From: a virus
Taxonomy: Duplodnaviria > Caudoviricetes
Strand: one strand, 5' to 3'
IMG/VR virus record: IMGVR_UViG_3300044229_003739
Location: 1 to 35,890 of that record
Length of the DNA stretch: 35,890 nt
Positions 1 to 35,890 of the stretch are shown here, in pieces. The notes beneath the pieces are model-generated. The model was not told the DNA's origin and searched no databases. It saw only the letters and a list, made by a program, of their open reading frames with translations. The translations under genes were made by a program, and so were the position numbers. The first letter of the stretch is position 1. Every line of letters begins with the position of its first letter.

Positions 1-723
1 TTACAACCACCCCGCAGACCACACGGCCCGCCCGATGATATCCAGTTCGTGCAAGCGGTCACGCGGCACAACCACTTCGCGGTATTCCTTGTTGGTGCTG
101 ATGATGCTCACGCCGTCGAAGTTACGCTGTAGGCGCTTGGCGTAGAGGTGTCCATCCAGGCGAAGGATATAGATACCCTCGCCCTCAATCGTTGTCCTGG
201 TGTGGTCGATCAGCACGGTGTCACCACTGTGCAGTATCGGCTCCATGCTGTCGCCGTCTATGCGGATCGCTGAAAGGTGCTCCGGCGTCAGGCCCTGCTT
301 GCGCAGTGAGTAGCGCGTGAAGCTGATGTGCGTTAGCACACGACAGTTCTCGTTCCAGGCTCCATCGCCTGCGCTGCACTGCGCGTCATACAGCGGCACA
401 AAGGCGTAATCCTCCATGCCGTGCACTTCCGTATCCGGAATTGACGGGCTCTGGCCCAGTTGCTTTGCCCCTTCGCCTGTGGCCACCCAATCAAGCGAGA
501 CCCCTGCTTTCTGTGCCAGGCGGGAAATACTGTCAAGCGCTGGTATCGAGTCACCCGCGAGCCACCTATGGAATGTCGATAGAGCAACACCAGCGGCTTG
601 AGCGGCTTTTTTGCGCCCTCCCAACATTTCTGAAATCTCGGAAATGCGAGTTCCGATTCCTTTATCGGGATTCGGAACTGAACCATCAGCATTTTTGTTC
701 AGTTCTGATTCTTCGTAAGCCAT
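1..723 (-). CDS. Phage immunity repressor, XRE-type HTH plus S24 (LexA/CI-like) peptidase domain
   Basis: HTH KKAAQAAGVALSTFHRWL...VSLDWVATG; Ala-Gly site (CSAGDG); catalytic Ser (GDSMEP) and Lys (YAKRL); divergent from ner. Start taken at ATG 723; the ORF is open to 765. Confidence 0.92.
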   Translation of the reverse strand: MAYEESELNKNADGSVPNPDKGIGTRISEISEMLGGRKKAAQAAGVALSTFHRWLAGDSIPALDSISRLAQKAGVSLDWVATGEGAKQLGQSPSIPDTEVHGMEDYAFVPLYDAQCSAGDGAWNENCRVLTHISFTRYSLRKQGLTPEHLSAIRIDGDSMEPILHSGDTVLIDHTRTTIEGEGIYILRLDGHLYAKRLQRNFDGVSIISTNKEYREVVVPRDRLHELDIIGRAVWSAGWL

Positions 724-819
724 TGATATTAACCCATAATTCCTTATAAGGGATAATAACCCCAAATAAGAGACAAAAAGAACTCCGTAAAAGGATTGAT
801 ATGTTCCGAATGTGGAGTT
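649..819. promoter_or_regulatory. Putative repressor/Ner operator cluster (GTTCCGA-like half-sites)
   Basis: Inverted repeat AGTTCCGA 649-656 / TCGGAACT 672-679; GTTCTGA 702-708; GTTCCGA 803-809 in the Pe spacer; AACTCC 781-786 / GGAGTT 814-819. Confidence 0.5.
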
Positions 820-824
820 ATGTT
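796..824 (+). promoter_or_regulatory. Putative sigma70 early promoter (Pe)
   Basis: TTGATA (796-801), 17 bp spacer, TATGTT (819-824), upstream of ner. Confidence 0.55.
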
Positions 825-876
825 TATGGGGAACGACAGGTTAGACACCCCAAAAAAACGCCACCGAGGTGACGCC

Positions 877-1221
877 ATGAACCACGAAATTCCTATCAAT
901 CCTACCCAGCGCTGGGAGTGGCTGAAGTACCAACTCCGCAGCCAGGGTTCTAGCCTGCGAAAGTTAAGCGACGAACTGGGTGTCACCGGCAATGCCGTGC
1001 AAATGGCGAAGTACACCCCTTACCCACGCATGGAACGCGCTATCGCCAAAAAGCTTGGCCTAACTCCTCAAGCTATTTGGCCAGAGCGCTGGAACCCAAA
1101 CGGTACGCCGTGCCGTGAACGCCCCAATCGTGCCGAGCTATGTCAGAAGTCAATGCGCGACAACACCAATACTAGCGTTTCTAACGCGTCTACGCATCGT
1201 CAAATGGTGCGGGAGGCTTAG
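877..1221 (+). CDS. ner: Ner/Nlp-family DNA-binding protein
   Basis: WLKYQLRSQGSSLRKLS...PYPRMERAIAKKLGLTPQAIWPERW is a Ner signature; RBS GAGGT 866-870 before ATG 877. Confidence 0.92.
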   Translation: MNHEIPINPTQRWEWLKYQLRSQGSSLRKLSDELGVTGNAVQMAKYTPYPRMERAIAKKLGLTPQAIWPERWNPNGTPCRERPNRAELCQKSMRDNTNTSVSNASTHRQMVREA

Positions 1222-1223
1222 TC

Positions 1224-1661
1224 ATGAGGCGCGTCAAAGATACCCAAACCCTAGACATCTTCGAAGTGCCTGCCCCCGTAGTGCCCTTGCCGGGCAGTGG
1301 CAACTACGCCAGCCAGGTGAGCGAGCTGGTTGGCGTAGTGCTTAAAGACTGCCCCGTGGACCGTTACGAAGTCGCGGCACAAATGAGCCGCCTTTCTGGC
1401 GACGACGTCTCCAAGCACATGCTGGATGCGTGGAGCTCGCCGGGGCGTAGCGACCACAACATCCCTTTCTATCGCATTCCGCTTTTGGAGGAAGTCTGCC
1501 AGAGCCACGCCTTTACCGACTGGATCGTTCACCTGCGTGGCGGCCGCGTGGCCTATGGCCGTGAAGCGCTGGCCGCCGAGTACGGCAAACGCCAGCAGAT
1601 GCTCGAAAAGCTCAAAGGAGACATGAAGGAACTCAAGCGGCTAATGGGGGATGACCAATGA
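1224..1661 (+). CDS. Mu-like phage early protein, possible regulator
   Basis: 145-aa ORF between ner and A, ATGA-coupled to A, C-terminal coiled coil. Confidence 0.75.
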   Translation: MRRVKDTQTLDIFEVPAPVVPLPGSGNYASQVSELVGVVLKDCPVDRYEVAAQMSRLSGDDVSKHMLDAWSSPGRSDHNIPFYRIPLLEEVCQSHAFTDWIVHLRGGRVAYGREALAAEYGKRQQMLEKLKGDMKELKRLMGDDQ

Positions 1662-3715
1662 ACTGGTACTCCGCTAAAGAATTGGCCGGTTTACCTGGAA
1701 TGCCCGGCACAGAGCGAGGCGTGAAGAAAGCCGCTGAACGCCAGGGCTGGGAAGGCCAGCAGCGCATGGGCAGCAAGGCCGTCGAATACGCCTTCGCCGT
1801 GCTGCCTACCGACACCCAGAACGCGCTGCTTTTGGCACAGGCGGAGAACGCCGAGCCCGCACCCGCCAGCACCGTAGCCTCAACACCTGAAGACCCGCGC
1901 CCAGGGCAGCAGCAGCTGACCGACGCACAGCGCCAGGTAATGAGCGCCCGCGTGGCGTTCGTTCGCGAGATCGAACGCATGAGCCGGATGGTCAGCCAGC
2001 AGCGCGCCATCGAAACGTTAGTCGCCCATGCCAAAGAGGACGATCTAACGCCGTACCTTAAAGAGCGCGTGGTGCTTGCCAACGACCGAAAGACCGCCAC
2101 CCGCAACCTCAGCGAACGCACCCTAAAGCGCTGGATCAGCGACTTTAAAAAGCACGGCGAGCGTGGCCTAGCCCCCAAGCGCCGCCAGGCAGACATGAGC
2201 ATGCCGCCCTGGGCTGGTGATTTTCTCAAGCGTTACCAACGCCCTCAGAAGCCCAGCGTGGAAGCGGCCTATCAAATGCTGGTCGAACAGACCCCGCCGC
2301 CACACCCCTCTATCCACCAGGTGCGCCGCTGGCTTGCCAAGCTCAGCCCGGAAGCCCGCGAGCGTGGCCGCATGGGCGCGCATGAAATCAAAGCGCTCCA
2401 GCCGTTCAAGCGCCGCAGCAGCAAAGACCTTTGGCCCAACGATGTGTGGGTCGCGGATGGCCATACCTTCGACGCCGAAGTGATCAACCCACTGACCGGC
2501 CAAGCGTTCCGCCCCGAGGTCACGCTGATCATCGACTGGGCAACGCGCCGCATCGTTGGCTTTGCCTTGAACCTTGCCGAATCAACTCTGGCCACGCTGG
2601 ATGCGCTACGCGATGCCGTCAGCCGCGCGGGCATGTTCAATCTGTTCTACGTCGATAACGGCTCAGGCTTCGATAACGCCACGGTGTATGAAGTGGTCGA
2701 CCGTCTCGGCGGCACCATCACCCACTCGCTGCCATACAACTCCCAGGCGCGCGGTGTGATCGAGCGCGCCCACCAAAGCACCCTGGTCAAGCTCGCCAAG
2801 ACCATGAGCAGCTACATCGGCGCGGACATGGATAAAGAAGCGTTGACCAGGGCGCACAAGCTCAGCCGCCGCGACATCAAGAAAGGCCTCAAGCCTGCGT
2901 TGATCCCCACGTTCCAGGAGTTTTTCGACCGGCTCAATGACGCCCTGGACGTCTATAACCACCGCCCGCACTCGGGCCTGAGCAAAATTCGCGACCTGGA
3001 CAGCGGCAGGCTGCGCCACCAAAGCCCCATGGAAGCCTGGAAGAACGCCGAGGCCGAAGGCTTTGAAGCGCTGACCGCACCGAGTGATGTGGTCGCCTCG
3101 CTCATGCGCCCGCAAGAAGTGCGCAAAACCAACCGTGGCGAGGTTCGCATCAACGGCGGAACCTACTTTATGGACGCCCTGCGCGACTTCCACGGCGAAG
3201 AGATCCGCGTGGCGTGGGACTACCGCGACACCGGCAGCGTCGGCGTCTACACCCTGGACGGCGAACACCTGGGCGATGCCCAGCTAGACGGCAACGCCAC
3301 CCCCGCAATGCCCGCCAGCATGATCCAGCGCGCCGCCGAGAAACGCGAGAAAGGCCAGCTCAACCGCCTGGCGCAGAAAGCCAAAACCATCACCGGCAGC
3401 GACGTCGAGATCCGCGCGATTACCCCCGCCGCCAGCTACTCGGACGAAAAGCAGTCAGCCGCAGGCCGCGCCTACGCCAAGCAATTGGCGGATGAAGGCA
3501 CTCGCTTTCAGATACCCAACAACAAAATGGAGCGGTACCGGCTTTGGAAAAAGCTGGATGGACAGTTGCAACAAGGAGAGGAAGTGCCTGAAGCCGCCCG
3601 TGAATGGCATGAACGTTATCAGCACCACAGTGATTTAAAAGCCATCGCCAAAGTGATGGATGCAGAAGTGGATGCGGGTGGGCGGCAACCCACCCGCAAC
3701 CGCCGGGCCGTCTGA
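1658..3715 (+). CDS. MuA-like DDE transposase
   Basis: N-terminal Mu HTH (WYSAKELAGLPGMP); catalytic triad WVADGH / YVDNGSGF / ARGVIERAH; Mu-type C-terminal beta domain. Confidence 0.96.
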   Translation: MNWYSAKELAGLPGMPGTERGVKKAAERQGWEGQQRMGSKAVEYAFAVLPTDTQNALLLAQAENAEPAPASTVASTPEDPRPGQQQLTDAQRQVMSARVAFVREIERMSRMVSQQRAIETLVAHAKEDDLTPYLKERVVLANDRKTATRNLSERTLKRWISDFKKHGERGLAPKRRQADMSMPPWAGDFLKRYQRPQKPSVEAAYQMLVEQTPPPHPSIHQVRRWLAKLSPEARERGRMGAHEIKALQPFKRRSSKDLWPNDVWVADGHTFDAEVINPLTGQAFRPEVTLIIDWATRRIVGFALNLAESTLATLDALRDAVSRAGMFNLFYVDNGSGFDNATVYEVVDRLGGTITHSLPYNSQARGVIERAHQSTLVKLAKTMSSYIGADMDKEALTRAHKLSRRDIKKGLKPALIPTFQEFFDRLNDALDVYNHRPHSGLSKIRDLDSGRLRHQSPMEAWKNAEAEGFEALTAPSDVVASLMRPQEVRKTNRGEVRINGGTYFMDALRDFHGEEIRVAWDYRDTGSVGVYTLDGEHLGDAQLDGNATPAMPASMIQRAAEKREKGQLNRLAQKAKTITGSDVEIRAITPAASYSDEKQSAAGRAYAKQLADEGTRFQIPNNKMERYRLWKKLDGQLQQGEEVPEAAREWHERYQHHSDLKAIAKVMDAEVDAGGRQPTRNRRAV

Positions 3716-3756
3716 ACCACGGCCCATGACACCCCAACCTTGAATAAGGAAGCACT

Positions 3757-4476
3757 ATGAGCGTCAACACCATTGTACCACTCACCAACGTCGGCTTACT
3801 TGCGGCAGCGGTCGAAAGCGCCGCCAACCGCCCACCGGAGCTGCCTGGCTTGGTGGTCATGTACGGCCCCAGCGGCTACGGCAAAAGCCTGGCGGCGGCC
3901 TACGCCGCCAACATGCACCGCGCCTACTACGTCGAGTGCCGCGAAAGCTGGACCAAGAAAGCCTTTGTGGTCGCCGTACTGCGCGAGATGGGCATCATCC
4001 CCATGAAAACGCTGAGCGAGATGGTCGACCAGATCGCCGAGCAACTCTCCCGCTCGGGTCGCCCGCTGATCATTGATGACGTCCAGTACGTGATCGATAA
4101 AGCAGCGGCCAACGTCCTCACCGACATCTATAACGCCAGCCAAGGGACGCTAATCCTGATCGGTGAAGAGCGCGTGCCCGCGTCAATGGCCCGGCTGGAG
4201 CGCCTGCACAACCGCGTACTGGAATGGGTGCCCGCCCAAGCCGCCAGCCTGGAAGACGTGCGCGCCCTGGCCGACAAAAGCTACCCCGATATCGAGATCG
4301 AAGACGAACTGCTGGAAACCGTCAACGACCGCGTTAAAGGCTGCCTGCGCCGCGTCGCCGTCAACCTCTACCAGATCAACTCGGAAGCCACCGCCAACGG
4401 ATGGACGGTTGTCGGCCTGCGGGAATGGGGCGAGCGTGAGATCCACACCGGCCAGCCACCGGCGAGGAGGGGCTAA
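3757..4476 (+). CDS. MuB-like AAA+ transposition ATPase
   Basis: Walker A GPSGYGKS; Walker B LIIDDVQ; directly downstream of the transposase; RBS AAGGA. Confidence 0.92.
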   Translation: MSVNTIVPLTNVGLLAAAVESAANRPPELPGLVVMYGPSGYGKSLAAAYAANMHRAYYVECRESWTKKAFVVAVLREMGIIPMKTLSEMVDQIAEQLSRSGRPLIIDDVQYVIDKAAANVLTDIYNASQGTLILIGEERVPASMARLERLHNRVLEWVPAQAASLEDVRALADKSYPDIEIEDELLETVNDRVKGCLRRVAVNLYQINSEATANGWTVVGLREWGEREIHTGQPPARRG

Positions 4477-4479
4477 GGC

Positions 4480-5109
4480 ATGGCAAAACGTAAACCCCAA
4501 CTCAACGCCCAAGGGCCGCGCATCGACCGCCAGGCCATTTGGGAAACCCTACGCGACATGCACGCCAAAGGGTTGGCCATCACCACGGTCGACGTATCGC
4601 TACTGATGCCGGATGCCGTCAGCCAGGGCCGCGTACGTGACTACCTGAACGGCCTCGAAAAAGGCGGCTACCTCGCCCGTCTCGATGTACCCCGCAAAAG
4701 CGGCGAGCCGGTGCAGTTCAAGCTTGAAAAAGACGTCGGCGTGGAAGCCCCGCGCGTGCGCAAAGACGGCTCCACACCCACAGGTGGCCTTGGCCGTGAA
4801 CAGATGTGGCGCACGCTTAAGATCGTCGGCGACTGCACCGCCCGCGAACTGGCGGATGCGGCCACGACGCCCAAGGTCGAGATCGCCGAGACCACGGCCA
4901 ACGAATACCTGCGCTTTCTGGCAGCGGCCGAGTACGTCGCCATCGTCCGCCCTGGCTCACCCGGCGTGCTGACCCGCTACCGGTTGGTCAGTACACGCTG
5001 GACAGGCCCGCGCGCGCCGATGATCCAGCGCACCAAGCAACTCTATGACCCCAACACCGGTGAAGTGGTGTACGTCCGCGTCACCAAAACCGAAGGGGGT
5101 GAGCCATGA
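4480..5109 (+). CDS. Hypothetical phage protein with probable tandem winged-HTH domains
   Basis: Two HTH-like repeats (VRDYLNGLEKGGYL and ANEYLRFLAAAEYV); operon-coupled. Confidence 0.7.
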   Translation: MAKRKPQLNAQGPRIDRQAIWETLRDMHAKGLAITTVDVSLLMPDAVSQGRVRDYLNGLEKGGYLARLDVPRKSGEPVQFKLEKDVGVEAPRVRKDGSTPTGGLGREQMWRTLKIVGDCTARELADAATTPKVEIAETTANEYLRFLAAAEYVAIVRPGSPGVLTRYRLVSTRWTGPRAPMIQRTKQLYDPNTGEVVYVRVTKTEGGEP

Positions 5110-5492
5110 AAGACATCATCCGCCGTACCCGCACCGTCGACATCTCCAACTGGGGTGACGACGTGCCGCGCTGGATCGTGCTGCTCGCAGACGAAGTGCG
5201 CGCCACCAATCGCAAGATCACCGCCGAGCGCATCGGCGTCTCGCGTAGCGCGGTGTCGTTGGCACTGGCCAACCGTTACCCCAGCCCTTCCACCGCGAGC
5301 ATCGAAAAGAAGGTGCTTGAAGCACTCGACGGCCTCGACTGCCCGGCGCTTGCTATCAAGATCAGCGCCGAGCAGTGCCGCGACTACCGCGCACGCCCCG
5401 CGCCGACCCACAACCCCATGGCCATGCGCATGTGGCAGCACTGCCAGCGCTGCCCCCACAACCCCGACAACCAGGACGGAGGTGACCAATGA
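5106..5492 (+). CDS. XRE-like HTH protein with Cys-rich C-terminus
   Basis: TAERIGVSRSAVSLALANRYP HTH; CP...C...CQRCPHN; ATGA overlap. Confidence 0.75.
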   Translation: MKDIIRRTRTVDISNWGDDVPRWIVLLADEVRATNRKITAERIGVSRSAVSLALANRYPSPSTASIEKKVLEALDGLDCPALAIKISAEQCRDYRARPAPTHNPMAMRMWQHCQRCPHNPDNQDGGDQ

Positions 5493-6130
5493 CCCTTAAA
5501 GCGACGTGCCCCGAGTGCGGCATGACAGCCGACATGGCCGCCTTCGTCACCCAGGGCGAACACAACCTAGCGTTAGCGGCAGCGCTAGATATGCCCGCGA
5601 TGCTGAGCAGCCGTATCGTGCGCTACCTCGGCTTTTTCCGGCCTGCCAGCCGAGCGCTGGCCAGCGCCAAGAGCGCCCGCCTGCTAACCGAGCTGAAAGA
5701 CACGATCACCAGCGGCGTGATCGAGCGTAAGGGAATCACGCGGGAAGCACCGCTCAAGGTGTGGGTGATGGCCCTCGACCAGATGCTGGAAAGCCCACCC
5801 AGCGGCCTACCGCTAAGCGGCCACGGCTACCTCTATGAAGTCGTCGCCCGCTGCGCCGACCGCCATGCCGGTGAGCAGGAAAGGCAGCAGGAAGAAGCCA
5901 AGCGCAGCGGTGCCAAAACGCCTGCAAATCGCGCCACCGCTGCCGCGTTTCAAGAGCGCTCGACCGATGACGTGCTGGCCGAACATGCCCGTATGGCTAA
6001 CCGCCAATCCACGGTGGCCAATGTCCAAAAGGGCCAGCGCCACAACGCCAAAACGACTGAGCAAGCCAATGCCCCCAAGCGCTTATCGGAGCTGTTGAAA
6101 GGGGCTGCCAGCAAGGGAGACGACCAATGA
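5489..6130 (+). CDS. Hypothetical Mu-like phage protein (N-terminal CxxC)
   Basis: ATGA overlaps at both ends; RBS GGAGGT; TCPECG. Confidence 0.75.
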   Translation: MTLKATCPECGMTADMAAFVTQGEHNLALAAALDMPAMLSSRIVRYLGFFRPASRALASAKSARLLTELKDTITSGVIERKGITREAPLKVWVMALDQMLESPPSGLPLSGHGYLYEVVARCADRHAGEQERQQEEAKRSGAKTPANRATAAAFQERSTDDVLAEHARMANRQSTVANVQKGQRHNAKTTEQANAPKRLSELLKGAASKGDDQ

Positions 6131-6534
6131 CCACCTACAGCGATGAAACCCTGGAGCAATACGCCGACCGTTTCGTGCAACTGCGCTTGGCCCGCCACGG
6201 CGTCAACCTGGCGCAGTACTTGGCCAACCCGGTTCAGTTCGAACGCCTGGCGTTGGAGCCGGAACCGCTACTACCCGCCCAGCAAGCCGCTGTGCTTCGC
6301 ATCTGGCAGCGCTGGGATACCGGCCTGGCCGAGCAGCCAGCCGCTGCACAGGAAAGCTCGGTACCGGACTGGGACTGGCGCGACCTGCTTGAGCGCTGGC
6401 GTTGTGAAACCGAACAGGACGAGCGGGCGGTGGCGCGTATGCAGCAGCGCAACGGTGCCTATGTCGAGCCGCTGCACCACCACCGGCACAACGCCCGTAA
6501 TCGCAGTGCCAACTTTGCCAAGCGAGGTGCCTGA
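6127..6534 (+). CDS. Hypothetical phage protein
   Basis: 135 aa, translationally coupled on both sides. Confidence 0.65.
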   Translation: MTTYSDETLEQYADRFVQLRLARHGVNLAQYLANPVQFERLALEPEPLLPAQQAAVLRIWQRWDTGLAEQPAAAQESSVPDWDWRDLLERWRCETEQDERAVARMQQRNGAYVEPLHHHRHNARNRSANFAKRGA

Positions 6535-6875
6535 TGAGCCACATGGTCCTCTCCCATTTACAGGCCAACGACGGTGCCACGCTCGATGAGCTATGCACCG
6601 CCACCGGCCTGAACGCTGACGCAGTGCGCCACATCCTCACCGGCCTGGTGAATAGCCGCTTTGTGATCGGCGTCGCGCGCTACAACCGCGCGCCGAAGTT
6701 CTACGCCGTCACTAGCCAGGGCCACTGCGAGTGGTGCGGCCTCTACGAGCATCGCCGCGTTGCCGCCATGTGCTCGCGCTGTATCGAGAAAAGCAGTGGC
6801 CTGGAGCCGCTGACCGAAACGCACGTAGCTGCGCTACCGGCAGGCCTAAACACACCCGAAAGGAGCCAAGCATGA
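6534..6875 (+). CDS. Hypothetical protein, wHTH plus CxxC/CxxC zinc-finger-like
   Basis: ATLDELCTATGLNADAVRHILTGL; CEWC...CSRC; TGATG coupling. Confidence 0.65.
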   Translation: MSHMVLSHLQANDGATLDELCTATGLNADAVRHILTGLVNSRFVIGVARYNRAPKFYAVTSQGHCEWCGLYEHRRVAAMCSRCIEKSSGLEPLTETHVAALPAGLNTPERSQA

Positions 6876-7504
6876 ACGCCCAAGCGAATGAAACACAGCA
6901 AGTACCCGACGGCTTCCGCATGGATGCCAAAGGCCGACTGGTGCCCGAAGAGCAAATCAAAGAAATCGACCAGCTACGAGATGAGCTAGTGCTCTCGATT
7001 ATTGACCGCGCGTGTGAGCTGCGCGATCAGCTTCGCGACTTCAAAAGCGACGTGTTCAGCGAGATCGAAGCCTTTGTGCAGACCTCCGCCCAGGAGTACG
7101 ACGTCCAGATCGGTGGCAAGAAAGGCAACATCCAGCTGGTCAGCTTCTGTGGAAAATACAAAGTGCTGCGCGCCATCTCCGAAAACATCACCTTCGATGA
7201 GCGTTTGCAAGCGGCCAAAGGGCTGATTGAAGAGTGCCTGCGGGACTGGACAACAGACGCCCGCCCCGAGGTGGCCACCATCGTTCAGGACGCCTTCCGC
7301 GTCGACCAGGCAGGCAACATCCGCACCGGCCAGGTGCTCGGCCTGCGCCGCCTCAACATTCAGGACAAACGCTGGCTGCGCGCCATGGATGCCATTAGCG
7401 ATGCCATCCAGGTGACTGGCTCCAAGAGCTACATCCGTATCTATGAGCGAGTCGGCAGTACCGACCAGTACAAACCCATCAGCCTAGATATCGCGGGGGT
7501 GTAA
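6872..7504 (+). CDS. DUF3164-family Mu-like phage protein
   Basis: PDGFRMDAKGRLVP...GGKKGNIQLVSF...FDERLQAAKGLI...SKSYIRIYER; RBS AAGGAG before ATG 6872. Confidence 0.88.
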   Translation: MNAQANETQQVPDGFRMDAKGRLVPEEQIKEIDQLRDELVLSIIDRACELRDQLRDFKSDVFSEIEAFVQTSAQEYDVQIGGKKGNIQLVSFCGKYKVLRAISENITFDERLQAAKGLIEECLRDWTTDARPEVATIVQDAFRVDQAGNIRTGQVLGLRRLNIQDKRWLRAMDAISDAIQVTGSKSYIRIYERVGSTDQYKPISLDIAGV

Positions 7505-7507
7505 GCC

Positions 7508-7660
7508 ATGCCTAGCAAATGCGAGTTCTTTTACAAGCTCCAGGAGCGCGGCATTACCGCCGCGCAAGCTAAGAAATGGCTCAAGGCCAATCCGCCGCGT
7601 AAGGGTTGGAAGCATAGCGCCTGGCGCTGGGCCTTTGAGCAGATGGGAGACGCATCATGA
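7508..7660 (+). CDS. Small basic Trp-rich protein, 50 aa (not in ORF track)
   Basis: MPSKCEFFYKLQERGITAAQAKKWLKANPPRKGWKHSAWRWAFEQMGDAS; starts 3 nt after the DUF3164 stop; its TGA overlaps the next ATG. Confidence 0.65.
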   Translation: MPSKCEFFYKLQERGITAAQAKKWLKANPPRKGWKHSAWRWAFEQMGDAS

Positions 7661-7893
7661 CCGCTATCAACAACGCCTCATCCATCCGCGTCAGCCCCGC
7701 CATGGGCGGGTTTGTCGCCATTCTGCGCGGCCAACGCGCCACGGGCACCACCCATCGCGACGCAGCGCTTGCTGTCGCGCGGCGGGTGTACGGCCCACGG
7801 GTCAACGTCGTCAACGACTACCTTCGCTACTCCGATCCGATGGCGGGCATCTAGTACCGCTATTACATCACCCATCAGCGAGGTGCCGCATGA
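7657..7893 (+). pseudogene. Small early gene interrupted by an in-frame TAG at 7852-7854
   Basis: Frame continues past the TAG (YRYYITHQRGAA) to TGA 7891-7893, which overlaps the next ATG as neighbouring genes do. Confidence 0.55.
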
Positions 7894-8228
7894 GCAAAGT
7901 TGAAATCACCAGCATGAATGTCGTCGTGGATAAGCAAGCAATCGGCCAAGCATTCACCACGCTGGCAGCGCCGATCATTGCCGCAAAAGCACTAGCTGAT
8001 TGTTATGGCGATGAGGCAGCTAAAACGATGCTGGGCTTGGAGCCAAAGGAGGATCTCGATAAGTCAGGCGAAGTAGTGCTTGGCACCTACAACGGCCTGG
8101 TATGTCGCCTGGTGATTGAGCCTGAAAGTGGTAGCTGGATGGGTGGCAGCCTAACGCATGAGCCAGTTCAAGGTATCACCATTCAAAACATGGAAGTGAA
8201 TGGCAAGAAGTTAAAGGTCGGAGCATAG
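7890..8228 (+). CDS. Hypothetical protein, 112 aa
   Basis: RBS GAGGTG, ATG 7890 (MSKVEITSM...); visibly AT-richer than its neighbours. Confidence 0.65.
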   Translation: MSKVEITSMNVVVDKQAIGQAFTTLAAPIIAAKALADCYGDEAAKTMLGLEPKEDLDKSGEVVLGTYNGLVCRLVIEPESGSWMGGSLTHEPVQGITIQNMEVNGKKLKVGA

Positions 8229-8282
8229 CGAAACGCCCCATACGGGGCGTCTGCCGGGCGTGGTGGCCCGGCACTGATGAGC
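8228..8282 (+). ncRNA. Hammerhead ribozyme, type II topology
   Basis: GC-GAAA(8230-8233), stem III CGCCCC/ATAC/GGGGCG, GTC triplet (8249-8251), stem I TGCCGGGC/GTGGTG/GCCCGGCA, CTGATGA (8274-8280), GC. All conserved core nucleotides present; intergenic. Confidence 0.9.
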
Positions 8283-8298
8283 AGCCCGGAGACGATTT

Positions 8299-8511
8299 AT
8301 GCCAAGGGGACAACGATCACAGATCGCGATGACCGATATCGGCCCAGAGAAGCTATGCACGAAATGCGACGAATGGTGGCCGGACGATAGCGAGTTTTTT
8401 TACCTAACGCGCGGCGTAACCATTCAGCCGTGCAAGGCCTGCTATGAGCAGCTGCCATCGGTGATCCGAAAAAGAGCAAAACAGCGCAAACAGCCAGCGG
8501 AGTCAGTATGA
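8299..8511 (+). CDS. Small zinc-finger protein (CxxC...CxxC)
   Basis: KLCTKCDEWWP...FF...CKACY; RBS GGAG 8288-8291; ATGA overlap with next gene. Confidence 0.7.
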   Translation: MPRGQRSQIAMTDIGPEKLCTKCDEWWPDDSEFFYLTRGVTIQPCKACYEQLPSVIRKRAKQRKQPAESV

Positions 8512-8921
8512 GCACAACTAAATGGAAGCAACTAGAAGAGCAGCTCTCGGGTGTCTTTGGCAGCGCCACTGTATTGGCCGATGGCCATGAAGTGACGTTC
8601 AGTAAATGCCTAGACGGCGAGAAGCTTGTGATCCGTGTAGGCGTAGATGGCTGGATCAAGGGTATCTGGATGTCCGTGGACGAACACGGCCAGCCGGAGC
8701 ACCCAGAGGGGCGCTTCTACTGTCCGCACCGCTTCCGCCCCTGCAAGCTCAAAGAATACCCCAGTCTTAAGAAGGTGTTCGGCAAGAAGAAGGCGGACGA
8801 AATGACGGCTCTGCGCACCGTGCAAGTCATACCCTACTGGAAAAGCCCGCGCACGCTGATCAGCCACCTTAAAAAGCACTTCCCAGACCTGGAGCTGAAA
8901 ACCGATGAGGTGTCGTCATGA
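8508..8921 (+). CDS. Hypothetical phage protein
   Basis: 137 aa, coupled to both neighbours. Confidence 0.7.
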   Translation: MSTTKWKQLEEQLSGVFGSATVLADGHEVTFSKCLDGEKLVIRVGVDGWIKGIWMSVDEHGQPEHPEGRFYCPHRFRPCKLKEYPSLKKVFGKKKADEMTALRTVQVIPYWKSPRTLISHLKKHFPDLELKTDEVSS

Positions 8922-9340
8922 TCAGCAAAGGCAAGCTGGCCCAGATTCACATCGCAAAGGCACAACTGGGGCTAAGCGATGAAGACTATCGCGCGATCCT
9001 CGCCCGCACCGCAGGCGTGAGCAGTGCCAAAGAACTCACAAATCGTACCGTTGGCGGTGTGATGCATGAGTTCCGGCGGCTGGGCTTTGAACCGAAGCCC
9101 GCAAAGAAAGCAGGCCGGAAGGCACCGCGCACGCCGCGTTCGCGCCAGAACGTAATGGCCAAGATCGAAGCGATGCTGACCCATGCTCAGCGCCCCTGGG
9201 CATACGCCGACAGCATGGCCAAACGCATGTTTAACGTTGAGCGGGTGGACTGGCTAGATGATGACCAGCTCCATCGGCTAATGACCGGTTTGATCATCGA
9301 CGCCAAGCGGCAAGGACGGTATCCCGATGACCTCGCATAA
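8918..9340 (+). CDS. gemA: GemA (Mu gp16, DUF1018) family protein
   Basis: LAQIHIAKAQLGLSDEDYRAIL...GVSSAKELT signature; upstream of mor. Confidence 0.92.
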   Translation: MISKGKLAQIHIAKAQLGLSDEDYRAILARTAGVSSAKELTNRTVGGVMHEFRRLGFEPKPAKKAGRKAPRTPRSRQNVMAKIEAMLTHAQRPWAYADSMAKRMFNVERVDWLDDDQLHRLMTGLIIDAKRQGRYPDDLA

Positions 9341-9758
9341 GCATGAGGACAACCTCGACCTGGGCTTCGGCATCCCCAACGATGCGCTGGATTATCTGGA
9401 CCCCGAGATCTTGAAGAAGTGGCCGCAAGGTCTCTCGGACATGCTCACCGTGGTCGAAAACGCCCACATCCGCGCCGGTGATGAGCCGAAGATAGCCCGC
9501 CGCCGAGCCTTTGCCGCCGTGCGGGCTATCAGTTCGTTTGCGGGTGGGCGGAGTCTTTACGTGCCCCAGGGCCGCCAGCTCGACCGCGCCCTGCGGGATC
9601 GGGAGATCTGGGAGCGCCACAGCGGCGATAACATCCCCCAGCTGGTCGAAGACTACGAACTGACCGAGGCGCAGATTTATAGCATCCTCGCTGAGCAGCG
9701 TAAGCTCGCCCGCGCCCGCTTGCAGTCAGACCTGTTCGCTGATCATGATAAAGGCTAA
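9327..9758 (+). CDS. mor: Mor/C-family transcription activator
   Basis: FAGGRSLYVPQG...RDREIWERHSGDNIPQLVEDYELTEAQIYSIL...QSDLF. Confidence 0.92.
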   Translation: MTSHKHEDNLDLGFGIPNDALDYLDPEILKKWPQGLSDMLTVVENAHIRAGDEPKIARRRAFAAVRAISSFAGGRSLYVPQGRQLDRALRDREIWERHSGDNIPQLVEDYELTEAQIYSILAEQRKLARARLQSDLFADHDKG

Positions 9759-9791
9759 GCTAACTACGATTATAAAAAAATGAGGCTGACT

Positions 9792-10448
9792 ATGGGCTGG
9801 TTGAAAAAGATACAAGAATGGCTTTTAAAAAAACCAAAGGACACACAGCCTAGACAGGCCATGAATGTAAATGTGGCTGTAAGCCCTCCAACGGCACAAG
9901 ATGAAACCATAAGCTCACTGCACAAAGAGGCCACCGCCGCCATTAATGAAAAAGATTTTGAAGGGGCTGTGGAGCGCCTTCAAAAAGCCTATGCAATGAT
10001 GGTGGAAGCTCGAACCGATTACCCTATTGAGCGATATCTGCGCCTGCCCAATTACCTTCAGCAAGCAGGCCGCATGGAAGAAGCCGAAGCCATCTTTCAA
10101 GAGATGTTGTCCACGTGGCAACAAGGCAATGAGAAAGCGAGTATTCATAACCAAATGCGCATTGCTTACGGCCGTGAAAAGCGTTTTGATATTGCCACCG
10201 TGCACGGTATGCATAGCATCCTCTGGCGCTGTATCTCCTACACAGAGCACAGAACACCATTGCCGAAGGAAGAGTGGGCGACCTTAGAGCATTGGAAGCC
10301 AGAAGTAGAGAAGTTGCTGAAGCGCACTAAGCAAACAGAATTACTGGATCAAGTGCTCGATAAGCTGCAAGTTTTTCTGGCCAACCCTGACCGCGACCAA
10401 CTGAAAAAAACGGCTGATGAAATCGAAACGATCATCCAAGCGCGTTGA
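9792..10448 (+). CDS. Accessory helical-repeat (TPR-like) protein
   Basis: AT-richer; LPNYLQQAGRMEEAEAIFQEML TPR-like helices; amphipathic N-terminus MGWLKKIQEWLL; RBS GAGG before ATG 9792 (ORF open from 9780). Confidence 0.7.
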   Translation: MGWLKKIQEWLLKKPKDTQPRQAMNVNVAVSPPTAQDETISSLHKEATAAINEKDFEGAVERLQKAYAMMVEARTDYPIERYLRLPNYLQQAGRMEEAEAIFQEMLSTWQQGNEKASIHNQMRIAYGREKRFDIATVHGMHSILWRCISYTEHRTPLPKEEWATLEHWKPEVEKLLKRTKQTELLDQVLDKLQVFLANPDRDQLKKTADEIETIIQAR

Positions 10449-10465
10449 ATACAAAACGAATCCAT

Positions 10466-10490
10466 AACCCGCCACGGCGGGTTGTTTGCT
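10466..10490 (+). terminator. Putative intrinsic terminator
   Basis: AACCCGC-CACG-GCGGGTT hairpin followed by GTTTGCTTT. Confidence 0.6.
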
Positions 10491-10502
10491 TTCTGGGGCA
10501 CC

Positions 10503-10553
10503 AAAACTCCTAAACCGCTTGATTCCCGCCGCCTAGCCCAACCCCTCTAACCT
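10503..10553 (+). promoter_or_regulatory. Putative activator-dependent late promoter (Plys-like)
   Basis: AAAACTCCTAAACCGCTT 10503-10520, 17/18 identical to 19158-19175; -10-like TAACCT 10548-10553; no -35. Confidence 0.6.
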
Positions 10554-10603
10554 GAACCTCACTGCAACGTGCTTTAGCCACCCATGCAATGAGGCTCACT
10601 CCC

Positions 10604-10966
10604 ATGCCCCGCAACGATCTTTCCAACCATTTCCAGCGCCGCGAGTTCGCGTGTAAATGCGGCTGCGGCTTCGATACCGTCGACCTTGAAACCCTGGTGC
10701 TGCTGGAAGACATCCGCACCCATTTTGACGTACCCGTCACCATCAACAGCGGCTGCCGCTGTGAAGCTTACAACCGCAAGGTAGGCGGTGCTGCTGCCAG
10801 CCAGCACCTGTTAGGCCGCGCAGCTGACATCCGCGTGCAGGGCGTTGACCCCGCAGAGGTCGCCGAATACATCGAAACCCAGCACCCTGATGCCAGTGTT
10901 GGCCGCTACAACACCTTCACCCACGTGGATACACGCACAAGCGGCCCTGCCCGCTGGGGCGGGTGA
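10604..10966 (+). CDS. Endolysin, peptidase M15A family
   Basis: HFQRREFACKCGCG; SGCRC..N..VGGA..SQHL.G.AADI; THVD zinc ligands; RBS GAGG before ATG 10604 (alternative start 10589). Confidence 0.9.
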   Translation: MPRNDLSNHFQRREFACKCGCGFDTVDLETLVLLEDIRTHFDVPVTINSGCRCEAYNRKVGGAAASQHLLGRAADIRVQGVDPAEVAEYIETQHPDASVGRYNTFTHVDTRTSGPARWGG

Positions 10967-10969
10967 GCA

Positions 10970-11587
10970 ATGAGCCTGAAAGGTCTACTCGGCAATATCG
11001 ACACCGAAGCGCTAAGCGGCGCGGTCTCCAAGGGGGCGCCGTTGCTTGGTTCGTTGATCGGCACCCCGGCGACTGGAGCCGCCATCGGCATGATTGCTAA
11101 AGCGCTAGGCACCGATGCCAACCCCGAATCAATTACCCAGATGCTTGAGCGCGATCCCGAGGCTAACGTCAAGCTCCAGAAGCTTGAAAACGAACACCAG
11201 CAAACACTCACCCGCATGGTGCTGGAAGCGGAAAGCGTACGCCTGGGCGAAGTGAACAAGACCATGCGCGCTGAAGCGGCCAGCAACGATGCCTATGTAC
11301 GCCGCTGGCGGCCTACGTATGGGTACCTGACTGCTGCCGCTTGGTTTATCCAGATGACCGGCTTCACCGTCATTCTGGGCGTGGTGGCATTCCGCTCTCC
11401 CGGCGAGCTGGCTGCCGTAGTGGGTGCGCTAGGTGCCGTGCTGTCAGCGCTTCTAGGGTTGTGGAGCATAGCCCTGGCCGTACTCGGCATTAACGTGCAT
11501 AAGCGCAGCCAGGATAAACAAGTGGCAGCAGGCCAAGCGCCCAAGGCGGGCTTTATGGATGCCATCGTCAAGCGCGTTGGCGGGTAA
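10970..11587 (+). CDS. Holin, 3TM (GTA holin-like) family
   Basis: RRWRPTYGY motif followed by two long hydrophobic segments and RSQDK; adjacent to endolysin. Confidence 0.8.
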   Translation: MSLKGLLGNIDTEALSGAVSKGAPLLGSLIGTPATGAAIGMIAKALGTDANPESITQMLERDPEANVKLQKLENEHQQTLTRMVLEAESVRLGEVNKTMRAEAASNDAYVRRWRPTYGYLTAAAWFIQMTGFTVILGVVAFRSPGELAAVVGALGAVLSALLGLWSIALAVLGINVHKRSQDKQVAAGQAPKAGFMDAIVKRVGG

Positions 11588-11605
11588 CCAACCAAAGGGA
11601 ACGTC

Positions 11606-11947
11606 ATGGAGTTAATCAACTGGGCAGCCGCCAAGCTGTTTTTCGATATTGTCCAGGCGCTGTTTATGGCGGGCGTGGCGGTCTACGTGTACTGGACTAA
11701 CAAGCACCGTGCCACGGGCACCGCCATCGAGCAGGTGAACACTCGCTTGGACGAGGTGGATAAGCATGTCTCACGCCTAGAACAAACGCTGGATAACCGA
11801 CCCGGCTATAGCGAGATCGAGGCGTTACGCGGCGAGCTTTCCGAAATGAACCGTGGCATGGCCCAGGTCAACGCCCAGATGCAGAGCACCACGGCGCTGC
11901 TCAATCGCCTGCACGAATACCTGCTGACGGAGAAGAAAAACCGATGA
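11606..11947 (+). CDS. DUF2730-like membrane-anchored coiled-coil protein (Mu gp25-like)
   Basis: N-terminal TM segment, coiled coil, position before gp26/gp27. Confidence 0.75.
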   Translation: MELINWAAAKLFFDIVQALFMAGVAVYVYWTNKHRATGTAIEQVNTRLDEVDKHVSRLEQTLDNRPGYSEIEALRGELSEMNRGMAQVNAQMQSTTALLNRLHEYLLTEKKNR

Positions 11948-12243
11948 GCTACCACGACTTTGAAACCGAGGGCCGTCGCTTGACGATCCTGCGCATTCTG
12001 GCTCGCCGCAACCAGTTCACGACTAACGAGTATTCGCTCAACGATGAGCTGAAAGGCGCGTATGCCCACATCGTCAGCCGCGACAAGCTACATGGCGATC
12101 TGGCGTGGCTGGAAGAACAAGACCTGGTGATTGTGCAGCAGCCCCGCGCCGGTTGGCTGATCACCCTGACCGGTCGCGGTGCCGACTGCGCTGAAGGCCT
12201 GGCCAACGTACCCGGCGTCGCCAAACCGCGCCCAGGGGTTTAA
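11944..12243 (+). CDS. Mu gp26-like wHTH protein
   Basis: RRLTILRIL...VSRDKLHGDLAWLEEQDLV...LTGRGAD..G...PGV.KPRP. Confidence 0.85.
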   Translation: MSYHDFETEGRRLTILRILARRNQFTTNEYSLNDELKGAYAHIVSRDKLHGDLAWLEEQDLVIVQQPRAGWLITLTGRGADCAEGLANVPGVAKPRPGV

Positions 12244-12245
12244 CC

Positions 12246-12794
12246 ATGCCGCCTCGCAATAAAGTCTTCGACTTGCCCCAAGAAGTACGCGAAGAGCTAA
12301 ACGAGAAGCTGGTATCTACCGGCTTTCAAGGCTACGAAGCGTTAGCCGGGTGGCTCAGCGAGCGCGGGTATAACGTTTCCAAATCCAGCGTGCATCGCTA
12401 TGGCCAGGATCTCCAGGAGGAGTTTGAAGAGGCCATGGGCGACGTGCGTAAAACCACCGAGCTAGCTCGCGCCATGGCCAGTGAAGGCGAAGACGAAAGC
12501 GGCCATCTTATCGACGCCACCGCACGCATCGTGCAAGACCAGCTGCTGCGGATCTCAATCGCCATGCGTAAAGCCGAGCACGAACCCGACGTGGCGGCCA
12601 AGCACCTAAGCAGCGTGACCAAGGCACTGGCGGACATCGGCCGCGTCTCGCTTAGCCAGAAAAAATGGGCGAAAGAGCTACGGGTGGAAGTCGCCAAAGA
12701 GGCAGCGGAAAAAGCCGAGACCAGCATGGCCACACAGGGCATGAGCCGCGACGCCATCGACGCGATCAAGCGCGACATACTGGGGATTGCCTAA
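12246..12794 (+). CDS. DUF3486 protein (Mu gp27, putative small terminase)
   Basis: KVFDLPQEVREEL...GYNVSKSSVHRYG...IKRDILGIA. Confidence 0.88.
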   Translation: MPPRNKVFDLPQEVREELNEKLVSTGFQGYEALAGWLSERGYNVSKSSVHRYGQDLQEEFEEAMGDVRKTTELARAMASEGEDESGHLIDATARIVQDQLLRISIAMRKAEHEPDVAAKHLSSVTKALADIGRVSLSQKKWAKELRVEVAKEAAEKAETSMATQGMSRDAIDAIKRDILGIA

Positions 12795-12895
12795 TGGAAG
12801 AACTTACCATTGCAGAAGCCATTGTGAATGCTGGTGATAGCCTCGGCTGGGCAATTGTTGTGGCCGCTTTAGTTCGGGGGTTATTAAACAAATGA
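12794..12895 (+). CDS. 33-aa hydrophobic peptide between the terminase genes
   Basis: MEELTIAEAIVNAGDSLGWAIVVAALVRGLLNK; TAATG overlap upstream and ATGA overlap downstream. Confidence 0.6.
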   Translation: MEELTIAEAIVNAGDSLGWAIVVAALVRGLLNK

Positions 12896-14406
12896 CCTCC
12901 GCGCTCCCTGAATCCGTCCTGTTGACCTATCAGCAAGCCTGGATCGAAGACGAATCTGAGCTAAAGCTTGGTGAGAAGAGTCGCCGTACCGGCTTGACCT
13001 GGGCTGAAGCGGCGGACGGCGTGCTAACGGCCAGTAGATCCAAGGTCGCCGGTGGCACCAATCACTTCTATGTGGGCTCCAACAAGGACATGGCCATCGA
13101 GTTTATCGATGCTTGCGCCATGTGGGCCAAGGCGTTCAACCGCGCCGCCTCGCACATCCAGGAAGAACTTTACGAAGATGAGGATAAAAACATCCTCACC
13201 TTCACTATCCACTTTTCCAGCGGCTTCAAGATCCAGGCGCTTAGCTCACGACCTAGCAACATGCGGGGCCGCCAAGGCAACGTCACTATTGACGAAGCCG
13301 CCCACCACGACCAGTTGGCAGAGGTGCTCAAAGCTGCGCTCGCCCTCACCATGTGGGGCTCAAAGGTGCGTCTGATCAGCACGCACAACGGCGTCGAAAA
13401 CCTGTTCAATGAGCTGATTCAGGACAGCCGCGCCGGTAAGAAGCGCTATAGCATTCACCGCATCACCCTGGATGACGCTTGCGAGCAAGGGCTGTACCAG
13501 CGTATTTGCCAAGTGCGTGGCAAGCCCTGGAGCCTGGAAGCCGAAGAACAGTGGAAAGCTAACCTGCTGGCCGATACGGCCACACGGGAAGACGCGCTGG
13601 AAGAGTACTACTGCGTCCCCAAAGCGGGCGGCGGTGCTTACCTTTCCCGCGCCATGATCGAAGCGCGCATGGTTGAGGCCCCCGTGGTTCGCTTTGAAGG
13701 CAGTGCCGAGTTCAACGCGGTACCGGAGCACTACCGCGCCCTAGAGATCAACGCCTGGTGCATTGAACACCTGCTGCCACTACTGGAAAAACTCGACCCT
13801 AAGTTGGCTCATTGCTTTGGGGAAGACTTTGGCCGCAGCGGGGATTTAACCGTGATTGCCCCGATGGCCATCACTCAGCAGCTGGTGCGCCAGGTGCCGT
13901 TCTTGGTCGAACTACGCAACGTCCCGTACAAGCAGCAAGAGCAAGTGTTGTTCTTTATTGCTGATCGCCTGCCACGGCTGCAAGGCGGTGCGTTGGATGG
14001 GCGTGGCAACGGTAACTACTTGGCCGAGCAAGCAGCGGAACGCTACGGCAGTATCGTCGACGTCGTGATGCTTTCCCAGAGCTGGTACCTCAACAACATG
14101 CCACCTTTCAAAGCGGCGTTTGAAGATGAGCTGATCAGCCTTCCTCGCGACAGCAATGTGGTCGATGACCTGCGCGCCCTGCAAGTGATTAAGGGCGTGC
14201 CCAAGCTGCCCGATGCCAAAACCGGCGATAGTAAAGGCCGCCACGGCGATGCCGCCATCGCACTGGCCTTGGCGTACTACGCCAGCCTGATGGACGTGAC
14301 TCCCATCGACTTCACCCCCGCGCCCCTGCCTGGTGTTTCCCGCCAGGATGACGACAGCGACGACATTGAACACACCGGATTCGGTATAGGAGGCGGCGCA
14401 TGGTAA
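12892..14406 (+). CDS. Terminase large subunit (Mu gp28-like)
   Basis: Walker A KSRRTGLT; Walker B VTIDEAA; nuclease motifs GEDFGRSGD and HGDAA. Confidence 0.93.
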   Translation: MTSALPESVLLTYQQAWIEDESELKLGEKSRRTGLTWAEAADGVLTASRSKVAGGTNHFYVGSNKDMAIEFIDACAMWAKAFNRAASHIQEELYEDEDKNILTFTIHFSSGFKIQALSSRPSNMRGRQGNVTIDEAAHHDQLAEVLKAALALTMWGSKVRLISTHNGVENLFNELIQDSRAGKKRYSIHRITLDDACEQGLYQRICQVRGKPWSLEAEEQWKANLLADTATREDALEEYYCVPKAGGGAYLSRAMIEARMVEAPVVRFEGSAEFNAVPEHYRALEINAWCIEHLLPLLEKLDPKLAHCFGEDFGRSGDLTVIAPMAITQQLVRQVPFLVELRNVPYKQQEQVLFFIADRLPRLQGGALDGRGNGNYLAEQAAERYGSIVDVVMLSQSWYLNNMPPFKAAFEDELISLPRDSNVVDDLRALQVIKGVPKLPDAKTGDSKGRHGDAAIALALAYYASLMDVTPIDFTPAPLPGVSRQDDDSDDIEHTGFGIGGGAW

Positions 14407-15986
14407 GCCCCAAAGCACTGATCAAAAAACTGTTTGGTAATGAAAGCAGTCAAGCGCTGGAAGAAGAACAGACCCAAGATGCCCGCGTTGGCCAGCTCAA
14501 GCGCGAATTTGCCGAGCACCCCACAAAGGGGCTTAACCCGCACCGGCTCTACCAGATCCTTGAGAGTGCCGAGCAAGGCGACCTAAAAGCGCAGTCAGAA
14601 CTCTTCGACGACATGGAGGAGAAAGACCCGCAGATAGGAGCCGACCTCGGTAAGCGCCGCCAGTTAAGTGCAGAGCGTGAATGGCAGATCGTCCCGCCCG
14701 ACGGCGCGGATGCACGCGAGAAGAAAGCCGCCGAGCAAGCGGCGGAAGTGTTCAGCGGTATCGAGGTGGAAGATCTGATCCTGGACCTGGGCACCGGCAT
14801 CGGCCACGGCTGGGCGAACCTGGAGCTGGCCTGGGGTCGCGATGGCGCGATGCGCTACATCGAGCAGCCGACGCTGCGCCCGCATTCATGGTTTCGCCTG
14901 CACCCGGATGACCAGAACTGCATTACCCTGCGCGACATGAGCGCCACCGGTGCCGAGCTATGGCCACTGGGCTGGATTCAGCACCGCCACCGCGCCAAGG
15001 CGGGCTATGTGGCACGCATGGGCCTGCACCGCATGCTGGCCTGGCCGTACCTGTTTCAAAACTACGCCCTGGGCGACCTGGCGCAACTGCTCGAAATCTA
15101 CGGCATGCCCGCCCGCATCGGTAAGTACCCGAAGAACGCCACCGATAAAGAGAAAGCCACACTGCTGCGGGTCGTCGTTAGCTTGGGCCAGAACGCGGCG
15201 GGCATCATCCCAGACGGTATGTCGCTGGAATTCCTGGAAGCCGCTAGCGGCCGCGCCGATGTGTACAAAGCCATGATGGACTGGTGCGAGCGCGCCAAAG
15301 CCAAGGCGATCCTGGGCGGCACGCTCACCAGCGGTACCGGCGAAGGTACCAACACCAACGCCCTGGGCAATGTGCATGAGCGCGGGCAAATGAGCCTGAT
15401 CCGCTCGGATGCACGCCAGTACGCAGGCAGCATCGGCAAGAACATCCTATGGCCCATGGCGGCGCTCAACTTCGGTATCGAGAAGCCCAGCCGCGCTCCG
15501 CGCTTCTACTTGGACACCGGCGAGACCGAAGACCTGGAACGCCTCTCCAAGAGCCTGCCGACCATCGTCGACATGGGCGCTCGCATCCCCATGTGGTGGT
15601 TCCACGAGAAAAGCGGCATCCCCAAAGCGGCCGAAGGCGAAGAGGTGCTAATGCCAAAAGCATCGCCAAGCCCCTTTGGTGCGCTGCGTTTGGCACATTC
15701 TGCACCCCACAAGCGCATTGCGGCGCTACGCTTGGGCGATAGCGACGAACCCGATGCAGCCGACTTACAGCGGGAGCGCCTACAGCGTGAAGGCGACGCC
15801 GCCCTTGAACCCTGGGTGGAGCGTATCCGCGCATTAGTCGATGAAGTCGAAAGCCTGGAAGAACTGCGCGACCGCCTGGTCGAGCTGGCCCCCGACCTGC
15901 CGGTTCAAGACTTCGCCGAGGTGATGACCGAAGCGCTGGCCGCTGCCCACGTCGCTGGTCGCTACGACATTATCGAGGGGGTCTAA
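14400..15986 (+). CDS. Portal protein (Mu gp29, DUF935)
   Basis: LFDDMEEKD; EIYGMPARIGKYP; AILGGTLTS...ALGNVHE. Confidence 0.93.
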   Translation: MVSPKALIKKLFGNESSQALEEEQTQDARVGQLKREFAEHPTKGLNPHRLYQILESAEQGDLKAQSELFDDMEEKDPQIGADLGKRRQLSAEREWQIVPPDGADAREKKAAEQAAEVFSGIEVEDLILDLGTGIGHGWANLELAWGRDGAMRYIEQPTLRPHSWFRLHPDDQNCITLRDMSATGAELWPLGWIQHRHRAKAGYVARMGLHRMLAWPYLFQNYALGDLAQLLEIYGMPARIGKYPKNATDKEKATLLRVVVSLGQNAAGIIPDGMSLEFLEAASGRADVYKAMMDWCERAKAKAILGGTLTSGTGEGTNTNALGNVHERGQMSLIRSDARQYAGSIGKNILWPMAALNFGIEKPSRAPRFYLDTGETEDLERLSKSLPTIVDMGARIPMWWFHEKSGIPKAAEGEEVLMPKASPSPFGALRLAHSAPHKRIAALRLGDSDEPDAADLQRERLQREGDAALEPWVERIRALVDEVESLEELRDRLVELAPDLPVQDFAEVMTEALAAAHVAGRYDIIEGV

Positions 15987-17212
15987 TGCCTGCCGCCGAG
16001 TTTGGCTCGCTACCGTTTGCCGAACAGATTGAGGCCATGCGCGAGAAGGTGGCCATCCCCACCAACACCTGGTCGGATGTCTACGGCGCAGAGAATGACC
16101 AGGCGTTCATGGTCGCCGGTGCCAGCCGCCAGGCCATCGTTGAGGACTTTCAGCGCTCCATCCAAACGATGATTGAGGAAGGCAAGACGCTTGCCGACTT
16201 CCGCAAGGACTTCGACCAGATCGTCGAGCGCCACGGCTGGGCCTACAAAGGCAGCCGCAGTTGGCGCACCCGCGTCATCTACGACACCAACCTGCGCCAA
16301 AGCTACGCCGCCGGGCGTGAACGCCAGATGGAAGACCCGGAGCTGCGACGCCTTCGGCCGTTTGGGCTTTACCGCCACGGCGGCAGCGAGAACCCGCGTT
16401 CAGCGCACCTGGCCAACGATGGCCGCGTTGTGCCGCTGGATGACCCCTGGTGGGATGTCTGGACGCCACAAAACGGCTACGGCTGTAGCTGCAAAAAGTA
16501 CATGATCAGCCGCCACCAGGCGGAGCGCGAAGGCTACACGGTGTCCGAGCAAGGCCCCGACATCGAGTACGTCGAGCGCACCATTGGCGAGAACGGCCCC
16601 AACCCGCGCACGGTGAGCGTCCCCAAAGGCATCGACCCCGGCTTTGACCACCGGCCTGGCAGCGGCCGCGCAAGAAGCATCACGCCCAAGCCCACCGGCC
16701 AACTCCCGGAGCGTTCCGGCACCGTTTCGCCCGCACGCCAGGCACAGGACGACATGCCCGATTATCGAGAGGAAACAGCCGAACTGCTGGAGGAAGGCCA
16801 ACCGTCAGAGCGTTACGTGGATGCCTTCCTGGAAGTCTTCGGCACCCGGCGGGGCGGAGACGTGCGGCGCTTTACCGATGCCACTGGGGAATCACTGCCC
16901 ATCAGTGAGGATCTATTCCGCGACGGTCGTGGCGACTGGTCACTACCAGGGGATGGCCAAAACCTGAGCGCACTGGCCCGCACCCTGCGCGAGCCGGACG
17001 AAATCTGGACAGCCCTGGAAACCATCGACGGCGAGCGCCCGCGCCTGCGGCGTCGTTACCTGGCGCGCTTCGTGCTGGAAGGCGGCGAGGAAGGCTTGTT
17101 CATGGTCGACTGGGGCCGCGATGGCTGGGCTGGCCAGCGGCTGGACGATGCCGCCGCGCTGGAAGCCTGGCGTCAAGGCGTGCGCCTATATCGTCGTGAG
17201 GAGGAAAGCTAA
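15986..17212 (+). CDS. MuF minor head protein (gp30) with C-terminal extension, PBECR2-like
   Basis: RTRVIYDTNLRQSYAAGR; H...DG.V...DDPWW...P.NGYGCSC; GIDPGFD; C-terminal EPDEIW...RRRYLARF. Confidence 0.88.
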   Translation: MPAAEFGSLPFAEQIEAMREKVAIPTNTWSDVYGAENDQAFMVAGASRQAIVEDFQRSIQTMIEEGKTLADFRKDFDQIVERHGWAYKGSRSWRTRVIYDTNLRQSYAAGRERQMEDPELRRLRPFGLYRHGGSENPRSAHLANDGRVVPLDDPWWDVWTPQNGYGCSCKKYMISRHQAEREGYTVSEQGPDIEYVERTIGENGPNPRTVSVPKGIDPGFDHRPGSGRARSITPKPTGQLPERSGTVSPARQAQDDMPDYREETAELLEEGQPSERYVDAFLEVFGTRRGGDVRRFTDATGESLPISEDLFRDGRGDWSLPGDGQNLSALARTLREPDEIWTALETIDGERPRLRRRYLARFVLEGGEEGLFMVDWGRDGWAGQRLDDAAALEAWRQGVRLYRREEES

Positions 17213-17658
17213 TGGCAGGCATTACCCTCGACTTCCGTATTGACGATAAGCAGGTCATGCGCGCCCTGGGCGAACTCAACCAGCGAGGCCGTGACGCCCA
17301 GCCCGCCATGGCCGCGATTGGTGAAGACCTGGACCGCGCTACGCGCGCTCGCTTTGATGAGCAGGTATCGCCCAGCGGTGACCCGTGGGAGCCGCTCTCC
17401 GACGCGTACCGCCAGCGCAAGCCCCAGCGGCAAGATGAGATCCTGGTGCTCAACGGCTACCTGCGCGACACCAATCGCTATGACGCCGGGCCGGACTATC
17501 TCGAATACGGTACCGACCGCATCTACGGTGCCAGCATGCACTTCGGCGATGAAGAACGCGGCATACCCGAGCGCAACTGGCTCGGCTTCTCAAGCGACGA
17601 TGAAGAGAACGCGATAGAGACCCTGCTGGATTACCTCGGCGAGCCACTGGGCGAATAA
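17212..17658 (+). CDS. Virion morphogenesis protein (Mu G/gp31-like)
   Basis: RFDEQVSPSGDPWEPLS; GTDRIYGASMHFG...IPERNWLG. Confidence 0.88.
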   Translation: MAGITLDFRIDDKQVMRALGELNQRGRDAQPAMAAIGEDLDRATRARFDEQVSPSGDPWEPLSDAYRQRKPQRQDEILVLNGYLRDTNRYDAGPDYLEYGTDRIYGASMHFGDEERGIPERNWLGFSSDDEENAIETLLDYLGEPLGE

Positions 17659-17843
17659 TCAACGCGGCCCTGTGAGCGCCGCTAAGCCCTCACCCGCTAC
17701 GCTGGCCCGACTTTTCCCCGCAAGGCGCGTTAGACCCGCGTTAGATTTCCAATTTAGGGGTTTTGAAAGGGATTCATTGGACGAAGCCTTCCAGAGCATG
17801 GAAGATACTATTATATATACTGTAGTTTTTTTGAGGTAACACG

Positions 17844-18305
17844 ATGGCGCTATTCACAGCAGGATACGAAGGATTAGACATAGACAGCTTTCTACAAGGG
17901 CTGCGGCACGCAGGTGTCAACAAGGTGGTGGACGTTCGCCAGCTTCCCGTATCACGCAAAAAAGGCTTTTCAAAAACATCTTTTGCGGAAAAGCTCAGGT
18001 CATCAGGTATTGATTACGAACACGTCAAAGCTCTTGGCTGCCCTAAGCCTATACGCGATCAATATAAGAAAGACGGTGACTGGGCAAACTATACGAAGCA
18101 TTTCAGGGCTTATATTGAGACGCAGTCAGAAGTCGTTCGCGATGTGGCAGACGAAGCCTCTGAGATTAACGCCTGCCTGATATGTTTTGAGGCAGACGTT
18201 ATGTTCTGTCACCGAAGGTTTGTGGCAGAGGCGGGCAAAAAGCTAAATCCCGATCTCCATGTGAAGCATTTGGCTATCAAAAAAGAGATTGCTGTGGCTG
18301 TTTAG
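17844..18305 (+). CDS. DUF488-family protein
   Basis: FTAGYEG; VVDVRQLPVSRKKGFSK; YEHVKALG; CLICFE...CHRRFVA; RBS GAGGT; AT-richer than flanks. Confidence 0.85.
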   Translation: MALFTAGYEGLDIDSFLQGLRHAGVNKVVDVRQLPVSRKKGFSKTSFAEKLRSSGIDYEHVKALGCPKPIRDQYKKDGDWANYTKHFRAYIETQSEVVRDVADEASEINACLICFEADVMFCHRRFVAEAGKKLNPDLHVKHLAIKKEIAVAV

Positions 18306-19080
18306 GAGGGTAGATCAAGCTGATAATTAGCCACTGACCAGGAAACCGGTGCACGGTGCCCATCAGAAACATCAAATCTTTGGCTGGCAGCTCCTCAAGT
18401 AGCTTATGTTTGAAAGGACGCTTCCAGCCTTCATCTCCATGAGATCTGATAAGTTTTCTATAGAGTGCGCCAATCTCCCAATCAACGATTTTATGCCTGA
18501 AAGGAGCAGCGTCTGAAGGTTTTGGGCATTCATACTGATAGTGAAAATCAACCGGTATTTTTTCCAGAACTTTCACTTCATCTTGCTCATCCTCCAGTAG
18601 TGACAGTTGGCTACGTTCTAGCTTGGACCGCTCTTCTTCAGTCCAGTCCTTATTTTTATGCTCAGTAAGCGTAAGGTCAGTAATTTTTTGTACTCGAACC
18701 AATCCGATAGTTGTGCCATCACGTTGACGTGCTAGCTCAAGGTCTTCAGGACTATCAAAAATGGGAAGCTTCTCAAGATAATGGCGACGATTCTTCCAGT
18801 CACCATCAGAAGGTATGGATTCGCCAAGCTGAATCGAGCCTACCTTCAGCTTATGGCTCTCGGGTCTATGATCATCACGACTTTTTTCAATCTTTGCCGA
18901 GATCCACTGCCATTTCGAAAACTGCTGATCTCCGCTTATCAAGCGGAAGGGAACAGGAAAGAGGCGAATCAAAGAGCCGTCTTCTTCCATCCCTGCTACA
19001 CAAGATGTTTCTTGATACCTAGCACTAGGGCTCGGATACGTTTTACATAGTATGAGTATATTAGCTTTTCTGTCTGGCAT
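18277..19080 (-). CDS. Accessory protein convergent with DUF488 (possible OB-fold nucleic-acid binding)
   Basis: 267 aa from ATG 19080 (ORF open to 19128): ILCKTYPSPS..Y.ETSCVAG...IRLFPVPFR...DHRPES...DWEIGALY...FLMGT.HRFP..WLIISL.YPP. Confidence 0.8.
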   Translation of the reverse strand: MPDRKANILILCKTYPSPSARYQETSCVAGMEEDGSLIRLFPVPFRLISGDQQFSKWQWISAKIEKSRDDHRPESHKLKVGSIQLGESIPSDGDWKNRRHYLEKLPIFDSPEDLELARQRDGTTIGLVRVQKITDLTLTEHKNKDWTEEERSKLERSQLSLLEDEQDEVKVLEKIPVDFHYQYECPKPSDAAPFRHKIVDWEIGALYRKLIRSHGDEGWKRPFKHKLLEELPAKDLMFLMGTVHRFPGQWLIISLIYPPKQPQQSLF

Positions 19081-19157
19081 ATCCCCCCCATCTTTATGTG
19101 ACAACCTCAGTCTATTTAGTAACAGCAAAGGGATCTTTTCTCCACCCCTCGCCAGAA

Positions 19158-19208
19158 AAAACTCCTAAAGCGCTTTAAATCCACGCCTCGCCCTAAGCCC
19201 CCGATCAT
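19158..19208 (+). promoter_or_regulatory. Putative late promoter for the head operon (PI-like)
   Basis: AAAACTCCTAAAGCGCTT 19158-19175 matches 10503-10520; -10-like GATCAT 19203-19208 ends 6 nt before ATG 19215. Confidence 0.55.
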
Positions 19209-19214
19209 GGGGGC

Positions 19215-20330
19215 ATGACAACACAAAGCCTTCACACCAAGCCCCGCGCCATCCATGTCGCCGTCTGCGCCCTCCGTGTGCAGATCACCGACGACAAAAC
19301 GCGCCTGATGCCCGCTGGCACCTTTCACGCACCGCGTGGGGCTGCTGAGGGCACTGGCCCGTGGCACCTGTCTGCCGAAGCGGCTCAAGCGATTATCCGC
19401 CTGGCGGCTGCGCGCAGTACCGACATCGCCATCGACTACGAACACCAAACCCTTTACAGCGAACAGAACGGTAAGCCTGCGCCTGCCGCTGGCTGGGTTG
19501 ACCCGCGCTCGCTCGAATGGCGGGACGATGGCCTTTACGGTTCGATTGCCTGGACGGCCAAAGCCCGCGCGGCGATCACGCCGGGGCCAAACGGCGAGCC
19601 GCCTGAATACCTCTATCTCTCCCCTGTTTTCCCGTACGACGCCAACGGTGTGCCGCTCGACCTGCTGCACCTGGCGTTAACCAACACCCCCGCCATCGAC
19701 GAAGGTGCCGCGCAGCTTGCCGCTGCGCGCATGTCGGTAACGCACGATACCTCTGAGGAGACTGACACCGTGGACCGTGAACAACTGATTGCCGCACTCG
19801 GCCTGGCGAAGGACGCCACCGACGAACAGATCGACAACGCCATTGCCGCGTTGAAAACCGCCGCCGACGATGCCGCCGCATTCCGCCAGGCATTGGGTGC
19901 CAAAGACGACGCAAAACCGGATGAAGCGGTAGCCGCCCTGAAGGCGACAAGTGCTAACACCCCGCCGGACATGAGCCAGTACGTGCCCATTGCGGTGTTT
20001 AAAGAGACCACCGACCAACTGGCCGCGCTGAAAGCCAACAGCAACACCGCTGAGCTGGACGCGTTGATCAAGGAAGGCCTGAACGACGGCCGCATTCCCG
20101 GCAAGGCCACAGCAGATTGGCTGCGCGAGCAAGGCATTGCCGCCTGTAAAGCGCACCTGGAAGGCGCGCCCAGTATCGCCGCTCTCAAGACGACGCAGAC
20201 CGGAGGTAAGCCCCCGGAAGGTAGCAAAACCAAAGACGGTGAGCTCAGCAAGGAAGAACTGGCCGTGTGTAAGTCCATGGGCCTAACGGCTGAGCAGTAC
20301 CGCGCCGCCAATCCCGCGCCCGCTGAATAA
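19215..20330 (+). CDS. Head maturation protease I (Mu gp32-like)
   Basis: IDYEHQT; APAAGW; YLYLSPVF; ALTNTPA. Confidence 0.93.
   Translation: MTTQSLHTKPRAIHVAVCALRVQITDDKTRLMPAGTFHAPRGAAEGTGPWHLSAEAAQAIIRLAAARSTDIAIDYEHQTLYSEQNGKPAPAAGWVDPRSLEWRDDGLYGSIAWTAKARAAITPGPNGEPPEYLYLSPVFPYDANGVPLDLLHLALTNTPAIDEGAAQLAAARMSVTHDTSEETDTVDREQLIAALGLAKDATDEQIDNAIAALKTAADDAAAFRQALGAKDDAKPDEAVAALKATSANTPPDMSQYVPIAVFKETTDQLAALKANSNTAELDALIKEGLNDGRIPGKATADWLREQGIAACKAHLEGAPSIAALKTTQTGGKPPEGSKTKDGELSKEELAVCKSMGLTAEQYRAANPAPAE
19770..20330 (+). CDS. Nested in-frame scaffolding protein (Mu Z-like)
   Basis: RBS GAGGAG 19755-19760 then in-frame GTG 19770, after the protease domain; Ala-rich helical product. Confidence 0.7.
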   Translation: MDREQLIAALGLAKDATDEQIDNAIAALKTAADDAAAFRQALGAKDDAKPDEAVAALKATSANTPPDMSQYVPIAVFKETTDQLAALKANSNTAELDALIKEGLNDGRIPGKATADWLREQGIAACKAHLEGAPSIAALKTTQTGGKPPEGSKTKDGELSKEELAVCKSMGLTAEQYRAANPAPAE

Positions 20331-20370
20331 GCAGGCTCAGCACTAACCCAACAGGCAAGAGGATCACCCT

Positions 20371-20808
20371 GTGACCGCTGCAACCAAAAACCGAAACACA
20401 CCGCATCGCCTGGGCTTGTCACGCGGCCTGTTAGTCGCCGCTGCTGCCGAGTGCTTTGCGGGCACCATCGCCGTCATCAATGCCACTGGCTTTACAGAGC
20501 CAGGTACGACGGCCACCGGCCTCGTTGCTGCTGGTGTTTTTGAACACTACCAGGACAACACCGACGGTGCAGATGGTGACGAAGTCGTGGAAGTGAAACG
20601 CGGCAACTTCCACCTGGCCAACTCCGCCGGTGCCGATGAGATCACCGCCGCTGATATCGGCAAGGTCTGTTACATCGTCGATAACCAGACGGTGGCCAAG
20701 ACAGATGACACCGCTACCCGCTCCCCCGCTGGCATTGTCGACGACGTCGACGATGCGGGCGTGTGGGTCAACATCGACCCGACTAACGGCGTTGCCGCTA
20801 GCGCCTGA
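20371..20808 (+). CDS. Putative head decoration/cement protein
   Basis: Between protease and capsid; DIGKVCYIVDNQTV...AG.V.DVD..GVWV; GTG start with GAGG RBS. Confidence 0.78.
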   Translation: MTAATKNRNTPHRLGLSRGLLVAAAAECFAGTIAVINATGFTEPGTTATGLVAAGVFEHYQDNTDGADGDEVVEVKRGNFHLANSAGADEITAADIGKVCYIVDNQTVAKTDDTATRSPAGIVDDVDDAGVWVNIDPTNGVAASA

Positions 20809-20822
20809 TAAGGACTGAATCC

Positions 20823-21725
20823 ATGAATCTTACTCAAGCCAATTTGAAGGTGCTGTTCCAGGCCTACAACGCCGCCTTTCAGCAGGGCTTTAGCTCGATG
20901 GGTGAGCAGGCCGCACTCTATGAGCTGTTCTGTACCACCGTGCCATCGACCACTGCGGTTGAGGTCTACCCGTTCCTCAAGAGCCTGCCGCGCATCCGTG
21001 AATGGCTGGGTGATCGCGTTGTTCACTCGCTGGAAGGTGCCGCGTTCAGCATCAGGAACCGTAAGTTCGAGCTAACCGAAGGCGTCTCACGTGATGCCAT
21101 CGACGACGACACCTACGGCCTGTGGTCGCCTGTTTTCCAAGAGTTTGGCCGCTCCAGCCGTGAGCACCCCAACGAACTCGCCGTGGAAGTACTGGAAGCC
21201 AACCCGGAGTGCTACGACGGCCAGCCGCTGTTTGATGCCGACCACCCTGTGCTGGATGAAAAAGGGCAAGAGATCTCAGTGACCAACGACATGGGCGGCT
21301 CGGGAGACGCCTGGTACGTGATGGATAACACCCGCGTGATCAAGTCCGTCGTGTTCCAGAAGCGCCGTGACTACAACTTCCGTTCGATCACCGACTTGAA
21401 CGATACCCAGGTCTTCATGACCGACAAGTTCCTGTTCGGTGTGGATGCTCGCGTTAACGCCGGTGCAGGGCTATGGCAGCTCGCCGTGCGCTCTCGCCAG
21501 CCGTTTACTCCCGAGAACTACGAAGCGGCACGCCAGGCCTTGACGAAGATGAAAGGCGACTATGGCCGCCCCCTGGCGCTGCGTCACTCGCACACCATGG
21601 TGCCCAACTCGATGGAAGGCGCTGCCCGTGCCGTGCTGCAAAGCCAGCTGGCTGCTGGCGGTGAGACAAACAAGTGGGCCAACACCTCGACGCTGGTGCT
21701 CAACCCCTGGTTAGCCAGCGCCTAA
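20823..21725 (+). CDS. Major capsid protein (Mu gpT)
   Basis: LPRIREWLGDR; IRNRKFELT.GV.RD.I.DD.YG; CYDGQPLFDADHPV; FGVDARVNAG.GLWQLA. Confidence 0.95.
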   Translation: MNLTQANLKVLFQAYNAAFQQGFSSMGEQAALYELFCTTVPSTTAVEVYPFLKSLPRIREWLGDRVVHSLEGAAFSIRNRKFELTEGVSRDAIDDDTYGLWSPVFQEFGRSSREHPNELAVEVLEANPECYDGQPLFDADHPVLDEKGQEISVTNDMGGSGDAWYVMDNTRVIKSVVFQKRRDYNFRSITDLNDTQVFMTDKFLFGVDARVNAGAGLWQLAVRSRQPFTPENYEAARQALTKMKGDYGRPLALRHSHTMVPNSMEGAARAVLQSQLAAGGETNKWANTSTLVLNPWLASA

Positions 21726-21747
21726 CGCTCGTTAACCGGTGATGACT

Positions 21748-21775
21748 CGCAGTGCCTGCCCCGGCGGGCACTGCG
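21748..21775 (+). other. Strong hairpin downstream of capsid gene (no U-tract)
   Basis: CGCAGTGCCTGC-CCCG-GCGGGCACTGCG, 12-bp stem including one G-U pair. Confidence 0.6.
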
Positions 21776-21789
21776 CAACGGAGATCCCC

Positions 21790-22218
21790 ATGGCAACACG
21801 TAAAACCACCACGACAAAGGCCAAGCAGCCTACGCGTGCGCAACCTACCGAGGCGGTACCGGAAACACAAACACCGGCGGATGCCGGAGCGGCCACCGCC
21901 GATCAGGAAGCCCAGGCTAACGCAGGCGCGGCAACACCAGCACCTCAGCCTGCCGAGATCCAGGGCAATACCGTTACGGGTGACGGCTCTGGCAACGCGC
22001 TGCCGCCGACGGCGGAAACGCCAGGCGTTTTCGTGCGCACCAAGCGCCGCGTCAAAAGCCGCCGTCGTGCTGGCCACCGCTTCAACCGCAAAGGCACCGG
22101 CATTGCGCTGGAGCTGCTGAGCGAAGCGCAGTTGACGCAACTGCGCGACGACCCGGCCCTGGAAGTGACCGACTGCACCTTGCCGGTCGATGACGCCACC
22201 ACCAGCTCGGAGGCCTAA
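21790..22218 (+). CDS. Mu gp35 / HI1506-like protein
   Basis: RRRAGHRF...LSEAQLTQLRDDPALEV; Ala/Pro/Thr-rich N-terminus; RBS GGAG. Confidence 0.8.
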   Translation: MATRKTTTTKAKQPTRAQPTEAVPETQTPADAGAATADQEAQANAGAATPAPQPAEIQGNTVTGDGSGNALPPTAETPGVFVRTKRRVKSRRRAGHRFNRKGTGIALELLSEAQLTQLRDDPALEVTDCTLPVDDATTSSEA

Positions 22219-22221
22219 CCC

Positions 22222-22635
22222 ATGCCCTACTGCACTCAAACGGACCTCATCGAGCGCTTTGGCGAGAACGAGCTGCTTGACCTCGCTTCCGACGATACCG
22301 GCTTGGCCATTGATACCCCTGTGGTGGATGGCGCTATTGCCGACGCCAGCGGCGAGATCGACGGCTACGTGAGTGCAGCGGGCTACACCGTGCCGCTTTC
22401 CAATGTGCCGCGCATCATCACCGCCTACGCCTGTGACATCGCTCGTTATCGGCTATCCGATGACCGCGCCACCGAGCAGGTCACCAAGCGCTACAACGAC
22501 GCGGTGAAGTTCCTGAAGTCTGTCGCCAAGGGCGAGGTGCGGCTCGGTATCGCCTCATCGGAAAGCGCAGCGGGAAGCGCTGGCAGCGTCATGATGGACA
22601 CCGGCCGCCGCGTGTTTAACGGGGGTGGCTTCTAA
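22222..22635 (+). CDS. Head-tail adaptor (Mu gp36, DUF1320)
   Basis: MPYCTQTDLIERFGE.EL; DAS.EIDGY; CDIARYRL; RY.DA.K.L. Confidence 0.9.
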   Translation: MPYCTQTDLIERFGENELLDLASDDTGLAIDTPVVDGAIADASGEIDGYVSAAGYTVPLSNVPRIITAYACDIARYRLSDDRATEQVTKRYNDAVKFLKSVAKGEVRLGIASSESAAGSAGSVMMDTGRRVFNGGGF

Positions 22636-23198
22636 TGCTGGCCAAGATTGAAGACGCCATTATCGAGCGCTGCCAACGCGTGCTGGGCGATCACGTCAAG
22701 ACCGTCGAAGACCTGCCAGGCAAATGGAACCAAAAGACCCTGCGCACTGCACTACGCAAGGTGCCAGGCGTGTTTGTCGCCTGGGGCGGCGCGCGCGGTG
22801 ACGGCGACCTGGTCCAGCCCGCGACTCAAAACCGCTACGTGGTGTACGTGGTGACCGGCCACGCCAGCGGCGAGCGCGAACGCCGCCGGGGCAATACCCG
22901 CCAAGTGGGTGCCTATGAACTGCTCGAACGCGTGGTTCCTGCCGTGCATGCGCTCACCGTGCCCGATGTGGGCAGCCTGACGCTTGAGAGCATCGACAAC
23001 CTCTACGCCGATCACTTCGACAAGGAAGGCGTGGTGGTTTACGCCGCTGCCTTCCGGATGAAAGTGATATGGCCAGCAGCGTTTGACGTTAACGACCTCA
23101 ACCCCTTCGAACTCTACACCGGCACCCACCACGTCGGCGGCGATGACGATCCCGACACCGAGAGCCGCGTCGAGCTACCCCAACCCCAGGAGGACTAA
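22635..23198 (+). CDS. Tail terminator-like protein (Mu gp37, DUF1834)
   Basis: IEDAIIER; P.VFVAW.G; VGAYELL; synteny. Confidence 0.8.
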   Translation: MLAKIEDAIIERCQRVLGDHVKTVEDLPGKWNQKTLRTALRKVPGVFVAWGGARGDGDLVQPATQNRYVVYVVTGHASGERERRRGNTRQVGAYELLERVVPAVHALTVPDVGSLTLESIDNLYADHFDKEGVVVYAAAFRMKVIWPAAFDVNDLNPFELYTGTHHVGGDDDPDTESRVELPQPQED

Positions 23199-23200
23199 CC

Positions 23201-23455
23201 GTGCCATCCATTTACGTTAAACCGCGCATGCGCGATGCCAAAAAGCCCGAACAGGGCGTGCTGCTGGTGCGCCGTGAGAGCAACGGCAAGCCGATCCCCG
23301 CTGAGGGCGCGCACGTTGAGCATACCCCCTACATCCGCCGCCGCCTGCGCGATGGCGACCTGGTGCGCGCCACGGCCCCGTCGAAATCCAGCCGTGCCAA
23401 AGCCGCCGCAAAACCCACCGCTAACGCCGCCGCTGCTGGCGAGCAGGAGTCGTAA
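23201..23455 (+). CDS. Mu gp38-like protein (DUF2635)
   Basis: YVKP...P.EG..V....YIRRRLRDGDLV. Confidence 0.82.
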   Translation: MPSIYVKPRMRDAKKPEQGVLLVRRESNGKPIPAEGAHVEHTPYIRRRLRDGDLVRATAPSKSSRAKAAAKPTANAAAAGEQES

Positions 23456-23458
23456 CCC

Positions 23459-24943
23459 ATGGCTGATATCACCGCCGGTGTCTTCAACGACATCCCCTCA
23501 GCGCTGCGCATTCCGGGCGTGTTTATCGAGTTTGACGCGCGCCTGGCTAACTCGGGCGTGTGGCAAACCCGCCTGCTGGTCATGGGCCAGCGCTTCAACT
23601 CAGGCGAGAAAGACGCCCTGAGCCTTGACCGCGTGACCAGTGGCGAGCAGGCCGACCGCTACTACGGGCGCGGCTCGATGATCGCCGAGATGCTGCGCGC
23701 CGCGTTAGAAATCGACCCCTACATGGAAACCTACGGCCTCGCCCTTGACGACGCGGCAGCAGGCACCAAAGCCAATGGCTCCATCAGCGTGGCCGGTACC
23801 GCGCTACGCGGCGGCACCGCTGCGCTATACATTGGCGGCTACCGCGTGCGAGCCGGTATCGAAGCCAGCGACACTAGCGAGACTATCGCCCAGGCCCTGG
23901 TAGATGCGATCAACGACAACGGCCGCGTCCCCGTCACCGCGACGATTGACGGTACCGACACCTCATTGATCAACCTGGACTGCAAGTGGGCAGGCAACAC
24001 CGGCAACGATATACACCTTGTGTTTAACGCCAAGGGCGAGCGCGGGCTCGACGGCGTCACGTTCACCATTACCCAGCTAACCGGCGGCGACGGCAATCCG
24101 GACATTGGCGATGCAATCGCTACGATGGGCGATGAGTGGTACCACTACATCGCGTGCCCGTTCAACGACACCGCCAACCTGGATGAGCTGAATACCGAAC
24201 TTACTCGTCGTTTCGGCCCGATGGTGCAGATGGGCAGCCGCGCATTCTGTGCTTACCGGGGAACGCTCTCTGAGACCGGCGACTTCGGCAGCGCTTTAAA
24301 TGGCGAGCATTTGTCAGTAATGGGCACCGGCAAGTCGGTTAGCCCCACCTACCTCTGGGCAGTCACGTACGCGATGGTCGCCGCCGGTTCGCTAACCAAT
24401 GACCCTGCCCGCCCGCTGCAATACTTGGCGCTGCCCGGCCTGATCGGCCCCCGCAAGGAAGACCAGTGGACCAAGGCCGAGCGCAACCTATTGCTATTCG
24501 ATGGCATCGCCACCTTTACCGTCGCCGATGACGGCACGGTGCAGATCAACCGCGAGATCACCACCTACCAGGTCAACGAAGCGGGCATCGAGTCGGACGC
24601 CTACCTGGACATCCAGACGCCGGAAACCCTGGAGCGCATTCGCTATGAGCAGATCTCGCGAATTCTCTCCAAATACCCGCGCCACAAATTGGCAACGGAT
24701 GAAGACGCCGCGCTCTACGGCGCTGGTCAGCCGATCATGACGCCCAACGTCTGCAAGTCCGAGCTGCTCGGCCTCTACCGCGATTTTATCGAGAACGGCT
24801 GGGCACAGGACTATGAGGGATACGCCGAGAGCCTGAGCGCCAACATCGACCCCGACAACAAGGCGCGGCTTAACGTCATCGACTCACCGAAGCTCGTTGG
24901 CCAGTACCGCATCCACGCGATGCAGACCCAATTCCGCCGCTAA
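23459..24943 (+). CDS. Tail sheath protein (Mu L)
   Basis: IPSALRIPGVFIEFD; YGRGSM; DPARPLQ; ERNLLLFDGIAT; KYPRHKLA. Confidence 0.95.
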   Translation: MADITAGVFNDIPSALRIPGVFIEFDARLANSGVWQTRLLVMGQRFNSGEKDALSLDRVTSGEQADRYYGRGSMIAEMLRAALEIDPYMETYGLALDDAAAGTKANGSISVAGTALRGGTAALYIGGYRVRAGIEASDTSETIAQALVDAINDNGRVPVTATIDGTDTSLINLDCKWAGNTGNDIHLVFNAKGERGLDGVTFTITQLTGGDGNPDIGDAIATMGDEWYHYIACPFNDTANLDELNTELTRRFGPMVQMGSRAFCAYRGTLSETGDFGSALNGEHLSVMGTGKSVSPTYLWAVTYAMVAAGSLTNDPARPLQYLALPGLIGPRKEDQWTKAERNLLLFDGIATFTVADDGTVQINREITTYQVNEAGIESDAYLDIQTPETLERIRYEQISRILSKYPRHKLATDEDAALYGAGQPIMTPNVCKSELLGLYRDFIENGWAQDYEGYAESLSANIDPDNKARLNVIDSPKLVGQYRIHAMQTQFRR

Positions 24944-24982
24944 TGGCGCGTTATTAACCGCCGTTTAAGGAGTGCGTAAATC

Positions 24983-25333
24983 ATGACGCAACTGACAGGC
25001 AAAGCCACTGTAAAGGTCGATGGCTCGGAGCTACTCACCGACGTCGACTCAACGCTGAACCTTGGCGGGGTAAGCCGTGAGTTCATCACCGGGCCACGCG
25101 GACCGCAAGGGCATCGCGAAACCCCCGAGGCGCCGTCGCTCACTACTACCGTTCGCCACACTGCTGATACCGACCTAATCGCCCTAGGGCGTATTACCGG
25201 TGCCACGGTGATCTTCACCACTGATACCAACGACGCATATGTGCTTCGCGGTGCTGCGGTCACCGACCCGGTAGAAATTAGTGGAGGGAACATACGCCTC
25301 AACTGGGGCGGCATGGGCGTGGAGAGACTCTAA
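24983..25333 (+). CDS. Tail tube protein (Mu M-like)
   Basis: 116 aa directly after the sheath; TGKATVKVDG...LGGVSRE. Confidence 0.85.
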   Translation: MTQLTGKATVKVDGSELLTDVDSTLNLGGVSREFITGPRGPQGHRETPEAPSLTTTVRHTADTDLIALGRITGATVIFTTDTNDAYVLRGAAVTDPVEISGGNIRLNWGGMGVERL

Positions 25334-25773
25334 TGGCAGGCACAAAAATACCCGTCTCCCTGATACACGGCCTCAAGATTGGCGAGGCCGTTTGCAAGGA
25401 TGTGGTTCTCCGTGAGGCAACCGCTGGCGACGTGCTCGAAGCACAGGAAGCCGCCGAGAAGTTGATGATGGTGCCCAACGCCGAGGGTGGCTTCGAACCG
25501 ATGCTGGTGGTCAGCCCGTCACGCGTCGGCGTTGAGGTCCTGCGCCGCCAGATCTTCAGTATCGGCGACGTCTCCGGGCCGCTGGATATCAAGCTCATGC
25601 ACCGGCTCGACCCCGAAGACCTCAACCTGCTACTCGCAAAGAGCGAGCAGCTCGACGGTGCCGCTGTTGCTCAAACCCAGGAGGGTGTGACGCAGCGGGG
25701 GCGAGGCGATAGCGATCGCCCAGCATCTGACCAGGCTGATGTGGGTGATCGCGACGCGCACGGGGTGGAGTGA
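25333..25773 (+). CDS. Tail assembly chaperone (Mu gp41-like)
   Basis: L.HGL..G...VVLREATAGD...RRQI..IG...GPL...L...DL; QRGR at the slippery site. Confidence 0.88.
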   Translation: MAGTKIPVSLIHGLKIGEAVCKDVVLREATAGDVLEAQEAAEKLMMVPNAEGGFEPMLVVSPSRVGVEVLRRQIFSIGDVSGPLDIKLMHRLDPEDLNLLLAKSEQLDGAAVAQTQEGVTQRGRGDSDRPASDQADVGDRDAHGVE

Positions 25774-25837
25774 GGCCGATCAGCGCGGCATGACGATGCG
25801 CCGGCTAATCGGCTATATGAACCAGGCCAGGAGTTGA
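25697..25837 (+). other. Programmed frameshift site GGGGGCGA and frameshifted C-terminal extension of the tail chaperone
   Basis: CGG-GGG-CGA at 25696-25704; the -2/+1 frame is open to TGA 25835-25837 and encodes ...LMWVIATRTGWSEADQRGMTMRRLIGYMNQARS. Confidence 0.8.
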
Positions 25838-25838
25838 T

Positions 25839-27701
25839 ATGAGCGAATTACGCGCCAGTGTGGTGATGGATCTGCGCGGCAACCTCGAACGGCAATCACG
25901 CCGTTACGAGGGGGCCATGCGCCAGATGGCCAACAATGGCCAACGCCACATGACCCGCTTGCAGCGCGTAACCGGCGGTGTCGGCCGCCAGCTCGACCGA
26001 GTCGGCAACCGCTGGGTGGCGCTGGCCACTGGTGCGGCGGGATTCGGTACGGTGCGCAACCTGGTCAACTTGGAAGAACGCTTCACCCGCCTGGGTATCC
26101 AGTCCCAGCGCAGCGCCGAGGAAATGGAAGAGCTGCGCCGCCAGATCTTCGAGACCGCCCGCGAGCCGGACTTTCGCGTTGACCCCTCACAAATCACCGG
26201 GGCTATCGAAGCCATCGTCGAGAAAACCGGCGACCTGGAGTTTGCACGAGAAAACATCCGCAATATAGCGGCGGCAATATCAGCCACCGGGGCTGAAGGC
26301 AGCAACATCGGCGAAATCCTCGCCGAGTTTCAGAAGATGGACATACGCGGCATGGACGCTGTGCTGCAATCCATCGACACCCTGAACGAACAGGGCAAAG
26401 CCGGTGCGTTCACATTGCAGAACCTCGCATCGCTTGGCCCTCGTGTTGTCACCGCCTACACCGCCCTGGGACGCCAGGGGCCGGATGCCATTCGCGAGAT
26501 GGGCGCAGCACTTCAGGTTATCCGCCAAGGTACCGGCAGCTCAGAACAGGCTGCCACCGCGTTTGAGGCGTTGCTGCGCACCTTCCAGGATGCAGAAAAA
26601 GCCAAGGAGCTGGCGAGCAAAAGTGGCGTGCAGATCTTCGATCCCGACGAACTGGAGCGCGGTCGCGAAGTATTACGTCCTATCAATGAGCTAATGGTCG
26701 AGATCGTCGAAGCGGCGGATGGCCGCACATCGCGACTCTCTGAGGTATTTGATTCAGAAGCCATGCGCGCCTTCAATGCCGCGCTGGGCGAATACAACCG
26801 CACCGGCGCAGTGGAAAGTATGGACCGTTTCTTCCAGGTGCAGGGCGACGGCACCACGACCATGTCCGACTCCGCCCGTGCCGCCGAAACCGCCGCCGGG
26901 TCTGTCCGCAACCTCTCAAGCGCCTGGCAAGACTTCGCGGACACCAACTTGAGCGAGTACATCCAGGACGCCGCCGATGCGCTGAACAGCCTGGACCAGG
27001 AGACCGTCGACCGCTGGCTCAAGATTGCCGGTATCACCGCAGGTGGCGTGGCGGGGCTTTATGCGCTGCGCTCGCTGGGCCGTCTGGGCGCTGATTTAGG
27101 GCGTGGAGCGGGCGTGCTGAGAAACCGCTCAACGTCCGGCGGTGTCGCCGGTGGGCTAGGTGCCGCCAGCAGCATGGCCCCGGTGCCGGTATTCGTTACC
27201 AACATGGGTGCCCTGGGCGGCGGTGGTTCGCCAGGTCGAACGGGCGGTACCCGCAAAGGCGGGGGCTACACCCCGCCAACTACGCGCACAGGTGGCACAA
27301 CCTCAGCACCAAACACATCCCAAAAGCCCAGGCTCTCCAGCCAGGCGCTTAGCGCCGCCTCAAGAGTTGGTAACAGCTCCACCGTCGCGGTTGGTCGCGC
27401 GCTTCCGGCCATCAGCACCGTGCTGGCGGCTCAGGGGATTGGCGGGCTGATCGAGGACGCTGTCGAGCGCACCGAAACCGGCGGCAAGATCGGCAACTAC
27501 GTAGAGCTGGCCAGGGAGTCGGCCAAGCAAGCCGTCATGGAGTACGGGCGTAACTCAGTGGACACCTTCCGAGAGGCGGGAGAAAGCGTGCTGAGGATCT
27601 TCGTTGACCAGGACGGCCGAGTTAAAGATGCCCGCGCTGAACGGGGTCAAGGCGGGCCGGAGATTGATGTGGATCTGGGTAACTGGAGGACGTGGCAGTG
27701 A
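25839..27701 (+). CDS. Tail tape measure protein
   Basis: 620 aa, Ala/Gly-rich and helical; follows the chaperone; PVPVFVTN motif. Confidence 0.9.
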   Translation: MSELRASVVMDLRGNLERQSRRYEGAMRQMANNGQRHMTRLQRVTGGVGRQLDRVGNRWVALATGAAGFGTVRNLVNLEERFTRLGIQSQRSAEEMEELRRQIFETAREPDFRVDPSQITGAIEAIVEKTGDLEFARENIRNIAAAISATGAEGSNIGEILAEFQKMDIRGMDAVLQSIDTLNEQGKAGAFTLQNLASLGPRVVTAYTALGRQGPDAIREMGAALQVIRQGTGSSEQAATAFEALLRTFQDAEKAKELASKSGVQIFDPDELERGREVLRPINELMVEIVEAADGRTSRLSEVFDSEAMRAFNAALGEYNRTGAVESMDRFFQVQGDGTTTMSDSARAAETAAGSVRNLSSAWQDFADTNLSEYIQDAADALNSLDQETVDRWLKIAGITAGGVAGLYALRSLGRLGADLGRGAGVLRNRSTSGGVAGGLGAASSMAPVPVFVTNMGALGGGGSPGRTGGTRKGGGYTPPTTRTGGTTSAPNTSQKPRLSSQALSAASRVGNSSTVAVGRALPAISTVLAAQGIGGLIEDAVERTETGGKIGNYVELARESAKQAVMEYGRNSVDTFREAGESVLRIFVDQDGRVKDARAERGQGGPEIDVDLGNWRTWQ

Positions 27702-27703
27702 GA

Positions 27704-28150
27704 TTAGCTCTCGAATTGCACGTAGGTGTCGCGGTCGCGGTTGCCCTCATGGCCACATATTTCTGCCGCTTGTGCCTTTTGGGCCAACCAGCCGTCATTG
27801 GACATGTAGTAATCCAGCGTGTGGCCAGCCGCTTCGCCGCCATCCTCGGCGAGGGTCGCCTGGAAGCGTACTTCGTAATCCCAGTCGTACTCATCAGCAC
27901 GATATGGCATTGGCTCCCAAAGCTCCGTTTTAGCGGATTGAACGCGCTCGGAATGGGTAGTGAAAAGCCCCTGGCAATCATCCTTAAACCGTTCAAATGC
28001 GTCCGTCGCTTGCTGCATCTGCTCATCCGAAGTGCCCACAGGCGCGTCGATTTCAAACGACGCCTGGGTCATCTCTTCGGACGCAGCTATTGCGGCGTTA
28101 ATGGCGGTACCGAGCAGCACCGCTGCACCCAAATATTTAATGCATTTCAT
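27704..28150 (-). CDS. Accessory secreted/periplasmic acidic protein (moron)
   Basis: Signal peptide MKCIKYLGAAVLLGTAINAAIA; RBS GGAGG; exactly fills the gap between tape measure and gpN. Confidence 0.78.
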   Translation of the reverse strand: MKCIKYLGAAVLLGTAINAAIAASEEMTQASFEIDAPVGTSDEQMQQATDAFERFKDDCQGLFTTHSERVQSAKTELWEPMPYRADEYDWDYEVRFQATLAEDGGEAAGHTLDYYMSNDGWLAQKAQAAEICGHEGNRDRDTYVQFES

Positions 28151-28185
28151 TTATTTTCCTCCGTGCATCACAGGAGCATAGCGCA

Positions 28186-29349
28186 ATGAGCTGGCGTGAT
28201 CGAATCGGCGACGGCACTGCCGTGTTTCGCGGCGTCACCCTGTACCTGGAGCGCGGCTCGATCAGCCCCGGCCGCCGGGTGCAGGTGCATGAATACCCGC
28301 TGCGCGATGAGCCCTACGTGGAAGACATGGGCCGCAAGAAGCGCCCGTGGCAGATTACCGGCTATCTGCTGGGCGAAGATTACGACATACAGCGCAACCA
28401 ACTGGCTGACGCGCTAGAGCTGCCCGGCGCGTTCGAGATGCGCCACAGCTACTACGGCACCCACCGCGTGGTGCAGATCGAAGACCCCCGCATCATCGAA
28501 ACCACCCGCGAAGGCGGCATGGCGCGTGTGAGCCTGACAGTCTTGCGCGCTGACGACTCCCCGCGCTACCCGCTGGCCGTGGCGGATACCCAGCAAGTAG
28601 TTGGCACAGCGGCAGAATCGTCACGCCTGGCGATTCTTGATGAATTCGTCGCCGCCTTCGAGATCGTCGAGCTTGCCGCCGACCGCGTCGCGGCCGTGGA
28701 AGCCACCATCCTGGGCGCGATCAGTGAGATTGAAGGCGTCATCGGTGGCGTTACCGGCACCATCAGCCGTTTGATCCGCGCCCCCGCCGAGCTGGGCGCG
28801 GCGATTCTTTCCAGCATTGGCCAGATCAAGAACATGTTTGGCGAGCCGGGCCGCGCCCTAGGCGTTTATAGCGCGATGTTTGGCACTGATAACGGCGAGG
28901 TGGCCACCGTGCCGCCGAGCGCACCGCTACCCCAAGCAACACAGATACGCGCCCAGAATGCCGCCGTCGCCCTGGTGCGCCGCGCGGCAGCGGTCGAGCT
29001 TGCCGAGGCCAGTGCCCAGTGGAGCTACCCCACGCGCGACGCCGCCAGCGAAACGCTCGACGCGGTGCATCGGGGCATTACCGAGCAGATCAGCGGCAGC
29101 GTGCCGCCGCTGCCGCAAACAACCCAACGCCTAGTGACGCTGCGTGCCGCCGCCGTGCAGGATCTCCGCCTTCGTGGTACCGCGCTGCCCTCGCTTAAGC
29201 ACTACACACCTGGTGCGCGCCTGCCCGCGCTGGTGCTGGCCCATCGTCTCTACGGCGACGCCAAACGTGACGTTGAGATCATCAGCCGCAACCGCGTGCG
29301 CCATCCGGGTTATGTACCCGCCGAACGCCTGGAGGTGCTGAGTGAGTGA
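28186..29349 (+). CDS. DNA circularization protein (Mu N-like)
   Basis: MSWRDR...FRGV...GRRVQVHEYPLRD.PYVEDMGR; PALVLAHRLYGD..R..EI..RN...HPG. Confidence 0.92.
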   Translation: MSWRDRIGDGTAVFRGVTLYLERGSISPGRRVQVHEYPLRDEPYVEDMGRKKRPWQITGYLLGEDYDIQRNQLADALELPGAFEMRHSYYGTHRVVQIEDPRIIETTREGGMARVSLTVLRADDSPRYPLAVADTQQVVGTAAESSRLAILDEFVAAFEIVELAADRVAAVEATILGAISEIEGVIGGVTGTISRLIRAPAELGAAILSSIGQIKNMFGEPGRALGVYSAMFGTDNGEVATVPPSAPLPQATQIRAQNAAVALVRRAAAVELAEASAQWSYPTRDAASETLDAVHRGITEQISGSVPPLPQTTQRLVTLRAAAVQDLRLRGTALPSLKHYTPGARLPALVLAHRLYGDAKRDVEIISRNRVRHPGYVPAERLEVLSE

Positions 29350-30394
29350 ACTCGCGCTGATCGTCGACGGCACCCGCCACCTGGGCTGGAAAGAGATACA
29401 GATACGCCGCTCATTGGATGAGATGGCCGACTCTTTCGAGCTAGTGCTCTCCGAGAAGTGGGCCAAGAGCGACGGCTCAACAGTAGCGCCACGTCGCCTG
29501 CGCACCGGTGCGCCCGTCGTCGTAGAGATCGACGGCGAGCCGGTGATCACCGGCCATATTGACGACGTGCTACCCAGCTACGACGCGAGCTCGCACAACC
29601 TGGTGGTCTCTGGCCGCTCGAAAACCGCCGACCTGGTTGATTCCTCAAGCACCGCCCAGCCCTGGGAAACCGGCCAGACCGTTCTCCAGGTCGCTCAGCG
29701 CGTGGCCGAGCCGTTTGATATTGAAGTGATCGCCGAGGTCGACGTCGGCGCGCCGCTTAGGGCGCTTGAAGTCGAGCCAGGCCAGACCTTCGGCGAGGCA
29801 CTGGGCCAGATCGCTAGCTACCGCGCGTTGCTGCTAGTCGCCGACGAACAAGGCCGCCTGGTGCTGACCCGCCCGCCGCGCGCCACGCTCACCGCCGAAC
29901 TGGCCCTGGGCGAGAACATCCGCGTGGCGCGCGGCCGGTTTTCCGACCGTGACCGCTTCGGCGAGGTCATCGTCCAGGGCCAAGGCGCTACTGATGACAC
30001 CTGGTTTGGCTCACAGGCCAGCGGGGCTTCTGGTCGCGCGAAAGATGAAGGCATTAAGCGCTACCGCCCGACGCTGGTGCTCTGCGATACCAGCACCGAC
30101 TCAGCCAGTTGCCGCCAGCGCGCCGAATGGGAAGTGCGCCGCCGCTGGGGGCAGTCACGCGGCATTACCTACACCGTGGCGGGCTGGCGGCATCAAGAAG
30201 GCCTGTGGCGACTCGGTGACCTGGTGCCGATCCGCGACCCCTGGATGTTCGACGAACCCGTCGAGTGGCTGATCACCGAAGTGCAGCTGCTGCTTGATGA
30301 GCGCGGCGAACGTGCCGAGATCCGCGTCGCCCCGCTAAGTAGCTACGACATTGAAGCCGCACCAGAGCCGGAACGGGAGAGCGACGTATGGTAG
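29342..30394 (+). CDS. Baseplate hub (Mu P/gp44-like)
   Basis: GWKEIQIRRSLD; SGRSKTADLVDSS; LGENI; RFGEVIVQGQ; RYRP; TV.GWR. Confidence 0.9.
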   Translation: MSELALIVDGTRHLGWKEIQIRRSLDEMADSFELVLSEKWAKSDGSTVAPRRLRTGAPVVVEIDGEPVITGHIDDVLPSYDASSHNLVVSGRSKTADLVDSSSTAQPWETGQTVLQVAQRVAEPFDIEVIAEVDVGAPLRALEVEPGQTFGEALGQIASYRALLLVADEQGRLVLTRPPRATLTAELALGENIRVARGRFSDRDRFGEVIVQGQGATDDTWFGSQASGASGRAKDEGIKRYRPTLVLCDTSTDSASCRQRAEWEVRRRWGQSRGITYTVAGWRHQEGLWRLGDLVPIRDPWMFDEPVEWLITEVQLLLDERGERAEIRVAPLSSYDIEAAPEPERESDVW

Positions 30395-30978
30395 GCCGCG
30401 AGACAACCAAGCTGCTCGGTCCGGTGTGGCGTCGATTGCGCCTTTTGATCAGCCGCGCCGTGGTCACCCGCACCGACAGTGCCAAAGGGCTGCAAATTCT
30501 CCAGCTCGACCTGCTGCGCGATGAAACCCGCGAAGTGGAACACATGGAGCCCTATGGCTTCACCGCTCGCCCGCTGCAAGGGGCCGAAGCCGTTGCTGCT
30601 GCTGTGGGCGGTGCCCGTGGCCACCTGGTCGCACTAGTGGCCACCGACCGTCGCTACCGCAAGCGGAACCTAGCCAAGGGTGAAGTAGCGCTCTACACGG
30701 ATGAAGGCGATGAACTGGTGTTTAACCGGGGCCGCATCGTGCGTTTAAACGCCGGTTCAGCGGTCGAGGTCACCGCTCCCCTGGTGACGATCACCGCTAG
30801 CAACTCGATCACCCTGGATACGCCCGATGTGTTTGCCACCGGCAACATCAAAGCAAACGGCCAGGTCAGCGATGGCACCGGCAGCATGCAGGGTATGCGC
30901 GATACCTATAACGGCCACGATCACGATGAAAACGACAGCGGTGGCCCGACCGACGCGCCCAACCAGGAGATGAGCTAA
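30388..30978 (+). CDS. Baseplate spike (Mu gp45-like)
   Basis: EHMEPYGFT; DRRYR...L..GEVALY; C-terminal HxH (YNGHDH) iron-binding tip. Confidence 0.9.
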   Translation: MVGRETTKLLGPVWRRLRLLISRAVVTRTDSAKGLQILQLDLLRDETREVEHMEPYGFTARPLQGAEAVAAAVGGARGHLVALVATDRRYRKRNLAKGEVALYTDEGDELVFNRGRIVRLNAGSAVEVTAPLVTITASNSITLDTPDVFATGNIKANGQVSDGTGSMQGMRDTYNGHDHDENDSGGPTDAPNQEMS

Positions 30979-31415
30979 TGGATATCACCCTGGATTGGCT
31001 GGACCAGGCGCTGGACGTCGCACTCATCGACGGCGACCTGGCCACCGACGACGGCCTGCGCACCGCCGTGGCGCTCTCGCTGCTCTGCGACCGGCGCGCC
31101 GAGCCAGACGACATCATTCCCGACGGCACCGACAACCGCCGTGGCTGGTGGGCCGATGCCATCGCCGATGAAGACGGCGACCGTTGGGGTAGTCGACTTT
31201 GGCTGCTAGGCCGCGAAAAAGAACTGCCGGAAGTGCGCCGCCGTGCCGAGGCCTACGCCCGCGAGGCACTCGACTGGCTGCTGGAGGATGGCGTGGCAAC
31301 CGAGATCGACGTCACCGCCGAGACCCTTGACCGCGACGTGCTCTGGCTAAAAGTGATCATCAAGCGCGGCGATGGCAGCCGCCTAGCCGACCGTTACCAG
31401 TACGTGTGGAGTTAA
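30978..31415 (+). CDS. Baseplate protein (Mu gp46-like)
   Basis: LRTAV.LSL..DRRA; RGWWAD; GSRLWLL.REK; YAREALDWL. Confidence 0.92.
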   Translation: MDITLDWLDQALDVALIDGDLATDDGLRTAVALSLLCDRRAEPDDIIPDGTDNRRGWWADAIADEDGDRWGSRLWLLGREKELPEVRRRAEAYAREALDWLLEDGVATEIDVTAETLDRDVLWLKVIIKRGDGSRLADRYQYVWS

Positions 31416-31416
31416 T

Positions 31417-32475
31417 ATGCCCTGGCAATCCCCAACGCTAAATGAGCTGGCCGAACAGATCCGCGCCGACATGCGCGGGCGGCTCTCCGACGCCAACCCA
31501 GCGCTACGCCGCGCCATGCTGCGCGTGATTGCAGATGTAGACGCAGGGGCCGTTCACGGCCTTTACGGCTACCTGTCGTGGCTGGCCAAGCAGCTGATAA
31601 TCGACACCGCCGAGGCCGAATGGCTGGAACGCTGGGCGAGCATCTGGCGCATCTACCGCCAGGGCGAAGTCGCGGCCACCGGCCCAGTATTGCTCACCGG
31701 TAACCCAGAGGCGCAGCTGCTTGCATGTGAGGAATTCGAGCAAGACGGCATCCGATACAAGTTGGATGACACCGTCACCCTGGACTCCAACGGCGAAGCG
31801 ACCGGCAACGTAACGGCCGTTGAAGCGGGCGATGAAGGCAATCTAGCCACCGGTGAAACCCTACGCCTGGTGCGTGCCGTCAGCGGCATCGACGGCGAAG
31901 CGACCGTGGGTGATGACGGCCTTACCGGCGGTGCCGAGCAAGAGAGCGACGAACGTCTGCGCGAGCGCCTGCTGGAGCGCATCCAGCGCCAGCCCCACGG
32001 CGGCAATGCCGACGACTACATCATGTGGGTGCGCGAAGCCCACCCGGACATCACTCGAGTGTGGGTCTCTCGCCACAAGCCCGACATCGGCGAAGTCACC
32101 GTGCGCTTTGTGTGCGATGACCTCGACGACATCATCCCTACACCCGCGGTGGTGGATGCAGTGTTTGAGCACGTCGACGAAGTCCGCCCAGTCACCGCCA
32201 GGGGTTTCTATCCCGTGGTGCTGGACAAGAAGCCACTGGATCTCTCAATTCGACTCTCGCCGGACACCGCCGACGCGCGAAGCCGCGTGAAATCTGCGCT
32301 GAACGACTTCCTTGGCCAAGCTGCCGAGCCCGAGGTCACTCTCTACACCGAGCAGCTCTCCGGCGTCATCTACGTCGCCTCCGGCAGCAGCCGTCACGAG
32401 CTGGAGGTGCCAGCAGACCACGTCACGCATGGACCCAATGAAATCGCTGTGCTGGGGGCTATCACATGGCTCTAA
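31417..32475 (+). CDS. Baseplate wedge J-like protein (Mu gp47)
   Basis: DTAEAEWLERWA; GG.EQESDE.LRER; PHGGN..DY..W. Confidence 0.92.
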   Translation: MPWQSPTLNELAEQIRADMRGRLSDANPALRRAMLRVIADVDAGAVHGLYGYLSWLAKQLIIDTAEAEWLERWASIWRIYRQGEVAATGPVLLTGNPEAQLLACEEFEQDGIRYKLDDTVTLDSNGEATGNVTAVEAGDEGNLATGETLRLVRAVSGIDGEATVGDDGLTGGAEQESDERLRERLLERIQRQPHGGNADDYIMWVREAHPDITRVWVSRHKPDIGEVTVRFVCDDLDDIIPTPAVVDAVFEHVDEVRPVTARGFYPVVLDKKPLDLSIRLSPDTADARSRVKSALNDFLGQAAEPEVTLYTEQLSGVIYVASGSSRHELEVPADHVTHGPNEIAVLGAITWL

Positions 32476-33059
32476 ACCGCGATGACTACACCGACCAGCT
32501 CAACGTCCTAGCACCACCAGGGCGAGCGCTGCCCCGTGAGTCGGATAGCCAATGGCAGCGGCTCACCCACACGCGGGCGGGTGCTTTTTCGCGCGTGGAT
32601 GGCCGTGCTGCAACGTTGCATGAAGAAGCCGACCCACGCACCACGTCGGAGCTGTTGCCTGATTGGGAGCGGGTCACCGCCATGCCCGATCCCTGCGTCA
32701 CCGGCGAGCAAACCGTCAGCGAGCGGCAAGATGCCGTGGTGCGCGTGCTCACCGGCACCGGTGGTGCTAGCCGCCCTTATTTCATGGGCCTCGCTGCTGA
32801 TCTCGGCTACGACATCGAGGTCGAGGACTACACCGCCCACACCGTCGGTAGTGACGTCAGCGAGCCGATACGCGGCATCGACTGGCGTTGGGCCTGGACC
32901 GTCCGCGCCGCCGAAGAAACCGTGCGCCAGCTGACCGTTAACAGCGGCGTCAACGAAGCCCTGGCCACTTGGGGCAATGAGCGCCTTGAATGCGTATTCG
33001 AGCGCCTCGCCCCCGCCCATTCAGTCCTCATTTTTGCCTATGGAGAAACCTCATGGTAG
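32466..33059 (+). CDS. Baseplate protein (Mu gp48 / YmfQ, DUF2313)
   Basis: PPGRA; EADPRTT.ELLPDWER; LEC...LAPAH. Confidence 0.9.
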   Translation: MALNRDDYTDQLNVLAPPGRALPRESDSQWQRLTHTRAGAFSRVDGRAATLHEEADPRTTSELLPDWERVTAMPDPCVTGEQTVSERQDAVVRVLTGTGGASRPYFMGLAADLGYDIEVEDYTAHTVGSDVSEPIRGIDWRWAWTVRAAEETVRQLTVNSGVNEALATWGNERLECVFERLAPAHSVLIFAYGETSW

Positions 33060-33802
33060 ATCGTGTTTACGAACGCAACGCTTCAGACTCGGCACCTCAG
33101 CCACCCGCTGACCCGAGCAGCGGCTACCCCACCGCCGGTAACCCCGCCCAGGGTGTCCCAGCCACCAAGCCGGGGCCGTACTGGTACCACATGATCACCG
33201 AAAGCCTACGGCGAGTCGTCGTAGAAGCGGGTTTGACACCGGATCATGAGGATCTGGGAAAAGTAGCCGAAGCGATCCGCACGGGTGGAAAGGCCCTCGG
33301 CGAGCCCTTCCCAGTTTGGGATCACCTAGCAGGAGTTGAACCTCCCAGCAATTCGGGATCTGTTCAGTATATCAAGTTGACTGCTGGAGAGGACGGCTCA
33401 GGGCAGTACAACGAAGGGCTGCTGACCAATGAGACGGTATCGGGCAGCGGATCGCTGATCGAGATAACGGCTGAGATTGTGTCTGGTCCTATGGCCGGTC
33501 AGACGGTCAACCTGGTGAATTCTGAGAACCGCTATCTCATGCCTGGTGAAAGCAGCGGTGCCACTGGTAACGACCAGATGCAGCAAATCATAGGCTCGGG
33601 TGGTCCGTTTGTTGATAGTACGCAAGCGACATTCAGCGGCGCGCTCACTGAGAAAGACTTTAAGACGCTGCCTGTAGCAGGCGCTTCTTCTATAACGGCG
33701 ACTAGTTTTAACTTTGACTCAGCGGATTCGCCTGACGCTCGCACCGGCGACCATACCAACGTCAAACACACCCAAGCCACCTACTACATGAGGATTGCCT
33801 GA
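33053..33802 (+). CDS. Short tail fibre protein
   Basis: Fibre-type N-terminal anchor (GNPAQGVPAT..G..W...ITE.L..VV..AGLTPD); RBS GGAG before ATG 33053; 249 aa. Confidence 0.75.
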   Translation: MVDRVYERNASDSAPQPPADPSSGYPTAGNPAQGVPATKPGPYWYHMITESLRRVVVEAGLTPDHEDLGKVAEAIRTGGKALGEPFPVWDHLAGVEPPSNSGSVQYIKLTAGEDGSGQYNEGLLTNETVSGSGSLIEITAEIVSGPMAGQTVNLVNSENRYLMPGESSGATGNDQMQQIIGSGGPFVDSTQATFSGALTEKDFKTLPVAGASSITATSFNFDSADSPDARTGDHTNVKHTQATYYMRIA

Positions 33803-34419
33803 TGCCCTTCGCAGCAAACGATAAGATCAGCAAAGCGCCTATTGAAGGTGGCGTAGAAATCAGCGAGCAGGAATACAACCAGGCTCGCGAACACCTTTTG
33901 CTAGGCAAGCTGGTTAAGGTCGACGCCGAGCGGATGTTTTTGACCGAGAAGCCCGAAAAACGCCCCGATCACGAAGAGCCGGAATGGCGGAACGGCGAGT
34001 GGTTCCACAAACCCATCGAGCAGGAACCGCAATCCATAGATCAACTAGCTGATGATAAATTACGCGAGATCGTTGCAGCCCGCGATACCGCGTTCGCAGA
34101 TGGCCTGGCATACGACATCGCAGGCGAGCCAGACACCGTACAAACCCGCCCCCAAGACCAGATCAACCTGCTCGGCCTCAACGCCAAAGCCCAGCGCCTG
34201 ATAGCTGCTGGCGATACCGAGACGCGGATGGATTTCAGGGGTGAGTCGAACGTCACACGCAAGCTGACCGCAACCGAAATGGACGTGATGACCATGACGG
34301 CGCTGGCTCACATTGAGGGCATCTACCAGAAGAGCTGGGAGCGAAAAGATGCCATCCGCGCTGCCCTAGAGGCAGAAAATCGGGAAGCACTGGAGGCAAT
34401 CAAGTGGTATCAAGAGTGA
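33802..34419 (+). CDS. Tail fibre assembly-like protein (DUF4376-like C-terminus)
   Basis: Follows the fibre; QTR..DQ.NL...FR...N....LTA.E...SW..KD.I..A...EAL.AI.W. Confidence 0.7.
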   Translation: MPFAANDKISKAPIEGGVEISEQEYNQAREHLLLGKLVKVDAERMFLTEKPEKRPDHEEPEWRNGEWFHKPIEQEPQSIDQLADDKLREIVAARDTAFADGLAYDIAGEPDTVQTRPQDQINLLGLNAKAQRLIAAGDTETRMDFRGESNVTRKLTATEMDVMTMTALAHIEGIYQKSWERKDAIRAALEAENREALEAIKWYQE

Positions 34420-34520
34420 GGGCAGAGAATCCCCATTCGGGGCCATACAACATAGCTCTCTGCCACTGGATGCTACGTATCAACACCCGATCATCCCCGT
34501 TTACAGGGGCCATAATTTAG

Positions 34521-34660
34521 AAGGGAGCGACCAGCGCCGGTGCGGACACACCGGCGCTGGCCACCAACAAGCAGCACACCTGCCCGTCGGCCTAAGACTC
34601 CCCCGCCTAGCTAGGCGTCAAAGAGTCTAAGCCAAACGTTAGAACGTTAGAAGGCTTGGC
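34521..34660 (+). promoter_or_regulatory. Structured leader (candidate cis-regulatory RNA) upstream of com
   Basis: Perfect 12-bp stem 34531-34560; GCAG/CTGC 34571-34583; AGACTC/GAGTCT enclosing CGCCTAGCTAGGCG; AAGCC/GGCTT enclosing (AACGTTAG)x2; -10-like CATAAT 34511-34516. Confidence 0.6.
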
Positions 34661-34816
34661 ATGGTGTTAATCGAAATCCGTTGTAAGCAGTGCAACCGCA
34701 AGCTGGCCACCGCCAGCGACTATCAATTCATCGAAATCAAGTGCCCGCGTTGTAAGCACTTAAACCAGCAGAGAGCCACGAGCTCCAAACCACCAAAGGA
34801 GATGCCTCGTGGCTAA
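34661..34816 (+). CDS. com: Com-family zinc-ribbon translational regulator, 51 aa (not in ORF track)
   Basis: MVLIEIRCKQCNRKLATASDYQFIEIKCPRCKHLN... fits the Com pattern IRCxxCNxKLA...IEIKCPRCxxxN; overlaps the methylase start. Confidence 0.9.
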   Translation: MVLIEIRCKQCNRKLATASDYQFIEIKCPRCKHLNQQRATSSKPPKEMPRG

Positions 34817-35600
34817 CCCAATCATTCCCTGGATGGGCGGCAAGCGCCGCCTTGCTGACAAAATCTTTGCGCTGATGCCGCCGCACCAATGCTATGTTGA
34901 GCCCTTCGCAGGCGGCGCAGCGCTCTATTTCCTGCGGCCAACGCCCGCCGAGGTAGAGGTGCTCAACGATGTCAACGGCGACTTGGTAAATCTATATCGT
35001 GTCGTTCAGAACCATCTTGAGGAGTTCGTCCGGCAGTTCAAATGGGCGCTTTCCAGCCGCCAGGTATTCGAGTGGCTCAAGATGACACGGCCGGAGACGC
35101 TCACTGACATCCAGCGGGCAGCCCGCTTCTACTACCTACAGCAAAACGCCTTCGGAGCCCGCATCGAAGGACAGAGCTTTGGCACCGCGACTACCACGAC
35201 GCCAGGCTTAAACCTGCTGCGCTTAGAGGAGACTCTATCAGCAGCCCATTTGCGCCTATCAAGCACCTTTATAGAACACCTAAGCTGGCAGGATTGCATT
35301 GAGCGATATGACCGTCCCCACACCCTCTTTTATATGGACCCACCCTACTGGCAGACAGAAGGATATGGGGTACCCTTTGGCATAGAGCAGTACGAGGAAA
35401 TGGCGCGCATGCTGGCCAAGCTCCAAGGTAAGGCCATCATCAGCCTCAACGACCACCCAGACATCCGCCGGATCTTCGCGGACTACCACATCGAAACCAC
35501 CGACATCCGCTATACCGTCGGCGGTGGCAAAGGCTCAGACGCCAAAGAGGTGCTGATCTTCAGCTGGGATCTGGATGAAGAGCCAGCGGGACTGTTTTGA
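34809..35600 (+). CDS. dam: DNA adenine methyltransferase, Dam/D12 class, at the mom position
   Basis: PWMGGK; YVEPFAGG; LNDVN..LVNLY; FYMDPPY; GTG start with RBS AAGGAG inside com. Target specificity unknown. Confidence 0.9.
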   Translation: MANPIIPWMGGKRRLADKIFALMPPHQCYVEPFAGGAALYFLRPTPAEVEVLNDVNGDLVNLYRVVQNHLEEFVRQFKWALSSRQVFEWLKMTRPETLTDIQRAARFYYLQQNAFGARIEGQSFGTATTTTPGLNLLRLEETLSAAHLRLSSTFIEHLSWQDCIERYDRPHTLFYMDPPYWQTEGYGVPFGIEQYEEMARMLAKLQGKAIISLNDHPDIRRIFADYHIETTDIRYTVGGGKGSDAKEVLIFSWDLDEEPAGLF

Positions 35601-35608
35601 GAAAATTT

Positions 35609-35890
35609 ATGTGCGAACTACCTAATAGAAATGCTGTGCCAGGAGATTGGATCGTCTGCTTTGATAGCGTGGAAAACCGCTTAACGCGTATTCGTTTCAG
35701 TGATCCGAAAGATTCAGAGGCTTGCAAGGTTGCATGTTTTTGCCTTTTGAAGCAAAGCGTCGAGCAAGTCCAGGAACTTAATAAAAAGCCACCTGATCAG
35801 CTTACTTTTGACCTTGTGTATGAAGTCGCGCAGCGCATTCTAAATAGCGGAGAGTGCAATAGGATGAAATTGACAGACTCTAGCTGGTGA
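35609..35890 (+). CDS. Hypothetical AT-rich ORF (terminal moron or flanking host DNA)
   Basis: 93 aa from ATG 35609 (or TTG 35597); no recognisable motif; weak RBS. Confidence 0.4.
   Translation: MCELPNRNAVPGDWIVCFDSVENRLTRIRFSDPKDSEACKVACFCLLKQSVEQVQELNKKPPDQLTFDLVYEVAQRILNSGECNRMKLTDSSW

What the first reader, a model, noticed from the sequence alone, without database searches (positions are those of the whole stretch)
8228..8291. Self-cleaving hammerhead ribozyme inside the early operon, upstream of gemA-mor
Seen: the 70-nt gap between two early genes is almost entirely a type II hammerhead: GC-GAAA, stem III (ACGCCCC/GGGGCGT), GUC triplet, 8-bp stem I, CUGAUGA, GC. The 2-bp stem II uses the G of the upstream TAG stop. 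Known: this core self-cleaves 3' of GUC (after 8251), leaving a 5'-OH product; hammerheads have been reported in bacterial and prophage DNA, with largely unknown roles. Inference: cleavage would split the ner-A-B transcript from a 5'-OH, hairpin-capped mRNA for the zinc-finger gene, gemA and mor, acting as an RNA processing step that tunes the only Mor/C activator and so the early-to-late switch.
Basis: partly seen in the sequence, partly recalled or inferred. Interest (0 to 1): 0.9.

Follow-up and report, generated by a model that had tools for sequence, protein, structure and literature searches.

The report
Hammerhead ribozyme splitting Mu-like early mRNA
This Mu-like prophage carries a standard type II hammerhead ribozyme motif in the same slot, ahead of the gemA and mor genes, where many related phages (including the lab models D3112, DMS3 and RcapMu) keep one, and it likely cuts the long early message into two separately protected pieces; the RNA class and its link to Mu-like phages are known, but its job is untested.

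Summary
Confirmed. Window 8226-8290 matches Rfam Hammerhead_II (76.1 bits, cut-off 37) with an intact core; the predicted cut is after C8251. The window is a Halomonadaceae-type Mu-like provirus. The ribozyme's place is fixed: 37 of 37 whole-record hits in relatives lie, sense, between DUF3164 and gemA; in 80 genome loci picked by GemA alone, 51 carry it, 61 of 61 hits upstream, none downstream, while flanking genes vary widely. D3112, DMS3 and RcapMu have one copy there; Mu and B3 have none (Mu has a promoter before gemA). Most likely it cuts constitutively, leaving hairpins on both new ends, so the gemA-mor mRNA is insulated and likely stabilised. Cleavage, direction of the effect and any role in timing are untested; RNA contigs gave no usable support. 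Type II hammerheads, prophage processing and the Mu-like link are published; I found no paper on this slot. This scan noted a hammerhead before mor in another prophage (e1-9590185). New member of a known kind, but it makes an open question testable in DMS3.

The parts
8226..8290 (+). Type II hammerhead ribozyme (Rfam RF02276), whole match
   Evidence: 76.1 bits, E 2.2e-14; only copy in the record
8228..8229 (+). Stem II 5' strand (GC), pairs with 8281-8282; G8228 is the last base of the upstream TAG
   Evidence: sequence
8230..8250 (+). GAAA core and stem III hairpin; would form the 3' end of the upstream product
8249..8252 (+). GUC triplet; predicted cleavage between C8251 and U8252
   Evidence: sequence plus established hammerhead chemistry; not measured
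8252..8273 (+). Stem I hairpin (8 bp, loop GUGGUG); would cap the 5' end of the downstream product
   Evidence: 54-56 of 56 homologues paired at each position
8274..8282 (+). CUGAUGA core and stem II 3' strand
8284..8286 (+). Pseudoknot 3' strand GCC pairing with loop I GGU (8262-8264); fourth pair U8261/C8287 mismatched here
   Evidence: three pairs kept in 56 of 56, fourth in 52 of 56; partner swap 0 of 500
8288..8291 (+). Shine-Dalgarno-like GGAG of the next gene, directly after the pseudoknot strand
   Evidence: sequence
6872..7504 (+). DUF3164 gene (gam position), upstream landmark of the slot
   Evidence: PF11363
7893..8228 (+). Accessory ORF whose stop abuts the ribozyme; no family match
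8299..8511 (+). Small Cys-rich ORF (phrog_3273), first gene of the downstream product
8508..8921 (+). phrog_5671 ORF
8918..9340 (+). gemA (PF06252)
9327..9758 (+). mor-family activator (PF08765), the only one found in the window
10464..10495 (+). Terminator-like hairpin; likely 3' end of the downstream mRNA
   Evidence: consensus scan only

Best explanation
It is a type II hammerhead ribozyme motif held in a fixed slot between the DUF3164/gam gene and gemA of Mu-like phages, and it likely works as a constitutive RNA processing site: it would cut the early transcript after C8251 into an upstream ner-A-B-DUF3164 mRNA and a downstream mRNA for the small ORFs, gemA and mor. The type II layout would leave a hairpin on each new end (stem III plus a cyclic phosphate on the upstream piece; a 5'-OH directly on stem I on the downstream piece), and the 2-bp stem II would let the pieces part. 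The downstream mRNA would thus get a fixed, nuclease-resistant leader whatever accessory genes are swapped in upstream, like a natural RiboJ insulator, giving gemA-mor a lifetime of its own. Mu has an internal promoter just before gemA, which may do the same job at the DNA level. Shown: motif, covariation, position, gene turnover around it. Inferred: cleavage (about 0.9), co-transcription from the early promoter, stabilisation, benefit to gemA-mor.
For: Rfam match with full core. Fixed place: 37 of 37 above-cut-off hits from whole-record searches of 48 related virus records lie on the sense strand between DUF3164 and gemA, an interval of median 2.2 kb. In 80 GTDB loci picked only by GemA with 3.4 kb each side, 51 have RF02276; 61 of 61 hits are sense and upstream of gemA, 0 downstream. 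Among 79 loci picked only by the RNA pattern, 71 passed stem checks, 37 hold gemA, and all 37 have the ribozyme upstream on the same strand; 0 of 29 of the other contigs tested hold GemA (control 5 of 5). Neighbours vary: 23 clusters among 57 upstream ORFs and 13 among 59 downstream ORFs; gemA itself follows directly in L009, L010, L033. Stem I and pseudoknot pairs covary. mor directly follows gemA in 49 of 51 ribozyme-positive but 14 of 29 negative loci (not independent of descent). Mu's GenBank record has a semi-early promoter before gemA and no ribozyme. Published: prophage type II hammerheads cleave in vitro and in E. coli (PMC3088659, passages); RiboJ raises mRNA about twofold and protein 2-10-fold (PMC6206723, passages). 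5'-OH and 5'-hairpin protection against RNase E is recalled knowledge.
Against: No cleavage was measured. The pseudoknot here is 3 bp, not the usual 4, and shortening a pseudoknot slowed another type II hammerhead 20- to over 100-fold (PMC3088659, passage). Absent from Mu, B3 and 5 other named Mu-like phages and from 29 of 80 GemA loci; about 15 gains or losses on a quick GemA tree. Halomonadaceae genomes hold an RNase J-like gene (270-281 bits, under the 400 cut-off), so a 5'-OH end might be degraded instead. RNA contigs of five studies bridge the site in a D3112-like locus, which shows uncut RNA or DNA in those libraries. Some loci carry two or three copies, which fits a general gene spacer as well as a gemA-mor device.
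Confidence: 0.6

Rival explanations
1. Cleavage lowers gemA-mor expression: as with glmS in Bacillus, the 5'-OH product is fed to RNase J, damping Mor and delaying late genes.
For: glmS precedent (PMC6765202, passage); RNase J-like genes in 3 of 3 Halomonadaceae genomes and Desulfovibrio tested.
Against: The Pseudomonas genome tested has no RNase J match, yet Pseudomonas phages keep the ribozyme; the product starts with an 8-bp hairpin and no unpaired 5' bases, which by recalled knowledge blocks RNase J.
Confidence: 0.12
2. It is a local translation insulator for whichever gene follows (fixed leader, open ribosome-binding site, uncoupling from the upstream gene); gemA and mor are bystanders.
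For: A start codon follows within 5-25 nt in 59 of 59; extra copies sit before other small genes; arrays before single genes in non-Mu phages; in DMS3-type phages the next ORF starts 7-9 nt after stem II with no separate SD.
Against: The next gene changes while the slot before gemA does not; no copy downstream of gemA in 80 loci. Folding shows little change in SD access between precursor and product.
Confidence: 0.12
3. It is a regulated switch: a ribosome at the upstream stop, a competing helix (8254-8259 with 8284-8289) or salt/Mg gates cleavage and so times Mor.
For: The upstream stop ends 0-5 nt before GAAA in 50 of 59, within reach of a terminating ribosome (inference); weakened pseudoknot; salt control was proposed for halovirus hammerheads (PMC3088659, section 11).
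Against: Tight packing is general in Mu-like genomes; the competing helix is 6.3 kcal/mol weaker than stem I and needs the AGCCCGG tail seen in few homologues (2 of 56 have GCAGCCC); the core is canonical; the same design occurs in non-halophile hosts.
Confidence: 0.08
4. Its value is at the DNA level, as a conserved homology patch for swapping accessory genes, or it is a passenger with little effect.
For: Genes change on both sides of it; patchy across the family.
Against: Compensatory changes in stem I and the pseudoknot keep RNA structure rather than DNA identity; stem III varies in length and sequence; always sense. A study of D3112-like phages saw no common recombination target at its variable regions (PMC4378225, passage).
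Confidence: 0.08

Closest known systems
Type II hammerhead ribozymes of bacteria and prophages (Perreault et al. 2011, PMC3088659; Rfam RF02276)
   Same: Same permutation, core, 2-bp stem II and loop I/3'-tail pseudoknot; the window nearly equals the Rfam consensus. That paper already proposes processing of long phage transcripts.
   Different: That paper shows clusters around single genes 'whose identities are not constant'; here one copy holds a fixed slot before gemA(-mor). The pseudoknot is one pair shorter than usual.
Hammerhead and twister ribozymes enriched near Mu-like phage genes (Roth 2014, Weinberg 2015; not read, cited from PMC10085705 and PMC6765202)
   Same: This is an instance of that association; PMC10085705 calls it the strongest gene link and says its reason is unknown.
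   Different: I found no statement of the exact slot, of its presence in D3112/DMS3/RcapMu, or of a mechanism in the papers I could read; no twister or pistol reached cut-off in the 80 + 17 loci scanned.
Semi-early (gem) promoter of phage Mu before gemA-mor (GenBank AF083977)
   Same: Marks off gemA-mor from the rest of the early region.
   Different: A DNA promoter, not an RNA cut; Mu has no hammerhead.
RiboJ synthetic insulator (PMC6206723); RNase III processing of T7 early mRNA (recalled)
   Same: A cut that leaves a fixed hairpin leader before a ribosome-binding site; splitting of a phage early message.
   Different: RiboJ is engineered and sits after a promoter; T7 uses a host enzyme.

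Membership tests
Hammerhead ribozyme, type II (RF02276) | Core CUGANGA, GAAA and NUH triplet | tested here: met
   CTGATGA 8274-8280, GAAA 8230-8233, GTC 8249-8251; CUGANGA in 56 of 56 distinct homologues, GUC in 54
Hammerhead ribozyme, type II (RF02276) | Three stems, I and III closed by loops, II open | tested here: met
   stem I paired in 54-56 of 56 homologues per position with several pair types
Hammerhead ribozyme, type II (RF02276) | Score above the Rfam gathering cut-off | tested here: met
   76.1 against 37 bits
Hammerhead ribozyme, type II (RF02276) | Loop I / 3'-tail pseudoknot | tested here: met
   3 bp in the window; compensatory variants among homologues; fourth pair mismatched here
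Hammerhead ribozyme, type II (RF02276) | Mg-dependent self-cleavage 3' of C17 | not testable with these tools
   needs in vitro transcription; contigs cannot show RNA ends
Mu-like (transposable) prophage early region | c, ner, A, B, gam-position gene, gemA, mor in order | tested here: met
   PHROGs and Pfam matches
Ligand-gated ribozyme switch (glmS-like) | Conserved sensing domain or conserved alternative fold | tested here: not met
   the gap holds only ribozyme, SD and spacer; the alternative helix is weaker and not conserved
Clustered hammerhead arrays flanking single phage genes | Several copies in one operon | tested here: not met
   one copy in the window; some relatives have 2-3

The most novel reading that the evidence does not exclude
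A large lineage of Mu-like phages has replaced Mu's internal gem promoter with a self-cutting RNA: the hammerhead makes gemA-mor a separate, long-lived mRNA that sets when Mor turns on late genes, and other lineages fill the slot before gemA with RNase III-sized hairpins. A single dead-ribozyme mutation in DMS3 or JBD30 would then shift lysis timing, giving the first defined biological role for a phage hammerhead.
Probability: 0.25. Interest if true: 0.75.

Novelty: new member of a known kind. Interest (0 to 1): 0.5.

Why it matters
Why self-cleaving ribozymes crowd near Mu-like phage genes is stated as unknown (PMC10085705, 2023), and only glmS has a well-understood role in bacteria (PMC6765202, 2019). 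Narrowing that link to one slot before gemA-mor, and showing a single copy in D3112, DMS3 and RcapMu, turns it into a one-mutation experiment in phages with working genetics. The RNA itself is ordinary.

Tried and rejected
Expression evidence: my one run search used a D3112-like locus (L145), not the window; all 24 runs were contigs, 8 were laid. Two runs of one study (X17, X18) break across the predicted cut (pieces end at 3996 and 3992, restart at 4041 and 4039; cut at 4031/4032), but X18 also breaks at 3818-3844 and runs of five other studies (X1, X7, X8, X11, X12) bridge the site: below the tool's bar for a weak hint, not used as support. Other ribozyme classes in the slot: none at Rfam cut-off in 80 genome loci or 17 other loci, none at E up to 5 in 9 negative loci, none with a relaxed type I/II/III pattern in the 29 negative loci. 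RNase III hairpin as a strict substitute: long hairpins anywhere upstream were not clearly enriched (9 of 29 against 7 of 51, p 0.08; 11 of 29 against 11 of 51, p 0.13); within 60 nt of gemA 7 of 29 against 3 of 51 (p 0.03, a cut chosen after seeing the data, related lineages, and 3 loci have both): a lead only. Competing helix over the SD: weaker and not conserved. Internal promoter: no sigma-70-like site on + before 10192 (a consensus scan only). Stem counts are partly circular because the script selected for stems; one search is the cleaner set. Whether D3112 was in the 2011 alignment could not be told: the supplement file is cut and one file unreadable. The careful GemA tree did not finish; the quick tree is used, and the PR2c row is a guessed GemA on a long branch.

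Full report
OBSERVATION. A scan of the whole window against 4227 Rfam families gave one match, RF02276 Hammerhead_II at 8226-8290, 76.1 bits against a cut-off of 37, E 2.2e-14; it is the only copy in the record. Folding energy alone is modest (z -2.09).

CONTEXT. PHROGs and Pfam give c repressor, ner, transposase A, B, DUF3164, gemA and a single Mor-family gene in Mu order. The closest GemA proteins (94-99%) are in Vreelandella and Halomonas genomes, and on a quick tree the window sits in a 20-row Halomonadaceae group whose members all carry the ribozyme. A consensus scan of 6500-10700 found no sigma-70-like promoter on + before 10192 and a terminator-like hairpin at 10464-10485, so gemA and mor likely depend on read-through from the early promoter (inference).

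CONSERVATION OF PLACE. (a) Of 48 virus records picked by GemA or DUF3164 similarity, 35 have RF02276 over the cut-off in whole-record searches; all 37 such hits are sense and between DUF3164 and gemA, an interval of 1.1-3.1 kb. Of the 13 misses, five are fragments that do not span the interval and eight are distant relatives. (b) Of 80 GTDB loci picked only by GemA, with 3.4 kb on each side, 51 carry it (20 of 20, 18 of 20, 8 of 20, 5 of 20 down the ranking); all 61 hits are sense and upstream of gemA, none downstream. These loci include near-duplicates and two identical pairs, so they are not independent. (c) Of 79 loci picked only by an RNA pattern (the first listed of 134), 8 failed my stem check, 37 of the other 71 hold gemA, and all 37 have the ribozyme upstream on the same strand; two extra copies lie elsewhere in one locus. 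None of 29 other contigs tested holds GemA (positive control 5 of 5); many of these are non-Mu phages with arrays. (d) The 91-nt query matches 224 GenBank phage records at E up to 1, among them 76 Pseudomonas and 97 largely redundant Ralstonia records. D3112, DMS3 and RcapMu each have one copy, in this slot; Mu and B3 have none. RS1, B23, ZX4290, PR2c and YO381 have it (several were chosen because they matched); phiSHP3, a Klebsiella phage, 3927AP2, RR1-B and HS6 do not in the stretches scanned.

CONSERVATION OF STRUCTURE. From the 61 hits I dropped one truncated and one unparsed, leaving 59 (56 distinct). CUGANGA holds in 56 of 56, GUC in 54; each stem I position is paired in 54-56 of 56 with two to six letter pairs; three pseudoknot pairs hold in 56 of 56, with U-G to C-G or U-A and G-C to A-U changes; the fourth holds in 52 of 56 and is a U/C mismatch in the window. 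In a wider set of 235 hammerheads the loop-tail match averages 4.08 bp against 3.54 with partners swapped (0 of 500 swaps as high). The upstream stop ends 0-5 nt before GAAA in 50 of 59 and a start codon follows within 5-25 nt in 59 of 59, while neighbours fall into 23 upstream and 13 downstream clusters. The ribozyme is the fixed part; the genes turn over around it.

MECHANISM. By established hammerhead chemistry the cut after C8251 gives a cyclic phosphate and a 5'-OH. In the type II layout the upstream piece ends in stem III plus two bases, the downstream piece starts directly with stem I (both hairpins fold in the separate products), and only two pairs plus the short pseudoknot hold them together. 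By recalled knowledge such ends resist 3' exonucleases and 5'-end-dependent RNase E decay. RiboJ, an engineered hammerhead-plus-hairpin leader, raised mRNA about twofold and protein 2-10-fold (PMC6206723, passages). I therefore read the element as a constitutive processing site that makes gemA-mor a separate, likely more stable mRNA (0.6). Mu's record shows a semi-early promoter just before gemA, a DNA-level way of marking off the same unit. mor directly follows gemA in 49 of 51 positive but 14 of 29 negative loci, which fits but is confounded by descent. Against: nothing was measured; the pseudoknot is short; the element is absent from 29 of 80 loci and needs about 15 changes on the tree (at least 5 forced); Halomonadaceae have an RNase J-like gene below the family cut-off while the one Pseudomonas genome tested has none, so the direction of the effect is open. 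RNA contigs gave no usable support (see Tried and rejected). A regulated switch has little support.

LITERATURE. PMC3088659 (passages, whole Discussion, supplement list and two supplement searches; the alignment file is cut and one file unreadable) defines type II hammerheads and the pseudoknot, shows prophage clusters cleaving in vitro and in E. coli, and proposes processing of phage transcripts. PMC10085705 (one passage) says the strongest gene link of bacterial hammerheads and twisters is to Mu-like phage genes and that the reason is unknown. PMC6765202 (passages) says roles in bacteria are largely elusive apart from glmS. PMC4378225 and PMC9769972 (passages) describe D3112-like and Chromohalobacter Mu-like genomes; 'ribozyme' does not occur in either. 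PMC5737381 (passages) added nothing. Roth 2014 and Weinberg 2015 were not read and may list these genes. Searches for this slot found nothing: hammerhead ribozyme + Mu-like + prophage 0; self-cleaving ribozyme + hammerhead + Mu-like 1; ribozyme + GemA + phage 0; four phage-ribozyme terms since 2020, 0; ribozyme with D3112/DMS3/JBD30/RcapMu: of 30 listed among 114, one holds the word (listing only). The library lacks most subscription papers.

EARLIER SCAN NOTES. One note reports a type II hammerhead directly before mor in another Mu-like prophage (e1-9590185); many report phage arrays, and two report the core doubling as a ribosome-binding site. They are leads, not support.

VERDICT. A real, canonical type II hammerhead: a new member of a known kind in a known kind of neighbourhood. 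What this adds is the strict slot before gemA(-mor), the turnover of genes around it, and single copies in tractable phages, which makes an open question directly testable. Interest 0.5.

Noticed in passing
L252 3338-3385, L254 3337-3386, L264 2807-2866 and 3338-3385, L282-L285 about 3301-3360, L256 3323-3370, L262 3313-3370, L289 3334-3383: Irregular hairpins of 18-24 bp, RNase III-substrate size, fill the gap just before gemA in Neisseriales/Burkholderiales-type Mu-like prophages, mostly those without a hammerhead; no Rfam match in those tested. Possibly an undescribed processing motif.
   Followed up: partly
L208 3115-3310 (DMS3), L002 9439-9630 (D3112), L241, L243, L250, L251, L258: An Arg-rich ORF starts 7-9 nt after stem II with no separate SD, so the core GAUGAG may serve as the ribosome-binding site; the annotated start of ORF17 in DMS3 lies further downstream, and D3112 has one base fewer in this stretch.
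   Followed up: partly
L004 (Streptomyces phage Jevington), L128, L098, L139: Arrays of type II hammerheads between small genes of non-Mu phages: 7 in L004, 21 in L128, with pseudoknot covariation.
   Followed up: no
G080-G082 (Halomonadaceae genomes): RNase J-like genes (270-281 bits, model positions 2-439 of 546) in Gammaproteobacteria, below the curated cut-off.
   Followed up: no
window 9780-10448: A 222-aa moron-like ORF with weak TPR matches between mor and the endolysin, followed by a terminator-like hairpin; it would ride on the downstream mRNA.
   Followed up: no
L018 3828-3893, L021 3881-3946, L024 3015-3080: Close relatives with one C/A mismatch in stem I, apparent intermediates between C-G and U-A pairs.
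   Followed up: no
L101, L122: Exceptions to the slot: two extra hammerheads downstream of mor in L101, and one upstream of the transposase in L122.
   Followed up: no
L288 6166-6348: isrK and C4 antisense RNA matches beside a Mu-like GemA locus.
   Followed up: no
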